From assembly GCA_902634185.1 (NCBI GenBank), contig CACPJC010000002.1:64001-128000 (forward strand): 64,000 nt of DNA, given 5' to 3'. The DNA comes from an uncultured Candidatus Actinomarina sp. (GTDB lineage: Bacteria; Actinomycetota; Acidimicrobiia; Actinomarinales; Actinomarinaceae). The notes beneath the pieces are model-generated. The model did no database searches. It had not been told where the DNA came from and worked only from the letters and a program-made list of their open reading frames with translations. Positions 1 through 64,000 of the stretch are shown piece by piece; the first letter of the stretch is position 1, and every line of letters begins with the position of its first letter. The translations under genes were made by a program, and so were the position numbers.

Positions 1-646
1 AAATGTTATAATCTTCAGCAATTCTATATAACAACCACCTTGCAATCCAAATTTGATCTCCTATATCTGGAGCTCCTACAGGTCCAATTTGAAACTCCCA
101 TTGTCCAGGCATAACTTCTGCATTTGTTCCAGAAATATTTAACCCAGCTTCCATACAAGCAGTTGCATGATCTTCTGAAATTGAACGACCATATACTTCA
201 TCTGCTCCTACACCACAATAGTATCCACCTTGTGGTGCTGGATAGCCTGAAGGAGGAAATCCTAATGGTTGTCCATACTTTAGCGAATCATATGATTGCT
301 CATAAAATGTATATTCTTGTTCCAAACCAAACATTGGTTCAAACTCAGAAAAGTTTTCAGCAGAAGCAACACATGCTGCTCTTGTGTTTGAGGCATGTGG
401 TGTCATGTCTACATTCAAAACTTCACACATAACTAGTATGTTATCTCCACCTCTTATAGAATCAGGGAACTGTGCTACAGGTTTTAATACACAATCCGAT
501 TGATCTCCTGTTGCTTGTTCAGTACTAGATCCATCAAATCCCCAGATTGGAGGTTCTGTCCCTTGGTCCATAATTTTGGTTTTACTTCTTAACTTTGCAG
601 TTGGTGTTTTACCGTCTATCCATATATATTCAGCTTTAATTTTCAT
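1..646 (-). CDS. glnII: Glutamine synthetase type II (5' part; runs off window start)
   Basis: Not in ORF track. Manual translation from ATG at 646 gives MKIKAEYIWIDGKTPTAKLRSKTK...WGFDGSSTEQA...FGLEQEY...GYYCGVGA...NAEVMPGQWEFQIGP, which are GSII signature motifs. Confidence 0.93.
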   Translation of the reverse strand, partial: MKIKAEYIWIDGKTPTAKLRSKTKIMDQGTEPPIWGFDGSSTEQATGDQSDCVLKPVAQFPDSIRGGDNILVMCEVLNVDMTPHASNTRAACVASAENFSEFEPMFGLEQEYTFYEQSYDSLKYGQPLGFPPSGYPAPQGGYYCGVGADEVYGRSISEDHATACMEAGLNISGTNAEVMPGQWEFQIGPVGAPDIGDQIWIARWLLYRIAEDYNI

Positions 647-740
647 TGTTTTTAATACCTCTTTTAATATTCTCGTTAATAATGTAGTATTTATTTAAAA
701 TATTGGTTACTCGGAAATATTAAATATTTGTTTCAAGATT

Positions 741-1370
741 ATGGTAAAAGCGTATATAAATGTAGAGAAAGAGCATGAAAAGGTAATATCGTGCCTAAAT
801 TCTTATGATTTAAATTCAGTTGATCTAGGTAAAATAGCAACTCAAAATGAAGTTCACTTAGTATGTACCTCTTTTTCAATGTATGGAGAAACTAAAAAAA
901 ACCTATCGGACATTGAAACAGCATCAAAACCTATCCCTGAACTAATAATTGCTAATGAAGAAGAATTTAAACAAAGTATCGATTTAATTAAAAATCCAAA
1001 AATTGAAGTAATATCAAATGATTGTAAGGAAGAGGAAGTAATTGCAAGATTTCAATCTTTAATTGGAGATAGTTCATCAGAAAAAATCGAGTTTGATGAT
1101 CTTGTAATCAATTTGAAAACTTATGAGGCTAAAATCGATGATCAATTATTGGATCTAACCTTCATGGAATATGAATTATTAAAATTCTTTGTTGTGAACC
1201 AAGAAAATGTATGGTCTAGAGAAGAGTTATTAGAAAAAGTATGGGGATATGATTATTTTGGAGGGGCTAGAACAGTAGACGTTCATGTTAGAAGACTTAG
1301 ATCAAAGTTGGGTGAAAAAAGATCTGATTGGATAAAAACAGTACATTCAGTTGGATATAAGTTTAACTAA
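741..1370 (+). CDS. glnR: GlnR-like OmpR-family nitrogen regulator with atypical receiver domain
   Basis: C-terminus LDLTFMEYELLKF...VWGYDYFGGARTVDVHVRRLRSKLG closely matches actinobacterial GlnR; divergent from glnII. Confidence 0.8.
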   Translation: MVKAYINVEKEHEKVISCLNSYDLNSVDLGKIATQNEVHLVCTSFSMYGETKKNLSDIETASKPIPELIIANEEEFKQSIDLIKNPKIEVISNDCKEEEVIARFQSLIGDSSSEKIEFDDLVINLKTYEAKIDDQLLDLTFMEYELLKFFVVNQENVWSREELLEKVWGYDYFGGARTVDVHVRRLRSKLGEKRSDWIKTVHSVGYKFN

Positions 1371-1710
1371 AACTATCTCCACATCCACAAGTTCTTGTTG
1401 CGTTTGGATTGTCGATTGAAAATCCGGTCTCCATTAAACCTTCTTTGTAATCTAAAGTTGATCCCTTAATATGCTCAAGGCTTTGTGAGTCAATACCAAT
1501 ATCTACGCCATCATATGACTCGAAAACATCATTTTGTAGTCTTTCTGTATCGAAGAACATCTCATAAGATAGTCCTGAACAACCGCCTGGCTTAACTCCC
1601 ATTCTTAGAAAGCTATCTTCACTAGATTCCTCACCTTTAAGTTCAACGAGTTTTTTTACAGCACTATCAGTTGCTAAAACTGATCGAGATGATTTTATTT
1701 GTATATCCAT
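1363..1710 (-). CDS. HesB/IscA/ErpA iron-sulfur cluster assembly accessory protein
   Basis: GGCSGLSY and NPNA..TCGCGDSF motifs. Confidence 0.93.
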   Translation of the reverse strand: MDIQIKSSRSVLATDSAVKKLVELKGEESSEDSFLRMGVKPGGCSGLSYEMFFDTERLQNDVFESYDGVDIGIDSQSLEHIKGSTLDYKEGLMETGFSIDNPNATRTCGCGDSFS

Positions 1711-1817
1711 AATTTAATTATATCGTATATCAAATTATTCAAAAAATTTATTGTTACATGAAATTTTTTCACTTTAAGATATAAACATGAGTTTTAAACC
1801 AATAAAAGTAGGAATAT

Positions 1818-3113
1818 ATGGATAAAATATCTGTAAATAAACTGGTCGAAGAAGTGAAATCTAATCTTCCAAGAGAAATATTGGTTTTAATAGCTCAAAA
1901 TTGTCTTAACAAAAACACGGATATTCAAACAACTATTAAAAATTTTGAAAACGAAGTGTATAAATATACATTAAAAGTTCAAAAAAAAGTTATCAACTGT
2001 ACTGGGACGTTGTTACATACAAACCTTGGAAGAGCACAAACTGATATTGACTTTAATGGAGAAAGTACAAATGTCGAATACGATATTTTTAATAACAGAA
2101 GAGGTAAAAGAAATGAATTCTTAAGTGAGTCAATGAACTTACTTCTAGGGTCTGATGATGTTTGCTTTGTCAACAACAATGCTTCATCGCTCTTTATAAC
2201 ACTAAAGACACTTAAAAATATTTATGGGAAAAAAACAGTAATTATTTCTAGAGGAGAAATAATTGAAATCGGTGGATCTTATAGGCTTCCAGAGATAATT
2301 CAAGAAACAGATTTGAAGATGGTCGAAATTGGAACAACAAATAAAACTAAAATAACTGACTATGAAAAAGCCCTAAAAGAAAATAAAGATGCTTTAATTT
2401 TAAAAGTCCATAGATCAAATTTTTCAATTGATGGTTTTGTAGAAGAGGTAAATTTAAAAGATTTAAAGTCTTTAACCGAAAGTCAAAATAGTATTTTGAT
2501 TCATGATCTCGGAAGTGGTCTAGTTGCAAGTAAAAAATTTCTGGAAAAAGAAAATATTGATATCTTTGATGATGAGCCAACAGTGCAGGAATCGTTGAGA
2601 CAAGGTGCAGATTTAGTTATGTTTTCAGGTGACAAACTATTTGGATCTTTACAGTCGGGAATAATAGCTGGAGATAAAAAAATGATTCAATCAATAAAGG
2701 AGTCTCCATTATTTAGGACATACCGCTGTTCTCCTTTAACTCTTTTTCAACTTCAAGAAACTACAAGTAAATATGTATCCAAAAAAGAAATAGAAATACC
2801 CTTATGGAAAATGATTTCAATGAAATATGAGAATCTAGAAAATAGAATCAGAAATGTATGTGAAAATCTTGAAATAAAACATGAAGTTGTCAATGATTAT
2901 TCTGTAATGGGTGGGGGTACTTTACCAAATAAGACTATTCCTTCACCAGTAGTAAAAATAAGTGAACTAGAAAATAAAGATCTGATGAGCAAATTAATGC
3001 TTAATGAGATCCCAATAATTCCTAGAATTAATAAAAACAATATAATAATTGATTTAAGAAGCACTTCAGAAAAAAACGATATATACATCAAAGATTTTTT
3101 TACTAAGTTATGA
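1818..3113 (+). CDS. selA: L-seryl-tRNA(Sec) selenium transferase
   Basis: VINCTGTLLHTNLGRA, VNNNAS, SRGEIIEIGGSYRLPE, FSGDKLFG (PLP lysine). Confidence 0.93.
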   Translation: MDKISVNKLVEEVKSNLPREILVLIAQNCLNKNTDIQTTIKNFENEVYKYTLKVQKKVINCTGTLLHTNLGRAQTDIDFNGESTNVEYDIFNNRRGKRNEFLSESMNLLLGSDDVCFVNNNASSLFITLKTLKNIYGKKTVIISRGEIIEIGGSYRLPEIIQETDLKMVEIGTTNKTKITDYEKALKENKDALILKVHRSNFSIDGFVEEVNLKDLKSLTESQNSILIHDLGSGLVASKKFLEKENIDIFDDEPTVQESLRQGADLVMFSGDKLFGSLQSGIIAGDKKMIQSIKESPLFRTYRCSPLTLFQLQETTSKYVSKKEIEIPLWKMISMKYENLENRIRNVCENLEIKHEVVNDYSVMGGGTLPNKTIPSPVVKISELENKDLMSKLMLNEIPIIPRINKNNIIIDLRSTSEKNDIYIKDFFTKL

Positions 3114-4789
3114 CAGTTATCGCTACTGCTGGACATGTAGATCATGGCAAATCTACGTTTGTAAATTTTTTAACTAAACAAGAAACTGATAGATTGCCGG
3201 AAGAAAAAAAAAGGGGCCTTACGATAAATTTGGGTTATACCTATTTTACAATTGAGGACAAAACTTATTCAATAGTTGATGTGCCTGGTCACAAAGATTT
3301 TTATAAAAACACAATATCTGGATTTGCTAATGTAGATGTAATTCTGTTTGTGATAGATTCAATTCAAAACTGGTCTGAGCAGTCCGAACAGCATTTTCAA
3401 TCATTAGTTTCACTAAACAAAAAAAATTTTATATTTGTATTTACAAAAATTGATCTACTTGAAGGTGAGATAAAAAAAGAATTCTTAAGTGAAAAACTAG
3501 ATAATAATCAAGATATTAATTATCTCATTTTGGAGTTCAACAAAGAAACCTCTAGCAGAAGAGCATTTTGTGAATCTATTCATAATTTTGTTAAAACTTG
3601 TAAATTTGAGAAAAAAACACCGCGACTATGGGTCGATAGAAGTTTCACAATTGATGGAACTGGAAAAGTTGTTACCGGTACAGCAAGTAAAGATCTGGAT
3701 TATGAAAATATTATATACAATCTACATAACGAAGAACTTCAAATAAAAGAAGTTCAGAGCAGAAATCAGAAGAATGATAAAAATGATGTAACAAAAAGAG
3801 TGGCATTGTCTTTAAAAAAAACAAACAAAAATTTTCCCAGTAGAGGCGACCTGCTAACAAATGAAAAAATTAATTTTTCAAACAATTTATTTATCGAATT
3901 AAACAATCGAGATGTGGATAGATCCATTTTCAAAGGAACCTTAAGACTTTTTTTTGGAACAAATAATGCACATATATCAAAAATAAAATTGATAAATTCT
4001 GAAAATGAGACTTTTGCAATTTTAAGTCTATCCAAAGCAGTACCAATTCCAATTTTTGAAAATCTACTAATTCAAAATATAGACAGAGATAAATATATCG
4101 GTGGAAAGTTCTTACTATACCCTGATAAAAACCAATTTTTAAAGCTGAACAAAAAGATTAAAGATAAAATCAAAATAAATAATTTATTAGATATTTTTGA
4201 CTTTTTAGATATGAAATTCTTCAAGATTAATGAAAACTTCAAACAAATAGAAAATCTATATGTCAATGAATCAGTTGTTGAAAAGATTTTTGAAGATTTA
4301 AAAAGTAATACAGATTCAATAAATAAGGCTGGTGTAAAAGATTTCTTTCAAGATAACTATCAAATATCAATAGAAATATTAGAACAATTGACAAAAGATA
4401 AAGAAAATATAACTATTTCAAATAACCAAGTAATTAAAAAAATAGATAACTTTGAAGCACTAGAAAATCAATACATAAAAATTAAAGAACTACTTGGTAA
4501 AACATTGGAAGTAAACATTATTAATACAAAAGAATTTGATAGGGATGAATTAAAAGATCTTTTTTTATCCAAAAAAATTTACAGAGTTGATTCTAAAATC
4601 ATTATCTCCGATACACATTTGAAACAATTAGTTGAGATTGTTGGATTTATGTCTGATGAATTTTCTGTAAAAGATTTTAAAGATAAATCTAATCTTTCAA
4701 GAAAGTATGCAATTCCTTATCTGGAATTGCTTGACAAGATCGGAGTGACTCAAAAAATTGATAAAGCTGGATCGAGAAAAAAACTTTAA
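3110..4789 (+). CDS. selB: Selenocysteine-specific elongation factor
   Basis: TAGHVDHGKS, DRLPEEKKRGLTINLG, DVPGH; C-terminal winged helix SRKYAIPYLELLD; overlaps selA stop. Confidence 0.9.
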   Translation: MTVIATAGHVDHGKSTFVNFLTKQETDRLPEEKKRGLTINLGYTYFTIEDKTYSIVDVPGHKDFYKNTISGFANVDVILFVIDSIQNWSEQSEQHFQSLVSLNKKNFIFVFTKIDLLEGEIKKEFLSEKLDNNQDINYLILEFNKETSSRRAFCESIHNFVKTCKFEKKTPRLWVDRSFTIDGTGKVVTGTASKDLDYENIIYNLHNEELQIKEVQSRNQKNDKNDVTKRVALSLKKTNKNFPSRGDLLTNEKINFSNNLFIELNNRDVDRSIFKGTLRLFFGTNNAHISKIKLINSENETFAILSLSKAVPIPIFENLLIQNIDRDKYIGGKFLLYPDKNQFLKLNKKIKDKIKINNLLDIFDFLDMKFFKINENFKQIENLYVNESVVEKIFEDLKSNTDSINKAGVKDFFQDNYQISIEILEQLTKDKENITISNNQVIKKIDNFEALENQYIKIKELLGKTLEVNIINTKEFDRDELKDLFLSKKIYRVDSKIIISDTHLKQLVEIVGFMSDEFSVKDFKDKSNLSRKYAIPYLELLDKIGVTQKIDKAGSRKKL

Positions 4790-5040
4790 GAAAATATTAG
4801 GTTTCGTTTTCTTTCGACTTCGTTTAGGCCTCCCCAAATTCCAAAAGGTTCTTCAATCTCTTTAGCTTCCTCTAAACAATTGACTTTGACAGGACAGCCA
4901 TTACAAACAGCTTTTGCTTTTGCCTCTCTTTTTTCTCTATCTTCTTTCTTTTCAAAAGTGGCGGGAGGAAAGAATAAATTTGAACTATGTTGCCTACAGA
5001 GAGCATTGTATTGCCAAGTTGAAATTTTTATTTCTAACAT
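4786..5040 (-). CDS. whiB: WhiB-family Fe-S transcriptional regulator (WhiB3/WhiD-like)
   Basis: W...ALC...LFF...AKAVCNGCPV...C...GIWGGL. Confidence 0.93.
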   Translation of the reverse strand: MLEIKISTWQYNALCRQHSSNLFFPPATFEKKEDREKREAKAKAVCNGCPVKVNCLEEAKEIEEPFGIWGGLNEVERKRNLIFS

Positions 5041-5046
5041 ATAGGA

Positions 5047-5091
5047 ACGTTATTTCAAAAAAAACAAATGGCAAAAGGTTTTTTTCGCGAA
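5047..5091 (-). promoter_or_regulatory. Putative leaderless whiB promoter with upstream TTCGCGAA palindrome
   Basis: Minus strand: TTCGCGAA (5084-5091), TTGCCA (5069-5074), 16 nt, TAACGT (5047-5052), 6 nt, ATG. Confidence 0.55.
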
Positions 5092-5104
5092 GTTTTATGG
5101 ATAT

Positions 5105-6223
5105 TTAGATATAAAGATTTCCATCTTTTTCTAAAAAGATATAATTTTGTTTTTCCTTATATGATTTATCAATTTCTAAATTAACCCTAAGTTTTGTATC
5201 CTTATACAAAACAAGGCCTGTGTCAGATTCTAGAATTTCTATTAATTCACATTCTTTATCAACCAAAGAAGTTCCACCACTGGTATCAGTTGTAAGCCTT
5301 GATCTTATAACTGTAGGTATTGCTACAAAATAAAATAATGCCAAAGCAACTGAAACTAAAAATAAAAGAAGGAAATTTACGCTAATTTGGTAGTTACTAA
5401 ACATCACAAATGAAGAGCTAAATAGAACTAGGAATGCAACAACTCCAAGAATTGAAAAGTATCCTCTTGATAAGATTTTTATATACATTAAAAATGAAAT
5501 GCCGAATATAAGAATTCCATAATAATTTATTCCAAACTCTTGAAATGGCAAAGTAGAAGATATTACAAGTAGTGACCCTACAACTGCCATCAAACCTGGA
5601 CCTATAGCAAATAGCTCAAGACCAATTAATGCAAAACCTAGAACAAAAAACATATATGTGAATATCGGGTTAGAAATTGCAATATAGAAGCGCTCAAACA
5701 ATGAGGGTTTAAAAAATTCGATTGATTGATCGGATATTACGAAATCTATATTCTCGATAAATGACCCAAGTGTACCAACAATTAAATAGTTATCATAGAT
5801 ACCTTCGTTTGTAGAAACAATAATTTTTCTTTCTTCAAAATTACAAATGTTAATCGTACAATATTTTTTTTCTACTGATTCATCAAAACTAACATTGTTA
5901 ATTTCCAGTCCTGGAGAAAAGCCTATGTAATCAAAATTGTTAAGTTGTTTAAAATCTATGGATATTTTATATGGACCAAACCAAACTCCTATCAGAAAAT
6001 CATATCCTGATAATAAGCTATTTAATTCTGCAATACTCTCTGCGCTTCCTTCTTGAGAGCTATATTGAAGAATCAATAAATCGTCATCTGTATATTCATA
6101 TTCTTCAATGTGGCCTTCAAGAGCATTTATATGGGCATTAGAAAAAATACCTTCGATTTCAAATATGTTTAGTTGCGCAGTTCCGACCACTGCAAAAATT
6201 AAGGTAGAAATCAAATATGTCAT
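5105..6223 (-). CDS. NfeD-like membrane protein with divergent N-terminal domain
   Basis: NP..TYMFFVLGFALIGLELFAIGPG TM block and short C-terminal OB-like segment; signal-like N-terminus. Confidence 0.6.
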   Translation of the reverse strand: MTYLISTLIFAVVGTAQLNIFEIEGIFSNAHINALEGHIEEYEYTDDDLLILQYSSQEGSAESIAELNSLLSGYDFLIGVWFGPYKISIDFKQLNNFDYIGFSPGLEINNVSFDESVEKKYCTINICNFEERKIIVSTNEGIYDNYLIVGTLGSFIENIDFVISDQSIEFFKPSLFERFYIAISNPIFTYMFFVLGFALIGLELFAIGPGLMAVVGSLLVISSTLPFQEFGINYYGILIFGISFLMYIKILSRGYFSILGVVAFLVLFSSSFVMFSNYQISVNFLLLFLVSVALALFYFVAIPTVIRSRLTTDTSGGTSLVDKECELIEILESDTGLVLYKDTKLRVNLEIDKSYKEKQNYIFLEKDGNLYI

Positions 6224-6261
6224 TATTATTTAAAATTACAGAATAGTATGCTTTTAAAACT

Positions 6262-6591
6262 GTGAAAATTTTAATTTATAGCGACAATCAATGGGTTATA
6301 GAATCTATTGAAAAATATATTGATTTTGAATATGAACTGCTTAAAAACGTTGATTTAGAAAGCTTGAATCAGCGAATAGATTATATATTTGTTGACATGC
6401 AAGTTAAAAATAATGGTGGGCCATCAATAATAAGAGATTTGAAAAGAGACAAAATAACTAAAAATACACCAATAGCCTTAATAGCAGACAGGGACGCTGA
6501 TGAGTTTCAAGCAAAAAGAGTTGGTGCCGATTTTTTTGCAGTAAAACCGGTTTCAAAAACTAAATTAAATAAATTCTTTAATTTAAAATAA
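6262..6591 (+). CDS. Single-domain response regulator receiver
   Basis: IFVDMQ...GGPSIIR...GADFFAVKP CheY-like pattern. Confidence 0.8.
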   Translation: MKILIYSDNQWVIESIEKYIDFEYELLKNVDLESLNQRIDYIFVDMQVKNNGGPSIIRDLKRDKITKNTPIALIADRDADEFQAKRVGADFFAVKPVSKTKLNKFFNLK

Positions 6592-6616
6592 AATCCTCTA
6601 GAATCATATATACAAA

Positions 6617-7864
6617 TTGAGTATTAATTTCGACTTCGTTTTATATATAGTATTTTTTATCTGCCTTGTTCTATCTGGTATGCTATCTGGTTCTGAAACG
6701 GCAATTACATCTATACCTAAACAGAAAGTGCATCAGTTAGATGACTCCAAAAAAAATAATAGGATTAAAAAAGCTAAAGAGAACTTAGAAAAAACAATTG
6801 GCGGAATTCTGGTTGGAAATAATTTTGTAAATATATTAATGGCTTCTGTTGCAACATTAATTTTTGTGAGAAGATTTGGGGAAAGTGCTGGAAGTGCGAT
6901 TGCCACAGTATTTACGACAATAATTGTATTGATATTTGGTGATATTACTCCAAAGACACTAGCTACTAAACTACCAATAGCATTTTTATCAAGAACAACA
7001 TTTTTAGTTGAAATACTATCAAAAATTTTTGCTCCCTTTACAGAGGGAATAACTAAATTAATTATGAGATTTGCAAAAACTTCAGAAGATGAGGATGCTG
7101 AAGTTACAGAAGCAGATATTCAAGCATTAACAGCACTTGGGGAAATTGAGGGACAAATTTTGCCAGCTGAAAGAGAAATAATAAATGCTCTCCTTGATTT
7201 TTCTGACAGACCTATAAAAGAAATTATGACGCCTAGGGTAGATGTTTTATTTCTTTCCTTACCAATTAACATCGCGGATGTTAAATCGTTAGTTGAAGAT
7301 AAAAGAATTTCAAGAATGCCTGTTTCAAAATCAGAATCCCTTGATGACACTTTTGGAATCGTGTACGTTAAAGATTTGTTTAATATGAAAGCAAACTCAG
7401 ATTCAGTTGAAATAGAAAATTTAGTAAAAGATGTAATCTACTTACCCGAATATACAACTGTTTTATCTGCATTAAATATTTTACGAGAAAACAAATCGAG
7501 TTTTGCATGTGTTATTGATGAGAATGGTGGTATTGAGGGTGTAATAACTATTAAAGATGTATTGTCTGAATTTGTAGGTGAACTTCCTGACGAACATGAT
7601 CAAAGATTCCTAGGTATAAGAAGACTTGGACCAGGTCAATGGACTATTGAAGGTAAAACAGATATAGATGATTTTGAGGAATTTTTTGGTTTAGAGCCTT
7701 ATGATAAAGATATTGCAACAGTTGGTGGACTGTTCTTAAGTCACTCAGAACAACTTCCTTCTATTGGTGAAAAAATTACACTTGATGGATTGGAAATCAC
7801 AGTAATGGAGATTGATAATAGAAGAATAGATACAGTTGTTGTTAAAAAAATTGCTAAAAAATAA
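6617..7864 (+). CDS. CNNM/hemolysin (DUF21-CBS-CorC) membrane protein
   Basis: SGSETA, ILVGNN, FGDITPK, IMTPR, CBS pair, C-terminal CorC/HlyC domain. Confidence 0.9.
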   Translation: MSINFDFVLYIVFFICLVLSGMLSGSETAITSIPKQKVHQLDDSKKNNRIKKAKENLEKTIGGILVGNNFVNILMASVATLIFVRRFGESAGSAIATVFTTIIVLIFGDITPKTLATKLPIAFLSRTTFLVEILSKIFAPFTEGITKLIMRFAKTSEDEDAEVTEADIQALTALGEIEGQILPAEREIINALLDFSDRPIKEIMTPRVDVLFLSLPINIADVKSLVEDKRISRMPVSKSESLDDTFGIVYVKDLFNMKANSDSVEIENLVKDVIYLPEYTTVLSALNILRENKSSFACVIDENGGIEGVITIKDVLSEFVGELPDEHDQRFLGIRRLGPGQWTIEGKTDIDDFEEFFGLEPYDKDIATVGGLFLSHSEQLPSIGEKITLDGLEITVMEIDNRRIDTVVVKKIAKK

Positions 7865-7891
7865 TTCAATTATCTTGATTAAAATATAACT

Positions 7892-8170
7892 ATGGGTGCA
7901 ATTTGGGCAGTTATTTCTTTGTTGGCAGTTTGGCTAATTTATGGATTGATTGCTTCAATATTTGTAAAAGGTGTCACAAGTAGAGATGGCTTAAAATTAA
8001 TTTTTGCTGGAATGTTGGGTGGATATTTGGGTGGTCAAGTTGGAATATTCATGGATGTTCCAGAAAATTTATGGTGGATGAGAGAAGTAACAAAATTATT
8101 ACTTACAATAGGAAGCTTGAATGTTATTCATCGACTTGGATTTATTAAAAAAAGAGGAGAGCAAGCTTAA
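7892..8170 (+). CDS. Small membrane protein (GlsB/YeaQ-like)
   Basis: Three hydrophobic segments with GMLGGYLGG; TAAAAT 6 nt upstream of ATG. Confidence 0.6.
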   Translation: MGAIWAVISLLAVWLIYGLIASIFVKGVTSRDGLKLIFAGMLGGYLGGQVGIFMDVPENLWWMREVTKLLLTIGSLNVIHRLGFIKKRGEQA

Positions 8171-8445
8171 TTTTTTGGAATCCTTGCTGCTTTTAGCAAG
8201 TTTCCATTTTCATCAATAACACCACATCGTTTTGATAAAAGTTTTGTATTAAATAAGAAAAGATTTTTTTTCCAAATAGCTAAGTATCCGTAGCCTCCAA
8301 CAGTATCTAATTTTTCAAGGGCTTGTACTAACGAAGAAGTATCTTCTGCAATAACTACAGGTAATTCTTGATATGTTGCATCCCATTCTTCTGAAGTTTT
8401 GACTCTTCCAGAATTGAGTAAGTGATCTTTTAAACTACTCATCAT
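8167..8445 (-). CDS. Hypothetical protein downstream of HPr
   Basis: ORF track; likely start MMSSLKDH at 8445, overlapping the ptsH end. Confidence 0.6.
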   Translation of the reverse strand: MMSSLKDHLLNSGRVKTSEEWDATYQELPVVIAEDTSSLVQALEKLDTVGGYGYLAIWKKNLFLFNTKLLSKRCGVIDENGNLLKAARIPKN

Positions 8446-8782
8446 CAACTGTTTCAAATACTTGTAATTCATCTTCTTCAATATTTTCATTATCAAAGTC
8501 ATCTTTACTGCTGTAGGCTTCTGTTCTCCAGTTTATTAAATTTTCCATAAGTTTTTCCTCGTCACTACCAGTTATATGTAAATCAATAATTGAAAATTGC
8601 TTAGGTTCTATCTTGAATAAACTAAGTAAACTTTTACCATTTGCTACTTTATCACCAACTTTTATTTCAACGTCACTATCAAATTGCTGGCAATATTTTA
8701 CAAATTCACTTCCAGGTCTTGCGTGAAGACCAGGATAAATTAATATTTTTAGTTTTTGTGAAACAGAAATTTTAGCCTCCAA
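8435..8782 (-). CDS. ptsH: Phosphocarrier protein HPr with acidic C-terminal tail
   Basis: GLHARP (His15) and NGKSLLSL (Ser46) motifs. Confidence 0.9.
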   Translation of the reverse strand: MEAKISVSQKLKILIYPGLHARPGSEFVKYCQQFDSDVEIKVGDKVANGKSLLSLFKIEPKQFSIIDLHITGSDEEKLMENLINWRTEAYSSKDDFDNENIEEDELQVFETVDDE

Positions 8783-9851
8783 GCATGTTCAAATATTTTT
8801 CATAATTTTTATCTTGATTCCAAAAATTTTTATAAAAATTTGATCTTCCTAAGTTTAATACTTCTTTTTTAAAGTCGTTAAAACCTTCAATATCCTCAAA
8901 TGAATCATTAAAAATAATATCTAATACTTTCTTAAATCCAGTAACACTTTTATCATTGTTTATCAAAATATCTAATGGTTCTTGGAATCTCTCATTGTAA
9001 GAAAATTTAATTCCTGGATTTCTTGCAACTCTAAATAGTTGATCTTTAACTTCTGTATTTGAGAATCGATCATTTATAGTATTTTTAAATTTAGTTAATT
9101 CCTCTATTTCATCTTTACCAAGCAAAAATATACTTTCTAAAATTTCCAGAGATATTTGATCTATAAATATTTTTGAAGCATCATTTTGATATAACTCGTG
9201 CATATATTCATATTTTTCTGATAGTCCATAATAAGCAAGACACAAATGAAGGCCATTTAACATCCATAGCTTTTTTTTAAATTCATAATCATATTCACCT
9301 TGCTTTATAACGCCTGATGGTTTCAAAGGTAATGGGCCCTCTTTATCAAATACAATTGAACCATACTCTTCAACGTAAACATCCAAGTTATCTTTTGACT
9401 GTAAAGGAATAATTTTATCGATGACTACATCAATGAAAGTAATATTTTTGTTATCAATATCTGACTCGTTTTTTGCAGTTGTAGAAGCTCTGTATTTATT
9501 TTCAAATGCAACAAAATTTATACTTTTAGGGAGATCTAAATTAGATATCAAGTATAAAACACTATTTACATACTGTGGTCCAACCGATGTAGATACAAAA
9601 TCACAGTTACTAATTAATGATTGAATTTCGCTGGAGTCAGATAGATTCAGTGCTTTTATATTTGAGACCTTGATGCTTTCTTTACTAGATCCAATAAAAT
9701 TTACACTATATTCTTGGTTTGTATTTAATTTATTTACAAGATCAGAATCTACATCAACTAAAACTACTTCGTAGCCATTTTCCTGAAGTATGGGTGTTAT
9801 GAAGCCTCTTCCTATGTTGCCAGCGCCAAAATGTAATGCAGTTTTAGGCAT
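8772..9851 (-). CDS. mtlD: Mannitol-1-phosphate 5-dehydrogenase
   Basis: ALHFGAGNIGRGFI, STSVG, KKLWMLNGLH, RVARNP. Confidence 0.9.
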   Translation of the reverse strand: MPKTALHFGAGNIGRGFITPILQENGYEVVLVDVDSDLVNKLNTNQEYSVNFIGSSKESIKVSNIKALNLSDSSEIQSLISNCDFVSTSVGPQYVNSVLYLISNLDLPKSINFVAFENKYRASTTAKNESDIDNKNITFIDVVIDKIIPLQSKDNLDVYVEEYGSIVFDKEGPLPLKPSGVIKQGEYDYEFKKKLWMLNGLHLCLAYYGLSEKYEYMHELYQNDASKIFIDQISLEILESIFLLGKDEIEELTKFKNTINDRFSNTEVKDQLFRVARNPGIKFSYNERFQEPLDILINNDKSVTGFKKVLDIIFNDSFEDIEGFNDFKKEVLNLGRSNFYKNFWNQDKNYEKYLNMLGG

Positions 9852-10294
9852 TATTCACTGCTAAGTATCGTGAATAGCTCATCTACTGAATCTGTTCTCC
9901 ATAGTTTTTGTGCATCTTCTTCTGATTCAAGAGCATCACTTAATGATGCTAGTACATTCATATGTTCATCACTATTTGCTGCAATTGCTATGACTATGTA
10001 AACTTTTTCATCAAGCCAATCTACTCCATTAGGTATTTGTAATACACTAATACCGGTGTTTTTGATATGTTTAAACCCATCTGACATTCCATGAGGTATT
10101 GCAACTCCTGCTCCTGGAAGATAAGTTGTATATGGATGTTCTAAGACTTTTTCTTTCATTGATTCGATATATTCTTGTTCAATATACCCATTATCTAACA
10201 ACAATTTTCCAGCTATATCAATACTTTCATTTAGATCATTGAAATTTTGATCTACCAATATGGATTCTTTAATTAATACTGGTTTAGATGTCAT
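9851..10294 (-). CDS. mtlF: PTS mannitol-type EIIA
   Basis: TTYL..GVAIPHG, QIPNGVDW, IAANSDEH. Confidence 0.88.
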   Translation of the reverse strand: MTSKPVLIKESILVDQNFNDLNESIDIAGKLLLDNGYIEQEYIESMKEKVLEHPYTTYLPGAGVAIPHGMSDGFKHIKNTGISVLQIPNGVDWLDEKVYIVIAIAANSDEHMNVLASLSDALESEEDAQKLWRTDSVDELFTILSSE

Positions 10295-10611
10295 GTAGAA
10301 GTTATGGTGTTTCCTTCTGCCAAGTCTTTAATTAGTTTATTCAAAGATGGATCATTCATGAACATTATGTATTGAATTAACACTGCATTATCAGGTGCAG
10401 ACTGCTTAGCAACTCCAGCCAATCCTTGATGTGTCACAACAATATCTGTATCGCTTGGTATTTGTGTGGCTGGAGAGTGAACGATTTCAACTTCCAAACC
10501 AGCTTTCTTTGCTTTCTTAATAAGACTGTTCTTTACCATTAAACTTGATCCGGCTCCTGCTTCACAGGCTAAACATATTTTTTTTACATCCGCCGCTTCG
10601 ATTGAACTCAT
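10291..10611 (-). CDS. PTS mannitol-type EIIB (stand-alone)
   Basis: ACEAGAGSS phosphorylation loop; ATG at 10611 preceded by GAAAGGA. Confidence 0.88.
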   Translation of the reverse strand: MSSIEAADVKKICLACEAGAGSSLMVKNSLIKKAKKAGLEVEIVHSPATQIPSDTDIVVTHQGLAGVAKQSAPDNAVLIQYIMFMNDPSLNKLIKDLAEGNTITST

Positions 10612-10623
10612 TGTATTCCTTTC

Positions 10624-10661
10624 AAAAAAAATTGGCTTGGAAGTCTCCTCCCAAGCCAATT
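10624..10661 (-). terminator. Intra-operon hairpin/terminator between EIIC and EIIB
   Basis: Minus strand AATTGGCTTGGGA-GGAGAC-TTCCAAGCCAATT followed by a T-run. Confidence 0.65.
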
Positions 10662-10682
10662 ATAACTAATTTTTTTTAGTTC

Positions 10683-11750
10683 TTATACATCAACTCCTGG
10701 AATTGAAGTATCGATAGCTTCGTCGACTCCAGCGTCTGTTTCTTTAATTGGTCGAACTCTCAATAAGATCGTTCCAACTACTGCAGCTGCAACAGCTCCA
10801 ATAGCAACACCAATCAGAACATTCGCACCACCACTTCTAGGTAACATTGCTAAGTATGCAAAAATACTACCCGGTGATGGAGGTCCAATAAGACCAGCGT
10901 CTGTGGCTACCCACCATAGATCGGCAGAAATTCCACCAGCCCACATTGCAACGATCATAATTGGATGACCTAATACATATGGGAAGTAAATTTCATGAAT
11001 TCCACCGAAGAAATGAATAATTATAGAACCCGGTGCTGATTGTTTCCACATTCCAGTTCCTGCAATGTAGTATGCAATAAGCAATCCTAGACCTGGTCCA
11101 GGATTTGATTCAAGCATGTAATATATTGACTTTCCTTCTTCTGCAGCTTGTGCAGCTCCAAGAGGTGTCAACACACCGTGGTTCACAGCATTGTTTAAGA
11201 ACAACACTTTTGCAACTTCAATAGGTATGTCAGCTAAAGGAACTAGACCGGCATCAACGATACCAGCAGCAAAGTTTCCTAAGCCGTCTGCAATTGCTTG
11301 GAGAATGTTTGCAAGAAATGAATAAACAAATACTGCAAGTCCCCAACCAAGGATACCTGATGAGAAGTTGTCATATAACATCTCAAAACCTTCCGGTACA
11401 TTATCACGGAGTCTTGCATCAAGTTCTTTAAGAACTTTTGCTGCTCCAGGTCCAACTAACATAGCACCAAAGAATTGTGGACTGTCTGTTCCGACAATAG
11501 CTGCCATTGTGACAACTGCGCCGATAACTCCACCTCTGTGGCCATATATCATTTTTCCACCGGTATAACCGATTAATAATGGGAGAAGGTTCACAATCAT
11601 TGGTCCGACCATGGAGAACAAATCTCCATTTGGTACCCAGCCATTTTCATGGTACAGGGATGTAATTAATCCCCAAGCGATGAAGGCACCAATGTTAGGA
11701 ATAACCATTCCTGACGCAGCACCACCAACGCGTTGTATGAATTCTTTCAT
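10683..11750 (-). CDS. mtlA: PTS mannitol EIIC permease
   Basis: GMVIPNIGAFIAWG, KVLFLNNAVNHG, ESNPGPGLG, HFFGGIHEIYFPY. Confidence 0.93.
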   Translation of the reverse strand: MKEFIQRVGGAASGMVIPNIGAFIAWGLITSLYHENGWVPNGDLFSMVGPMIVNLLPLLIGYTGGKMIYGHRGGVIGAVVTMAAIVGTDSPQFFGAMLVGPGAAKVLKELDARLRDNVPEGFEMLYDNFSSGILGWGLAVFVYSFLANILQAIADGLGNFAAGIVDAGLVPLADIPIEVAKVLFLNNAVNHGVLTPLGAAQAAEEGKSIYYMLESNPGPGLGLLIAYYIAGTGMWKQSAPGSIIIHFFGGIHEIYFPYVLGHPIMIVAMWAGGISADLWWVATDAGLIGPPSPGSIFAYLAMLPRSGGANVLIGVAIGAVAAAVVGTILLRVRPIKETDAGVDEAIDTSIPGVDV

Positions 11751-11962
11751 ATTTTTTCAATCCCCCTTTAGATTGATCAATCTGTCACTCTTTGTAACAA
11801 ATATGTGACATTGGTAATATCACATACTCTAATTATAAAAAATAAAACTTTGCCTTTCATACGTCTTCAAAAATTTTTTATTTATAAGTTGTAACTTTGG
11901 ATTAAGTTGGCAGTCATTTAAACCTAATTTTCGCTTATAATTTAATGAAATAGGAGGTTTAA

Positions 11963-12556
11963 ATGGATGTTGAATCAACAATGTTACCGTTAGGAACGAA
12001 AATGCCAAGCTTTAATTTACTAGGCATTGACGGTGAAATGTATGCAAGTGAAATGTTTGATGGAAAAAAAGGTTCTCTTGTGATGTTTATATGCAATCAT
12101 TGTCCTTTTGTTAAGCACGTTAATGAAGAGATAGTAAATTTAAGCAATGAAATAATGGGAAACGATATCGGTGTAATAGGGATTAATTCAAATGACAGTA
12201 GTCAAGAAAAATATGCAGAAGATAGCATTGATAAAATGAGAGAGTATGCAGATAACTTAGGATACAATTTTCCATATGTTGTTGATGAAGATCAATCTGT
12301 TGCAAAAAATTTTACGGCGCAATGTACACCTGATTTTTTTCTTTTTGATAGTGATCAAAATCTTGTTTATAGAGGTCAACTTGATGGCTCTAGACCTGGC
12401 AACGATGTGCCAACAAATGGGGAAAGCCTAAGAAGCGCTATTCAGGCCTTGTTAAAAAATGAAGATCCAATCTCTGAGCAACTTCCAAGTATGGGGTGCA
12501 ACATTAAATGGAGAGTGGGCGAAGAGCCGGATTATTTTTTGAAAGTAAAAGGTTAA
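11963..12556 (+). CDS. Thioredoxin-fold AhpC/TSA family protein
   Basis: FICNHCPFV, AQCTPDFF, YRGQLD, SMGCNIKW. Confidence 0.9.
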   Translation: MDVESTMLPLGTKMPSFNLLGIDGEMYASEMFDGKKGSLVMFICNHCPFVKHVNEEIVNLSNEIMGNDIGVIGINSNDSSQEKYAEDSIDKMREYADNLGYNFPYVVDEDQSVAKNFTAQCTPDFFLFDSDQNLVYRGQLDGSRPGNDVPTNGESLRSAIQALLKNEDPISEQLPSMGCNIKWRVGEEPDYFLKVKG

Positions 12557-13077
12557 TCTAAATCTTGAATCTGAATAAAAAGTCTTCTTGGACGCGCACA
12601 ATCTAATTCAACAAAAAAGAGACGTTGCCATCTTCCTAAAATAATTTCAGAATCTACAACAGGTAAAGAAACTGAGGTTGAACCAATAATAGAACCTCTT
12701 ACGTGAGATCTCCCATTTACATTTTCATCTTCTTGCATGTTTTCTGTTCTTAAATCCCAATCATCATGCTCGTAGTATGAATCTGAAGGTATGAGTTCTT
12801 CTAATTTTCTTTTAAAGTCATTAATGTACCCTGTTTCGGATTCGTTAATAATTATTGCTGTAGTTGTATGTGGGGTTGATATTGTTACGGAACCATGTGA
12901 AACTTTTGAAGCTAAAATTAAGTTTTGAATATTTTCAGTAAAATCACAGAACTGATTTGTTTCCTGTGTATCAAAATGTAAAGCGTAAGTTGCAGATTTG
13001 TTTGATGTTGATTTGTTAAGTTCTACCAAATCAGATTTAACAACATCTGCACCAATTCTTTGATTAGGTTTTTTCAT
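12553..13077 (-). CDS. YjbQ/UPF0047 family protein
   Basis: PHTTTAIIINE, YEHD, NGRSH, LGRWQ..FFVELD. Confidence 0.88.
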   Translation of the reverse strand: MKKPNQRIGADVVKSDLVELNKSTSNKSATYALHFDTQETNQFCDFTENIQNLILASKVSHGSVTISTPHTTTAIIINESETGYINDFKRKLEELIPSDSYYEHDDWDLRTENMQEDENVNGRSHVRGSIIGSTSVSLPVVDSEIILGRWQRLFFVELDCARPRRLFIQIQDLD

Positions 13078-13127
13078 AGTAAACTCAAATTTTATAATAA
13101 CAATTTGATAATTTATTCAGTATTTAT

Positions 13128-14336
13128 TCAACTATTTTGTGATAACCAATACTTATAAAGCTGATTGTCGGTTATATCGATATTCTCAATCTCAATTGGT
13201 TCACCTTTTTTAACTTCAGAGTTCACGATATTGTTCTCGGCTATACCTAATGGAGCAAGATTTTTTGAATTTTCTACTCTCATGGCCTTTCCATATATAT
13301 TTTCTCCGCCGATTGAACCAAGATTTGTTCCAGCTTTTAGATCTTTTTTTGAATGCGCAACCACTTCAACGTTCCATTTTTTTGCACTTAGTTGTGTTTC
13401 TTTCTCAACCATTAACTTCATGATTGTTCTTGGAATCTCTAAGCTTGTTAAGTGATAAGGTCTATATAAAGTCCAGTATGGACCTTTTCCCATTTTTAAA
13501 TACTCCATTTCATAATTTACATAATCATCTTCTGAATAAACTATTGCAAAAACACCTGGTGCTACCCCAAACGCAAAATCAACAACATTTGTATTTTCTA
13601 GTATCCCTCCAGATGTTTTAGGAATAAAAATAGAATTTAGTTCATCATAAGTAGAGTTAGGTCCGTGCATTCCATCAATATCAATATCAAAATCAAGATA
13701 ATTTGCTAACGCTGCCATCTCAATCATTGTTTTACTGCCATCAACAAAGCTTGTTAGCATATAGGGGTTCATTTTCTTTTCTTTGGCTTCTTTTTCAAGA
13801 TCCATTGGAGTTTTAAAGACATCAAAAGGATTATTCTTACCTTTACCAATTGCAACTACATCGAGGGAAATTTCTCTTGCAAAATTAAATAACTCAACTG
13901 CTGCAACTGGTTCATCTCCATCTCCAACAGTCACGATGGTGTTGTTTTTCTCTGCCTCTCTATTTAAAGCTAAACCTATCGTTGCTTCTGTCTCGACATT
14001 TAATAAAATCAAATTAATGTTTCTATTTAAAACCTTAAATGCAACTTCAGCTCCTGAGGAAGGTGTTCCTGTTGCTTCTATGACTATATCTAAATCCTGA
14101 TCATCGAGTGAATCAAGATTAGTTGAAATTGTAATATTATTTTTCTGGTTGTATTTGCTTCGAGCCATATCTAATTTGTTTTCGTTTTTGTCAACAATTA
14201 GAACAAGATCTGTATCTGGCATTTTGTTGATTTGAGTGACAATACCCTGACCCATTTGTCCAGCACCAACTAAGGCAACTTTTGTTTTTTTACCTCTTTC
14301 TTGAACAAAATCTGAATATCTATCTAATAAACTCAT
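13128..14336 (-). CDS. NAD(P)-dependent oxidoreductase with C-terminal SAF domain (homoserine dehydrogenase-like, COG4091 type)
   Basis: GAGQMG, IEATG, NVETE, GDEP, GKGKNN, SFVDGSKT, YRPYHL. Confidence 0.85.
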   Translation of the reverse strand: MSLLDRYSDFVQERGKKTKVALVGAGQMGQGIVTQINKMPDTDLVLIVDKNENKLDMARSKYNQKNNITISTNLDSLDDQDLDIVIEATGTPSSGAEVAFKVLNRNINLILLNVETEATIGLALNREAEKNNTIVTVGDGDEPVAAVELFNFAREISLDVVAIGKGKNNPFDVFKTPMDLEKEAKEKKMNPYMLTSFVDGSKTMIEMAALANYLDFDIDIDGMHGPNSTYDELNSIFIPKTSGGILENTNVVDFAFGVAPGVFAIVYSEDDYVNYEMEYLKMGKGPYWTLYRPYHLTSLEIPRTIMKLMVEKETQLSAKKWNVEVVAHSKKDLKAGTNLGSIGGENIYGKAMRVENSKNLAPLGIAENNIVNSEVKKGEPIEIENIDITDNQLYKYWLSQNS

Positions 14337-15013
14337 TTATTTCCATACTCTTCTAGTTTTAATTTAATAGTTTCTAGATCTTCTTTATATGTTATTTTCA
14401 GATTGAGGTCAGAGCCTAAAATAACTTTTGATTCAATATTCAAATTTTTTGAAACTTGTTGAGTTGTATCGTGTGAAATCATTTCATCTTCAACATTAAT
14501 AAGGTAGGCCTTTTCTAAAATTTCATATTCAAATATTTGGGGAGTTTGAATTTCAACAAGATTATCTTTTAAAAGCTTTTGCGATGTTTTACTGTATAGG
14601 CTGGTCTCTATGTAAGGAGAGCAAGATCCATGTGTTTTTGCTTCTGTAATTAGTTCCTTCAATAAGTCTTCTGGTAGAAAAGATCTTGCACAATCATGAA
14701 TTGCAACTAAATCATTATTATCTACGTCCATTAATTTTAAAGTATTTAGAGCAAAAATCTCGCTTTCTTGTCTTGTCTTGCCTCCTAGAATTAATTCAAA
14801 TTTCTTATCAATTACATATGAATTTAGAATTTCTTTTGTTTTTTCTATATTGGTTTCATTACAAACAATAACTATTGAGTCGATATCGTCACAGTTTAAA
14901 AAAGTTTCGATTGGATATCTAATAAGCTCTTTATCTTTGTATAAAGCAAATAGTTTATCTGACTCAAATCTTTCACTTAAGCCAGCTGCAAGCAGTATTC
15001 CAAAAACTTTCAA
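14333..15013 (-). CDS. IspD/TarI-family cytidylyltransferase
   Basis: LLAAG..ERF, GGKTRQES, IHDCAR, QTPQ, NLKITY.EDL. Confidence 0.82.
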   Translation of the reverse strand: MKVFGILLAAGLSERFESDKLFALYKDKELIRYPIETFLNCDDIDSIVIVCNETNIEKTKEILNSYVIDKKFELILGGKTRQESEIFALNTLKLMDVDNNDLVAIHDCARSFLPEDLLKELITEAKTHGSCSPYIETSLYSKTSQKLLKDNLVEIQTPQIFEYEILEKAYLINVEDEMISHDTTQQVSKNLNIESKVILGSDLNLKITYKEDLETIKLKLEEYGNK

Positions 15014-15020
15014 TATATTT

Positions 15021-16634
15021 TTATGATATGAGTTTTCTTAAACTTTGAGAATCTGTTGAAGAAAGAATTTCCTCTTTTTTTATATGGGATAAATTTTCTT
15101 TTGCATGAATAAGTGAATTGATTATCTTTGGTCCTTGAGATGGAGCAATACTAAATACTCTAAGTCCAAGTAGGTATAAGATAATTGATGAGTCTTTATC
15201 CGAAGCCATATCTCCACATACAGAGACTTCGATATCATTCTTAAGTCCATTATCGATTACATTACTAATTAGTCTAAGTACAGACACATCAAGAGGGTCT
15301 TGATATTTGTTTAGTGTGGAAAGACCCCGATCAGCTGCATATGTGTATTGAATTAAGTCATTAGTTCCTATTGAAAAGAAATCAACATGTTGAATGTATT
15401 GATCAGTATTTAATGCAACAGAGGGTGTTTCAACCATTATCCCTAAAGGAGGTGGGTTAACATTTAATTTTTTAGATTCATCTGTGACTATTTTTTTAGC
15501 ATCCAGAAAATCATCAAGAATAGAAACCATTGGAAACATTATTTTTACTTTTTCTATCAGATCTGAACTAAGAATTGAAATTATTTGTTCTCTAAAAAGA
15601 TCTTTTTCATCTAAAGAATATCTTATTCCTCTTACCCCAAGAAATGGGTTTTCTTCTTTAGGTAAATTTAAATATGGAACTTGTTTGTCGCCACCTATGT
15701 CTAAAGTTCTAAAAACAATAGTGTTAGAAAATTTTGTATTTAATTCATTATTAATTTCTATTTGTTCTTTTAATGTAGGTTTTGAGGATCTATCAATATA
15801 CACAAATTCAGATCTAAATAGGCCAACTGATTTTATATGGTCATCATTAAAAGCATTTATCTCTTCACTGCTACCTATATTTGCTCTAAGTTCAATACCT
15901 AAGTCTTTGATTGAATCTTGATTATATGACTCTCTTAATTTGTTTATTTTATTCAAACCTTCTTCAACTTTTTTGAGAACATCCGATGTTGGATCTAAGA
16001 AAATTTCTCCTGTATCTCCATCTAATACAACACTTTTATTAAAATCTGTATCGATTTTTGTAATATCAAAATTTATCACACAGGGTATTCCTAAATTTTT
16101 AGCAACAATTACAGCATGAGATGTAGGTCCTGCATTGGATACAACGAAACCCTTTACTTTTGTGAGGTCTATAGATGAAGTATCATTTGGTGTTAAATCA
16201 TCAGCGAAAATAATTACATCCTCATTTAAATTTTTATCTATAACAATATCCTGCATTGTAAAAATGATTTCTTTACCTAAAGAAATTATGTCTTCGGCTC
16301 TTTGTTTAAAATACTCATCTTCAAAACTAAGCATTTGATCTGATATGTCTTTAAAAACTTGAAAAACCTCTAAAAGATTTTGGTCTTCATCGACCATTTC
16401 AACTATCTCAGGGTCATTTATTAGCAGACGATATGCATCTAAAACTTTTGATTCATCTTCTCTGTTTTCTTTTTCTAGTTCACTAATAAGCTGTTCATAT
16501 CGCATATCTAATTTGCTTTGACTTTCTTTAAAACTCAGCTTCTTAGGAATTGAAAAATCTATTTCATTATTAATAACGTAAAATTTACCAAGACCAATAC
16601 CGGGAGAAACTCCTGATCCTTTGTAAGTGTCCAT
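15021..16634 (-). CDS. ptsI: PTS enzyme I
   Basis: GPTSHAVIVAK (His-P site), GLFRSEF, FRTLDIGGDK, ENPFLGVRG, SIGTNDL. Confidence 0.95.
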   Translation of the reverse strand: MDTYKGSGVSPGIGLGKFYVINNEIDFSIPKKLSFKESQSKLDMRYEQLISELEKENREDESKVLDAYRLLINDPEIVEMVDEDQNLLEVFQVFKDISDQMLSFEDEYFKQRAEDIISLGKEIIFTMQDIVIDKNLNEDVIIFADDLTPNDTSSIDLTKVKGFVVSNAGPTSHAVIVAKNLGIPCVINFDITKIDTDFNKSVVLDGDTGEIFLDPTSDVLKKVEEGLNKINKLRESYNQDSIKDLGIELRANIGSSEEINAFNDDHIKSVGLFRSEFVYIDRSSKPTLKEQIEINNELNTKFSNTIVFRTLDIGGDKQVPYLNLPKEENPFLGVRGIRYSLDEKDLFREQIISILSSDLIEKVKIMFPMVSILDDFLDAKKIVTDESKKLNVNPPPLGIMVETPSVALNTDQYIQHVDFFSIGTNDLIQYTYAADRGLSTLNKYQDPLDVSVLRLISNVIDNGLKNDIEVSVCGDMASDKDSSIILYLLGLRVFSIAPSQGPKIINSLIHAKENLSHIKKEEILSSTDSQSLRKLIS

Positions 16635-16704
16635 AGAGTAAAGTTAGTGAAATATTTTTATATTGCAATACTTCTTAGTTGTTAAAGATTGTATCTTTGT
16701 ATTA

Positions 16705-17070
16705 ATGGAAATATTAGAAATTATTATTGATAAAAAATTGTTATCTTCTAAAGATATTGAGGAGCTTGGAATAGTTGAAAATCAATGCTTAAAGCTTGTT
16801 AACTTTAAAAACAGTAGTGATTTAACAGTTGATGATGAAGTTCTTGAAAATTTTGATTGTGTCGTAACTGCAAATGAATTAGGCAGTGCAATCAAAAAAA
16901 TTTCAGATGGAAAAATTGTTGAACATCTGAATAGAGAAAACTATAAAAAACTTACTTATCCATTGTTTCTAAAAAGTGAAACTTTTTTAAAGTTCTTGAA
17001 GGAAAATAATTCAGAATGGAATATGATTAAATTCTTAGAAAATCATACTTTTTCGATTAATCAGATTTAA
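16705..17070 (+). CDS. Hypothetical protein resembling the C-terminal half of IspD
   Basis: SAIKKISDGKIVEHLNRENYKKLTYP resembles the IspD DTIK..dG.V..TldR...QTP segment. Confidence 0.5.
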   Translation: MEILEIIIDKKLLSSKDIEELGIVENQCLKLVNFKNSSDLTVDDEVLENFDCVVTANELGSAIKKISDGKIVEHLNRENYKKLTYPLFLKSETFLKFLKENNSEWNMIKFLENHTFSINQI

Positions 17071-17899
17071 TCCTTGAATCATAAATCACTTGGGATATTC
17101 CGACAAAAATAATAAGAACAAAACCTATTAACTGGCTTAGAGATATTACTTCATCTAATAAAATAATCCCTAAAATAACTCCAGAAGTTGGCTCTAAATA
17201 GGTAATGGTGCTTACGGATAAAGGTTTAATAATTTTTACTACATACCAATATGTTGTAAGGCCTATGGCTGTTAAAAAAATTCCAAGAAAAAGACTTATG
17301 CCTATATTCTCTATCATCCATCCAAAGCCTTGAGTTGTAAAATAAAGCATCACGAATCCTGCAGAAATCAATTGTGCAAATGCAATATTTAAACCGCCAA
17401 ATACAGATGTATAATATTCGCCAATTGTTATCAAAAAAGATAAACTTATTGCACTTAAAATCCCAAAAATTAATCCACTTATCGAATTGATAGATCTAAC
17501 CTCTAGCAAAATTATCAAGCCACTAAATCCAATTAAAATAATTAAAATTTGAATTATTGTTAATTTCTTTCCACGAATTCTTTCAATAATTAGAACAAAA
17601 ATAGGATAAGAAAAAACTAAACCTATTCCAACGGCTACGCTATTTCTATCTATAGATTCAAACATTGTTGCCCAGTGGATCGCTAACAAAGGTCCTAAAA
17701 TTAATCCTGGCTTAATTAAAGCTTTAAAATTTACTTTTTTGTTGATAAAGAATAATGAAAGAAAAATAGAGCCGATAAATGTTCTTATTCCCACGAGACT
17801 TAATGGGCTTATATCAGTGGTTTTGATAATTATGGGTATGGTTCCCCATGAAATAGCTAAAACTGTTATTGCAGCGTAAGCTCCAAAAGTTTTATTCAC
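17057..17899 (-). CDS. DMT/EamA transporter
   Basis: About 10 TM helices, SWG, YLEP motifs. Confidence 0.88.
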   Translation of the reverse strand: MNKTFGAYAAITVLAISWGTIPIIIKTTDISPLSLVGIRTFIGSIFLSLFFINKKVNFKALIKPGLILGPLLAIHWATMFESIDRNSVAVGIGLVFSYPIFVLIIERIRGKKLTIIQILIILIGFSGLIILLEVRSINSISGLIFGILSAISLSFLITIGEYYTSVFGGLNIAFAQLISAGFVMLYFTTQGFGWMIENIGISLFLGIFLTAIGLTTYWYVVKIIKPLSVSTITYLEPTSGVILGIILLDEVISLSQLIGFVLIIFVGISQVIYDSRIKSD

Positions 17900-19257
17900 T
17901 AATCTTGTTGTCTTGAATAATTAGAAAACTGTGTATATTCCTTACTAAAGTAAAGATCTACTTTTCCTGTTGATCCAGATCTATGCTTTACAATATTAAC
18001 TTCGGCAACACCTGGGGTTTCTGTAGCTGGATTGTAATAATCATCTCTATAAAGCATCATCACAATATCAGCATCTTGTTCAATAGCTCCTGATTCTCGA
18101 AGATCACCTAATCGTGGTCTTTTATCTTCTCTTGCTTCCGCTGCACGATTTAACTGTGATAGAGCAATGATTGGAACTTTTAACTCACGGGCTAGATTCT
18201 TTAAGTTTCTACTTATTTCCGCGATTTCTTGCTGTCTATTGTCTCCAGACATACCCTGCATTAATTGAAGATAGTCTACAACAATAAGATCAAGACCTTT
18301 TGAGGATTTAAGCCTTCTAGATTTTGCTCTAATGTCTGTCACTGTGATTACAGAAGCATCATCAAAATATAGAGGCATATTGTTTACTTTTGAAGCTGCT
18401 TCAACAACACGGGACCACTTTTCAGGACCAAGTTGACCTTTTCTTGCATCTCCTGAGGTAACCTTTGCTTCAGAAAATAATACTCTTTGAACTAATTCTT
18501 CTTTTGTCATTTCAAGTGAGAAGAAAGCTGTGACTTTGTCTTCTTTTGAAACATTTGTCGCAATGTTTAATGCAAGCGATGATTTACCCATACTTGGTCT
18601 TGCAGCGATTACAACAAGGTTTCCTTCTTGAAGCCCAGCAAGTACTGAGTCAAGATCTGCAAAATTTGTTGCTAAACCTGAAAGACCAGTACCCCTATTT
18701 TCAATTTCTTCAATTCTCTCAATTGCATCATTTAATACATCTGAGACCCCAATAAGTCCATCTCCAATAGCATCATCTGAGGCGGTAAATATTGACTGCT
18801 CAGCCTCATCCATAACATTTGATATATCCTTATCAAGGGCATAAGCTAAAAGCTCTATCCTTCCACTAGCTTTGAGTAGTTTTCTTCTGTTTGAATGTTC
18901 GAGAACAATTTCAATATATCTCTCAAAGTTTGCTGAACTAGGTACATTTTCTATCAATCTTGCAATAGATGAAGTTTTTAAACTTGTAGTATTTTTATTA
19001 TCTTTAAAAACAGTCTCTGAAACAGTAACGCTATCAATTGGTTTTCCTGAATCAAACAAGTCTTTCATTGCCTCAAAAATTGTTTGATTTGTAGGACTAT
19101 AAAAATCTGATGATTTAACTGATTCCATTAATCTATTTGCAGCATCTCGAGATAAAAGTGCACTTCCCAGTAGTGCCTCTTCAGCCTCAATACTATTTGG
19201 AGGTGCTTTTTGAAGGCCGTCTAAATCTCTATTTGATACTGCTTCCGGTCCAGCCAT
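17899..19257 (-). CDS. dnaB: Replicative DNA helicase
   Basis: PPNSIEAE, AARPSMGKS, VDYLQLM, LSQLNR, LRESGAIEQDAD; no intein. Confidence 0.97.
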   Translation of the reverse strand: MAGPEAVSNRDLDGLQKAPPNSIEAEEALLGSALLSRDAANRLMESVKSSDFYSPTNQTIFEAMKDLFDSGKPIDSVTVSETVFKDNKNTTSLKTSSIARLIENVPSSANFERYIEIVLEHSNRRKLLKASGRIELLAYALDKDISNVMDEAEQSIFTASDDAIGDGLIGVSDVLNDAIERIEEIENRGTGLSGLATNFADLDSVLAGLQEGNLVVIAARPSMGKSSLALNIATNVSKEDKVTAFFSLEMTKEELVQRVLFSEAKVTSGDARKGQLGPEKWSRVVEAASKVNNMPLYFDDASVITVTDIRAKSRRLKSSKGLDLIVVDYLQLMQGMSGDNRQQEIAEISRNLKNLARELKVPIIALSQLNRAAEAREDKRPRLGDLRESGAIEQDADIVMMLYRDDYYNPATETPGVAEVNIVKHRSGSTGKVDLYFSKEYTQFSNYSRQQD

Positions 19258-19259
19258 AT

Positions 19260-19706
19260 TTATGTCTCCGGAACAATTTCTAGAGTTACTTCAAATGAAA
19301 CATCCCCACTTAGATTGATAGCAATGTTGTGTAAACCTATTTCTTTAATTGAGTTTTCAGCTATTTGATCTTCTTCAATTTTATACCCCGAAAATTTTTC
19401 GATTGCTTCGATTATTGAATCATTTGAAATTGCAGCATAAAGTGTGCCTTCGTCTGTTGAATTTGCAGCAATTACAATTTTTGCATCGGCAAGGCCTTCC
19501 TTGATAGAATTTGCTAACTCAATATTTTCTTCAATAGAGGCTTGTCTCTTTTCTTGCATTTTTTCTGCAAGCAAAATATTTTTTGGAGTAGCTTTTATAC
19601 CTAAGTTCTTAGGAAGTAGATAATTTCTTGCATAACCTTTAGCAACCTCGACAACGTCTCCTTTTTTACCAAGTTTCTTGATATCTTGATTTAAAATTAC
19701 TTTCAT
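19260..19706 (-). CDS. rplI: 50S ribosomal protein L9
   Basis: MKVIL...LGKKGDVVEVAKGYARNYLLP. Confidence 0.97.
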   Translation of the reverse strand: MKVILNQDIKKLGKKGDVVEVAKGYARNYLLPKNLGIKATPKNILLAEKMQEKRQASIEENIELANSIKEGLADAKIVIAANSTDEGTLYAAISNDSIIEAIEKFSGYKIEEDQIAENSIKEIGLHNIAINLSGDVSFEVTLEIVPET

Positions 19707-19987
19707 CTTCTGTTGTAGGATTGTTTATAAGAACTTGTTGTTACATAAGGCAAAAGAGCTAACTCTCTTCCAATTTTTACAAGTCTGGCAATTTTTGCTT
19801 GTTCTTGTTTAGTTATCCCTGTAATTAAGCTGGATCTGATTTTTCCTCTATCAGATAAAAATTTTTCTAAAAGTTTTACATCTTTATATGTTGCATTTTC
19901 TATCTGCTCTTTTGTAATTCTCCTTTGTTTTGGAGCTTCATATTTTGATAACTTTGGCTTACTTGGTCTGTTGTTTGATTTACCCAT
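19703..19987 (-). CDS. rpsR: 30S ribosomal protein S18 (cysteine-free)
   Basis: YKDVKLL..FLSDRGKI...TG...ALLPY; operon position. Confidence 0.95.
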   Translation of the reverse strand: MGKSNNRPSKPKLSKYEAPKQRRITKEQIENATYKDVKLLEKFLSDRGKIRSSLITGITKQEQAKIARLVKIGRELALLPYVTTSSYKQSYNRR

Positions 19988-19995
19988 GATATACC

Positions 19996-20421
19996 TTAAA
20001 ACGGGGCTTCGTTCTCTTCGAAATCATCTCTTGCTTTAGGTGCTTCTGATACGCTCCCTCCACCTGATGTTCTCTCAACATTTGCTCTTGCCCATCTCAA
20101 ACTAGGTGCAATTTCATCGATGGCTATATCGACTACTGATCTGTTCTGTCCGTCTTGTGTCTCCCAAGATCTGTAATTTAATCTACCAACAACGATTACT
20201 CTCATTCCTTTTTGTAATGTTGAAGATGCATTTTCTGCCATATCGTTCCAAACTGTTCCCTGGAAGAACATTGGCTCACCTTCGTCCCAAGATCCGTCAT
20301 TGTTTCTTTTTCTTTTGTTTTGTGCAATTCTTATCTCAGCTAATGTTGCACCAGAGTCTGTGACTCTTACTTCTGGATCAGCTGTTAAATTTCCAATTAT
20401 TGTTACTGTGTTATCTACCAT
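19996..20421 (-). CDS. ssb: Single-stranded DNA-binding protein
   Basis: GNLTADPE, KGMRVIVVGRL, C-terminal EAPF. Confidence 0.96.
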   Translation of the reverse strand: MVDNTVTIIGNLTADPEVRVTDSGATLAEIRIAQNKRKRNNDGSWDEGEPMFFQGTVWNDMAENASSTLQKGMRVIVVGRLNYRSWETQDGQNRSVVDIAIDEIAPSLRWARANVERTSGGGSVSEAPKARDDFEENEAPF

Positions 20422-20431
20422 TTCTCTACCT

Positions 20432-20719
20432 CTAGCTTTCCATCTTTAACACTTTGTGTCTAATAACATCATCAGATATTTTTAGCACTCTATCTAACTC
20501 TCCAGGAATATTTCCAGGACCTTCAAATGAAGTAATTGTATAAATACCTTCATTGAAAGTATCAATTTGATAAGCAAGTTTTCTTTTTTGCCAAACTCCT
20601 TGATCTGATACGTTACCACCATTAGTGGTAATTAAATCAGTTATAGTTTTGTGTAGTTCTTCAACAACGCTGTCTTCAGCGGTCGGTCTCACAATTGAGA
20701 CTAAATCATATTTACTCAT
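20432..20719 (-). CDS. rpsF: 30S ribosomal protein S6
   Basis: W.KRKLAYQI, ELDRVLKI.DDVIRH. Confidence 0.96.
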   Translation of the reverse strand: MSKYDLVSIVRPTAEDSVVEELHKTITDLITTNGGNVSDQGVWQKRKLAYQIDTFNEGIYTITSFEGPGNIPGELDRVLKISDDVIRHKVLKMES

Positions 20720-20721
20720 AT

Positions 20722-20766
20722 ATCTCCTATGGACACTTGTACGTGGCTTCTTACGAAGCAGGTACT
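20722..20766 (-). promoter_or_regulatory. S6:S18-binding rpsF leader RNA
   Basis: Minus strand ACCTGCTTC-GTAA-GAAGCCAC...GTCCATAGGAGA directly upstream of rpsF, resembling the actinobacterial S6:S18 autoregulatory leader. Confidence 0.6.
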
Positions 20767-20790
20767 TATTAATTTAATACTAGATATGGG

Positions 20791-21654
20791 TTATGACAGA
20801 ATTTTTTTAACTTCTTTTTTCCACTCTTCAAGGTTTTCTAGTAAAGAATCACCCGAATCATAGGAGTGATCATCAGTAGGAAACTCTTTATTTTCAATGT
20901 CTTTTTTGAAATTTTTCATCGTATCAACAACCCTGTCATATTGGTTGTCATACCTTTTCACAAATTTTGCATCTATATACTCTTTAGATTTCATACCAAG
21001 AAGATCATGATAAACAAGTACTTGTCCGTCTACATGTACCCCAGCTCCAATTCCAATTGTAGGAATAGAAACTTGTTCGGTTATAGTTTGAGCAACTATC
21101 TTTGGAACTCCCTCTAAGACAAAAGAAAAGCATCCCAAAGAATCTAGGAGGATTGCGTCTTCTAATAATTCTTTTGCAAGTTCTAAAGTTTTTCCTTGAA
21201 TTTTATAACCACCCATTACATTTTTAGATTGTGGAGTTAATCCAAGATGACCCATTACAGGAATTTCAGCATTAATTAATGCTTTAATCATATTTTCTCT
21301 TTTTTTCCCACCCTCAATTTTTACGGCATCTGCCTTTCCCTCTTGGATGAATCTTGCTGCGTTCTTAATTGTCTCTTCTTCAGAAACGTGATAACTCATA
21401 TAAGGCATATCTGCTACAACAAGGGAGTTTGGATTTGCTCTGGTAACAGCTTTAACATGATGGAGCATTTCATCAACGGTAACTGAGAGAGTGTCATCAT
21501 AGCCTAAAACTACCTGGGCAAGTGAGTCTCCTACGAGAATAATATCTATTTCTGCATCAGATATTGCTTTTGAAGAAGGATAATCATAAGCAGTCATCAT
21601 GGATATGACACGATTATTCTTTAACCCAATTATTTTAGGTACTGTTATTTTCAT
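20791..21654 (-). CDS. panB: 3-methyl-2-oxobutanoate hydroxymethyltransferase
   Basis: TAYDY, LVGDSL, ADMPY, KIEGG, GHLGLTPQ, IGIGAG. Confidence 0.96.
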   Translation of the reverse strand: MKITVPKIIGLKNNRVISMMTAYDYPSSKAISDAEIDIILVGDSLAQVVLGYDDTLSVTVDEMLHHVKAVTRANPNSLVVADMPYMSYHVSEEETIKNAARFIQEGKADAVKIEGGKKRENMIKALINAEIPVMGHLGLTPQSKNVMGGYKIQGKTLELAKELLEDAILLDSLGCFSFVLEGVPKIVAQTITEQVSIPTIGIGAGVHVDGQVLVYHDLLGMKSKEYIDAKFVKRYDNQYDRVVDTMKNFKKDIENKEFPTDDHSYDSGDSLLENLEEWKKEVKKILS

Positions 21655-21805
21655 ATTTCTCTCCGCCTTTTGGTCGAAGGATTAATTTAATAATATACAA
21701 TTATTGTTTATATACAAGGCAGTTTTCAATTAACAAAAAATTCACAATTTTATCAACATACTTAGTGCCATATTTATAGTATGAGTAAAAGAAAGGAAAG
21801 TTAGT

Positions 21806-22120
21806 ATGAGTGTCACAAATTTTGCTATATACACTGTGGCAGTAGGAAGAATCGCTGAAGCAGAGGCTTGGATGGCCGAAATGGGTTCTTTATTTAACGA
21901 AATCACAGGTAAAAAAGTAAAAATACTTAAAGAGGGCTGGGGAGATGCATACAAAATGATTTTCATCACAGAGTATGAAAACATTGGTGAAACTGAAGTT
22001 GTTGGAGAAAAAGTATTTTCTGATAAAAGAGTTGCTGATGGTCTGGAAAAAGGAATGAAAGAAACTCAGTTATTTACAAATGTAGAGAATAAATTTTATA
22101 CGACAATTATGGAAAGTTAA
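21806..22120 (+). CDS. Single-domain ferredoxin-like (NIPSNAP/ABM-like) hypothetical protein
   Basis: Alternating beta/alpha pattern, GAAAGGA RBS; first gene of the local module. Confidence 0.6.
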   Translation: MSVTNFAIYTVAVGRIAEAEAWMAEMGSLFNEITGKKVKILKEGWGDAYKMIFITEYENIGETEVVGEKVFSDKRVADGLEKGMKETQLFTNVENKFYTTIMES

Positions 22121-22136
22121 AAAAAGAAAGGAAAAA

Positions 22137-22772
22137 ATGTATTTTAGAATAACAATTCCCGCTTTACAGGACGGAAAAAAAGACGAAGCTATTACTTTTG
22201 TAAAAGACAAAGTAATGCCTGAATTTGATGGTACGCCCGGATTAATTTCAATGACGGCCGCAATAACTGGTGAGACATCTGGAATAAATATGTCAGCTTA
22301 TGAAAGCAAAGAAGCTAGTGATGCAGTTACCGAAAAAGTTCAAGCAACTCTAGCTGAAGCTGCTTCTTTCATGGCGGCACCACCAGTTATTTATGAAGGT
22401 GAAGCTGTTTTTGGAAAAGTGTATCAAAACATCAGCAAAGATGAGAAAAAGCCAGGTTATATGAGGCTTGTAGTTGGTGTTGCCAAAGAGACAGATGCTG
22501 TCTTAAATTTCTTAAAAGAAAAAGTGGAACCTATATATGAAGATTCAGACGGACTTCAAATAACTGGTGCATTATTTGATGGTAATAGTGCGATCAGTTG
22601 GAATATATGGGATACACAAGAAGCTATGGACAGTGCTGTAGAAAAATTACAAGGGGCACTTGATAGTGAGTCAGAAAGTGATTTATTTGATGGTAGTACG
22701 GTTGCCTACATGGGTCCTGTATACGCCGGTAAATTATTTGTTGATTTCAAAGAAGGTGAAACACCAAATTAA
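22137..22772 (+). CDS. Double ABM-like (dimeric alpha-beta barrel) protein, paralog 1
   Basis: Two internal repeats (GL...S.W/Y.S.EA...G); similar to proteins at 48118, 49370 and 50045. Confidence 0.75.
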   Translation: MYFRITIPALQDGKKDEAITFVKDKVMPEFDGTPGLISMTAAITGETSGINMSAYESKEASDAVTEKVQATLAEAASFMAAPPVIYEGEAVFGKVYQNISKDEKKPGYMRLVVGVAKETDAVLNFLKEKVEPIYEDSDGLQITGALFDGNSAISWNIWDTQEAMDSAVEKLQGALDSESESDLFDGSTVAYMGPVYAGKLFVDFKEGETPN

Positions 22773-22795
22773 TATTGTTTAATCAGTGTTTAATT

Positions 22796-22824
22796 AAAAA
22801 GAGCCCAGCATGGGCTCTTTTTTT
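22796..22824 (+). terminator. Intrinsic terminator
   Basis: AAAAAGAGCCCA-GCA-TGGGCTCTTTTTTT. Confidence 0.85.
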
Positions 22825-22866
22825 GTAAAATTAAGTAAGTAAATATTTAATATATAGGAGGAAATT

Positions 22867-23484
22867 TTGTTAACAGCAAAAGAAGCTCAACTTGGAACTC
22901 TAATGGCAAGGATCGCTGCATTAGGAACTATTGTTATCTTTGCAGTCCAGGCATTGCTTATTGGACCTGATGAAGTTGGTTACAGCGAACAATATGGTGC
23001 AATTGTTGATATAGTTTCATTTATTCAAAGTTTTGGAATTTTATTTACAATATCATTAACTCAAAAATTATTTGGAGATAATAACCCGTATTTTAGAATT
23101 GTAAGTGCAATTTTATTTGTAGCAGCAGTAATTCAATTAACTGGATCATTATCTTCAACAGGTAATGCCAACAGTGTTTTTGAAAGTGTTTTATCTACAG
23201 ATCAAGTTAATTCTGTAGCTAATGTTGGACAACTTGTTACATTTATACTTTTTGGAATATGGGCGTTATGTCTAATAAGTGCAGATGAAAATAATCTTGT
23301 TCCCTCATGGGGCAGAATTTCTGGTCAAGGTGCTGCATATTTAGTTATTGCGGTACAGATTGGTAGTTTATTTGGTTTAATACCTTTAAGTGCTTTTGTA
23401 CCAGTCTTTATTCTTGGTGGAGTAATATTGTTTCCAGTATTTGTATTCGGAATAAGTGTCGCTTTTAGTTCATCTGGTAATTAA
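22867..23484 (+). CDS. Uncharacterised multi-pass membrane protein (family A, paralog of 48759-49367)
   Basis: About 6 TM; GPD..GY.E..G and PSWG motifs shared with 48759; AGGAGG RBS. Confidence 0.8.
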   Translation: MLTAKEAQLGTLMARIAALGTIVIFAVQALLIGPDEVGYSEQYGAIVDIVSFIQSFGILFTISLTQKLFGDNNPYFRIVSAILFVAAVIQLTGSLSSTGNANSVFESVLSTDQVNSVANVGQLVTFILFGIWALCLISADENNLVPSWGRISGQGAAYLVIAVQIGSLFGLIPLSAFVPVFILGGVILFPVFVFGISVAFSSSGN

Positions 23485-23563
23485 CAAGTAAGAAAAGACC
23501 GGTTCAAAGGTTTTAAGTATAGGAATTTAATTGTAAATATTTAAATTCCTATGCTTGCGTGTT

Positions 23564-24163
23564 ATGAAAAATTTAAAATTTGTTTTTCTACTAATATTGT
23601 TTTCATGCATAAGTTTAGAAACATCAAATATGTCTCAAGATACTGAAAAAGCTTACTTTGCTGGTGGATGTTTTTGGTGTATGGAACCACCATTTGAAGC
23701 TCTGGATGGTGTACTTGAAGCAACCTCAGGATATATGGGTGGAGAAACTGAAAATCCAACTTATGAACAGGTGAGTATGGGTAATACTGGTCATGCTGAA
23801 GTGGTTGAAATAGAGTACGACCCAAATATTATTACATACAGTGAGCTCTTAGAGGTTTTTTGGCGAAACATAGATCCTACTGCGTTGAATTATCAATTTG
23901 CAGATGTTGGATCACAATATAGAACCGAAATATTTACAGTTGGACCTAATCAAATGGAAGAAGCACTTAATTCTAAAGATGAGTTAGAAAAGTCAAACAA
24001 ATTTGATAAGCCTATTGTTACTGCAATTACAGAGGCACCTGTGTTTTATATTGCAGAGGAATATCATCAAGACTTCTATAAGAAACAAAGTGCTCGTTAT
24101 AAAATATATGCAGAAGCAAGTGGGAGAAAAGGCTTCTTAGAAGATACATGGGGAGACGAGTAA
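23564..24163 (+). CDS. msrA: Peptide methionine sulfoxide reductase A with signal/lipoprotein-like N-terminus
   Basis: AGGCFWCME, GHAEVV, AEEYHQ; hydrophobic N-terminus MKNLKFVFLLILFSC. Confidence 0.93.
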   Translation: MKNLKFVFLLILFSCISLETSNMSQDTEKAYFAGGCFWCMEPPFEALDGVLEATSGYMGGETENPTYEQVSMGNTGHAEVVEIEYDPNIITYSELLEVFWRNIDPTALNYQFADVGSQYRTEIFTVGPNQMEEALNSKDELEKSNKFDKPIVTAITEAPVFYIAEEYHQDFYKKQSARYKIYAEASGRKGFLEDTWGDE

Positions 24164-24170
24164 CTTATCG

Positions 24171-25046
24171 ATGAACAAAAAGATATGTGTCATTGGAAGT
24201 TCAAATATAGATCAATTTTCTTACATCTCTGAATTCCCTTCAAGTGGAGAAACCTTGATAGGTGATTCATTTGAAACTGGATTTGGTGGTAAAGGGGCAA
24301 ATCAAGCAGTGATGGCTGGACTATTAGGTGCTGATGTCTACATGATTTCTTGCTTGGGAAATGATATTTTTGGGGATTCAACAATCAACAATTTTATTGA
24401 GAACAATGTAAATGTTGATCATATTCAAAGAGTAAAAGTATCAAGTGGTGTTGCTCCAATATGGGTAAATGCTAAGGGTGAAAATAAAATCATTGTAATT
24501 CCTGGGGCAAACAATGAAATTGATTCAAATAAAGCAAAAGCCTCTCTTCAAGAAATAGAAAATGTATCTTATCTTGTCGGACAAGCTGAAATCCCAATGG
24601 ATGTGAATCATGAAGTATTTGATTATGCAAAACAAAATAATATAACTACAGTTTTTAATCCCGCTCCTGGAAAGATTTTAAAGAGTACCTTTCTTAAAAA
24701 AATTGACTGGCTTATTCCAAATGAAAATGAATTTCAAATAATTAGTGGATTAGATGTGACAGATGAAAATATATTGGAATTCTCAAAATCAATTCCATGT
24801 AATCTACTTGTCACATACGGAGAACAAGGTGTTTTATATGTTGAAGATGATGAAATTATAAAATTTAAAGCACCAAAAGTCGACGCCGTTGATACCACAG
24901 GTGCGGGAGATGCTTTTGTTGGTTCTTTTGTATATGCACTATCGAAAGATTTAAAAGTTAAAGACGCTATAAATTTGGCAATTGATAAAGCTAGTTTGTC
25001 TGTTACAAAAAGAGGAACTCAATCCTCATATTCTTCATCTGAATAG
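24171..25046 (+). CDS. rbsK: Ribokinase (PfkB family)
   Basis: GGKGANQA, NPAP, PNENE, DTTGAGDAF. Confidence 0.9.
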   Translation: MNKKICVIGSSNIDQFSYISEFPSSGETLIGDSFETGFGGKGANQAVMAGLLGADVYMISCLGNDIFGDSTINNFIENNVNVDHIQRVKVSSGVAPIWVNAKGENKIIVIPGANNEIDSNKAKASLQEIENVSYLVGQAEIPMDVNHEVFDYAKQNNITTVFNPAPGKILKSTFLKKIDWLIPNENEFQIISGLDVTDENILEFSKSIPCNLLVTYGEQGVLYVEDDEIIKFKAPKVDAVDTTGAGDAFVGSFVYALSKDLKVKDAINLAIDKASLSVTKRGTQSSYSSSE

Positions 25047-25243
25047 CTTTTATTGAACATCCAAAAGACTGTATAAATTAACGCAACTACAAATAAATAT
25101 ATATTAAAGTTTTCAATTTCATTTATTTCTAAACCAAAAACACCATCAACTAGGGCAACTGCAATTCTTAATACAATCCCACAACCAATTAGTCTGCCAA
25201 AACTAAATTTTTTTAAAAATGCGATTAGATTTCCAGAATCCAT
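25019..25243 (-). CDS. Small membrane protein
   Basis: Two hydrophobic segments; follows udp on the same strand. Confidence 0.55.
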   Translation of the reverse strand: MDSGNLIAFLKKFSFGRLIGCGIVLRIAVALVDGVFGLEINEIENFNIYLFVVALIYTVFWMFNKSYSDEEYED

Positions 25244-25250
25244 AATTAAA

Positions 25251-26015
25251 TTATATCTTCAAACTTGATTCAAGAATGATCTTTGTTGCTTTGTTTACTG
25301 AATCTAAATAATCTTCTTTTGAAAGTGCTTCTTGTCTATTTTGATCACCATATACAACAAGTAAAGCCCCGGTTCTGATTCTTCTATAACTACCAACTAC
25401 AAACAAAGTTGATACTTCCATTTCTGAACATAAAACACCACCTTTAACCCAAGCATCCCATTTTTGATTTAATTCATAGGAAACAGGCATAGAGTCAGGG
25501 TCATGTTGTCCGTAAAATGAATCTTTTGATTGAACTACCCCAATATGATACGTTGATTTACTTTCAATTGCGGCAGCTTCTAGTGCTGAAACCATATCAG
25601 CTGATGGAACAGCAGGGAATTCTATAGGCATATATTGAGGTGATGTTCCTTCTTGACGTACAGCTCCATTTGCAATTACCAAATCACCAACTCTTGTATG
25701 TTCTTGCATTGCACCTGAGGTTCCTAATCGAACTAAAGTTTTTGCTCCAATATTTGCTAATTCTTCTATTGCTATTGCAGCAGAGGGACATCCAATTCCA
25801 GTCGAGGTTACGCTCACTGGTCGTCCTTTATAAGTTCCAGTAACTGTTTTATACTCTCGATTAAAAGCTATTTCTTTTGCATCATCAAAGTGTTTTGCAA
25901 TAAAATCTACTCTTCCTGGATCACCTGGAAGGATAACAAAATCAGCTATATCACCTTCTTTTAATTGAATATGGTATTGCCTTTCACCATCTAGCATTGA
26001 TTTTTTTTCTGTCAT
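25251..26015 (-). CDS. udp: Uridine phosphorylase
   Basis: PGDPGR, STGIGCPS, RLGTSG, DSFYGQ, EME; start set at ATG 26015. Confidence 0.92.
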   Translation of the reverse strand: MTEKKSMLDGERQYHIQLKEGDIADFVILPGDPGRVDFIAKHFDDAKEIAFNREYKTVTGTYKGRPVSVTSTGIGCPSAAIAIEELANIGAKTLVRLGTSGAMQEHTRVGDLVIANGAVRQEGTSPQYMPIEFPAVPSADMVSALEAAAIESKSTYHIGVVQSKDSFYGQHDPDSMPVSYELNQKWDAWVKGGVLCSEMEVSTLFVVGSYRRIRTGALLVVYGDQNRQEALSKEDYLDSVNKATKIILESSLKI

Positions 26016-26106
26016 AAGTTTGATGATATCAACGTATTTCAAACTGGTCACTAAGAATTTTTTATAAATATATAGAAAATATTGCTAAAACTGATAATTT
26101 AGTGAT

Positions 26107-27309
26107 ATGAACATTCCAGAAATAACCTTTCCAAATGAAGATAAAGACTTTATAAAAAACCCCTATCCATATTTAAAAGAGTTAAGAAATAGTTCTCCCA
26201 TTCATTATGACAAACTGTCCGGGTTGAATTTAATTACACATTTTGAAGACGTTAAAGAAATACAAAAAAGCAAGAATTTTTCATCTTCAGAACCGGAGGA
26301 TTACGTGAAAGACTCAGGTGAAAAATTGATTAACCCAAAAGATTACGATTATTTTTGGAAAACAGAAGAGTTTAATTTATTGAATCTTGAGGGAAAAATC
26401 CATGATGAGCTTAGAGGGTTAGTTGCTAAAGCATTTTTGAATAGACAAGTACAAGAGTTGAGACCTTTTATGGAAACAAAATCAAATGAACTTCTTAATA
26501 AAATTAATCATGAAAAATTCGATCTTCTTGCAGATTATGCTCAACCTTATTCAATAGCAGTGATTGGAGAGCTACTTGGGGTACCAGAAGAGGATTATGA
26601 AAAATTTCTTTACTGGTCACATGCAATTGTAAAAATGTATGACTTGAAAGTCTCTAATGAAAATGCAAATGAAGCCGAAGCTGCAGCAAAAGATTTCTAT
26701 ATTTATATGAGTGATTTAATTGATGAGAAAAACAACAATCCGCAAAATGACATGATATCTAGATTGTCACAAGTTTCTGAAAACAACCAACAACTAACAA
26801 AAGATCAAATAATTTGCACAGTAATACTACTTTTAAATGCTGGTCATGAAGCAACAGTTAATACAATTGGAAATTCAATAGTTGCATTGTTGTTGAATAA
26901 CGTCTCAACAAAAAATTTGGATAAAAAACATGACATTAAAAACATCATCGAAGAGTTAATTCGTTGGGATAGTCCTCTTCAGTTTTTTCAAAGATGGGTT
27001 TTAGAAGAAACTGTTGTTTCAGGTATAAATCTTTCAAAGAATTCAAAAATTGCCATTCTTCTTGGATCAGCAAATAGAGATGAAACAGCATTTGAAAATC
27101 CAGAAAAAATAGATTTTGAAAGAAGTAATTTAAGTCATACGAGTTTCGGAGGTGGTGTTCATTTTTGTTTAGGAGCTCATCTTGCAAGATTAGAATTAGA
27201 AGTCTCATTTCAAAATTTATTTAAACACGAAGTTGCTTTGGTTGAAGAACCTGAAAGAACTGGCGCATTTGGTATTAGAGGGTTTAAAGAAATTAAAGTA
27301 TCGATTTAA
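26107..27309 (+). CDS. Cytochrome P450
   Basis: AGHEAT I-helix, EELIR, FGGGVHFCLG heme motif. Confidence 0.95.
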   Translation: MNIPEITFPNEDKDFIKNPYPYLKELRNSSPIHYDKLSGLNLITHFEDVKEIQKSKNFSSSEPEDYVKDSGEKLINPKDYDYFWKTEEFNLLNLEGKIHDELRGLVAKAFLNRQVQELRPFMETKSNELLNKINHEKFDLLADYAQPYSIAVIGELLGVPEEDYEKFLYWSHAIVKMYDLKVSNENANEAEAAAKDFYIYMSDLIDEKNNNPQNDMISRLSQVSENNQQLTKDQIICTVILLLNAGHEATVNTIGNSIVALLLNNVSTKNLDKKHDIKNIIEELIRWDSPLQFFQRWVLEETVVSGINLSKNSKIAILLGSANRDETAFENPEKIDFERSNLSHTSFGGGVHFCLGAHLARLELEVSFQNLFKHEVALVEEPERTGAFGIRGFKEIKVSI

Positions 27310-27369
27310 TTCTTCGTAAAAGAGATATTTGTTGGTGCATATCAATACAAACCGATATACAATTCTCAC

Positions 27370-28557
27370 ATGGAGGAATCAAAAAAATATGGCATAAATA
27401 CAAGAGCCATACATACTCAAAAAAAATTTAAGTTACCAACTGGCGATGTCATGCCTCCTATCCATATGTCTACAACCTATGAAAATTTAGAACCTGGTGA
27501 ATCTGAATATTTTTATGGAAGAATGAACAACCCAACAAGAGAGATTTTTGAGAGAACTATGGCTTCATTAGAAGGCATTGATGATCATGAAACTTTGCAT
27601 GGTTTTGCTATGGCTTCTGGAATGGCTTGTGTGACAATGATTGCAGAGTTGGTCAAACCAGGTGAAAATGTTTTAATTACCCAAGAAGTTTACGGTGGCA
27701 CAACAAGATTTTTTACACAGATTGCAACAAAGAGGGGCATAGAAGTAAATTTTTGCAATTTTAATGAAACAGAAAAATTAGAATCTTTGATTAATGAGAA
27801 TACAAAACTTGTTTGGATAGAATCTCCATCTAATCCAAATATAAATCTTTATGATATGTCTTCTATTGCGAAGATTGTACATGATAAAGGCTCACTTTTA
27901 GTTGCTGACAGTACTTTCTCAACACCATTTATCACAAGACCTTTTGAACATGGTGTCGACATTATTATGCACTCAACAACTAAATATATTGGGGGACACA
28001 GTGATACTCTTGGAGGAGTTGTAGTAACAAATAATTCTGAAGTACACGAATATTTACATTTAGTGCAAAAAGCAAGTGGTGCAGTAATGTCACCATTTGA
28101 TGCCTATCTTGCACAAAGAGGTTTATATACGCTTGGACCTCGAATACAAATGCATTCAAAAAATGCCCATCAACTTGCTGAATATTTATTGAATTCTGAA
28201 CATATTAAAGAAGTCAGATATCCAGGTCTTACAAATTTTAAAAATCACGAGATTGCTGTAAAGCAAATGGATTATTTTGGTGGAATGCTCAGCTTTTACA
28301 CAGAGGATCACATAGACGATCAAAAATTGTTTTCTAATTTAGATTTATATAAATTGGCCGTAAGTTTAGGTGGTGTAGAGTCATTAATTGAAGTCCCTTC
28401 GTTAATGACACATGATTCAGCAGCTGGAACAGATGCTGAAGCACCAGATGATTTAATTAGAATTTCTGTAGGCCTAGAGAATATTGAGGATTTAATATCT
28501 GATATGGATAGATCCTTGACTGCGTCAATAAAATCTCTTGATGAATCTAAAAAATAA
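27370..28557 (+). CDS. Cystathionine gamma-synthase/lyase family PLP enzyme
   Basis: YGR..NPT, ASGMA, ESPSNP, HSTTKYIGGHSD, SLGGVESL. Confidence 0.92.
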   Translation: MEESKKYGINTRAIHTQKKFKLPTGDVMPPIHMSTTYENLEPGESEYFYGRMNNPTREIFERTMASLEGIDDHETLHGFAMASGMACVTMIAELVKPGENVLITQEVYGGTTRFFTQIATKRGIEVNFCNFNETEKLESLINENTKLVWIESPSNPNINLYDMSSIAKIVHDKGSLLVADSTFSTPFITRPFEHGVDIIMHSTTKYIGGHSDTLGGVVVTNNSEVHEYLHLVQKASGAVMSPFDAYLAQRGLYTLGPRIQMHSKNAHQLAEYLLNSEHIKEVRYPGLTNFKNHEIAVKQMDYFGGMLSFYTEDHIDDQKLFSNLDLYKLAVSLGGVESLIEVPSLMTHDSAAGTDAEAPDDLIRISVGLENIEDLISDMDRSLTASIKSLDESKK

Positions 28558-29509
28558 CCTTAAAAATTATTTTCCTTTAAAAGTTGCTATTTCATCCGTC
28601 TTTGGATTCTTCATTATTTATATACTCTTTGGTCTTGATGGCTGGGGTGATAGAGCTTCAAATGAAAATGCTATAGGGGAAGTCTCAAGATGGTGTGAGC
28701 GGGTAAGTGATGGTTTACTTAGAGAACCTTCAAATACATTAGGAAATTTGGGATTTGTAATTGTTGGTCTTTATATGTTCTATAAATTGTCTCAAGATGC
28801 AACTTCTGACAACGGAATAACTATGTTTAGCTCTCCAAGTATTGCAGTCATATATGCCGGGGCTTCAACTTTTCTTGGACCGGGTTCAATGGCAATGCAT
28901 GGAACGAATACTGAATTTGGTGCATGGCTTGATAATTTATCAATGATTATGTACATAGTGATCTTATGGATTTACAACCTAAAAAAACTTATTGGTTTTT
29001 CAACAAGAGTATATCTTGTTCTTTACTTTTTACTAGTTACAGTATATGCCTTTGATTCATGGTTTTTGAATGGAGGATTTGGGGTTGGAATCAGTTTGTT
29101 CGAATTGAGTATTGGGCTTTGGATAGCTACTGAAATAGTTGTAAAGTTTCCAAACATTTATGGAAGAATTAGTTCTGGTATTTCAGTATTAGTAATTCAG
29201 CAACTTTTTGGAAGTCCTGTAATAGAGTCTTTTCAAAACTTCCAGAATAATTGGGAAATGCTACTTTATTTTGCTCCCGCATTAATTCCAAATTTAAATA
29301 AACCATCTGAAATAAAGTACTCTCCTTGGTTTTTCTTAGGATTTCTCTCCTTCTTTGGTGCCTTACTTATTTGGGAAACAGGAGTTCCAGATCATCCTTG
29401 GTGCAATCCCGACTCGTGGTTACAAGCACATATGATATGGCATTTACTATGTTCGGCTGCAACCTTTTCATTTTTTAAGCTTTATAGAACTGAGTACTAC
29501 TTAAATTAA
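28538..29509 (+). CDS. Ceramidase-like (CREST superfamily) membrane hydrolase
   Basis: WCE...REPSNTLGN, GSMAMHGT, D..SM, H.IWHLL motifs. Confidence 0.72.
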   Translation: MMNLKNNLKNYFPLKVAISSVFGFFIIYILFGLDGWGDRASNENAIGEVSRWCERVSDGLLREPSNTLGNLGFVIVGLYMFYKLSQDATSDNGITMFSSPSIAVIYAGASTFLGPGSMAMHGTNTEFGAWLDNLSMIMYIVILWIYNLKKLIGFSTRVYLVLYFLLVTVYAFDSWFLNGGFGVGISLFELSIGLWIATEIVVKFPNIYGRISSGISVLVIQQLFGSPVIESFQNFQNNWEMLLYFAPALIPNLNKPSEIKYSPWFFLGFLSFFGALLIWETGVPDHPWCNPDSWLQAHMIWHLLCSAATFSFFKLYRTEYYLN

Positions 29510-29910
29510 AAATCTAATTGTTCAATCCAATTACTTATATCTTTGACAGTTTGATTATATATTTCCATAGCATGCTCGTCTGATTCATATGAGTCTTTGC
29601 TTGGGTCCTCAAAAGAGTTATGTATTTTATTTTTTGCATTGTGAAAGGTCGGACAAATTTCATTTGCAGAATCACAGACGGTAAGTACATAATCGAACTC
29701 TTGATCAACAAAATCATCCACTAATTTTGGATAGTTGTTAGATATATCAATGTTTGCATCTTTCATGGCTCTTATTGCATAAGGGTTGACGTTTAACTCT
29801 GGTTTTGTTCCAGCTGAATGTATTTCGTAATCTGGATATTTTGATTTTAGTAATCCTTCAGCAATTTGAGATCTACAGGAGTTTCCCGTACAGAGGACAA
29901 TAATTTTCAT
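29506..29910 (-). CDS. arsC: Arsenate reductase (LMW-PTP family)
   Basis: CTGNSCRSQIAE, TVCD...CP, FEDP. Confidence 0.88.
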   Translation of the reverse strand: MKIIVLCTGNSCRSQIAEGLLKSKYPDYEIHSAGTKPELNVNPYAIRAMKDANIDISNNYPKLVDDFVDQEFDYVLTVCDSANEICPTFHNAKNKIHNSFEDPSKDSYESDEHAMEIYNQTVKDISNWIEQLDF

Positions 29911-29943
29911 GTTTCTATTTTAAATCACAGGTATTCTTTAAGT

Positions 29944-30240
29944 ATGACTTCTGAAGAAAAGAAAGAGAAAAAAATTACAAGAACAATGGAAAAAGTAATT
30001 ATGTCATTCATGTACTTACTTTTTGGATTTATGTTTTTAGGAGTAGCATTTAGTAGAGAGCTATCAGGTCTTTTTGTAGTTGTACCCCTGAGTGCCTTCA
30101 GCATAGGTTTAACAAAATGGGGTTTAAAATGGCAGAATGATCGCTATCTAAGATCTGCAAAAAATGTTGATGACATTCAAGAACTATCAAAAAAAATAGA
30201 TGATATTCATATAAGATTAAATAGACTTGAGTCAGAATGA
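29944..30240 (+). CDS. Two-TM protein with C-terminal coiled coil
   Basis: ORF track; likely start MTSEEKK at 29944. Confidence 0.65.
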   Translation: MTSEEKKEKKITRTMEKVIMSFMYLLFGFMFLGVAFSRELSGLFVVVPLSAFSIGLTKWGLKWQNDRYLRSAKNVDDIQELSKKIDDIHIRLNRLESE

Positions 30241-30719
30241 TTTCCATTGAACTTTTAACAAAACATATGGCTTGGGCAAACCAAGAGATCTATAAAGAGA
30301 TAAAAAAACTTGACCCGGAAGTGCTGGATTACTATGTCATTGATAAAGAATGGACAGTTAGAACAATTATGGTTCATATTGTTACTGCATCATATTTATA
30401 CAGTCAAAGGCTGCAAGAAAAACCATTTTCTAAAATTGAATTTGATATGGAGAGTCCAGATTTAATTGATGATCTAATCGATGCACTTGAAAATATCGAT
30501 AAAGATTTAATTGAACAGTCTTACAGAGAAGATGAAGAGGTTACGTTTGAAACATCAAAGGGAGAAAGTTCTGGAAAAGTCTCGGTTATATTATCTATGA
30601 TGATATTTCACGCTACAGAACATAGAGCTCAAATAGTTGCTGCTTTGGATAAAAATAACGAAAGAAGTATAAATCTTGATGAATATAGTATTTTTGGATA
30701 TCTTCGGGAAAATAATTAA
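30237..30719 (+). CDS. DinB family protein
   Basis: HMAWAN, H.V, H.TEHRAQ metal triad. Confidence 0.85.
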   Translation: MISIELLTKHMAWANQEIYKEIKKLDPEVLDYYVIDKEWTVRTIMVHIVTASYLYSQRLQEKPFSKIEFDMESPDLIDDLIDALENIDKDLIEQSYREDEEVTFETSKGESSGKVSVILSMMIFHATEHRAQIVAALDKNNERSINLDEYSIFGYLRENN

Positions 30720-31021
30720 ATAGTTTCTTTATTTACCCAATCATCATATTCAGGCAAAGTATAAGTGGGTTTTATCGTAGTAATCTTTGGAAGTTCATAA
30801 GTGTGCTTTTCTTGTAATGTTTCAATCAACTGATCATGTAGTGACTCTTTTGAGTAAAGATTAATTTCATATTCAGATTCTTGTTGGATTTTCCCTTCCC
30901 ATTTGTAAATGGATTGAATTTTGGTAAAGGTCCCACATGCAATAAGTTGTTTGTTGACAAGATAATTTGTTAACTCTCTTGCGTCCTCTTCGGATCCAAT
31001 TGTTGTTTGAATTATTATCAC
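30716..31021 (-). CDS. cutA: Divalent cation tolerance protein CutA
   Basis: LIAC, SIYKWEGKI, HTYELP, Y..W. Confidence 0.9.
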   Translation of the reverse strand: MIIIQTTIGSEEDARELTNYLVNKQLIACGTFTKIQSIYKWEGKIQQESEYEINLYSKESLHDQLIETLQEKHTYELPKITTIKPTYTLPEYDDWVNKETI

Positions 31022-31863
31022 AAGATATCTTTCATCCCAATTTTATCTAAAGTATAGTTCCATAATGTTTCTCTCTCTTGAAGGTTATAGGCAAGTTTGT
31101 TTGCTTTATATGTTGAAGGTTTTCCATATTGATGAATTATTTTTGGAGCATAAACTCTTTCTTTTTCTAATTCAGCTGTTGTGCTTGCTTCAATCACAGG
31201 AGCTACTCCTGTAGATACATTTGTCTTAAATTTATCGATTATTTTATAGCTCAAGCTTGGATTACTCCTTCTGTATAGTCTTGACCTAGTAACCCCTGGG
31301 TGAGCAACTACAACATCTGTTTCAAAATTTGTTATGTTTTTATCGAGTTCAAATGAAAACATTGTTCTATATAGGTTTGAATAGTTGTACCAAGTCCAGG
31401 GACTATATATGGACTCATCTTCTAGCCTCTCGTATCTCATCTCCTTTATAAAATACATTGCGATACTTGAAATTTGAACAATTCTAGAGCTCACGACATT
31501 CTTCATTAGATCCAACATCATTAAAGTTAAGTAAGTTGAGCCAAAATAGTTTGTCGCCAGTGTGGATTCAAGCCCTTCTTTAGTTTTTGAAAAAGGAACA
31601 TACATTATTCCAGCGTTGCTATAAAAAATATCAATATTTTTAAAATTACTGGTTAGGTTATTGTAAAAATTATCAATACTTTCATAGTCGGTCATATCCA
31701 GTTTTATAAATTTTGAATTTTTACCAATCTCTTTTTCAGCAGCTATTCCTTTTTCTTGATTCCTACAACCCAAAACTACAAAATACCCTTTGCTTTCGTA
31801 TATTTTTGCAGCTGCATATCCAATTCCTGAATTTGCACCGGTGATTACAACAACCTTATCCAT
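31018..31863 (-). CDS. Short-chain dehydrogenase/reductase (retinol dehydrogenase-like)
   Basis: TGANSGIG, NAGIM, HPG; YxxxK appears as YNYSN (catalytic Lys replaced). Confidence 0.85.
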   Translation of the reverse strand: MDKVVVITGANSGIGYAAAKIYESKGYFVVLGCRNQEKGIAAEKEIGKNSKFIKLDMTDYESIDNFYNNLTSNFKNIDIFYSNAGIMYVPFSKTKEGLESTLATNYFGSTYLTLMMLDLMKNVVSSRIVQISSIAMYFIKEMRYERLEDESIYSPWTWYNYSNLYRTMFSFELDKNITNFETDVVVAHPGVTRSRLYRRSNPSLSYKIIDKFKTNVSTGVAPVIEASTTAELEKERVYAPKIIHQYGKPSTYKANKLAYNLQERETLWNYTLDKIGMKDIL

Positions 31864-31903
31864 GTAATTTGATTGTAATTCCTGAAGTGCTTTAATTTAT
31901 ACT

Positions 31904-32125
31904 ATGTATTATCTAATTGTCTTTGTTGCAGTAATTCTTGTACTTAGGCTGTTTAATCTACTACCTAAATTATCGAATAAGTTTTGGAGATACGTTGACT
32001 ATACAATTGCTGGTATTGCATTTATATTATTTCTAGTAAGAATCCCTCCATTCTTTTCTGGGATAGTCTTAAGTGCAGTTACTTACTACGCGTATAGAAA
32101 AGGTTTTTTTGATAAATATCGTTAA
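31904..32125 (+). CDS. Small membrane protein
   Basis: 73 aa, hydrophobic. Confidence 0.6.
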   Translation: MYYLIVFVAVILVLRLFNLLPKLSNKFWRYVDYTIAGIAFILFLVRIPPFFSGIVLSAVTYYAYRKGFFDKYR

Positions 32126-33294
32126 GGTAATATTTTTACCAATTCTGAAATAGGCTGATCTGCCCATTCATTGAATTCAGCAATCATTGCATCTGATGAC
32201 TTTCCAAAGTTTTTTTCAAATGAAGCTTCAAAACCTAAAGTATCAAGGTCTTTATAAAAGTTAACCCTTACAGTTTCTTCACTTGTCTGACTTATTATGT
32301 AAGCAATAAACCAAGTACCTACATCATAAATCTCAAATGGAGCATCAAAACCTATGTCTCTCATGCTTCTTCCGTCTTCAAGATACGTCGAAAGAGTTTC
32401 GGCTTTCCAACTCATTACTTGACTGAAATAATTGTCATCTACTCCGGGCTGAAGTGAGTACCAGTATTGGCCCATATATTCTGCACTTCCTTCAGCAAAC
32501 CATGGTCTTTGTTCTAGGCTGCCGTCCATTTTAAGGTTTCTAATACTTGTTCTCCAATCTCCATCAGTATCATCATCTGGATCGGATATATGACCATGTT
32601 GATATACATGAAAGTATTCATGTAGTACTACTTTTTTATAGTCCTCTTCTTCTGGACCTGGATACTTAGAAGACATTGTTATGATATTAAACCAGTAATC
32701 TAAATTACTTTGAATATAGGTTGAGACCGCAGAACATCCTTCGTCAACACATCTATAAAAAGGTGACCAGCCATCACCAGATCCGTAAGGGTCTCCATTT
32801 GCACAATCCCACTCGGTATTCCATTTAGGATCTTTTTGGGTTCTAACATCGCACCATAAATTGTCTAATGCAATTGCCCCCTCATATGTGTCTCCTACAA
32901 TCCATAACTCGAGAGGTCCATAACTTCCCCAAAATTCTATACCCTTTTTAACCCATTCAAGTGTGATATCTATGTGTTGTTGGGTTACATCCGGGGCAGC
33001 ATATATTTCTATATCTCCATACCATTCACCCCATACAGATTTATTAGTATTCTGTTCATCTGAGTTTTGTGTTGATTCTTGATTAGATGTTGATTCTTGA
33101 TCAGATGTTGATTCTTGATTAGATGTTGATTCTTGATCAGATGTTGATTCTTGATTAGATGTTGATTCTTGATCAGATGTTGATTCTTGACTTTCTTCAA
33201 CAACAGAAGTTATATTGTCTATATCACTGGAGCTAGAATTGTCGCTTCCACCACAAAAAATGAATATAAGAATAAAAATTAAGAGTTTGTTTAT
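32122..33294 (-). CDS. Putative lipoprotein with zincin-like HExxH domain and Ser/Thr/Gln/Glu repeat linker
   Basis: NKLLIFILIFIFCGG signal, VLHEYFH and WFAEGSAEY motifs; start codon uncertain (ATA at 33294 or TTG at 33324). Confidence 0.75.
   Translation of the reverse strand: MNKLLIFILIFIFCGGSDNSSSSDIDNITSVVEESQESTSDQESTSNQESTSDQESTSNQESTSDQESTSNQESTQNSDEQNTNKSVWGEWYGDIEIYAAPDVTQQHIDITLEWVKKGIEFWGSYGPLELWIVGDTYEGAIALDNLWCDVRTQKDPKWNTEWDCANGDPYGSGDGWSPFYRCVDEGCSAVSTYIQSNLDYWFNIITMSSKYPGPEEEDYKKVVLHEYFHVYQHGHISDPDDDTDGDWRTSIRNLKMDGSLEQRPWFAEGSAEYMGQYWYSLQPGVDDNYFSQVMSWKAETLSTYLEDGRSMRDIGFDAPFEIYDVGTWFIAYIISQTSEETVRVNFYKDLDTLGFEASFEKNFGKSSDAMIAEFNEWADQPISELVKILP
33070..33190. repeat. 18-bp tandem repeat (~6.7 copies; alternating variants give a 36-bp period) encoding ESTS(D/N)Q
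   Basis: TGTTGATTCTTGAT(T/C)AGA units visible directly. Confidence 0.95.
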
Positions 33295-33428
33295 TCGTAA
33301 TACTTGTCGTTTTTTATCAACCAATTTATTCCTAATACAACTCCAATGATACCAATAAAGATAGACATATTTGGAAACCAGCTAATTAATAATATCGAAC
33401 CAATAATGACTAAAAAAATTACTAACAA
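33291..33428 (-). CDS. 45-aa two-TM microprotein (not in ORF track)
   Basis: TTG start 1 nt after upstream stop: MLVIFLVIIGSILLISWFPNMSIFIGIIGVVLGINWLIKNDKYYE; fills the gap exactly. Confidence 0.6.
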   Translation of the reverse strand: MLVIFLVIIGSILLISWFPNMSIFIGIIGVVLGINWLIKNDKYYE

Positions 33429-33429
33429 A

Positions 33430-34095
33430 TTAATCTTTCTCTGGTTTTAAAAATGTTTTATTTCTTCCCTGAACCATGTGGTATACATCCATTAATGCAT
33501 TTTTATCATTCTCTACCGATCCAGTTAGTAAATATTCTTCCATAAGTTCAAACCTTCTATTTTTATAATCAATTTTTGTAGGAACAATAGTTGCATCGAG
33601 TTCTTTTCCAATGTAATAAAATCCACTTTTGATTGTTTTATTTGTATGCATAAGGCCTTCAACAGTTAAATATAAAATAAATTTATCCTTTGTTTTTAAT
33701 TGATCAATAACTTGTTGTGTAACACCAGTTGACTTTGTTCTCCAAACAGGAATACCCCCAAAATTTAAAAGTATCTTTTTTTGAACCAAGCCAAAAGGAT
33801 GGGGAATTCCTAGTTTGTCTGGATTCTTTTTAAACGGAATAGGAATAACAATTCTTGTAAACATTGATATTGACCCTAAAAAGTAGAATTTTAGATCTGA
33901 TGCCAAACACACAAAAAAAGCATAAATGCTATCAAAACTTGATGAATGGGGTGCTGATGCAATAATTATTCTTTTTTTATCTGGAAGATTTCCAACAATA
34001 TCCCAGTTAATCATTTTCAAAAATATTCTTCCAAGAGGTCCTAATATATACCTTTTCTTTATGGGATGATTTTTAGTTATTTTAATGTCTTTCAT
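33430..34095 (-). CDS. PlsC-like acyltransferase
   Basis: APHSSSFD (HX4D), GGIPV.R, TVEG, KSGFY; paralog of 41956. Confidence 0.85.
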   Translation of the reverse strand: MKDIKITKNHPIKKRYILGPLGRIFLKMINWDIVGNLPDKKRIIIASAPHSSSFDSIYAFFVCLASDLKFYFLGSISMFTRIVIPIPFKKNPDKLGIPHPFGLVQKKILLNFGGIPVWRTKSTGVTQQVIDQLKTKDKFILYLTVEGLMHTNKTIKSGFYYIGKELDATIVPTKIDYKNRRFELMEEYLLTGSVENDKNALMDVYHMVQGRNKTFLKPEKD

Positions 34096-34207
34096 AAAAG
34101 TAAAGAATCCCCAATCATTAGGGATAATAGGCTAAATATCTATGTTTACAAAGATTTAATAAACAAAAAGTTTTTATAAAATTGAGTAAAGGCTAATGTT
34201 TTAATCA

Positions 34208-34393
34208 ATGAGTAAGAAAATATCAAAATTTTTAGAGTTTGAAGATAGAGTTTTTAGAGCTCCGTATAACTATTTAAAAAAAATTGGACTCATTGACAAA
34301 GTGAAAGAGATAAAACAACGTTTTGTAGAAATCTATTCAAAAGACGAAGAAATTCCATACGGTGGAAATCAGATGTTTTTTGGTGACGATTAA
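34208..34393 (+). CDS. Hypothetical small protein
   Basis: 61-aa ORF occupying an otherwise empty gap. Confidence 0.55.
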   Translation: MSKKISKFLEFEDRVFRAPYNYLKKIGLIDKVKEIKQRFVEIYSKDEEIPYGGNQMFFGDD

Positions 34394-34400
34394 AAACTTT

Positions 34401-34664
34401 TTAATATCTGTCTTTACTATCGTTCTTTAATCTCTCTACTTCCTTTTCAACTGAAAAAAGACTATTGCTTGTAATACCTACAAAATGTGAAAGCAAACCA
34501 ATACCCCAACCACCAACAACAAAATACCACCAATTTGCACCTGTAGAGTCAATAAATATATCGAATAAAGTCAGAGCTAAACAAACGATGAAGTAAATAA
34601 CGCTATGAATTCTAAAACCTATACGTGCTTTTGCTTTTCTAATTAGCTTTTCATCATTATCCAT
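34401..34664 (-). CDS. 2TM domain protein
   Basis: A..R.GFRIH..Y...W.....GWGIGLLSH pattern. Confidence 0.8.
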   Translation of the reverse strand: MDNDEKLIRKAKARIGFRIHSVIYFIVCLALTLFDIFIDSTGANWWYFVVGGWGIGLLSHFVGITSNSLFSVEKEVERLKNDSKDRY

Positions 34665-34679
34665 AATTAAAATAATAAT

Positions 34680-35672
34680 ATGACTCTCGCATTAATTACT
34701 GGTGGATCTGGACATGTTGGAGCAAATCTTTCACGGGAATTAATTAACCAAGGATACAAAGTGCGGTGCATTGATTATGACAATGATTATCGAGCCTTTA
34801 AAAATTTAGACATTGAATTAATCAAAGCTGATATTACAGATAAAGATTCTCTTAAGCCAGCTTTTAAAGATGTTGAGGTAGTTTTCCATACAGCTGCTTT
34901 TATAAGTCTTGATAGAAGATATGAGAATCTGATAAGAAAAATAAATGTCGAGGGGACAAAAAATGTATGTGAAGCATCTGTTGATGCAAATATAAAAAAA
35001 TTAGTTCATTTTTCTTCTATTGATGCCTTTCAAAGAGAGCCGATGGATGAACCATTATATGAATCTAGAAATCTTGTATCTGATCCTAAGTCAATTCCAT
35101 ATGACCTTTCAAAGGCTGATGGTCAAAGAATTGTTTTAGATTTTACAAATAATTATCTGGATGCAAGCATTATTCATCCAACATCAATAATGGGTCCCAA
35201 TGATTTTAAACCTGGACTAAATTGTCAATCAATGATCGATATTGCAAACCAAAAGAGGCTTTTGAATATAGATTTTGGATATAACTATGTTGACGTAAGA
35301 GATTTATCAAAAACTGCAATCAATTGTTCAATAAAAGGAGTTAATGGTCAAAATTATCTCGTAGGTGGAGAATTTTTGATGTTTCCAGAAATTGCAAAAA
35401 TGATAGGCAAATTATTAGATAGAAGAACTTTGCTTGCTGCTTTACCTATATCTTCAATGTATTTCAATGTTCCGTATGAAATAGTAAAGTCAAAATTTAC
35501 AAAGAAACCAAGACTCATGACGATTGACACTATTCATACAATAAAAACTGCACATAAGCTAATACCTTGTACGCTCGCCAAAAATGAATTAGGTCACGCA
35601 AATAGGCCTTTCATTGAAACAATAACTGATACAATTAATTTCTTTATTGATAGAGGGTTAATAAAAAATTAA
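34680..35672 (+). CDS. NAD-dependent epimerase/dehydratase (dihydroflavonol reductase-like)
   Basis: TGGSGHVG, HTAA, NVEGT, YDLSK, GPND, VDVRD. Confidence 0.88.
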   Translation: MTLALITGGSGHVGANLSRELINQGYKVRCIDYDNDYRAFKNLDIELIKADITDKDSLKPAFKDVEVVFHTAAFISLDRRYENLIRKINVEGTKNVCEASVDANIKKLVHFSSIDAFQREPMDEPLYESRNLVSDPKSIPYDLSKADGQRIVLDFTNNYLDASIIHPTSIMGPNDFKPGLNCQSMIDIANQKRLLNIDFGYNYVDVRDLSKTAINCSIKGVNGQNYLVGGEFLMFPEIAKMIGKLLDRRTLLAALPISSMYFNVPYEIVKSKFTKKPRLMTIDTIHTIKTAHKLIPCTLAKNELGHANRPFIETITDTINFFIDRGLIKN

Positions 35673-36961
35673 GAATCTTGGGCAAGAGTATCTTCAAAAG
35701 ACTGTCTTTTAACTAAGTCGAAAACTTCGTTACTTGATATACCAATGACTTTAGCCTTTGGAACACGATTGTAATTGCTGGCCATAGCGAATGTGTAAGC
35801 TCCAGTGGATGTTGACATTAAAATATCGCCTGGATTTGTGTCAGTTGGAAGACTTGCTTCTTCAACTAAAAGATCTCCTGATTCACAGTGTCTTCCAGAT
35901 ACTGCAAAAACTTTTTCTTCCTCTTTTTTGTTTCCTGATATATTAAATAGCTTGTGTTCACTTCCATATAAAGCTGGTCTTGGATTATCTGACATTCCTC
36001 CATCAACTAAAATATATGGTTTATCTCCTCTGTCTTCTTTTATTGCTCCTGCTGTATAAAGGATTAGTCCAGCGTTATTTACTACAGCTCTCCCTGGTTC
36101 GATCATTACCTTATAATCTGAACTCCAGTTTTCTTCAATGCCAGATTTAATTGCCTCAGCGTAAACTTCAAGATCTTGGCTGTTCTCGTCACCTTCATAG
36201 GGAGAAAAGAAACCACCACCAGCATCAAAAACAATCTCTCTTTCAACACTAGCTTTGTTCTTTTCTAAAAATAAAGAGCACTCTTCCATTGCTTTTTTGA
36301 ATCTTTCAGGATCTTTAATCTGGCTTCCTATGTGGACATGAATTCCTGAAAATAAAAGTGAGTCAGAATTATAAACTTCTTTTAGGGCTGTATCAGCAAT
36401 ATCAATTGAAAGTCCAAACTGCTGATCATAACCTGATGTCAAAACCATTGGGTGAGTTTCTGCACCAAGATCTAAATTTATCCTCAAAATAACTGATTGT
36501 TTTCTTTTATTTTTTGAAGCAATTTCTTGAAGTAAAGAGATTTCATTCAAGTTATCAATTGATATGTGTCCACCATTATTAGATATGAAAAAATCTACTT
36601 CTTCTTTAGTTTTGTAAGTCCCGTTAAATAGTGTGTTTTCGAGTGTATCTATTGAAGATAAAACAGTTGCCATTTCACCTCCTGAGACTACATCAACACC
36701 CCATTTATTTTTATCCAATAATTCGACGAGCTTTTTGCAGATAAAGGCTTTTGCAGCATATCGATATAAAGTATCTTCACCAAAAGCATTTGTGAATTCA
36801 GATATATTGTTTTCGATATGATTCCAATCATATATATAAAGAGGTGTTCCATGTTCTGATGAGATATCTATGAGTGAAAAGTCATTTATAAACGCGACTC
36901 CCTCGTCAAACCTTAAGTTTTTTGGTAAATAGTTCATTTCTTTAAACGTCTTCTTATCCAA
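35669..36961 (-). CDS. lysA: Diaminopimelate decarboxylase
   Basis: GTPLYIYD, YAAKA, HIGSQI, EPGR, HCESGD, GAY..MASNYN. Confidence 0.93.
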   Translation of the reverse strand: MDKKTFKEMNYLPKNLRFDEGVAFINDFSLIDISSEHGTPLYIYDWNHIENNISEFTNAFGEDTLYRYAAKAFICKKLVELLDKNKWGVDVVSGGEMATVLSSIDTLENTLFNGTYKTKEEVDFFISNNGGHISIDNLNEISLLQEIASKNKRKQSVILRINLDLGAETHPMVLTSGYDQQFGLSIDIADTALKEVYNSDSLLFSGIHVHIGSQIKDPERFKKAMEECSLFLEKNKASVEREIVFDAGGGFFSPYEGDENSQDLEVYAEAIKSGIEENWSSDYKVMIEPGRAVVNNAGLILYTAGAIKEDRGDKPYILVDGGMSDNPRPALYGSEHKLFNISGNKKEEEKVFAVSGRHCESGDLLVEEASLPTDTNPGDILMSTSTGAYTFAMASNYNRVPKAKVIGISSNEVFDLVKRQSFEDTLAQDS

Positions 36962-37701
36962 GCAATATCTTTTTTTTGTGCATCTGGTCCATTCGGTGTT
37001 TCCACAATAATATCTGTTTTTGCATTTTTGATTACATACTCTAATTCCTCTTTGGGGATTTTTCCTTTCCCTAAATTTTCATGTCTATCTCTACTACTCT
37101 CAAAACCATCTTTAGAATCATTAAAATGTATTAAGTCTATTTTTTTGACTAGTTTCTTGAATCCCTTAACAGCATCAATGGTAGGTATTCCTCCAGCCCA
37201 GGTATGGCAAGTATCTAAACATAATCCCACATTTAGATGACCGATTACCTCCCATAACCTCTCGATTGAGTCCATATATCTTGCAACTGAATTTTTACCA
37301 CCTGCAGTATTTTCAACTAGTACTTTCATTCCAGTGTCCTCAACATGCTCTAAAGCTTTTCTCCAGTTATCGTAGCCAGCACCAATATCACCACCTTCAC
37401 CAACAGATCCACCATGAACAATTACCCCTTTTGCTCCAAACGTTGAAGCTACTTTGCAAGTATCTTTTAATAGCTTTCTGCTTGGATGTCGTACCTTATT
37501 ATTTTGTGTTGCAACATTAATTAAGTAAGGGGCATGGACATAAATATTACCCCCAAAATCCTGTAAAATCTCGATATCTTCTCGAGGTTTTGGACTTTTC
37601 CACATTTGTGGACTGGATATAAATATCTGAAAAGTATTCCCTTTTCTATACGAAATTTCATCGATTGCGTTTTTAGAAGGTATATGAGCGCCAATATTCA
37701 T
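36934..37701 (-). CDS. nfo: Endonuclease IV (AP endonuclease 2)
   Basis: HAPYLIN, ENTAG, CLDTCH, HFNDSK, DRHEN.G.G, ETP. Confidence 0.92.
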   Translation of the reverse strand: MNIGAHIPSKNAIDEISYRKGNTFQIFISSPQMWKSPKPREDIEILQDFGGNIYVHAPYLINVATQNNKVRHPSRKLLKDTCKVASTFGAKGVIVHGGSVGEGGDIGAGYDNWRKALEHVEDTGMKVLVENTAGGKNSVARYMDSIERLWEVIGHLNVGLCLDTCHTWAGGIPTIDAVKGFKKLVKKIDLIHFNDSKDGFESSRDRHENLGKGKIPKEELEYVIKNAKTDIIVETPNGPDAQKKDIAWIRRRLKK

Positions 37702-37771
37702 GGTGTTTATTATAAAACATATATGTGGTTTGAAAATAGAAAGAATTTCTCAAATCAATTAAAATAGTAAT

Positions 37772-37856
37772 AAGACTTCCTTTCGTACTTTGAGCCACTG
37801 CTAAAAGTGTGATAAAACAAAAATAACAGCCACAAGGGAGTCTTTTTGCTTTTTTT
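37772..37856 (+). ncRNA. Candidate small RNA with 11-bp closing stem and two AGCCAC motifs
   Basis: TAAAAT at 37760-37765; AAGACTTCCTT pairs with AAGGGAGTCTT; followed by TTTGCTTTTTT. Confidence 0.45.
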
Positions 37857-39087
37857 AAGGCATTTTTAGTATTTTTTTATAAAGAAAATAATCTCTATCA
37901 CCTAATTCATTTGGAGCGACGGCTGAAACAACAAGATAATCGCCGTTACTTAGCAAAATACCAGTTGGATCTAGATAACTTAAATCTAGAGGTGATATTG
38001 GTACTCCTGTAAAATCCCATTCAAGACCATCTTTTGATGTTGCAACAAATAAACTTTGTGGTATTTTTGGTAACCCTTCTGGTGAGAATGAGAATATTGC
38101 TTTCCAATTGTTTTCTTCTGCTACCAAGACTTCAAAATCAACATATCCATTTTCAAATCTGTAGCCAGGATCTTTTGTAAATGAAATTCCCTCTGGAGTT
38201 TCTGAGGTTGCACTTACTATCTTTTCACCTCTCATACCTGAAGACTCATCTACCCAATAAATTCTTATTCTTCCATCTGGTATAACAACAGCATCTGGAA
38301 CACCCCAAGCAATACTGCCACCATCAGATATACCGAGTGAGATCTGGTTAGTGTAGGATAAACCATCCTCACTAAAAATAGCTGTCATTATTTCTTTTGA
38401 TTTAGTATTTGGATTAAATTCAACAAAGTATCCTCTGCGAGTGCCACTAGTTGTTTCAACAATTGTTAAATCTTGAATTCTTTCAATTGCACCTTGACGA
38501 GTACAGTTAAGATCGTAGTCGCATAAATCAACTGCTAAACCATTTGCCGACAGACTTGAATAAAATAATCGAAGTGTTGTGCTGTTAACTACTTCCAGAT
38601 GTGGGCTGACTCCATCTTGATTAAGACTCACTATGTCAACTAAATAGGCATTTTCTTCAACGTTTTCTGAGACATTTCCTTCGGGAAACGCCTGTACATT
38701 TGATTCTCCTTCACCTGGCAGAGGAGGTGGAGGAATATTACACATATCAAAATACTTGATTGCATCTTCTGAAAAGGGTCTACCTGCGTATAGATCTAAT
38801 TCAATTTGTCTTAACAGTTCAAATGGAGCATTTTCATCTAAACAATTTCTTTCTTTTTTTGATAAAAAAGAAAGAATTCCATCAGGGAACTCTTTTAATA
38901 TTTCATCAATTGATCCCATTTGAGCTTCATCATTTTTTGGTTCGTTATTCGTTTCTGTTTGCATAGGTTCATCGTTTATATTTGGTTCAGGTTCTGCGGC
39001 AGATGAGGATGTAGGAGTTGTGGAGCTTGAGTTACTTCCACATGCTATTAAAAAAATTGCTAAAAGTGAGATGAATAATTTTTTCAC
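37855..39087 (-). CDS. Lipoprotein with beta-propeller glycosidase/sialidase-like C-terminal domain
   Basis: GTG start VKKLFISLLAIFLIACG (lipobox); SEDGLSY and SKDGLEW Asp-box-like motifs, VPD and DP motifs; TATAAT 6 nt upstream. Confidence 0.72.
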   Translation of the reverse strand: MKKLFISLLAIFLIACGSNSSSTTPTSSSAAEPEPNINDEPMQTETNNEPKNDEAQMGSIDEILKEFPDGILSFLSKKERNCLDENAPFELLRQIELDLYAGRPFSEDAIKYFDMCNIPPPPLPGEGESNVQAFPEGNVSENVEENAYLVDIVSLNQDGVSPHLEVVNSTTLRLFYSSLSANGLAVDLCDYDLNCTRQGAIERIQDLTIVETTSGTRRGYFVEFNPNTKSKEIMTAIFSEDGLSYTNQISLGISDGGSIAWGVPDAVVIPDGRIRIYWVDESSGMRGEKIVSATSETPEGISFTKDPGYRFENGYVDFEVLVAEENNWKAIFSFSPEGLPKIPQSLFVATSKDGLEWDFTGVPISPLDLSYLDPTGILLSNGDYLVVSAVAPNELGDRDYFLYKKILKMP

Positions 39088-39104
39088 AAGTGGATTATAC
39101 CAAT

Positions 39105-39192
39105 AAAGCAAAAATCCCGATTGATCTTGCGACCCTTCGGGATTTTCTATTCTATCTCATTTTCGGTCTTGCGACTTCTTTTTTGATAGTGT
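39105..39192 (-). ncRNA. Candidate structured small RNA, copy 1 of twin pair
   Basis: Promoter TTGCGA-17-TACATT; CTATC/GATAG stem enclosing GTC-GCAA-GAC; second hairpin AAAATCCCGA..GGTC-GCAA-GATC..TCGGGATTTT then TGCTTT. Confidence 0.6.
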
Positions 39193-39258
39193 GTATTAAA
39201 TGTACAGGTAATCCAATACTTTCGCAAGAAATTCTGTGCTGTTTTTTTCGCGAACTTT
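39105..39258. repeat. Imperfect ~150-bp direct repeat (second copy 40577-40729)
   Basis: AAAGCAAAAATCCCGATTGATCTTGCGACCCTTCGGGATTTT is identical in both copies; TTTTTCGCGAACTTT also conserved. Confidence 0.92.
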
Positions 39259-39270
39259 TTATGAAAAAAG

Positions 39271-40545
39271 TCAAGAAATAATGATTTTTACATCTTTTCT
39301 TGGGTATGGAATGGGTGCAGGGTTAATACTTAAAGGTTCTGAAGACGATATATTATCAAAGTTTGTCACAAGTTTGTAAATCACATTTTTAAAGAGATAG
39401 CTAGCAAAAAATTTACCTAAACAAGTATGAGCTCCACCTGAAAATGGAAAGTACGAATCATTAATTTCATCTGTATCTAAAAATCGTTCTGGATTATAGG
39501 TATCCGGTCTATCCCAGTATCTTTCATCGTTATGAAGTACCAAAGGACCGATAGCAACGTACGTTCCGCCATCAAGTTTATAATTTTCAACTTCTGTATC
39601 TCTCATTACATAACGAACTGAAAATGGAACTGGGGGATATTTTCTCATAGCTTCAGAAAATAAAGATTCAGCTTTTAGGCCGTTCTTTAGATCTGCGATA
39701 TCTGTCAAAGAAATACCATTTGATTCATCCTTCAATTGTTCATAAAAATTTTTATTTGTTGAAAGATGGTGTATTGCAGATGTAAGCGTACTAGTTGTTG
39801 TATCGTGTGCAGCAAGCAAAAGAAAAATCATATGTTCTGCTATTTCATAATTGCTTAAACCTGTTTCATGTTTATTTGTTTTTACTAGTTCAGAAAAAAG
39901 TGTTTTTTTGTCAATATCAACTGTTTCTGCTTTTTTTTGAAAATAGGTAAGTAATTCCTGTCTTGCTTTTAAACCTTTTTTTAATTTTGTAAAAGGTAAT
40001 GGAGTCCTTACAACAGACGTCGCAGATTTGATTGAATCTGTAAACAATCTTTCTAACTCTTTCAATCGCGAGTTATCTATTTCATCAAAAAATAATTCAA
40101 TTGAGATCTTAAACATTAACCCTTTCATAGTTTCATATAAATTAAATGATTTTTTAGATTTAAGATTTTCAATCCACTCATCAAGAATTGGTTGAATGAT
40201 ATGTAAATAATTTACTAGTGCATCTCTTCTAAATGAATCCTGTAAAAGCCCTCTATGAAACTTATGATCATCAAAATCTCTCAACATTAAACCATTCTCA
40301 AAAGCTTTACCTAAAGAAAATTCCCAACCATGTTTTGATGAAAAATTATCTTCAGGGTCTAAGTAAATATGTTTTGTCGCGGATGGGGACATAAACATTG
40401 TGACTCTTTCATTAAGTATCGATATTTCGAATACATCACCATATTTCACTTGAAGATCTTGAATTAAAGACAAAGCATCATTATTAAATTTGATTGAGTG
40501 ACCAAATATAGGATTTCCCTTATCTAGCGGAGGTTTTGTCATCAT
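39271..40545 (-). CDS. Cytochrome P450
   Basis: AAHDTT, EAMR..PP, PERF, FSGGAHTCLG. Confidence 0.95.
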   Translation of the reverse strand: MMTKPPLDKGNPIFGHSIKFNNDALSLIQDLQVKYGDVFEISILNERVTMFMSPSATKHIYLDPEDNFSSKHGWEFSLGKAFENGLMLRDFDDHKFHRGLLQDSFRRDALVNYLHIIQPILDEWIENLKSKKSFNLYETMKGLMFKISIELFFDEIDNSRLKELERLFTDSIKSATSVVRTPLPFTKLKKGLKARQELLTYFQKKAETVDIDKKTLFSELVKTNKHETGLSNYEIAEHMIFLLLAAHDTTTSTLTSAIHHLSTNKNFYEQLKDESNGISLTDIADLKNGLKAESLFSEAMRKYPPVPFSVRYVMRDTEVENYKLDGGTYVAIGPLVLHNDERYWDRPDTYNPERFLDTDEINDSYFPFSGGAHTCLGKFFASYLFKNVIYKLVTNFDNISSSEPLSINPAPIPYPRKDVKIIIS

Positions 40546-40573
40546 ATAAAAATAACTTTATTAAAAATATATG

Positions 40574-40664
40574 AAAAAAGCAAAAATCCCGATTGATCTT
40601 GCGACCCTTCGGGATTTTTTATTCTATCTTCTTTTCTATCTTGCGATTTCTTTTCCGATAGTTT
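40574..40664 (-). ncRNA. Candidate structured small RNA, copy 2 of twin pair
   Basis: Promoter TTGCGT-17-TATATT; same fold with compensatory ATC-GCAA-GAT; identical terminator hairpin. Confidence 0.6.
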
Positions 40665-40727
40665 CTATAAATATAGGTATGTAAAGTAATTTACGCAAAA
40701 TATTTTCTAATCTATTTTTCGCGAACT

Positions 40728-41183
40728 TTAATCAGGAATAGCTGATTTTATCTCATTCAATAGGAGTTCTAATTCACGATTATCAATATGTTTTATAACC
40801 ACTGCATATGATTTTTCTTGAAATGAAAAAATAATCGTATCTTCATCTCTTTCTTCAATGTTGGTTATTTCATCTACGGCATTAATTACTGACAGTATTT
40901 TTTCTTGTGTCTTAAGAGCTATTTTTCCATTTTTGATTTCTATAACTGGTTGAAAGAATGCTTGAAGAGAAATAATTATCTGGAAAAAACCAAAAAATAA
41001 AATGAGGTAATAAAGACTTTCCTCTCTATTGTTAGAACCAAATTCTTCAAGATCAAAATAACGTTTTAAAATTTCTCTTAATGGACCTTCTAGGATATTG
41101 TCAATGGAAACATATGAAAGAAAAATACCATTCAAAAGTTTTGAAAAGAATTTATTTTTTTTTCGTAAAAATTTTTTTTCCAT
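40728..41183 (-). CDS. Hypothetical membrane protein
   Basis: ORF track; two hydrophobic segments plus a PH-like tail. Confidence 0.6.
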   Translation of the reverse strand: MEKKFLRKKNKFFSKLLNGIFLSYVSIDNILEGPLREILKRYFDLEEFGSNNREESLYYLILFFGFFQIIISLQAFFQPVIEIKNGKIALKTQEKILSVINAVDEITNIEERDEDTIIFSFQEKSYAVVIKHIDNRELELLLNEIKSAIPD

Positions 41184-41234
41184 AAATTTGATTCTATTAC
41201 CTACAGAATACTCAAGTATAGCTATTGTTTAAAT

Positions 41235-41930
41235 ATGGAAATTGTTCTAATTAGACACGGTCAACCAAAATGGGTTGATGGTGATCAATATGATCTTAAT
41301 CCTGGCTTAACTGAACTTGGAAAGATACAAGCAGATAAATCTGCTTCATTATTTTCTGAAAATAGCTTTGATGAGCTTTGGGTATCACCATTGAAAAGAG
41401 CCCAGGAAACAATGTATCCTTTTAAAGAAAAAGGGGTAGCGCAAATCCTTAAAACTTTTGATTGGCTCGAGGAAGCCCTTGATGATGAAGAAAAAGAACT
41501 TTTTGGCAAATCCGGTGGTGACATAGAAAAGTTTTTTGAACAGAGAAATGCTATGTCATTCGAGCAGTGGTACGAAAGTGTTCATGGTGAATATATGAAA
41601 GGATTTAGCTCAAATATATTTAATAATCTTGATAAGAATTTAAATTCGATTGGGATCACAAAAGTAAAAAATGACTTTGATTCATTGTTTAATCTAAGTG
41701 AATCCAAAATTGAAAAGCTATTAATCATTTCACATGCTGGAACAATGTCAGCCTTGCTCTCATATTTCTTAGATTTAGATTTGTTTCCTTGGACCTGGCG
41801 AAAATATCTTCCAAGACATGCTGGCCATACTACCTTAAAATCAAGTCAAATATCATCGGGACACTTTTTTCGATTAAAAGAATTCAATAATGTAACATTC
41901 TTAAATTCCGAAGAAGAAAAAACATATTAA
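41235..41930 (+). CDS. Histidine phosphatase family protein
   Basis: LIRHG, SPLKRAQET, SHAG. Confidence 0.9.
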   Translation: MEIVLIRHGQPKWVDGDQYDLNPGLTELGKIQADKSASLFSENSFDELWVSPLKRAQETMYPFKEKGVAQILKTFDWLEEALDDEEKELFGKSGGDIEKFFEQRNAMSFEQWYESVHGEYMKGFSSNIFNNLDKNLNSIGITKVKNDFDSLFNLSESKIEKLLIISHAGTMSALLSYFLDLDLFPWTWRKYLPRHAGHTTLKSSQISSGHFFRLKEFNNVTFLNSEEEKTY

Positions 41931-41955
41931 AAATTAAAGTAATAAAATTCTTTAT

Positions 41956-42624
41956 ATGACGTATACAAAGATACTTCCTGACGTAGATATTCCAACAAAT
42001 ACTCCAAGAAAGAAAAGATTTTTTCTTCAAAAATTAGCATATTTCCTATTACTTTTTGAAGATATAAAAGCTGTTGGGAGCTTTCTTGATAATAAAAGAG
42101 TTATAGTTGTTGCTGCACCGCATCAATCTTTTAAAGATGAATATCTTATGATTCTTATGATCTTAGCTTTAGATATTAAAGTTTCCTATCTTTCTGCTAA
42201 GTGGACAATGCGTAAACTGCCAAACCCTTTTACAAATGCAAAAGACATTGATAATCAAGGAATCAGTTGGCCACTAGGATGGCTGCAGGAAAGATTATTT
42301 AAAAGGTTTGGAGCAATTCCTGTTGATAGGAAAGAAGGCTCTGGTCAGTATGATCTTGTCATTAATGAACTAAAGAAAATTGATAATTTTTTACTAATTG
42401 TTACACCAGAAGGAAGGTTTGATGCAGAGAGGTTTAGATCTAGCTTTGTGTATCTTGCAAAAGAACTTGAGGCTGAAGTAATGCCAGTACAAATTGACTA
42501 TGAAAATAGACAATTAAAATTTCTACCATCATTTGATATGGCTGGAACAAAAGATGACATCATCAAAAGGATGCGATTAAAATTTGATGGTATAAGAGGT
42601 AAAAAGAAAATATTTAGAGCTTGA
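41956..42624 (+). CDS. PlsC-like acyltransferase
   Basis: APHQSFKD, GAIPVDR, TPEG. Confidence 0.87.
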   Translation: MTYTKILPDVDIPTNTPRKKRFFLQKLAYFLLLFEDIKAVGSFLDNKRVIVVAAPHQSFKDEYLMILMILALDIKVSYLSAKWTMRKLPNPFTNAKDIDNQGISWPLGWLQERLFKRFGAIPVDRKEGSGQYDLVINELKKIDNFLLIVTPEGRFDAERFRSSFVYLAKELEAEVMPVQIDYENRQLKFLPSFDMAGTKDDIIKRMRLKFDGIRGKKKIFRA

Positions 42625-43424
42625 TGGAAGAAAAAATCTACAGCCTTATTCGTGATAGAGGGCCATGGTTCCTTAAAAAAAATATTTTTTCAAAATTGAT
42701 ATTTAATTTTTTATCAAAGTATTTACGTATTGATGAATCTATCTATGTTGGTGACCATATACAAAGTATGTCGGGACCTGAAGCTTTTGAATGGCTTGGA
42801 GATACATATACAAAAAATTGTGAAGTAAGTGGATTGAATAATATTCCTGAAGACGGAAAATGTTTAATTGTTGCAAATCATCCAATGGGCCCTGCTGATG
42901 CTGTGGCAATGTATCATAATGTCTACAAAAAAAGAAAAGATACATTCTTTTTTGCAAATGAATTATTTGTTTATTTACTAGGTGCATTTGATGACATGAT
43001 GGCTCCTGTTATTTGGGATAAAGAAAAACAAATACATAAAGCAACAAAAAAAACCATTCAAAGAATGAGAACATTTTTTTCTCAGGAAAGAATTGGAATA
43101 TTGTTTCCATCTGGAAGATTATCGAAATTTACTATCTTTGGTTTGGAGGAAAGGCCTTGGCAAAAAACACCCATAAACATTGCCGAGAGAAATGATTGCT
43201 TATTAATCCCGGCATATATACAAGGACGAAATTCATGGTTTTTTTATTTCGCTTCAATGATAAATAAGCAGTTAAGAGATATATCCCAATTAAATGAACT
43301 TCTAAACAAGAAAAATAAAAAAATAAGAATAATCATTGGAGAACCAGTTTCTAGAAATCAATTACCTGAGAATGATGGGGATGCAATCAAAGAATTAAAG
43401 AAATTATCTGATTCGTTAAAATAA
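42621..43424 (+). CDS. Acyltransferase (PlsC fold, putative hemolysin-like)
   Basis: VANHPMGPAD, LFPSG, GRNS..FY. Confidence 0.85.
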   Translation: MMEEKIYSLIRDRGPWFLKKNIFSKLIFNFLSKYLRIDESIYVGDHIQSMSGPEAFEWLGDTYTKNCEVSGLNNIPEDGKCLIVANHPMGPADAVAMYHNVYKKRKDTFFFANELFVYLLGAFDDMMAPVIWDKEKQIHKATKKTIQRMRTFFSQERIGILFPSGRLSKFTIFGLEERPWQKTPINIAERNDCLLIPAYIQGRNSWFFYFASMINKQLRDISQLNELLNKKNKKIRIIIGEPVSRNQLPENDGDAIKELKKLSDSLK

Positions 43425-43431
43425 TTACTTT

Positions 43432-44421
43432 TTAGGAAACAGTCTCTCCAGTAGAAGGACTAACTCCAAGATTTCCAACCATATATCCGAACAGCAACGG
43501 TGTTGTTACTAATCCTCCAAGTCCATAAAATCTCCATGAAAGCTCATAACCACCTGTTATTTCAATTAATAATATGTATAACACAACAGTAAAGCCATAA
43601 AGTGAACCTACTAGAGCTGTAGATATTTGAATTTTTCTATCATGATTAGTTTTGTAATACCAAGTAGCTATTTGATTGACGAAGAAAGCTATAAACGCAC
43701 CTGCTATAAAAGTTCCAATTAATAATTGGAAGTCTCCAAGTAAAAAAATTAAAGCTTGATACATGAATGAAATTAAGAATATTAATGCCATATTTCTTGG
43801 AGAAACATTAAATCTAATTGCATAAACAAAAACAACCGAACCAAGCATGGCTTGAAAAAATACTGATGCTGCAGAAAATGCTTGGTAGATAAATTCATTA
43901 TTTTGAAAAAACATATATGGCTCAAAAAATGGGTTCACAAATTGAGTAATATAAACCACTAATGCATAGCTTGAAGCTAGAGCAAATATGGAAGCTGTAT
44001 CTAAATGTTCTCTATCTGGTCTAGATGCAAAAACATGATCTAACATTAAAAATGCTCCTAAGAATAACATAAGGTGAGAAGGTGTAATTAATGGTTCTAT
44101 GCCAACCTCAATACCAAGCAAAGTATGCCATATAGCATCCGAACCTCCACCAATTGCAAATATAGAAGCTCCTAATATTCCCACATCAAATTTATAATCC
44201 TTCATTTTATTTTTAACGTACACAGCAGACAAAACAACAACGCCAAAACCTGAATATAAAATACCGTGCCATGGAGTAAAAAAAGATTCAAGCTCATCTA
44301 TTACATACCTATGTGCACTGGCATCGACCCATGCTCCAATAAACATCCAAAGCATCGCAAAGATCATTAAATTTCTATATTTTGGCTCCGTGATTGGAGC
44401 TGGGGATAGTTTATTGAACAT
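43432..44421 (-). CDS. Multi-pass membrane protein with two DxxxH...TPxH motifs
   Basis: WVDASAH...FFTPWH and SDAIWH...ITPSH; ~9 TM. Confidence 0.8.
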   Translation of the reverse strand: MFNKLSPAPITEPKYRNLMIFAMLWMFIGAWVDASAHRYVIDELESFFTPWHGILYSGFGVVVLSAVYVKNKMKDYKFDVGILGASIFAIGGGSDAIWHTLLGIEVGIEPLITPSHLMLFLGAFLMLDHVFASRPDREHLDTASIFALASSYALVVYITQFVNPFFEPYMFFQNNEFIYQAFSAASVFFQAMLGSVVFVYAIRFNVSPRNMALIFLISFMYQALIFLLGDFQLLIGTFIAGAFIAFFVNQIATWYYKTNHDRKIQISTALVGSLYGFTVVLYILLIEITGGYELSWRFYGLGGLVTTPLLFGYMVGNLGVSPSTGETVS

Positions 44422-44488
44422 AGAAATATTTTATCACGAAACTTTATTCATATTTGTTTGTATCTCTTCTACAAAATAAAATTAATGT

Positions 44489-45652
44489 ATGGACAAATTT
44501 CAGAGGACTTTAACACTGAATAAATCAATCTTATTGGGCCTTAGTTCCATGATTGGTGCTGGTTTGTTTTTTAACATTTCACCTACTTCAAAAATTGCAT
44601 CTTACTCTTCAATATTAGGGTTGTTGCTCGCAGGAACTGTTGCGTTCGCAAATGCTAGTTCATCTGCCCAACTTGCAAGGCTTTTCCCTGAAACAGGAGG
44701 GACTTATCTTTATGCAAAAAATGTTCTAGGGAAGTATCCATCTTTAGTTGCTGGATATTCATTTACTATTGGTAAGTTAATTAGTTGTACTGCGGTAGCT
44801 TTAACACTTGGAAATTATCTTTATCCAGAAAATCCAAAAGTTATATCAATAATATTTATTATTTTTGTCACACTAATAAATTATTTTGGAATCTCAAAGA
44901 CTGTAAATATTGCCAGATGGTTTGTATACACAATAGTTCTAATACTTATTTTTTATATTATATCTGTTACAAGCTCCAGTAATTTTTCATTTGAGATACC
45001 TATTGGAAATGGTTTTTCATTTAAAAATCTTATTCTAAGTGCAAGTATCTGGTTCTTTGCATTTACAGGGTATTCAAGACTTGCAACATTCGGTGAAGAG
45101 GTCGATAACCCAGAAAAAATTATACCTAAGGCAATACTTGTTGGTTTAGGAATTACATTATTTTTATATGTCTCTACGTCATTTGTTACACTTGGAATTG
45201 TAAATCCAAGTATCATTGAAAATTCCTTAACTCCATTAAAAGTCGCATTTGACTTGAGTCGTTTTTCTGAGTTTTCATATCTAATTATTATTGCATCAAC
45301 TGTTGCTACAGGATCTGTGTTACTCGCTCTTTTGCCGGGGATAAGTAGGGTATTAGTAGCAATGGCAAGAGATAAAAAAATTCCAAGCTTATTTAAGACC
45401 ATCCATTCAAAACAAAATTCTGCTTATATTGCAGATATATTTGTTGGTTTTATTGTTGTGGTTGGTATTTTAAATTTTGATGTATTATCAGCTGTAAAAT
45501 TAAGTGCAATATTCATATTAATTTATTACTCAATTACAAATCTTTGTGTCATTAGGCTTGAAAAATCTAAAAGAATATTTCCTATCTTTATATCTGCATA
45601 TGGACTGCTCCTTTGTGTAGTTCTTGGAATCTTTCTTGTAATTTATTTTTAA
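44489..45652 (+). CDS. APC family amino acid permease
   Basis: SMIGAGLF, GGTYLYA, FFAFTGYSRLATFGEEV. Confidence 0.9.
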   Translation: MDKFQRTLTLNKSILLGLSSMIGAGLFFNISPTSKIASYSSILGLLLAGTVAFANASSSAQLARLFPETGGTYLYAKNVLGKYPSLVAGYSFTIGKLISCTAVALTLGNYLYPENPKVISIIFIIFVTLINYFGISKTVNIARWFVYTIVLILIFYIISVTSSSNFSFEIPIGNGFSFKNLILSASIWFFAFTGYSRLATFGEEVDNPEKIIPKAILVGLGITLFLYVSTSFVTLGIVNPSIIENSLTPLKVAFDLSRFSEFSYLIIIASTVATGSVLLALLPGISRVLVAMARDKKIPSLFKTIHSKQNSAYIADIFVGFIVVVGILNFDVLSAVKLSAIFILIYYSITNLCVIRLEKSKRIFPIFISAYGLLLCVVLGIFLVIYF

Positions 45653-45678
45653 ATCTGATCAGAGTTATTCTTATAACT

Positions 45679-45759
45679 ATGGATGTAAAAAGAATTGTTG
45701 CTCTAGCTTTTGTTCTACTTATCCCTATGTTTGTAGGTTTTCTATATTTAATGCTATAG
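45679..45759 (+). CDS. 26-aa single-TM microprotein (not in ORF track)
   Basis: MDVKRIVALAFVLLIPMFVGFLYLML; TATTCT 7 nt upstream fits a leaderless start. Confidence 0.45.
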   Translation: MDVKRIVALAFVLLIPMFVGFLYLML

Positions 45760-45800
45760 TTTCACAAACACAATATATTTGTGAAAATTTTTGCACAATC

Positions 45801-45829
45801 TTGCATGTTTGTGATACAAAATCTATAAT
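45801..45829 (+). promoter_or_regulatory. Near-consensus housekeeping sigma promoter
   Basis: TTGCAT-17 nt-TATAAT. Confidence 0.65.
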
Positions 45830-45835
45830 TAATCT

Positions 45836-45900
45836 ATAGGCCGACTGCTTGTATGCGTTATTGAGTCACTCAAACACTCTTCCAAATGTAGTTGGCCTAT
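45836..45900 (+). ncRNA. Candidate 65-nt structured RNA
   Basis: 13-bp closing stem ATAGGCCGACTGC/GTAGTTGGCCTAT (two G-U pairs) starting at the predicted TSS; inner TTGAG-TCA-CTCAA hairpin. Confidence 0.45.
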
Positions 45901-45916
45901 GCTCTAAAATGATCCT

Positions 45917-46408
45917 ATGAACAATATTCTATCTATTAAGAGAACTAAGAAGCTTGATTTTTCTAAAGATGAAGTCTGGAATGTAATAACAACGCCAAAT
46001 TATTTAAATGAGACTCATCCATTTTGTAAAAATAATACTGTTGTCACCTGGCCGGGTATCGGGTCGAAGGATACCTTAGAGTATTTAAGTGGGCTTACTT
46101 TTGAAAGAGAGTTTACCGATTGGGATGAAAATGGTTACGATTTAATAATTGGTACCAAAAAAGGAAAAAAATCAAAAGTCAAATGGAGGTTATCTGGTGA
46201 CGATATTTCATCTGAGTTATCAATTCAAGTCAATACTTATCCCCTTAAAAAATTTCCAGGTCCCTTATATATTATTCCCTTTGTTTTTCAAATTAATCCT
46301 CTGTTGAGTCGTTATCTAGATTCAGTTTTAGGAGGAATTGAATATTTTTTAAAGAATAAAAAGGCAGTTCCAAGAAATCATTTTGGAACTCATAAATGGT
46401 TTTCTTAA
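45917..46408 (+). CDS. SRPBCC/START-like domain protein
   Basis: S.DEVWNVIT.P..L..HPFC pattern; TAAAAT 6 nt upstream. Confidence 0.7.
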   Translation: MNNILSIKRTKKLDFSKDEVWNVITTPNYLNETHPFCKNNTVVTWPGIGSKDTLEYLSGLTFEREFTDWDENGYDLIIGTKKGKKSKVKWRLSGDDISSELSIQVNTYPLKKFPGPLYIIPFVFQINPLLSRYLDSVLGGIEYFLKNKKAVPRNHFGTHKWFS

Positions 46409-46409
46409 G

Positions 46410-46448
46410 TTAGTTTTCGTCTTCGCATCCGCACTCTGGACAAAACAT
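46410..46448 (-). CDS. 12-aa Cys-rich micropeptide MFCPECGCEDEN
   Basis: AAGGAG RBS 5 nt upstream, within the end of the PPOX gene; GC-rich codons in an AT-rich gap. Confidence 0.45.
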   Translation of the reverse strand: MFCPECGCEDEN

Positions 46449-46450
46449 AT

Positions 46451-46819
46451 TTACTCCTTTTCTTGAATTTTAATTATTGCACGATTTTCGTTGGAACCTC
46501 GTATAAACATTTTAGACATTGAACCATACTTTTTAATTATTTTATCCAAAGCTGCTTGTTTATTTTCTTTATCATCAATGATTGATGCATTTACATCAAG
46601 TGGATCTGAAAGAGTACTACTGCCAATCTGATCTGTAACATAAATTGTTGCTCTACCATTGTTATTTATTCTTTTCACTTTTCCAGCTGATTTACTAGAA
46701 GTAATAACTAAATAATTTTCATGTTTTGCAACCCATACAGGTGTCTTTACAGAGGTGTTATCTTTTTTATAAGTGATTAAGTTAATATATTCATGGTCTC
46801 CAAAATCTAATAAGTTCAT
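46451..46819 (-). CDS. PPOX-class F420-dependent oxidoreductase
   Basis: YINLITYKKD...TPVW...GKVKRI.NN...KKYG. Confidence 0.85.
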   Translation of the reverse strand: MNLLDFGDHEYINLITYKKDNTSVKTPVWVAKHENYLVITSSKSAGKVKRINNNGRATIYVTDQIGSSTLSDPLDVNASIIDDKENKQAALDKIIKKYGSMSKMFIRGSNENRAIIKIQEKE

Positions 46820-46940
46820 ATCTAGAAATAGTTTAACAAAAGTGAAGGTAGTTGAATTAACCTTCTAGCAAGATAAGCATCAGAAAATAAGAGATATAAA
46901 AAAATAACAAGAAAAATTATCAGTCTAATATTATTTTTTT

Positions 46941-48053
46941 TCACTTATTCTTTATCGGGTTTCTCAAACCAAACAAAGGACGTAAGATTTTAAAATTCTT
47001 TATGGAATGATAAAAAGTAAGGCTACAAAAACAGATTAAAAATAAAATTAAAAAATATTTTAGTAATGGATTAATTCCCCAACCTCCTAACCAAATCATT
47101 AATACATGTTGAATAGGGAGGTGGACAATATAAACAGGAAATATTGCTTGTTTGTAATAATCAAGTTGGCTTGATGATTTATTTAGAAAGTTTGCCGAAA
47201 TACCAAGTAAAAAAAAGATAAAGTTATAAGATTCAAAAGCTACTAATGCCCCATTGATATCTTGAAAATCATTTAATAACCTGTTGATGTATAAAATTAT
47301 TCCTAGGGTTAGATTAAATCGCCAATTGTACTCAAGGGCTATCCAAAAATCTTTCTCCTGAGACACCATAATTATTCCAATACCAAACCATAGAAATCCG
47401 AGGATTAAACCGTGAAGAGTATCCATATATGCAATATAAAAGTTGTAACCGTACCAGATAGGAAGTGAGTCAAGTAGATAACCTTCTAAAACAATAGGAA
47501 GAGCAAAGAAAAACATCCCAAACCTATTTTTTAAGAGGTTAGTGACTAATCTATTTTTTTTTGAAAATAAAGATAATTTTCTAGCAAATAAAAGGTAAAT
47601 AAAACTGTATAAAAGAATATTAAACAGAAACCATAAATGTCCGTCTTCAGGGAACCAAAGTATTTCAGACTCTCCTTTTGTATTCCAGAAATAAGTTACT
47701 AGCAACAAGGATGCAGAGCCAAAGGTAAAGATACCAAAAACATAGGGAATTCCTAAAACTTTTAATCTTTCAATTAATAATACTTTTGGTTTTCTATTTG
47801 CGAATGAGTATCTGAAGGCAATTCCTGAAATTAAAAATAAAATTGGTATACGCCATGTATTTATGAGTTCCATAAATAAACCAAGATAATCAAAATTCTT
47901 ATTATTAGGTATAAACCAATACGGGGACCAAGATACAAATGACCAAGCTAAGTGATATGCAATTAATAAAAACATAGCAATCACTCTAAGAGAATCAATG
48001 TCATGCCTTCTGTCTTTATAATAAGTCAAGGATTCTTTGTCATTTTCATTCAT
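46941..48053 (-). CDS. Acyltransferase 3 family (OpgC/MdoC-like)
   Basis: RRHDIDSLRVIA...YH, WRIPILFLISG, HLWFL, PVYIVH. Confidence 0.88.
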   Translation of the reverse strand: MNENDKESLTYYKDRRHDIDSLRVIAMFLLIAYHLAWSFVSWSPYWFIPNNKNFDYLGLFMELINTWRIPILFLISGIAFRYSFANRKPKVLLIERLKVLGIPYVFGIFTFGSASLLLVTYFWNTKGESEILWFPEDGHLWFLFNILLYSFIYLLFARKLSLFSKKNRLVTNLLKNRFGMFFFALPIVLEGYLLDSLPIWYGYNFYIAYMDTLHGLILGFLWFGIGIIMVSQEKDFWIALEYNWRFNLTLGIILYINRLLNDFQDINGALVAFESYNFIFFLLGISANFLNKSSSQLDYYKQAIFPVYIVHLPIQHVLMIWLGGWGINPLLKYFLILFLICFCSLTFYHSIKNFKILRPLFGLRNPIKNK

Positions 48054-48117
48054 ATATAAAACTTTAAGCCTTTATCGAATGTATTTTAAATTAGGTCTTA
48101 GGGTATTATTTTACTTT

Positions 48118-48759
48118 TTAAATTGTGTTTCCAGCCTTAAAATCAACAAATTGTTTTAGCGCATATGGCTCACCATAATAATCGTCAAACCCATTCATCA
48201 ATGGCATAAACTTTTCATATATATTTTCTTCACTATTCAGTTTTTCATCAAAATCATGCTTTGCATCATGAGAATCCCAAAATTCAAATAAAACTATATT
48301 TTCTTCATCGACCTTAAAAGCTCCATAGGAGATAATTCCTTCATCTTCTTCAAGTTTTGGTAAATAAATTTCTTTTTGGAGTTCCATATAATCATCGGCA
48401 TTTTTAACTTCTAATTTTGCAAATGCTAAAAACATGGACTCTTTTGGCTCTTTGATTAATGAATCTTTTAAAGTTTTTCCGGTGATCAATTCACCTTCAT
48501 ACACTCTTGGAAAACTATCAAGTAAATCTTGGATTTGCATTAAATTTTCATTTCTAATTGCTGCAAATTTATCTGCTGTTTCTTTATCTTTCATAAATGC
48601 GATACCTAGGTTTACATTATCTTTTGGATTAAAGAACGCGATTGAATACATATCACCTTTAAGAGGTTCTAAAGCTGGGAAGCCAGAGTTTTCAAAAAAA
48701 TCTTTGAGCTCCCCTAGCTTCCCATCTTTAAATAAAATTGTTACTGCAACCGCATACAT
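48118..48759 (-). CDS. Double ABM-like protein, paralog 4
   Basis: Start MYAVAV at 48759 (TAATG overlap with upstream stop); EFWDS, C-terminal FVDFKAG. Confidence 0.75.
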   Translation of the reverse strand: MYAVAVTILFKDGKLGELKDFFENSGFPALEPLKGDMYSIAFFNPKDNVNLGIAFMKDKETADKFAAIRNENLMQIQDLLDSFPRVYEGELITGKTLKDSLIKEPKESMFLAFAKLEVKNADDYMELQKEIYLPKLEEDEGIISYGAFKVDEENIVLFEFWDSHDAKHDFDEKLNSEENIYEKFMPLMNGFDDYYGEPYALKQFVDFKAGNTI

Positions 48760-49367
48760 TAACTTGCGTAAGCCTTTGATATCGCAAAAAACCAAGCAGG
48801 GGTCAAAACTACTCCAAGAATTACATTCAATGGTATAAATGCTGCATCAGGAAATAACCCAGCAAGAAAAACTAAAGTTACTATTCCAATTCCATACCCA
48901 ACTGTATTTCCTACTGCTGGTCCCCATGATGGCAAAATATCTTTTCCATATTTTGCAAATTGTATATTCCAGGGAGCTATAAAAAGAAAAACTGCTGGGG
49001 TTGTATAAAAAACAAAATCAGCAGCCATATCAGCTGTTAAAGAAGTTTCATTAAATGCATTATAGATTGCAGAAGGAACAAGAGCAATTACTACACCTAC
49101 AGCAGAGACTGTGTAGGCTAACCCAATTGATCCAGTGAGTAATGGTTTGTCTTTATCATCAAGAAGCTTTCCGGATAATCTAACAACTCCCATTCCAGCC
49201 ATAAATTGGAGAGCATTTGATATTCCAATTATTGGTCCCCAGGTTTCATTGTAACCTGATGCATCTGGTCCTAATACAAATACTTGAATAAGAAAATTTG
49301 CAAGCAATAAAGTTAATGCTCCAAGTGCAAATCGTCTTCCAAGATTTTTTTCTTCAGCTGTTATCAT
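48759..49367 (-). CDS. Uncharacterised multi-pass membrane protein (family A, paralog of 22867-23484)
   Basis: MITAEEKNLG...GPDASGYNETWG...LPSWG. Confidence 0.8.
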   Translation of the reverse strand: MITAEEKNLGRRFALGALTLLLANFLIQVFVLGPDASGYNETWGPIIGISNALQFMAGMGVVRLSGKLLDDKDKPLLTGSIGLAYTVSAVGVVIALVPSAIYNAFNETSLTADMAADFVFYTTPAVFLFIAPWNIQFAKYGKDILPSWGPAVGNTVGYGIGIVTLVFLAGLFPDAAFIPLNVILGVVLTPAWFFAISKAYAS

Positions 49368-49369
49368 TT

Positions 49370-50020
49370 TTATTTACTCCAATCTGATAGTTTTCCTGCA
49401 GGAAAACTTACATTATTTATATATATCTTGCACACCCCAGTAACAACAGTTGGTGGACTTTTAATATAAGTCATGGCATCTGCCATTATTTGTTGAAATT
49501 TTTCCTGGGATGAATCTATTGCTTCTTGTGATTCCCAATTGCTCAAAGTGACACCCTTGTTGTCACCTACATCTGCAGCTAAAGCACCTATTAAACCATC
49601 TGTACCTTCATACCCTGCATACACAGTATTTTGAATCCAATCTGTGAATTCATCAATTTTTTCTTCGTCATATTCTGATCCAAATCCTAAGCGAACAACA
49701 AAGGGTTGAACTGGATCGTCTTTTCTTACAGTTTGATAAATTTGACCGGCATTCATTGGTCCAAATGAAATAGTTGGTGGCCCGCTGACAAATTCTCCCA
49801 ATCCACTTAGTGCTTCTTGAATTTGTGGTCCAGCAGCATTCATTGCGTCTTCATTAGCCCACAAACTCCAAGAAGTCATTTGACCATTATCCATTTCAGC
49901 AATACAAATCTGAAATAAACCAGGCGTATCCCTAAAAGAATCGGCCACGCTTTCAGCGTATGCTATAGTTTCCTCCATTTTTCCCTCTTGTATGTCAACT
50001 TGCGTTAATCTAAAGTACAT
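49370..50020 (-). CDS. Double ABM-like protein, paralog 3
   Basis: MYFRLT...GK...TPGL...SLW; second repeat DGL...SNWESQEA; AAGGAG RBS. Confidence 0.78.
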   Translation of the reverse strand: MYFRLTQVDIQEGKMEETIAYAESVADSFRDTPGLFQICIAEMDNGQMTSWSLWANEDAMNAAGPQIQEALSGLGEFVSGPPTISFGPMNAGQIYQTVRKDDPVQPFVVRLGFGSEYDEEKIDEFTDWIQNTVYAGYEGTDGLIGALAADVGDNKGVTLSNWESQEAIDSSQEKFQQIMADAMTYIKSPPTVVTGVCKIYINNVSFPAGKLSDWSK

Positions 50021-50044
50021 ATTTTCTCCTTTTAATTTATTTTT

Positions 50045-50686
50045 CTACAATTTTCCAACAGGAAAATCTACATAGTTTTTCCATATATCACATTGACCAG
50101 TTACTTCTTGTGGCGGTTCTGAAATAAGGTTTGCGACCGCATCAGAAACTACAGATGCAATAACATCAGATGCTGAGTGTGCAGCGTCATGATCAGTCCA
50201 AAAATTGAAACTAAATCCTTTATCGTCTGCTACTTTACAAGCACCCGTTCCGTAAATCCCTTCGACATTTTCATAAGCTGGATAAACAGTGTTTGTCATA
50301 AATTCTGCTACGTCATCATAGGTCTTACCCTCTTGAGTTCCTCCTCCTAAAACGAATCTTGCAAAAAATCCATCTTCGCCTTCCTTGGATACTGCAATAT
50401 ATTGTTGTCCAGCAACCATAGGTCCTTCCATCACTTCTGGTTGACCATCAAGCATCTCTGCCGCTCCTGCTAGAGCCTGATTAAATTTATCAATTGAAGC
50501 TTCTTTAGCTTCTTCGTTAGCCCAAGTAGACCATGCCATAAATCTTCCATCATTTGTTGCACATGCAGCTATTCCTAGTAACCCTGAAATCCCATCGTAA
50601 GACGGAATGACTTTATTTTTGACGTATTCAAGGGCATTGTCCATTTCACCCTCATTCACATCTGCAAGTGTAAGTCTTACATACAT
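50045..50686 (-). CDS. Double ABM-like protein, paralog 2
   Basis: MYVRLT...SGL...STW; C-terminal YVDFPVG; AGGAG RBS. Confidence 0.78.
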   Translation of the reverse strand: MYVRLTLADVNEGEMDNALEYVKNKVIPSYDGISGLLGIAACATNDGRFMAWSTWANEEAKEASIDKFNQALAGAAEMLDGQPEVMEGPMVAGQQYIAVSKEGEDGFFARFVLGGGTQEGKTYDDVAEFMTNTVYPAYENVEGIYGTGACKVADDKGFSFNFWTDHDAAHSASDVIASVVSDAVANLISEPPQEVTGQCDIWKNYVDFPVGKL

Positions 50687-50744
50687 TTTTACTCCTAACG
50701 TTATTTGTAGTCAGTTAAGTATGTTTACATTGCCCTATCTTTTT

Positions 50745-51323
50745 TTATTCAGTACTAGTTGCTAATTTGTCACCCCAAGCGACATAGCTCCCATAACCTA
50801 ATCCTATTACCATTGCGATCCAGCCAATTCCAAATATTGGTTGAATAGATTCTGGTATTGCATAATCAAAAAATACGTCTGCGCCAGACCAAATAATGAT
50901 TGAAATATAACCAAAGATACTTAAATATTCATAAACTGGTCTAAATATTCCAGTACCTCTCATGGTGAAAACGTAAATCAATGAGTTAAAAGCCCATAGG
51001 AAGTACATTGGAGCAAAACCACCATTATCCGAGTTATATTCTGGTGAAGATATTTCAAGAAGTGTTCCCACAAGGATTACTCCACCTAATATTGCTGAAG
51101 CCTCTCTCCAATAGTCTGGTACCTGATCTTTAACTAGATAATAACCAGCAAGGATTATTGAAAAAAGCGAAAATCCCCATAAAAAATTTACGAAATTTCC
51201 TAAACCGATTGGTACATCAATTTCTCCAAAACCTACAACTAGCAAAACAACATTTATTCCAACAAATCCTAATGAGTTTTGTCTTCCTAGTTGCCCGATT
51301 GGCTGCGTAAAAAATGTTTTCAT
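50745..51323 (-). CDS. Uncharacterised multi-pass membrane protein (family B)
   Basis: About 6 TM; paralog of 51340 (PIG, WG.SL, VP.Y, GAD.FFD, QP.F, GLGYG.Y.AW). Confidence 0.8.
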   Translation of the reverse strand: MKTFFTQPIGQLGRQNSLGFVGINVVLLVVGFGEIDVPIGLGNFVNFLWGFSLFSIILAGYYLVKDQVPDYWREASAILGGVILVGTLLEISSPEYNSDNGGFAPMYFLWAFNSLIYVFTMRGTGIFRPVYEYLSIFGYISIIIWSGADVFFDYAIPESIQPIFGIGWIAMVIGLGYGSYVAWGDKLATSTE

Positions 51324-51339
51324 ATATTAATTCCTTTCT

Positions 51340-51906
51340 TTAGTTAGTTTCTTCGTAATTTTTCCAAGCATCATAAGTTCCGTAACCTAATCCGACTGTG
51401 AAACCAATAAAAATTATTAAGAACAAGGGTTGAAGTGTTTCCGGTGGTTGAAAATCAAAAAATATATCAGCACCTGTAAAAAATACACCAGCAATTGCCG
51501 CACCTAGTATTAGATACCTGAATATATTTTTATAAATTCCGTCTGTTACAAAATAATTAAATATCAAGTTGAAAAAGAAAAAGAGATAAAATCCTGTTGT
51601 ATCAATCTGAGGCTCATCATTAATAGGTGGATTGGCAATCTCAATAAAGGTAGCAACAAGAATTATAGAAGCTAGTACACCTCCTGAAGTCTTAAAGTAG
51701 CTTGGTACTCGATCTTTTGTTAATTCCCAGTTTCCAAGAATAATTACTGATAGACTTACACCCCAAGTCAGATTAACAATTTCATCAATTGGTCCTCCAC
51801 TAATATCTAAAAAACCAGTAGCAATTTGGTATATATTACAGATGATAAAAACGATAGATTGTTGCTTAGCTTGTTCTCCAATCGGAGCAGTTACAAAATT
51901 TTTCAA
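51340..51906 (-). CDS. Uncharacterised multi-pass membrane protein (family B)
   Basis: Paralog of 50745; AAGGAAGG RBS, TTG start. Confidence 0.8.
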   Translation of the reverse strand: MKNFVTAPIGEQAKQQSIVFIICNIYQIATGFLDISGGPIDEIVNLTWGVSLSVIILGNWELTKDRVPSYFKTSGGVLASIILVATFIEIANPPINDEPQIDTTGFYLFFFFNLIFNYFVTDGIYKNIFRYLILGAAIAGVFFTGADIFFDFQPPETLQPLFLIIFIGFTVGLGYGTYDAWKNYEETN

Positions 51907-52037
51907 AAAACTTCCTTCCTTAAGTTCCCTCTAAATTGTTAATAAATATGAGCTTCCCCCATACTCAAGCTGATTATATAAAGATATTTGTGAGCTTGTC
52001 GTTAAATTTAAAGAATTTACCTTAAATTTACATTCTG

Positions 52038-53330
52038 TTAATAATTTGAAAGTGCGTCAGCAAGACTATCAATAAGCCTTTGGATATCGTCAATGTTTAC
52101 ACTTTCATTTGGTGCATGAGCATTGCCCTCTTCATCTCCTGCTCCAACCAAAACAATCTCAGCATTTGGAAATTGTTCTGTGAATATATTTGCGAAAGGT
52201 ATAGAACCTCCAACGCCCATAAATGCAACTTCATTATCCCAAAATTTATCGAAAGATTTAATTAATTGTGTTGAGAACTCTTTTTGAGGGTCTACAAGTA
52301 CACCTTTTCCTTTTGCTTCAGGGATAAATTCAACATTTGCATTCCAAGGTGTGTTCTCTTTTATATGTTTATGAAGCATTTCCATTGCATGATCTGGATC
52401 TTCTGTTGGAGGTAATCTCAAACTTACTTTTGCTCTAGCTTTTGGAATAAGTAGATTAACTGATTCTTCTACGGGTGGGGCATCGATAGCTAAAATACTC
52501 AATGCTGGTTCGAGCCATAATCGTTTTGAATAGCTATCCATTTCAAATAAATTTACACCATTAGAAGAAAGGGAGTTTTGTACAAACTCTTCAGATAATT
52601 CATAAACGTCCTGGTCAGTCGGAGTTAATCCATCAATTAATAGTTCCCCTTTTTCATTATGAAATGATGAAATAATTTTACTTAATACCATAAATGCATC
52701 AGGTACAACACCACCTCCAAGACCTGAGTGAACAGGATTCATCTGCTGATCAACAACAATAATTCCATCTACCAAACCTCTTAAAGACGTGGTAATAGTT
52801 GGGACGCCAGATTTAATGTTTCCAGAATCTGCAATGACAATCACATCTGCTTCTAGATCTTTTTTATTTTCCTCTATAAACTCTGCCATGAAAGGAGAGC
52901 CAATTTCTTCTTCGCCCTCGATGAAGATTTTTATATTCACAGGTAGGTCATTTATCAATTTTTTAACAACTTCGTAATGAGTTACAACTCCTGCTTTGTT
53001 ATCTCCTGATCCTCTTGCAAAAAGTCTTCCATCAATAATCTCTGGCTTAAAGGGGTCTGTATTCCATTTATTTATATCGCCAACTGGTTGAACATCATGA
53101 TGTGCATAGAGAAGAACGGTTTTTTTAGATGGGTCTATTTCAGTCTGGGCAAGTACAGCTGGTTTACTATTTTTACTTGAAGTGACCTTCGAATTTAAAC
53201 CAATCTCATTGAATAAATCAGCAATATAATTTGCTGAATCTAATACATCTTTCTGATTTTCATCAAGAGAGCTTATAGAAGGAATCATTACTAAATCGGA
53301 TAGTAATTGTATAATTTTTGTGTTTTCCAT
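52038..53330 (-). CDS. M20 family dipeptidase
   Basis: YAHHDVQP, RGSGDNK, EGEEEIGS, HSG, NAHAPNES. Confidence 0.92.
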   Translation of the reverse strand: MENTKIIQLLSDLVMIPSISSLDENQKDVLDSANYIADLFNEIGLNSKVTSSKNSKPAVLAQTEIDPSKKTVLLYAHHDVQPVGDINKWNTDPFKPEIIDGRLFARGSGDNKAGVVTHYEVVKKLINDLPVNIKIFIEGEEEIGSPFMAEFIEENKKDLEADVIVIADSGNIKSGVPTITTSLRGLVDGIIVVDQQMNPVHSGLGGGVVPDAFMVLSKIISSFHNEKGELLIDGLTPTDQDVYELSEEFVQNSLSSNGVNLFEMDSYSKRLWLEPALSILAIDAPPVEESVNLLIPKARAKVSLRLPPTEDPDHAMEMLHKHIKENTPWNANVEFIPEAKGKGVLVDPQKEFSTQLIKSFDKFWDNEVAFMGVGGSIPFANIFTEQFPNAEIVLVGAGDEEGNAHAPNESVNIDDIQRLIDSLADALSNY

Positions 53331-53354
53331 ATTAATTTATTGTATTAGAAATAG

Positions 53355-56006
53355 CTATTCGTAGGAAATAGCTTCTAAAATATTCTGCCTTGATGCTCTA
53401 ATTGCAGGAATGATTGCTGCGATTACACCCGAGAGTATTGCAATACCAATCCATAAAAGTGTTTGCTGTGTGGAAACAACAAACTCAGTGAAACCTTGGT
53501 CTTCCAAAGCTTGAATTAAGCTCCAAGCAAAAAATATACCAAGCGCAGTACCAAGAATTGCACCAAATATTGAGATAATTGAAGACTCTATAAACACCAT
53601 GTTTCTGATCTGTTTTCTCAGAGTTCCAATTGCTCTCATTAAGCCAATTTCTCTTGTTCTTTCATAAACAGATAATGACAAAGTGTTTGTAATTCCAAAT
53701 AATGCAACAAAAATAGAAATAGATAAGAATCCATAGATAACATTCAACAATAATTGGATCTGGCTATTTGCCTCTTCAATCAAAGCATCTTGATCACGTA
53801 ATGTTACTCCAGGGTAATGATCTACAATATCATCAAGTTTATTTTTAGTAGCTTCATCTTTGTTTATAACGTTGAAATATAATTCTGTATCTAAAGATTC
53901 GTTTGAGAAAAATTCGTGATTATCCAAAAGAAGAAAAAATTCAGCTGGGGGCTGTGTGGTCCAGTCAAAAATATATTTAACAATAAATTCTTTTTTTCCT
54001 ACTTCAGGTATCGTCAAAGTTACTCTGTCGTTGAGTGAGATATTATCATTATCAGCTTTAAATTTTAAAACCCCAATAGCATTTTGTTCGTAAAAATCCT
54101 CTCTTGAACCAGCAACGTCAATGGTCTTAATGAGATCAAAAACTTCTTTATCAACAGCTCCAAGTATCAATGGTCTATTGTTGTAACCGACAACGGTAGC
54201 TCGTGTTCTTGATAGTTCTGTAACCTCATCAAGTTCTAGCAATTCTTGAGATAGACCTGTTGGAATACCTGGAGATGCAAAAATTTGAGCTGCACTAACC
54301 TGGTAGTCCGCAAGAACAACTTCTTTTACAACTTTCTCTGCTTGTGCTTTAAAGGATGTAGTTAAAACGTTAGCAAGAGATATTAAGGTTAGCCCAATCA
54401 TTAATGCTGAAGCCGTAGAGGCAGTCCTTCGTGGAGTTCTTTTAGAGTTTTCCGTTGCCAATTTACCAAGAATTCCAAAAATAGTGTTATAAATTTTATC
54501 GAAGATAGTAACAAAAGGTTTGGTGATTGAGGGTGTAATTACTGAAATACCAATAAAAATTATGCTTGCGCCTAGGCCTACTTGTTGAAGCACAGATAAA
54601 GATGGAACTCTAAAAAAAGAGTACAAAACACCGAAAAGAATACCTAAACCTGACAATGAGACTGATGATCCAACAATCAATCGTATAAATAATGACTTTC
54701 TTTTTGGAGTTGACTGACTGTCTCTGATGGCTTCAAGTGGGCTTACTTGAGATGCTTTTCTGGCTGGCAACAACGATGAAAATATAGTGACAACTACACC
54801 AATAATAATTCCTGTCACTGCAGCACTAGGAGTTAAAACTAAAGGACCTTCAGGTAGGCCAAAATCAAAATACTTTAGCCCCTCTTTAACAACTACTGAT
54901 AAACCAATGCCAAGTGCAACGCCAAGGCCTGAGCCAATTACTGCCATATATAATGATTCTGAGACAACAAGTCTATAAATCTGTCTCTTAGAAGTTCCTA
55001 AAGCTCTTAACAAAGATAACTCTTTTGTTCTTTGTAGTAAAAGAATTCTAAACGTATTTTGAATAATAAAAGCACCTACAAAGATAGCTATACCTGCAAA
55101 TACGTTCAATATAGTATTAAAAAAATCAAGGCCTTGTTTTATAGAGTCTGCTTGTTCAGCTGCTGCTTCCTGTGCATTAATAACTTCTAAACCTTGACTG
55201 TCGATATTTGAAATAGCACTTCGAACTTGATTTATATCAGCATTTTCATCAACGACAACATTTATAAAATCTACTTCACCTATAGAATCTAAAAGAACTT
55301 GCGCAGTTCTAAAATCAAAAAGAGCAAAAGATGCTCCACCAGGTGACCCCGTATTTGCAAACTCTGCTATTCCAACGATCGTGAAAGTAGCTGGTATAGC
55401 CCCAGCAAGTACAGTAACTCTGTCTCCAACACTAAACCCATTTCCATCAGCTGTTGTTGAGTCCATAACGACCTCTTTGTTATTTGTTGGAGGCTGTCCA
55501 TCAATTATTTCCCACTGTGAGGCATAAGGTGATGTATCCCACGCAGCTCCAAAAGTAGGCGCAAAACCATTTTGAATTAAGATAGTTTCTCTATCACATT
55601 CTGGGTTAAAAGCATGACAATCTTGTCTTGGTCCAAATTTTATGAATTGAGCAAATCCAATAACATCACCCCATGCATCTTTTACACCATCTATGCTCTT
55701 TATTTCATTTATCTTTTTATCAGAAATCTTTTTAAACTCAAATGATATTGGTCCCTGACCGCCATCATCTCCAAAGCCTTGAGCAAAATCTTCCTGGATA
55801 GGCTGAACAACTAGATCGATACCTTCAAATACACCAGAAAATAAATTATCGAATGCATTTTTGTTGCTTTCAGAGAAAATATTTGCAGCAATTATGACTG
55901 AAACTCCAAGAATAATTGATGAGGTTGTCAGAAATATTCTTACTGGATAAGTTTTAAGATTTTTCCAAGCTATTAATAGAAGGGGTCTTTTTGTAAATCC
56001 AAACAT
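53355..56006 (-). CDS. FtsX/MacB-type ABC transporter permease (duplicated)
   Basis: QRTKELSLLRALG and ERTREIGLMRAIG repeats. Confidence 0.92.
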   Translation of the reverse strand: MFGFTKRPLLLIAWKNLKTYPVRIFLTTSSIILGVSVIIAANIFSESNKNAFDNLFSGVFEGIDLVVQPIQEDFAQGFGDDGGQGPISFEFKKISDKKINEIKSIDGVKDAWGDVIGFAQFIKFGPRQDCHAFNPECDRETILIQNGFAPTFGAAWDTSPYASQWEIIDGQPPTNNKEVVMDSTTADGNGFSVGDRVTVLAGAIPATFTIVGIAEFANTGSPGGASFALFDFRTAQVLLDSIGEVDFINVVVDENADINQVRSAISNIDSQGLEVINAQEAAAEQADSIKQGLDFFNTILNVFAGIAIFVGAFIIQNTFRILLLQRTKELSLLRALGTSKRQIYRLVVSESLYMAVIGSGLGVALGIGLSVVVKEGLKYFDFGLPEGPLVLTPSAAVTGIIIGVVVTIFSSLLPARKASQVSPLEAIRDSQSTPKRKSLFIRLIVGSSVSLSGLGILFGVLYSFFRVPSLSVLQQVGLGASIIFIGISVITPSITKPFVTIFDKIYNTIFGILGKLATENSKRTPRRTASTASALMIGLTLISLANVLTTSFKAQAEKVVKEVVLADYQVSAAQIFASPGIPTGLSQELLELDEVTELSRTRATVVGYNNRPLILGAVDKEVFDLIKTIDVAGSREDFYEQNAIGVLKFKADNDNISLNDRVTLTIPEVGKKEFIVKYIFDWTTQPPAEFFLLLDNHEFFSNESLDTELYFNVINKDEATKNKLDDIVDHYPGVTLRDQDALIEEANSQIQLLLNVIYGFLSISIFVALFGITNTLSLSVYERTREIGLMRAIGTLRKQIRNMVFIESSIISIFGAILGTALGIFFAWSLIQALEDQGFTEFVVSTQQTLLWIGIAILSGVIAAIIPAIRASRQNILEAISYE

Positions 56007-56734
56007 TAAATGTCGCTTAAGGATGTGACCATTGAAATAATCTCTTCTTGAGTTGGGTCTTCCATATCACTTGCTACTTCTCCATCTTTTAGCATTATTA
56101 CCCTCTCAGCAAAAGATGCAGCGAAAGGATCGTGTGTCACCATAACTATGGTCTGATTTAACTCTTTGACAACAGATTTCATAAAAGTTAATAGTTCCTT
56201 ACTTGATTTTGAGTCTAAATTACCTGATGGCTCATCAGCAAAAATTACTTCTGGCTTGGTTGCCATCGCACGTGCAGCAGCAACTCTTTGTTGCTGACCT
56301 CCTGAAAGTTCATTTGGTCGATGATTTAATCTATCTCCAATATCTACGGTATTAACAATTTGGTTTATCCACTCTTCATCAGGTTTTCTTCCTGCAATTG
56401 AAGAGGGTAGTGTTATGTTTTCTTCTGCAGTTAATGTTGGTATTAAATTGAAAGCTTGAAAAACAAATCCAAAAGAGTCTCTTCTTATTTTTGTTAATTC
56501 TTTGTCGTTAAGGCTTCCTAGGTCAACACCTTTTACAAAGATTGATCCTGAAGTAACTTTATCCAATCCTGCAAGACAGTGGAGAAGAGTTGATTTGCCT
56601 GATCCAGACTGACCCATAATTGCTGTAAATTTATTTTCATAAAAATCAAGATTTACATTGTTTAATGCTGTAACTGATGTTCCATCTTCTCCATAAACCT
56701 TTGTAAGGTTTTTTGCTTCTATTATTTTTTCCAC
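56006..56734 (-). CDS. ABC transporter ATP-binding protein (LolD/MacB type)
   Basis: GQSGSGKS, LSGGQQQRV, ADEP.GNLD, VTHD. Confidence 0.95.
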   Translation of the reverse strand: MEKIIEAKNLTKVYGEDGTSVTALNNVNLDFYENKFTAIMGQSGSGKSTLLHCLAGLDKVTSGSIFVKGVDLGSLNDKELTKIRRDSFGFVFQAFNLIPTLTAEENITLPSSIAGRKPDEEWINQIVNTVDIGDRLNHRPNELSGGQQQRVAAARAMATKPEVIFADEPSGNLDSKSSKELLTFMKSVVKELNQTIVMVTHDPFAASFAERVIMLKDGEVASDMEDPTQEEIISMVTSLSDI

Positions 56735-56812
56735 TTTATAAAGAATAGAAGAGATAAGATTTTTACTTAAATGAATTTTGTATCTTACAGTTTATTTGGT
56801 ATGTTATTAAAT

Positions 56813-56854
56813 ATGAAAAATATAACTAGCTGGAATTGGTGGTCAACTACATAG
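56813..56854 (+). CDS. trpL: Trp leader peptide MKNITSWNWWSTT
   Basis: 13-aa ORF with three TGG codons upstream of a tryptophan synthase beta gene. Confidence 0.85.
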   Translation: MKNITSWNWWSTT

Positions 56855-56904
56855 GTAGGTGCCCCACTAGTTAGTTCTTAAACCGGGCACAGCCCGGTTT
56901 TTTT
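56824..56904 (+). promoter_or_regulatory. Ribosome-mediated transcription attenuator
   Basis: AACTAGCTGG/CCACTAGTT pairing; antiterminator GTGCCC (56859-64)/GGGCAC (56885-90); terminator AAACCGGGC-ACA-GCCCGGTTTTTTT (56880-56904). Confidence 0.82.
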
Positions 56905-56960
56905 ATTACTGTCACTGAAATTAAAACTCCGGGCTCAACCCAAATAGCTAAGGAGTAAAA

Positions 56961-58316
56961 ATGAAAAAACAATATAAATATCTACTTAATGAAAATGATA
57001 TTCCCAAACAGTGGTATAACATAGTCCCTGATCTTCCAAACCCTTTACCACCGCAATTAAACCCTCAAACTATGGAGCCTATTGGTCCGGAAGATTTAGC
57101 GCCATTGTTTCCAACGGGTCTTATATTACAGGAGGTTTCTGACCAGAACTATATTGATATTCCAGAGCCTGTTTTGGAATTATATAAGATATATAGACCT
57201 TCTCCAATGTATAGAGCTTTGAGGTTAGAGGAAGCATTAGGTACAAAATCAAGAATTTATTATAAGTATGAAGGTGGATCACCCTCTGGTTCACATAAGC
57301 CAAATACTGCAATTCCTCAGGCTTTTTATAACGCTGAAGAGGGGATTAAGAAAATGGTTACTGAAACAGGTGCAGGTCAGTGGGGTTCTGCGTTATCTTT
57401 CGCATGTCAAGCGTTTGGTATTGATCTTGAAGTTTTTCAAGTAGCAGCTTCGTATGCATCTAAACCTCATAGAAAGACAATGATGGAAATTTATGGTGCA
57501 ACAGTTCACCCTAGTCCATCTGAAAGAACAGATATTGGGAAACAATTCTTATCTCAGGATTCAAATACACCTGGAAGCTTAGGTATTGCAATTTCTGAGG
57601 CTATAGAGGTAGCTAGAAAAGAAGAAGGAACTAGGTATGCCTTGGGTAGTGTTTTAAATCATGTTCTAATGCACCAATCAATTATTGGCTTAGAGGCTTT
57701 AAAACAAATGGAAATGGCAGAAGACTATCCAGATATAATTGTCGGTTGCACAGGTGGCGGATCAAACTTTACTGGATTATTTTCTCCTTTTGCAAAAAAC
57801 AATATGGAGTCAAATAAAAAAACCATTATTAGAGCTGTGGAACCTCAAGCGTGTCCATCTTTGACTAAAGGTGTTTATACGTATGATTTTGGAGATTCTG
57901 TAGGTATGGCACCAGTTGTAAAAATGCATACTCTTGGATCCAGTTTTGTGCCTGACCCCATACATGCTGGTGGTTTAAGATATCATGGCATGGCTCCATT
58001 GGTAAGTGCTATGTATGAAGATAATCTGATCGAGGCCGAAGCAATTGGTCAGCGAGAATGTTTTGAAGCTGGTCAGCTCTTTGCAAAAACTGAAGGTATT
58101 GTCCCAGCACCTGAAGCTACTCACGCTATAGCTTCAGCAATCAGAGCAGTAAAAGATGCTGATCAAAGATCTGAGCAAGTAGCTGTTTTGACAGCAATGT
58201 GTGGTCATGGACATTTTGACATGAAAGCATATGAGAACTTCTTAAGTGGTGAAATAATTGATTATGATTTCCCAGCTGAAAAGGTAAAAGTTGCTTTGGA
58301 GTCAGTCCAGAAATAA
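56961..58316 (+). CDS. trpB2: Tryptophan synthase beta chain, TrpB2 type
   Basis: IPKQWYNI, GSHKPNTA, TETGAGQWG, PGSLGIAISEA, IHAGGLRYHG. Confidence 0.93.
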   Translation: MKKQYKYLLNENDIPKQWYNIVPDLPNPLPPQLNPQTMEPIGPEDLAPLFPTGLILQEVSDQNYIDIPEPVLELYKIYRPSPMYRALRLEEALGTKSRIYYKYEGGSPSGSHKPNTAIPQAFYNAEEGIKKMVTETGAGQWGSALSFACQAFGIDLEVFQVAASYASKPHRKTMMEIYGATVHPSPSERTDIGKQFLSQDSNTPGSLGIAISEAIEVARKEEGTRYALGSVLNHVLMHQSIIGLEALKQMEMAEDYPDIIVGCTGGGSNFTGLFSPFAKNNMESNKKTIIRAVEPQACPSLTKGVYTYDFGDSVGMAPVVKMHTLGSSFVPDPIHAGGLRYHGMAPLVSAMYEDNLIEAEAIGQRECFEAGQLFAKTEGIVPAPEATHAIASAIRAVKDADQRSEQVAVLTAMCGHGHFDMKAYENFLSGEIIDYDFPAEKVKVALESVQK

Positions 58317-58772
58317 AGTGGTTATCTCCTTCCACTTCGATACGATAGGGCCTGTTTCTGACAGCACTAATGTATCAAACGTAACGGTTACGGGAATGAG
58401 ATTATCAAAATCTTTAGATGGATAAGATTTTGGTAGCTCGTTCCCGTAAAAAAGTGAGAGATGTGGAATCCATAAACTTGGCCACCCCTCTATATCGATT
58501 ATTGAGTTTTGAAAATTTGTATTATCTGTGGATGTTAAGAAAAGTCGTTGAAAGTAAGTCGTTCCTTCTTGGATTGTATCAAATGTAATATCGAATCTCT
58601 TCTTTGGTATTTTATTAAATACATCCATAGCTGAGAGTTCAGTCTTTAAGTTCGTTACTAGTGTGACGTGTGGATCAAAATATTCTTTACCTTCCTCGAG
58701 TGAAAGGATTTTAATAATTTCCTTTATATCAGATAATTGATTTAGCGATGACTCAACCCATATTGAATACAT
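58302..58772 (-). CDS. 2H phosphoesterase (cyclic phosphodiesterase-like)
   Basis: YSIW, PHVTL and PHLSL 2H motifs. Confidence 0.82.
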   Translation of the reverse strand: MYSIWVESSLNQLSDIKEIIKILSLEEGKEYFDPHVTLVTNLKTELSAMDVFNKIPKKRFDITFDTIQEGTTYFQRLFLTSTDNTNFQNSIIDIEGWPSLWIPHLSLFYGNELPKSYPSKDFDNLIPVTVTFDTLVLSETGPIVSKWKEITTLFLD

Positions 58773-58779
58773 GATTTTT

Positions 58780-59613
58780 CTAGGTTTTAACTCTTTTGAT
58801 CTTACTTATCATAAAAGATAGTCCAAAAATAGATGTAGCAACTAAAGACATGGATGGTCCAGAAGGAAGGTTAAAAAAATAAGATAAATATAAACCTGTT
58901 ACAGAGGAGAAAACGCCAAAAACAATACTAATCCTTATTGATGAATTAAATGTGTTCGTTACAAGTTTGGATGCGGCTGCTGGAATCAGTAGCATGCTCA
59001 AAACTAGTATTATGCCAACAGTTTGTAAGGAAGCTACTATGGCAACAGATAAAAGTATCATAAAGAGATAATTCAAAAAACTTATATTTAATCCTTTTAC
59101 TTCAGCACCTATAGGATCAAATGAATAAAAGAGTAATTGTTTGTAAAAAATTATCATTGTACCCAGTACAACAAGACACATACCAACAACTATGAAAACA
59201 TCAAATGTACTAACTGCCAAAATTTGTCCAAATAGCAAATCTTCCAAATTTATAGTTACGTCGAGTATTGAGATAAGAACAAAACCTAAGGCAAAAAATG
59301 AAGAAAAAATAATTCCTATTGCTGTATCTTCTCCAATATTTGTATTTTTTATTATAAAACCCAAGAAAATAGCTATGAGAACAGAGGCGGGGACTCCTAA
59401 TTCAGAGATACTAAATCCGAAAAAAACACCCACTGCAATAATTGGTAAAGTCGCATGAGCCATGGCATCAGCCATAAACCCCATATTTCTATTTACTGCA
59501 AATGGTCCCAAAAGAGATAACATTGTTCCTGATGCAATAGCAGTAACCAAGGACCTTATCATAAAATCATATTTGAAAGGCTCAAGGATAGCTTCAATCA
59601 TTTGTTTCTCCAT
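58780..59613 (-). CDS. znuB: Zn/Mn ABC transporter permease
   Basis: DAMAHA, EDTAIG, LFGQIL, SFDP, VGIILV. Confidence 0.88.
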   Translation of the reverse strand: MEKQMIEAILEPFKYDFMIRSLVTAIASGTMLSLLGPFAVNRNMGFMADAMAHATLPIIAVGVFFGFSISELGVPASVLIAIFLGFIIKNTNIGEDTAIGIIFSSFFALGFVLISILDVTINLEDLLFGQILAVSTFDVFIVVGMCLVVLGTMIIFYKQLLFYSFDPIGAEVKGLNISFLNYLFMILLSVAIVASLQTVGIILVLSMLLIPAAASKLVTNTFNSSIRISIVFGVFSSVTGLYLSYFFNLPSGPSMSLVATSIFGLSFMISKIKRVKT

Positions 59614-60385
59614 GACTATTTAAAGTATGATTTTTAAACATTGCACTGTGGGAACCATACATTTCTTCTATCACCTTTTCTGTTAAAACTTCTGAAGGTT
59701 TTCCATATGCGCAACAATGTCTGTTTAAACATAAAACTTCATCAAATCTTTCTTCTAGATTATTAATATCGTGAGTAGCAATTAAAACTGTTTTGCTATC
59801 AAGGTCGTTTTTATTAATTATGTTCATAATGTCTTCTTGAGCACCAACATCTACAGCGCTGAATGCTTCATCAAGTAATATGATTTGTGCATTTTGGGTC
59901 AAAGCTCTTGCAATTAAAACTCTCTGGAACTGACCACCTGATAAGTTGTTTATATTGGTATCAATTTGGTCGAGAAGGCCAACACTTTTCAGTGATGTAG
60001 ATATCTTATTTTTAGATTCTCTATTGTTTGAGTTAAAAAAAGTATTTTTATCTACCAAGCCCATTCCAACAACTTGGTTTACTGTTATTGGAAAACTACG
60101 ATTCATAAAATCTTTTTGAGGCACATAGCTTATTAAACTTTTTGCTTCCTGTGGATTTTTTCCATCTATCTTTATTGAGCCATTAGCTAAAGGAAGTAGT
60201 CCAACTATTGCGTTAAACAAAGTGGATTTACCTCCACCATTAGGGCCAACAACTGCAACTTTTTTTCCTTGATCAATAGAAAAAGTCACATCATCTAAAA
60301 CTAAATCATTCCCAAGCTCAACACACGCCCCATCGGAAACAATAGTTGGTCGACTTTTTTTAGTATTAATTTGTTCAGAGTTCAT
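59594..60385 (-). CDS. znuC: Zn/Mn ABC transporter ATPase
   Basis: GPNGGGKS, YVPQ, LSGGQFQR, LDE. Confidence 0.88.
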   Translation of the reverse strand: MNSEQINTKKSRPTIVSDGACVELGNDLVLDDVTFSIDQGKKVAVVGPNGGGKSTLFNAIVGLLPLANGSIKIDGKNPQEAKSLISYVPQKDFMNRSFPITVNQVVGMGLVDKNTFFNSNNRESKNKISTSLKSVGLLDQIDTNINNLSGGQFQRVLIARALTQNAQIILLDEAFSAVDVGAQEDIMNIINKNDLDSKTVLIATHDINNLEERFDEVLCLNRHCCAYGKPSEVLTEKVIEEMYGSHSAMFKNHTLNSHGETND

Positions 60386-60428
60386 ACAGACTCTTTGTTA
60401 GGTTTCTTGTAATTATATTACATTTAAC

Positions 60429-61493
60429 CTAATCGGTATCTTGTAAGTTCTCCGTAATTAATGTAACGTTGCTTATCAGAAATTCTGAGTATGATTGACC
60501 AGGTTTTAAGGTTTCAACATACAATCCTGTGACAGATTTAATACCAGTTTCTGCAACAATTGTTTCTGAATATACAGATGGTGCCTCAGATTCAATGAAA
60601 ATAACTTTTACATTGTTATCTTCAATAACATCAATTACTCCGGCTAAATCAGATGGTGATATTTCATTGGCTGAGTTTAGACTTGGAATTATGGTTGATA
60701 AGACTTCAAGTCCAAATTTTGCCTCTAAATAACCCAGTGACTCATGTGTAGTAATGAGTTTTCTGTTTTGAGATGGCACTGTAGAAATTAATTCTGATAC
60801 TTGTTTTGTTAAGTCATTTAATTCACTAACAAAAGAGTCTGCAGAGCTTTTATATGATGATTCGTTTTCTGGATCAAATTCAATCAATCTTGACTCAATA
60901 TATTCAGCTGCATAAGCCACTCTGCTTGGGTCAAACCAAAAGTGAGGATCGTATGCACCATGGTTGTGGCCTTCATGGTCGTCATGACCTTCTTCGTCAT
61001 CATGGTCGTCATGGTCGTCATGACCTTCTTCGTCATCATGGTCGTCATGACCTTCTTCGTCATCATGGTCGTCATGGTCATCATGGTCGTCATGACCACC
61101 TTCCTTAAACTCTATTGGAAAAACACTCTCGCCTACTTCTGATAAAATGTCAGTGCTACAGGCAGAGTTTTCTAATAATTTAACTAAAGCTGCTGGCTCA
61201 TAAAGTAGTCCAGTGTAAAAGACAAGGTCTGCCTCAGCTATTGTTCCAGCATCTTGAGGAGCTGGTTCGTAAGTGTGTGGGTTTGCTTCAGGAGGCATTA
61301 AAACTGTTAGGTTTATGTTTTCACCACCAACTTGACTAACAAATTCACCAATCATAGGTGTGGTTGCAACAACATTAATTTCTCTTCCATCAATGGCTGG
61401 ACAACCTGCTTCTTCAGATCCACCTCCAGCACATGCAACAAGAACCAGTGAAAGCGCTAGAATTGCAAATTTTGTCATAGGTTTTATTTTCAT
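60429..61493 (-). CDS. znuA: Zn ABC substrate-binding lipoprotein with His/Asp-rich loop
   Basis: Lipobox LVAC, NPHTYEP, DPHFW, THESLGY, HDD repeats. Confidence 0.9.
   Translation of the reverse strand: MKIKPMTKFAILALSLVLVACAGGGSEEAGCPAIDGREINVVATTPMIGEFVSQVGGENINLTVLMPPEANPHTYEPAPQDAGTIAEADLVFYTGLLYEPAALVKLLENSACSTDILSEVGESVFPIEFKEGGHDDHDDHDDHDDEEGHDDHDDEEGHDDHDDHDDEEGHDDHEGHNHGAYDPHFWFDPSRVAYAAEYIESRLIEFDPENESSYKSSADSFVSELNDLTKQVSELISTVPSQNRKLITTHESLGYLEAKFGLEVLSTIIPSLNSANEISPSDLAGVIDVIEDNNVKVIFIESEAPSVYSETIVAETGIKSVTGLYVETLKPGQSYSEFLISNVTLITENLQDTD
60974..61095. repeat. Tandem 9-bp/27-bp repeats encoding (HDD)n and EEGHDD
   Basis: CATGGTCGT / CATGACCTTCTTCGTCAT units. Confidence 0.9.
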
Positions 61494-61532
61494 TTAAGTT
61501 TCCTTATCTAATTTTAAAAATGCTAAATTACA

Positions 61533-61557
61533 ATAAATGAGAATAAGTCTCATTTAT
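61533..61557. promoter_or_regulatory. Zur/Fur-type operator between znuA and zur
   Basis: Palindrome ATAAATGAGA-ATAAG-TCTCATTTAT. Confidence 0.8.
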
Positions 61558-61626
61558 AACTTTGTCAAGTCTCCAAAAAGAAATTAAATATTTTTTTAAA
61601 GATAAATAAACTATTATTATGTACCT

Positions 61627-62061
61627 ATGCAAGATTCGAAAAAAATCTTATATGACAACAATGTTTCAATAACTAACCCTAGAATTTTAGTCCTTGAAGC
61701 TTTGCTTGATAATAAAAGTCCTATAACTGTAGATGAACTTTTAACAAAATTAGAAAATCAAGTTGCAAAATCAACCTTGTATAGGGTTTTAAGTGATTTG
61801 AAAAAAATAAATATACTTCAAGAATTTACAAACCTAGAAAATCAATCAGTTGTTGAGCTATTACTTGATACAGACTCACATCATCTTCATTTGTTTTGTA
61901 GTGACTGTGGAGAGATTATTGATGTAGAGATGGCCAATGAGTTTGAAGAAAAATTATCAAAAGAGATAAAAAGAATTGAAAAAAAATTTAATTTTATAAT
62001 TGAAGATCATAGGCTCGAGTTATTCGGAAAGTGTACTGATCTTTGTGAAAATTGTAGCTAA
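61627..62061 (+). CDS. zur: Fur-family regulator, probably Zur
   Basis: STLYRVL, HHLHLFCSDCG, H..ELFGKC..C; divergent from znuA. Confidence 0.85.
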   Translation: MQDSKKILYDNNVSITNPRILVLEALLDNKSPITVDELLTKLENQVAKSTLYRVLSDLKKINILQEFTNLENQSVVELLLDTDSHHLHLFCSDCGEIIDVEMANEFEEKLSKEIKRIEKKFNFIIEDHRLELFGKCTDLCENCS

Positions 62062-62065
62062 AGTT

Positions 62066-62242
62066 TTAAAGAATAATTCCAACTAAAGAAGCTTGAATCA
62101 ACATAGAATCAATAGCCATAAAAGAGTGATAATCTAATAACCTATTCACAACTGGTAAAATAATGCTTTCTGATGTCTCGGTTTCAACAGCTAAATAAGC
62201 TGTCTCATATCCTTGAGTAGTTAGGTTGCAAATAACACACAT
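62066..62242 (-). CDS. 58-aa protein with N-terminal CxxC (not in ORF track)
   Basis: MCVICNLTTQGYETAYLAVETETSESIILPVVNRLLDYHSFMAIDSMLIQASLVGIIL; fills the gap. Confidence 0.55.
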   Translation of the reverse strand: MCVICNLTTQGYETAYLAVETETSESIILPVVNRLLDYHSFMAIDSMLIQASLVGIIL

Positions 62243-62299
62243 AATAAATTCCCTGTTATTTCCAATTTTATAAAAATATCTGTTTATTGTAAACAGTAG

Positions 62300-63541
62300 A
62301 TGGATTATATTATCCCACTAACTTTTGGACATGGTGTCGTAAATGTTGGGGATTTGCCAATACCGTTCGACATAGTTTTAAATACTTCAGCTTTAGTTGT
62401 TCTTATTACTTTTGTTTATTTAAAGGTTTCATGGAAAGAATCAATTATTGCCCATCGTGAGGAAATATTTGACGATAAACAAAGTTTATTTGGGAAGTTG
62501 CTTGGATTTTTAATATTATTTTTACTTGTTGCTCCAGGTGTAATTAGTAATGAGTCCGCCAAAACATCAATTGCTCCGCTCATGTTATGGGTGTTTTTAT
62601 GGATTGGTGTTCCGGTTCTTGGTCTGTTGTTTGGAGATATATATGCAAAATTTAATCCTTTAAATCTCTTTCCTATTTCCTCAAATAAGCCTCAATCGGT
62701 ATATTTTGCTTGCATTTTGTTTATTGGGCTAACCTGGTTTGAGCTGGTGTGGAGAAAACCTGGAAACCCTCTCAATATTGGGGTTGTCTTTATATTGCTT
62801 TTTATTAGCGTAAATTTATTAAGGTATTTTTTAAAAAAATCATTAATTGAAGTTGATCCATTACTATTACTTCATTATTTGTACAGTAAGTTGAAACTAT
62901 TCAACTCGAGACCTTACTTTCGATCATTACTTAATAACATTGGAAATCTTGCAAGGCTTAGGGGTATTGAGTATTTTGTACTTTTAATGATTGGTACCGT
63001 AACTTACGATGGTTTGAGAGAAACCACTTTCTGGTATGAACAATTCGGACCAAGAATAAATGATATGGGATTCTCAACAATGATGTTCTTTCTAATGAAT
63101 CTAGCAACAATTCTGTTATATCGTTTTGCATGTTTCTTTGCAATAAAGATTGGAGGGTCTGATCTTGAGCTCAACAAGGTATCAAATCTGTTTGGACATA
63201 CAATGTTACCTATTGCTTTTGCATATCACGTAACACATTATTTAACTTTGTTACTATTTGAATCTCAAACTTTCTTTTTTCGATTGAACGATCCCATTGG
63301 GACTGGTTTAAATTTATTTAATGCTCAAGAACCATCTATTAACTACTTTGTAGAACCTATAGTTATTTGGAGTGTTCAAGTAGGTGTTACTCTTTTAGGC
63401 CATATGCTTAGTGTTGTTCTAGCTCATGATCTAGCGGTGAAGCTTTTTGGTCATCAACAAAGTGATAAAACACAATACATATTTTTATTTATAACTGTTG
63501 CACTAACACTTCAGGCTTTATTTGTTTTGAGTGTCGGATAA
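62300..63541 (+). CDS. Conserved actinobacterial multi-pass membrane protein
   Basis: HG...DLPIP, WV..W.G, WFELV, YDG, LPIA.AY..THY, GH..SV..AHD; resembles proteins often labelled fenitrothion hydrolase-like. Confidence 0.75.
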   Translation: MDYIIPLTFGHGVVNVGDLPIPFDIVLNTSALVVLITFVYLKVSWKESIIAHREEIFDDKQSLFGKLLGFLILFLLVAPGVISNESAKTSIAPLMLWVFLWIGVPVLGLLFGDIYAKFNPLNLFPISSNKPQSVYFACILFIGLTWFELVWRKPGNPLNIGVVFILLFISVNLLRYFLKKSLIEVDPLLLLHYLYSKLKLFNSRPYFRSLLNNIGNLARLRGIEYFVLLMIGTVTYDGLRETTFWYEQFGPRINDMGFSTMMFFLMNLATILLYRFACFFAIKIGGSDLELNKVSNLFGHTMLPIAFAYHVTHYLTLLLFESQTFFFRLNDPIGTGLNLFNAQEPSINYFVEPIVIWSVQVGVTLLGHMLSVVLAHDLAVKLFGHQQSDKTQYIFLFITVALTLQALFVLSVG

Positions 63542-64000
63542 CTTTTTCTCTATACTTGCAACACGCTCAGCTATTGGAGGATGAGAATAATAATAAGAAC
63601 TATATAAAGGGTCAGGTGTTAAGTTGCTTGCATTATCTTTAGTAAGTTTTAGAAGACCTGAAATCATATACTTTCCATCAGTAAATTTAAAAGAAAAGTC
63701 ATCTGCTGCAAATTCTCTTTGTCTTGATAGATAAGAAGTAATTGGTCGAGTAAAAAATGTATACGTCCCAGCAACAAGGTAAAAAAGAATAAATTTGGAA
63801 TATAAAGTAATGTCATTTAACCCATGAGATATAAAAAAGTTTTCTGATTTAAAAACTTCGCTTAAAATATAAAAACCAATGAAGCCAAAAACTAATGAGC
63901 TAATAAGTGACTTTCTAATATGTCCAAGTTTATAGTGGCCTAACTCATGACCTAATATTGCTTCCATTTCATCAGGTGTGATTGTTTCTAGTAATGTGTC
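63518..64000 (-). CDS. M48 (Ste24-like) metallopeptidase, 3' part
   Basis: HELGH, SRQREFAAD, YSHPP; runs off window end. Confidence 0.9.
   Translation of the reverse strand, partial: DTLLETITPDEMEAILGHELGHYKLGHIRKSLISSLVFGFIGFYILSEVFKSENFFISHGLNDITLYSKFILFYLVAGTYTFFTRPITSYLSRQREFAADDFSFKFTDGKYMISGLLKLTKDNASNLTPDPLYSSYYYSHPPIAERVASIEKKLSDTQNK

Follow-up and report, generated by a model that had tools for sequence, protein, structure and literature searches.

The two non-coding repeat units found in the window, by which we mean the whole 64,000-nucleotide (64-kb) stretch of Candidatus Actinomarina DNA analysed here, are probably stand-alone, operator-controlled genes for small RNAs (sRNAs) of about 85 nt belonging to a single family, a reading to which we assign a probability of roughly 0.7. 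Both units lie on the minus strand where an earlier reading made from the letters alone (the sequence-only reading) had placed them, with spacings that agree by direct count, and their mean column identity in an alignment across the entire unit was 83%. The units and the two genes that accompany them are laid out as follows.

39105-39260, minus strand: unit copy 1, with operator, -35, -10, two-hairpin RNA of ~85 nt and terminator
39245-39254, minus strand: operator TTCGCGAAAA of copy 1, with the palindromic core TTCGCGAA at 39247-39254
39222-39227, minus strand: -35 hexamer of copy 1, TTGCGA, 19 nt after TTCGCGAA
39199-39204, minus strand: -10 hexamer of copy 1, TACATT, 17 nt after the -35
39108-39192, minus strand: predicted sRNA of copy 1, its 5′ end placed ~7 nt after the -10 and its 3′ end in the U-tract
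39152-39189, minus strand: hairpin 1 of copy 1, with the tip UCGCAAGA at 39167-39174
39111-39146, minus strand: hairpin 2 of copy 1, the terminator, with its tip at 39125-39132 and U5 at 39110-39114
40577-40729, minus strand: unit copy 2, with operator, -35, -10, two-hairpin RNA of ~85 nt and terminator
40716-40725, minus strand: operator TTCGCGAAAA of copy 2, with the core TTCGCGAA at 40718-40725
40693-40698, minus strand: -35 hexamer of copy 2, TTGCGT, 19 nt after TTCGCGAA
40670-40675, minus strand: -10 hexamer of copy 2, TATATT, 17 nt after the -35
40580-40663, minus strand: predicted sRNA of copy 2, both ends being putative
40624-40661, minus strand: hairpin 1 of copy 2, with its tip at 40639-40646
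40583-40618, minus strand: hairpin 2 of copy 2, the terminator, with its tip at 40597-40604 and U5 at 40582-40586
39271-40545, minus strand: cytochrome P450 gene between the copies (PF00067, E 3.4e-55), cargo outside the RNA
37855-39087, minus strand: lipoprotein-like gene after copy 1 (no Pfam family), cargo

An alignment of 53 copies revealed that the TTGC of the -35 and the TA.ATT of the -10, 17 nt apart, are conserved while the spacers diverge; the predicted promoter of the units is of the sigma-70 type, with the operator TTCGCGAAAA at a fixed distance upstream. The operator of copy 2 begins immediately past the stop codon of a 151-aa ORF upstream of it. Model R1 gave 115.3 bits for copy 1 and 110 bits for copy 2. 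The two-domain RNA with a terminator described in the sequence-only reading was recovered in both, although the transcript, put there at ~88 nt, is more likely 83-86 nt long. As it had also stated, the copies have no ORF in common, copy 1 holding only AUG-AGA-UAG and copy 2 lacking an AUG. The tip UCGCAAGA occurs 5 times in the 64-kb window compared to an expected 0.93. Reverse-complementing this tip gives TCTTGCGA, the -35 region of copy 1, a match that was taken as chance because it is not kept in copy 2 or in relatives.

Both RNAs adopt the same minimum-energy fold, in which hairpin 1 consists of a CUAUC/GAUAG stem, a 9x9 purine-rich internal loop and a 3-bp stem with a GCAA cap, and hairpin 2 of an AUCCCGA/UCGGGAU stem around GGUC-GCAA-GAUC, followed by U5. 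The folding energies were -26.1 kcal/mol for copy 1 (z -5.75) and -25.5 kcal/mol for copy 2 (z -4.79), none of 200 shuffled sequences folded as well, and RNAalifold independently recovered the same fold. The compensatory change noticed between the copies, GUC/GAC versus AUC/GAU, proved real, the pair being G-C in 30, A-U in 27, U-A in 1 and unpaired in 0 of 58 distinct copies. In the covariation count 92.2% of cells were paired, compared to 27-46% with the partners slid, and 13 pairs carried double changes against 5.1 in shuffles, a number reached by 0 of 500 shuffles. Covariation thus supports all three predicted helices, even if it stems from few independent events among kin, since the diversity of the alignment is low (effective number of sequences 1.12). 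The terminator, an 11-14-bp composite stem with U5, was paired in 100% of cells across the 58 distinct copies. The G66-U75 pair is G-U in 57 of them, and G-U pairing is also seen at 61-80 and 62-79, which fixes the strand of the RNA because these would be A-C on the opposite strand.

Among 84 distinct copies, all 168 tetraloops belong to the GNRA class (hairpin 1: GCAA 65, GAAA 18, GUAA 1; hairpin 2: GCAA 80, GAGA 2, GGAA 1, GAAA 1), and both hairpins end in U-C-[GNRA]-G-A. A helix across the 9x9 internal loop of hairpin 1, first suggested by A-U/U-A exchanges at columns 19-38 and 20-37 in one subfamily, was rejected because the 14.8% of cells that paired did not exceed what shuffles or slid partners gave.

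The units belong to a family that matched nothing in Rfam, as the sequence-only reading had anticipated in not recognising it: Rfam 15 (4227 models) at the gathering threshold gave 0 matches in the window, a search at E<=10 over 38900-40900 gave chance-level, terminator-driven matches of at most 27 bits, and on seven related loci a tRNA was the only match. The copies had been described as a redundant pair, which is too small a description for a genus-wide family with 1-7 copies per genome. BLAST found matches in 56 of 62 genomes of the order Actinomarinales, with 1-7 copies in each. Model R1 matched 31 of 148 sampled genomes of the class, all 31 in the genus and none among the 116 from other families, and the single genome of the sister genus holds one copy. 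An exact-pattern scan of 185,579 species genomes returned 76 stretches, nearly all labelled Actinomarina or Actinomarinales, and the same kind of scan of viral contigs returned 0. As judged by these sequence searches, the RNA family is confined to Candidatus Actinomarina, apart from the one copy in the sister-genus genome. Literature searches on Actinomarina small RNAs and on sRNAs in marine actinobacterial metatranscriptomes yielded nothing on this RNA among the matches listed, the 19-nt tip string had no occurrence, and no actinobacterial regulator appeared among the matches listed for TTCGCGAA. Passages of PMC5069720 are not relevant to an Actinomarina small RNA, and a text search of PMC7771536 and of the preprint 10.64898/2026.04.03.716425 turned up no sRNA, riboswitch or P450; the supplementary tables of PMC7771536 may list ncRNAs, and its Figure 3 carries an ncRNA track. 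The family is previously undescribed, while its kind, the stand-alone bacterial sRNA gene, is already known.

In the mechanism that we propose, a DNA-binding factor would act on the TTCGCGAAAA operator, tying the RNA to dnaA and one whiB paralogue, and the RNA would be released at its terminator and act in trans. Function most likely resides in its two identical hairpin tips (UCGNRAGA), each capped by a GNRA loop and recognised by shape; the variable position of the loops is precisely the N of GNRA, as a shape rather than a seed would predict. A protein, possibly a dimer, may recognise the tips and be titrated or guided by the RNA, a suggestion that we hold tentatively and at somewhat less than even odds. 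The searches identified no protein partner, ligand or mRNA target, and the sponge with protein-binding UCGCAAGA loops envisaged earlier was not borne out, for although the GNRA loops fit recognition by shape, no partner was found. Neither Hfq (PF17209), CsrA (PF02599) nor ProQ had a match in the genome, which is 83% complete.

The main alternative, which we regard as rather unlikely, is a trans-acting antisense sRNA whose purine-rich strands, namely both sides of the hairpin 1 internal loop and the AAUAGAAAAU linker, would base-pair with pyrimidine-rich segments of target mRNAs without a chaperone, the hairpins serving for stability and termination only. Most bacterial sRNAs act by antisense pairing, and other actinobacteria without Hfq, ProQ and CsrA have sRNAs that pair unaided, a situation that the lack of matches to these proteins here would resemble. 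In the predicted fold the loop strands and the linker stay single-stranded, and they show partial conservation (AAAAGAA, GAAAA, AGAAAAU); the absence of above-chance pairing across the loop means that these positions may be free. However, these A-rich strands have low sequence complexity and sit in a genome with 32.6% G+C, and a search of the genome for perfect complements of 11-12 nt returned scattered, low-complexity, A/T-rich matches without a pattern. Moreover, conservation is strictest at the hairpin tips and over all of hairpin 2, not in the single strands.

Whichever way the RNA would act, its independence from the genes around it argues for a gene of its own, as the sequence-only reading had maintained against a leader: each copy has its own promoter and intrinsic terminator and is not tied to a fixed downstream gene. 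Among 109 classified copies, the next feature downstream was another copy within 250 nt in 14 and a convergent ORF in 12, and since these 26 precede another copy or a convergent gene we favour a stand-alone gene over a leader. The remaining features include a same-strand ORF after 81 of the 109, within 70 nt in 45 cases. The downstream genes are unrelated (P450, lipoproteins, a FEN-like exonuclease, nfo, tRNA-Thr, an alcohol-dehydrogenase-like gene). Copies are often arranged in tandem and at the edges of variable genes, the cargo across genomes including GNAT between copies, differing lipoproteins and tandem copies directly before nfo; the P450 between the copies is likewise present in some relatives and absent in others. 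In L038 a degenerate copy adjoins a P450 remnant, and at one locus a single copy stands beside tRNA-Thr with no cassette.

These neighbourhoods bear directly on a further alternative, improbable in our estimation, in which the element is a leader acting in cis: transcription of the downstream gene would start from the operator-controlled promoter, and the terminator would work as a regulated attenuator, or in the manner of a riboswitch, to determine the extent of read-through. The frequent same-strand ORFs fit such an arrangement, as does the P450 gene, which starts ~35 nt past the U-tract of copy 2 and for which no convincing separate promoter was found, and so do two RNA-library contigs that link a downstream gene to the terminator region (X4 40147-40606 and X3 38900-39148). 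In contrast, the 14 copies that precede another full copy with its own promoter, the 12 that precede a convergent ORF and the unrelated functions of the downstream genes speak against a leader. The lipoprotein gene after copy 1 has, as had been noted, its own TGGTATAAT at 39094-39099, followed after 6 nt by GTG at 39085-39087, and this conserved extended -10 (TATAMT-6 nt-GTG) is kept in the alignment of relatives having that lipoprotein. Covariation backs the terminator form only, and apart from a 3-bp CCC/GGG option there is no alternative anti-terminator pairing.

Contigs from RNA libraries cover the sRNA in 3 of 4 runs (X3, X4 and X7, from three studies), with no strand or ends and with DNA carry-over possible, and this cover weakly indicates that the sRNA is expressed. 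All four runs consist of contigs, not reads, and so give no strand, 5′ or 3′ ends or true abundance. Copy 1 was covered at 39103-39201 in X4 and X7. Copy 2 was covered by X3 contigs at 40605-40662 with a depth of 911-2503, compared to depths of 22.8 and 11 for the contigs of the P450 and lipoprotein genes, respectively; the depth over the sRNA is inflated because a conserved multi-copy sequence collapses reads from all co-occurring species. The X6 RNA library had contigs on the P450 gene and none on either sRNA, a lack of cover that proves nothing. Since the bridging X4 contig (40147-40606) leads from the P450 gene into the terminator, read-through into neighbours is possible; nevertheless, the bridging contigs are weak evidence for a leader, and we gave no weight to the contig ends at 40546, 39148 and 40606 as transcript ends or read-through, because they coincide with a start codon or with the point where the identity of the copies ends, as happens in assembly graphs.

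It is very improbable that the repeats act mainly as DNA, as homologous blocks for swapping cassettes (P450, lipoprotein, GNAT) with incidental transcription, for although the genes bracketed by copies differ between genomes and the degenerate copy of L038 lies at a P450 remnant, a recombination block has no need of a conserved promoter, a fixed-distance operator, GNRA loops or compensatory changes, the G-U pairs are strand-specific, and the copy beside tRNA-Thr is cassette-free. Such swapping is more plausibly a side effect of having the same gene in several copies.

Returning to the stand-alone sRNA genes, we compared their operator across the 113 copies with sufficient flank; it was exact in 90, had one mismatch in 21 and was absent in 2 (one of which holds an N), and it was always located 54-57 nt ahead of the model start. 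There are 3 occurrences of the core TTCGCGAA in the window where 0.23 would be expected; genome-wide, this 8-mer has 6 copies compared to 2-22 for ten similar palindromes, and is not over-represented. The third site in the window lies at a whiB paralogue.

5082-5091, minus strand: operator TTCGCGAAAA, 51 nt before the ATG of the whiB paralogue (ORF 4786-5040; PF02467, E 3.9e-21)

Co-regulation with WhiB, proposed in the sequence-only reading, gained support from relatives: TTCGCGAAAA lies upstream of this paralogue in all 6 genomes having it, 51 nt before the ATG in 5 of them, and before none of 8 loci of other Wbl paralogues. A CRP-type TGTGA-N6-TCACA site precedes a different Wbl paralogue. 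In addition, a tandem pair of TTCGCGAAAA precedes dnaA, exact in 4 and with one mismatch in a fifth of 6 genomes examined. Five genomes held 26 TTCGCGAAAA sites, of which 13 belong to sRNA genes, 7 lie before dnaA and 3 before whiB, compared to 14 occurrences of a reversed control pattern. We know of no actinobacterial regulator motif that fits TTCGCGAAAA. Together, the conservation of this operator at orthologous promoters across species (whiB, dnaA and 111 of the 113 sRNA copies) suggests that the sRNA, one whiB paralogue and dnaA may form one small regulon, since the same operator precedes the latter two. In a bolder and, in our judgement, unlikely extension, a minimal circuit for growth or the cell cycle, in a free-living bacterium that ranks among the most streamlined, would have this RNA as its riboregulatory arm: one TTCGCGAAAA-binding factor would govern dnaA, a WhiB-family regulator and the multi-copy RNA together, and the two identical GNRA tips of the RNA would capture a dimeric global regulator.

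Ca. Actinomarina are among the smallest and most abundant bacteria of the surface ocean. According to passages of PMC7771536, their coding density is ~97%, the median spacer between genes measures 2-3 bp, and two sigma factors but no two-component systems could be identified; given such spacers, two non-coding units of ~180 bp are unlikely to be idle. Very few regulatory devices are visible in such a genome, and a ~180 bp non-coding unit present in 1-7 copies in almost all species counts among them; it would offer an entry point to growth control in uncultured cells, consisting of a single DNA motif, a single RNA and two target promoters. As a short and invariant transcript that is probably abundant, the RNA would serve as a marker of Actinomarina activity in metatranscriptomes, and the repeated copies help account for the exchange of small cassettes at the locus. 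If the tips do capture a regulator, that protein would represent a novel type of RNA-binding partner in a lineage lacking Hfq, CsrA, ProQ and two-component systems.

Several known systems share part of this design. Qrr1-5 of Vibrio, PrrF1/PrrF2 of Pseudomonas and OmrA/OmrB of E. coli are sibling sRNAs that depend on Hfq and have a defined seed. Like the Actinomarina RNA, they are near-identical short genes, some in tandem, with a shared upstream regulator site and their own promoters and terminators; they have no sequence or model similarity to it, and here there is no evident seed and no PF17209 match in the genome (83% complete). CsrB/RsmY/RsmZ are alike in their repeated short hairpin-tip motif, multi-copy genes and activator site upstream of the promoter, but carry GGA in many loops and need CsrA/RsmA, whereas the Actinomarina RNA has two tips with a different motif; a sponge of the Csr/Rsm type was set aside, with GNRA in place of GGA loops and no PF02599 match in the 83% complete genome. 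The guanidine-II riboswitch (mini-ykkC) and ANTAR targets also have two similar short hairpins in which the loops, and not the stems, are conserved, with a terminator at the second. Their loops are ACGR tetraloops or hexaloops and the elements lead specific genes; in contrast, the Actinomarina RNA is GNRA-looped, with hairpin 2 nested in the terminator stem, its own promoter and no fixed downstream gene.

Closer in lineage, 6C RNA (RF01066) comes from the same phylum and has a similar size and two hairpins plus a terminator, with a reported link to cell division and DNA-related genes. Its loops are C-rich, unlike the GNRA loops here, and it was rejected with 0 matches in the genome at E<=10, a search of limited sensitivity in which a Corynebacterium control also fell below the cut-off. 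Yfr2-type RNAs are lineage-specific multi-copy sRNAs of marine picocyanobacteria with conserved loop motifs, and although they are unrelated to the Actinomarina RNA in sequence, fold and host phylum, both are lineage-specific multi-copy families of a streamlined, abundant ocean bacterium.

The window contains two similar sRNA units, as the sequence-only reading had claimed, and copies 1 and 2 align at 83% over the entire unit. The assembly that holds them comprises 974 kb in 16 contigs, with 32.6% G+C and 83% completeness.

Features of the sRNA units and associated elements
39105-39260, minus strand: sRNA unit, copy 1
40577-40729, minus strand: sRNA unit, copy 2
37770-37855: third conserved non-coding element, between the lipoprotein gene and nfo
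L042 1448-1632 (G056:C1; also in L043, L044 and L047): sRNA copy at the tRNA-Thr(CGT) locus of related genomes
G000:C2:140948-140977 (L005 1505-1535), outside the window: pair of TTCGCGAAAA sites at dnaA

Each unit runs from the palindrome TTCGCGAA plus AAAA through a diverged 19-nt spacer, a -35 hexamer (TTGCGA or TTGCGT in the window), a 17-nt spacer, a -10 hexamer (TACATT or TATATT) and about 7 nt to the RNA body. The predicted fold is the same in both copies. In hairpin 1, an outer stem of 5 bp (CUAUC/GAUAG) leads into a symmetric, purine-rich 9x9 internal loop, beyond which a stem of 3 bp carries a GCAA cap. The base of hairpin 2 is a 7-bp stem (AUCCCGA/UCGGGAT) that A-U pairs can extend; a 2x2 A/G loop separates it from an inner stem of 4 bp (GGUC/GAUC), which also ends in GCAA, and U5 follows the hairpin. 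The two bodies gave folding z-scores of -5.75 and -4.79, an equally good fold being found in 0 of 200 shuffles, and the copies have no ORF in common. A test of whether the 9x9 loop forms one continuous, irregular helix came out negative.

Pairing was counted across 85 copies, 58 of them distinct. Standard pairs filled 92.2% of cells, compared with 27-46% when partners were slid by 1-3 columns. Both sides had changed at 13 of 25 pairs versus 5.1 in shuffles (observed value reached by 0 of 500), with a covariation score of 0.152 versus 0.075, in an alignment of low diversity whose copies are kin (effective number of sequences 1.12). RNAalifold recovered the same three helices unaided. The compensatory change noticed between the two window copies recurs in the family, the inner pair of hairpin 1 being G-C in 30 copies, A-U in 27 and U-A in 1. 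Its outer stem occurs as CUAUC/GAUAG, CUAUU/AAUAG or CACUA/UAGUG among the copies and as ACUUA/UAAGU in the sister genus, and terminator pairs 61-80, 62-79, 65-76 and 67-74 have changed on both sides. Pair 66-75 is G-U in 57 of the 58 copies, and G-U is also found at 61-80 (11 copies) and 62-79 (9 copies); as these would become A-C on the opposite strand, they place the RNA on the minus strand, as the promoter and U-tract also imply. Judged from these sequence comparisons, the RNA fold is under selection, on the minus strand.

All 168 loops of 84 distinct full-length copies (two alignments pooled) are GNRA, a count biased by the 76 loci fetched with a pattern that demanded, for each locus, one hairpin 2 with a GCAA loop. 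Hairpin 1 carries GCAA in 65 copies, GAAA in 18 and GUAA in 1, and hairpin 2 GCAA in 80, GAGA in 2, GGAA in 1 and GAAA in 1. Where GAGA occurs, the U-A pair beneath it is replaced by C-G, a compensatory change. No copy among the 84 had a change at loop position 1 or 4. The U-C...G-A context around the loops is nearly invariant in both hairpins, and together with the GNRA in every loop this indicates that the conserved thing is a shape, displayed twice.

The sRNA would be freed and then act in trans; for its mode of action we favour, with a probability of roughly 0.4, binding of its two tips by a protein, possibly a dimer. Recognition of shape is preferred to an antisense seed because conservation is strongest in the two GNRA-capped tips, which are identical, and throughout hairpin 2, and because the sole varying loop position is the N of GNRA. 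The main rival, in which the purine strands would base-pair without a chaperone, appears somewhat less likely, since the single strands consist of A-rich, low-complexity sequence and a search for complements showed no pattern.

The downstream context of the copies bears on whether the RNA is a gene in its own right. A covariance model of the family (R1), built on 34 distinct copies, gave 118 matches in the 76 pattern-scan loci; after removal of 2 cut by contig ends, 1 duplicate and 6 with short downstream sequence, 109 were classified.

Downstream (3') context of 109 sRNA copies
Same-strand ORF start within 70 nt: 45
Same-strand ORF start at 71-500 nt: 36
Another full copy within 250 nt: 14
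Convergent ORF end within 100 nt: 12
Other: 2

The stand-alone RNA gene proposed earlier is thus supported over a leader, the next element being a copy or a convergent ORF in 14 + 12 of 109 and the same-strand neighbours being unrelated: cytochrome P450, various lipoprotein-like proteins, a FEN-like exonuclease, an nfo-like AP endonuclease, an alcohol-dehydrogenase-like protein and, in the sister genus, an inositol-phosphate synthase. At a second conserved locus, a copy of a divergent subfamily is followed 20 nt past its terminator by tRNA-Thr(CGT) and then by a PP-loop (tilS-like) gene; no copy was seen at this locus in the window's genome, whose assembly is 83% complete. The lipoprotein gene after copy 1 is preceded by TGGTATAAT, 6 nt and GTG, and TATAMT-6 nt-GTG is kept in relatives, consistent with a leaderless mRNA that has a promoter of its own. 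No alternative fold competing with the terminator was found. Read-through may exert a cis effect on genes such as P450, whose start follows the U-tract by about 35 nt and for which no promoter could be recognised.

The order in the window is 151-aa ORF, copy 2, P450, copy 1, lipoprotein, third conserved element and nfo; relatives show copy, convergent GNAT, copy, P450, or copy, copy, nfo, and different lipoproteins. Repeated genes are natural cross-over points, and the copies at cassette borders are seen as a by-product. At L038 (3316-3405; G016:C4), a degenerate copy that scores 76 bits and has lost parts of hairpin 2 adjoins a 113-aa P450 remnant, and this locus looks like a cassette in decay. 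The P450 ORF of L011 (G033:C9) has 282 aa versus 422-425 aa in relatives, which may reflect a frameshift or an assembly error. The third element, present in 90 of 159 loci compared and often placed directly after an sRNA copy in relatives, had no Rfam match. Its z-score is -3.53 on the plus strand and -1.57 on the minus strand, with a long hairpin (GACUUCC.../...GGGAGUC) and then a U-rich tail; the better plus-strand fold and this tail make it a candidate RNA gene in convergent orientation to the sRNAs.

Expression was assessed over 38900-40800 using assembled contigs of four RNA libraries from four studies. In run X3, hairpin 1 of copy 2 was covered by three short contigs of 47-71 nt with depths of 2503, 1229 and 911, compared with 22.8 for the P450 contig (633 nt) and 11 for the lipoprotein contig. 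Run X7 covered both copies at 13-27 (flanks 2.7-9.4), and run X4 covered copy 1 at about 8 (flanks 2-5), where an adapter tail past 71 nt on one contig indicates a short insert. Contig depths carry no strand or ends, DNA may occur in RNA libraries, and a conserved multi-copy sequence pools reads from all co-occurring species; read in this light, the depths hint at an abundant short RNA.

The copies also share a putative operator. Of the 113 copies with enough upstream flank, 90 carry an exact TTCGCGAA and 21 a version with one mismatch, always 54-57 nt before the R1 model start; 2 lack it (one holds N). The window's genome (G000) has 6 copies of TTCGCGAA, every one extended to TTCGCGAAAA. Two of these belong to the sRNA genes and one lies within a gene. 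Another (5082-5091, minus) is found 51 nt upstream of a whiB paralogue's ATG (ORF 4786-5040). The last two form a direct repeat in the interval from rpmH/rnpA to dnaA, lying 20 nt apart and ahead of a conserved AACTAACTAG. Of 26 sites in five further genomes, sRNA genes account for 13, the region before dnaA for 7 and that before the whiB orthologue for 3, with the other 3 elsewhere. The tandem dnaA pair is exact in G017, G026 and G056 and has one mismatch in G047; the whiB sites always lie 51 nt upstream of the ATG, with a TAnnGT -10 placed 6 nt ahead of it. In line with the suggested co-regulation with WhiB, the site precedes the orthologue in 6 of 6 genomes that have it (G000, G002, G026, G047, G051 and the sister-genus genome G061; the gene is variable, being absent from G017, G056 and G016) and was found at 0 of 8 other Wbl paralogue loci. 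The window's whiB paralogue (4786-5091, minus) has a TAACGT -10 located 6 nt before the ATG and appears leaderless. A different Wbl paralogue (L168, G017:C1 ~854,900; L169, G016:C5 ~700,300) has an upstream CRP-type site, TGTGA-N6-TCACA, and no TTCGCGAAAA. Genome-wide the bare 8-mer is no commoner than similar palindromes, and a reversed control pattern occurred 14 times versus 26 for the real one; the case for a regulon is based on conserved position at orthologous promoters and not on site counts. Together, these placements suggest one small regulon of the sRNA genes, whiB and dnaA, in a genus for whose genomes PMC7771536 reports two sigma factors and no two-component systems that could be identified.

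The family went unrecognised by the sequence-only reading, and Rfam 15 agrees, with 0 matches in the whole window at gathering score and chance-level, terminator-driven matches only at E<=10. The 6C model had no match in the window's genome, and tRNA was the only gathering-score match in seven related loci. BLAST with the 156-nt unit matched 56 of 62 genomes of the order at 1-7 places each, mostly across the whole unit including operator and promoter. R1, run with stricter filters, matched 31 of 148 sampled class genomes, every one of them from the genus (30 of 32, together with the genome of the window), and 0 of 116 from other families; the sole sister-genus genome has one divergent copy (72 bits) with CTCGCGAAAA upstream. 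An exact IUPAC pattern of hairpin 2 found 76 stretches among 185,579 species (one genome each), in records titled Candidatus Actinomarina or Actinomarinales, with a few Acidimicrobiia, Acidimicrobiaceae or Actinomycetota, and was absent from viral contigs. A full copy (95 bits; L132) also lies on a 7-kb contig, CAZRZP010000018.1, of a MAG labelled Methanosarcinales; this contig most likely comes from Actinomarina and was mis-binned. A literature search found no published description, and the ncRNA track in Fig. 3 or the supplementary tables of PMC7771536 may list non-coding RNAs. The sRNA gene family is real and new, its anatomy, phylogenetic spread and operator being well supported: promoter, structured RNA and terminator are under purifying selection in a multi-copy gene with a common operator. 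Among known RNA-binding partners, Hfq, CsrA and ProQ were not found in the window's genome (83% complete), and the protein at the two tips would therefore be another one.
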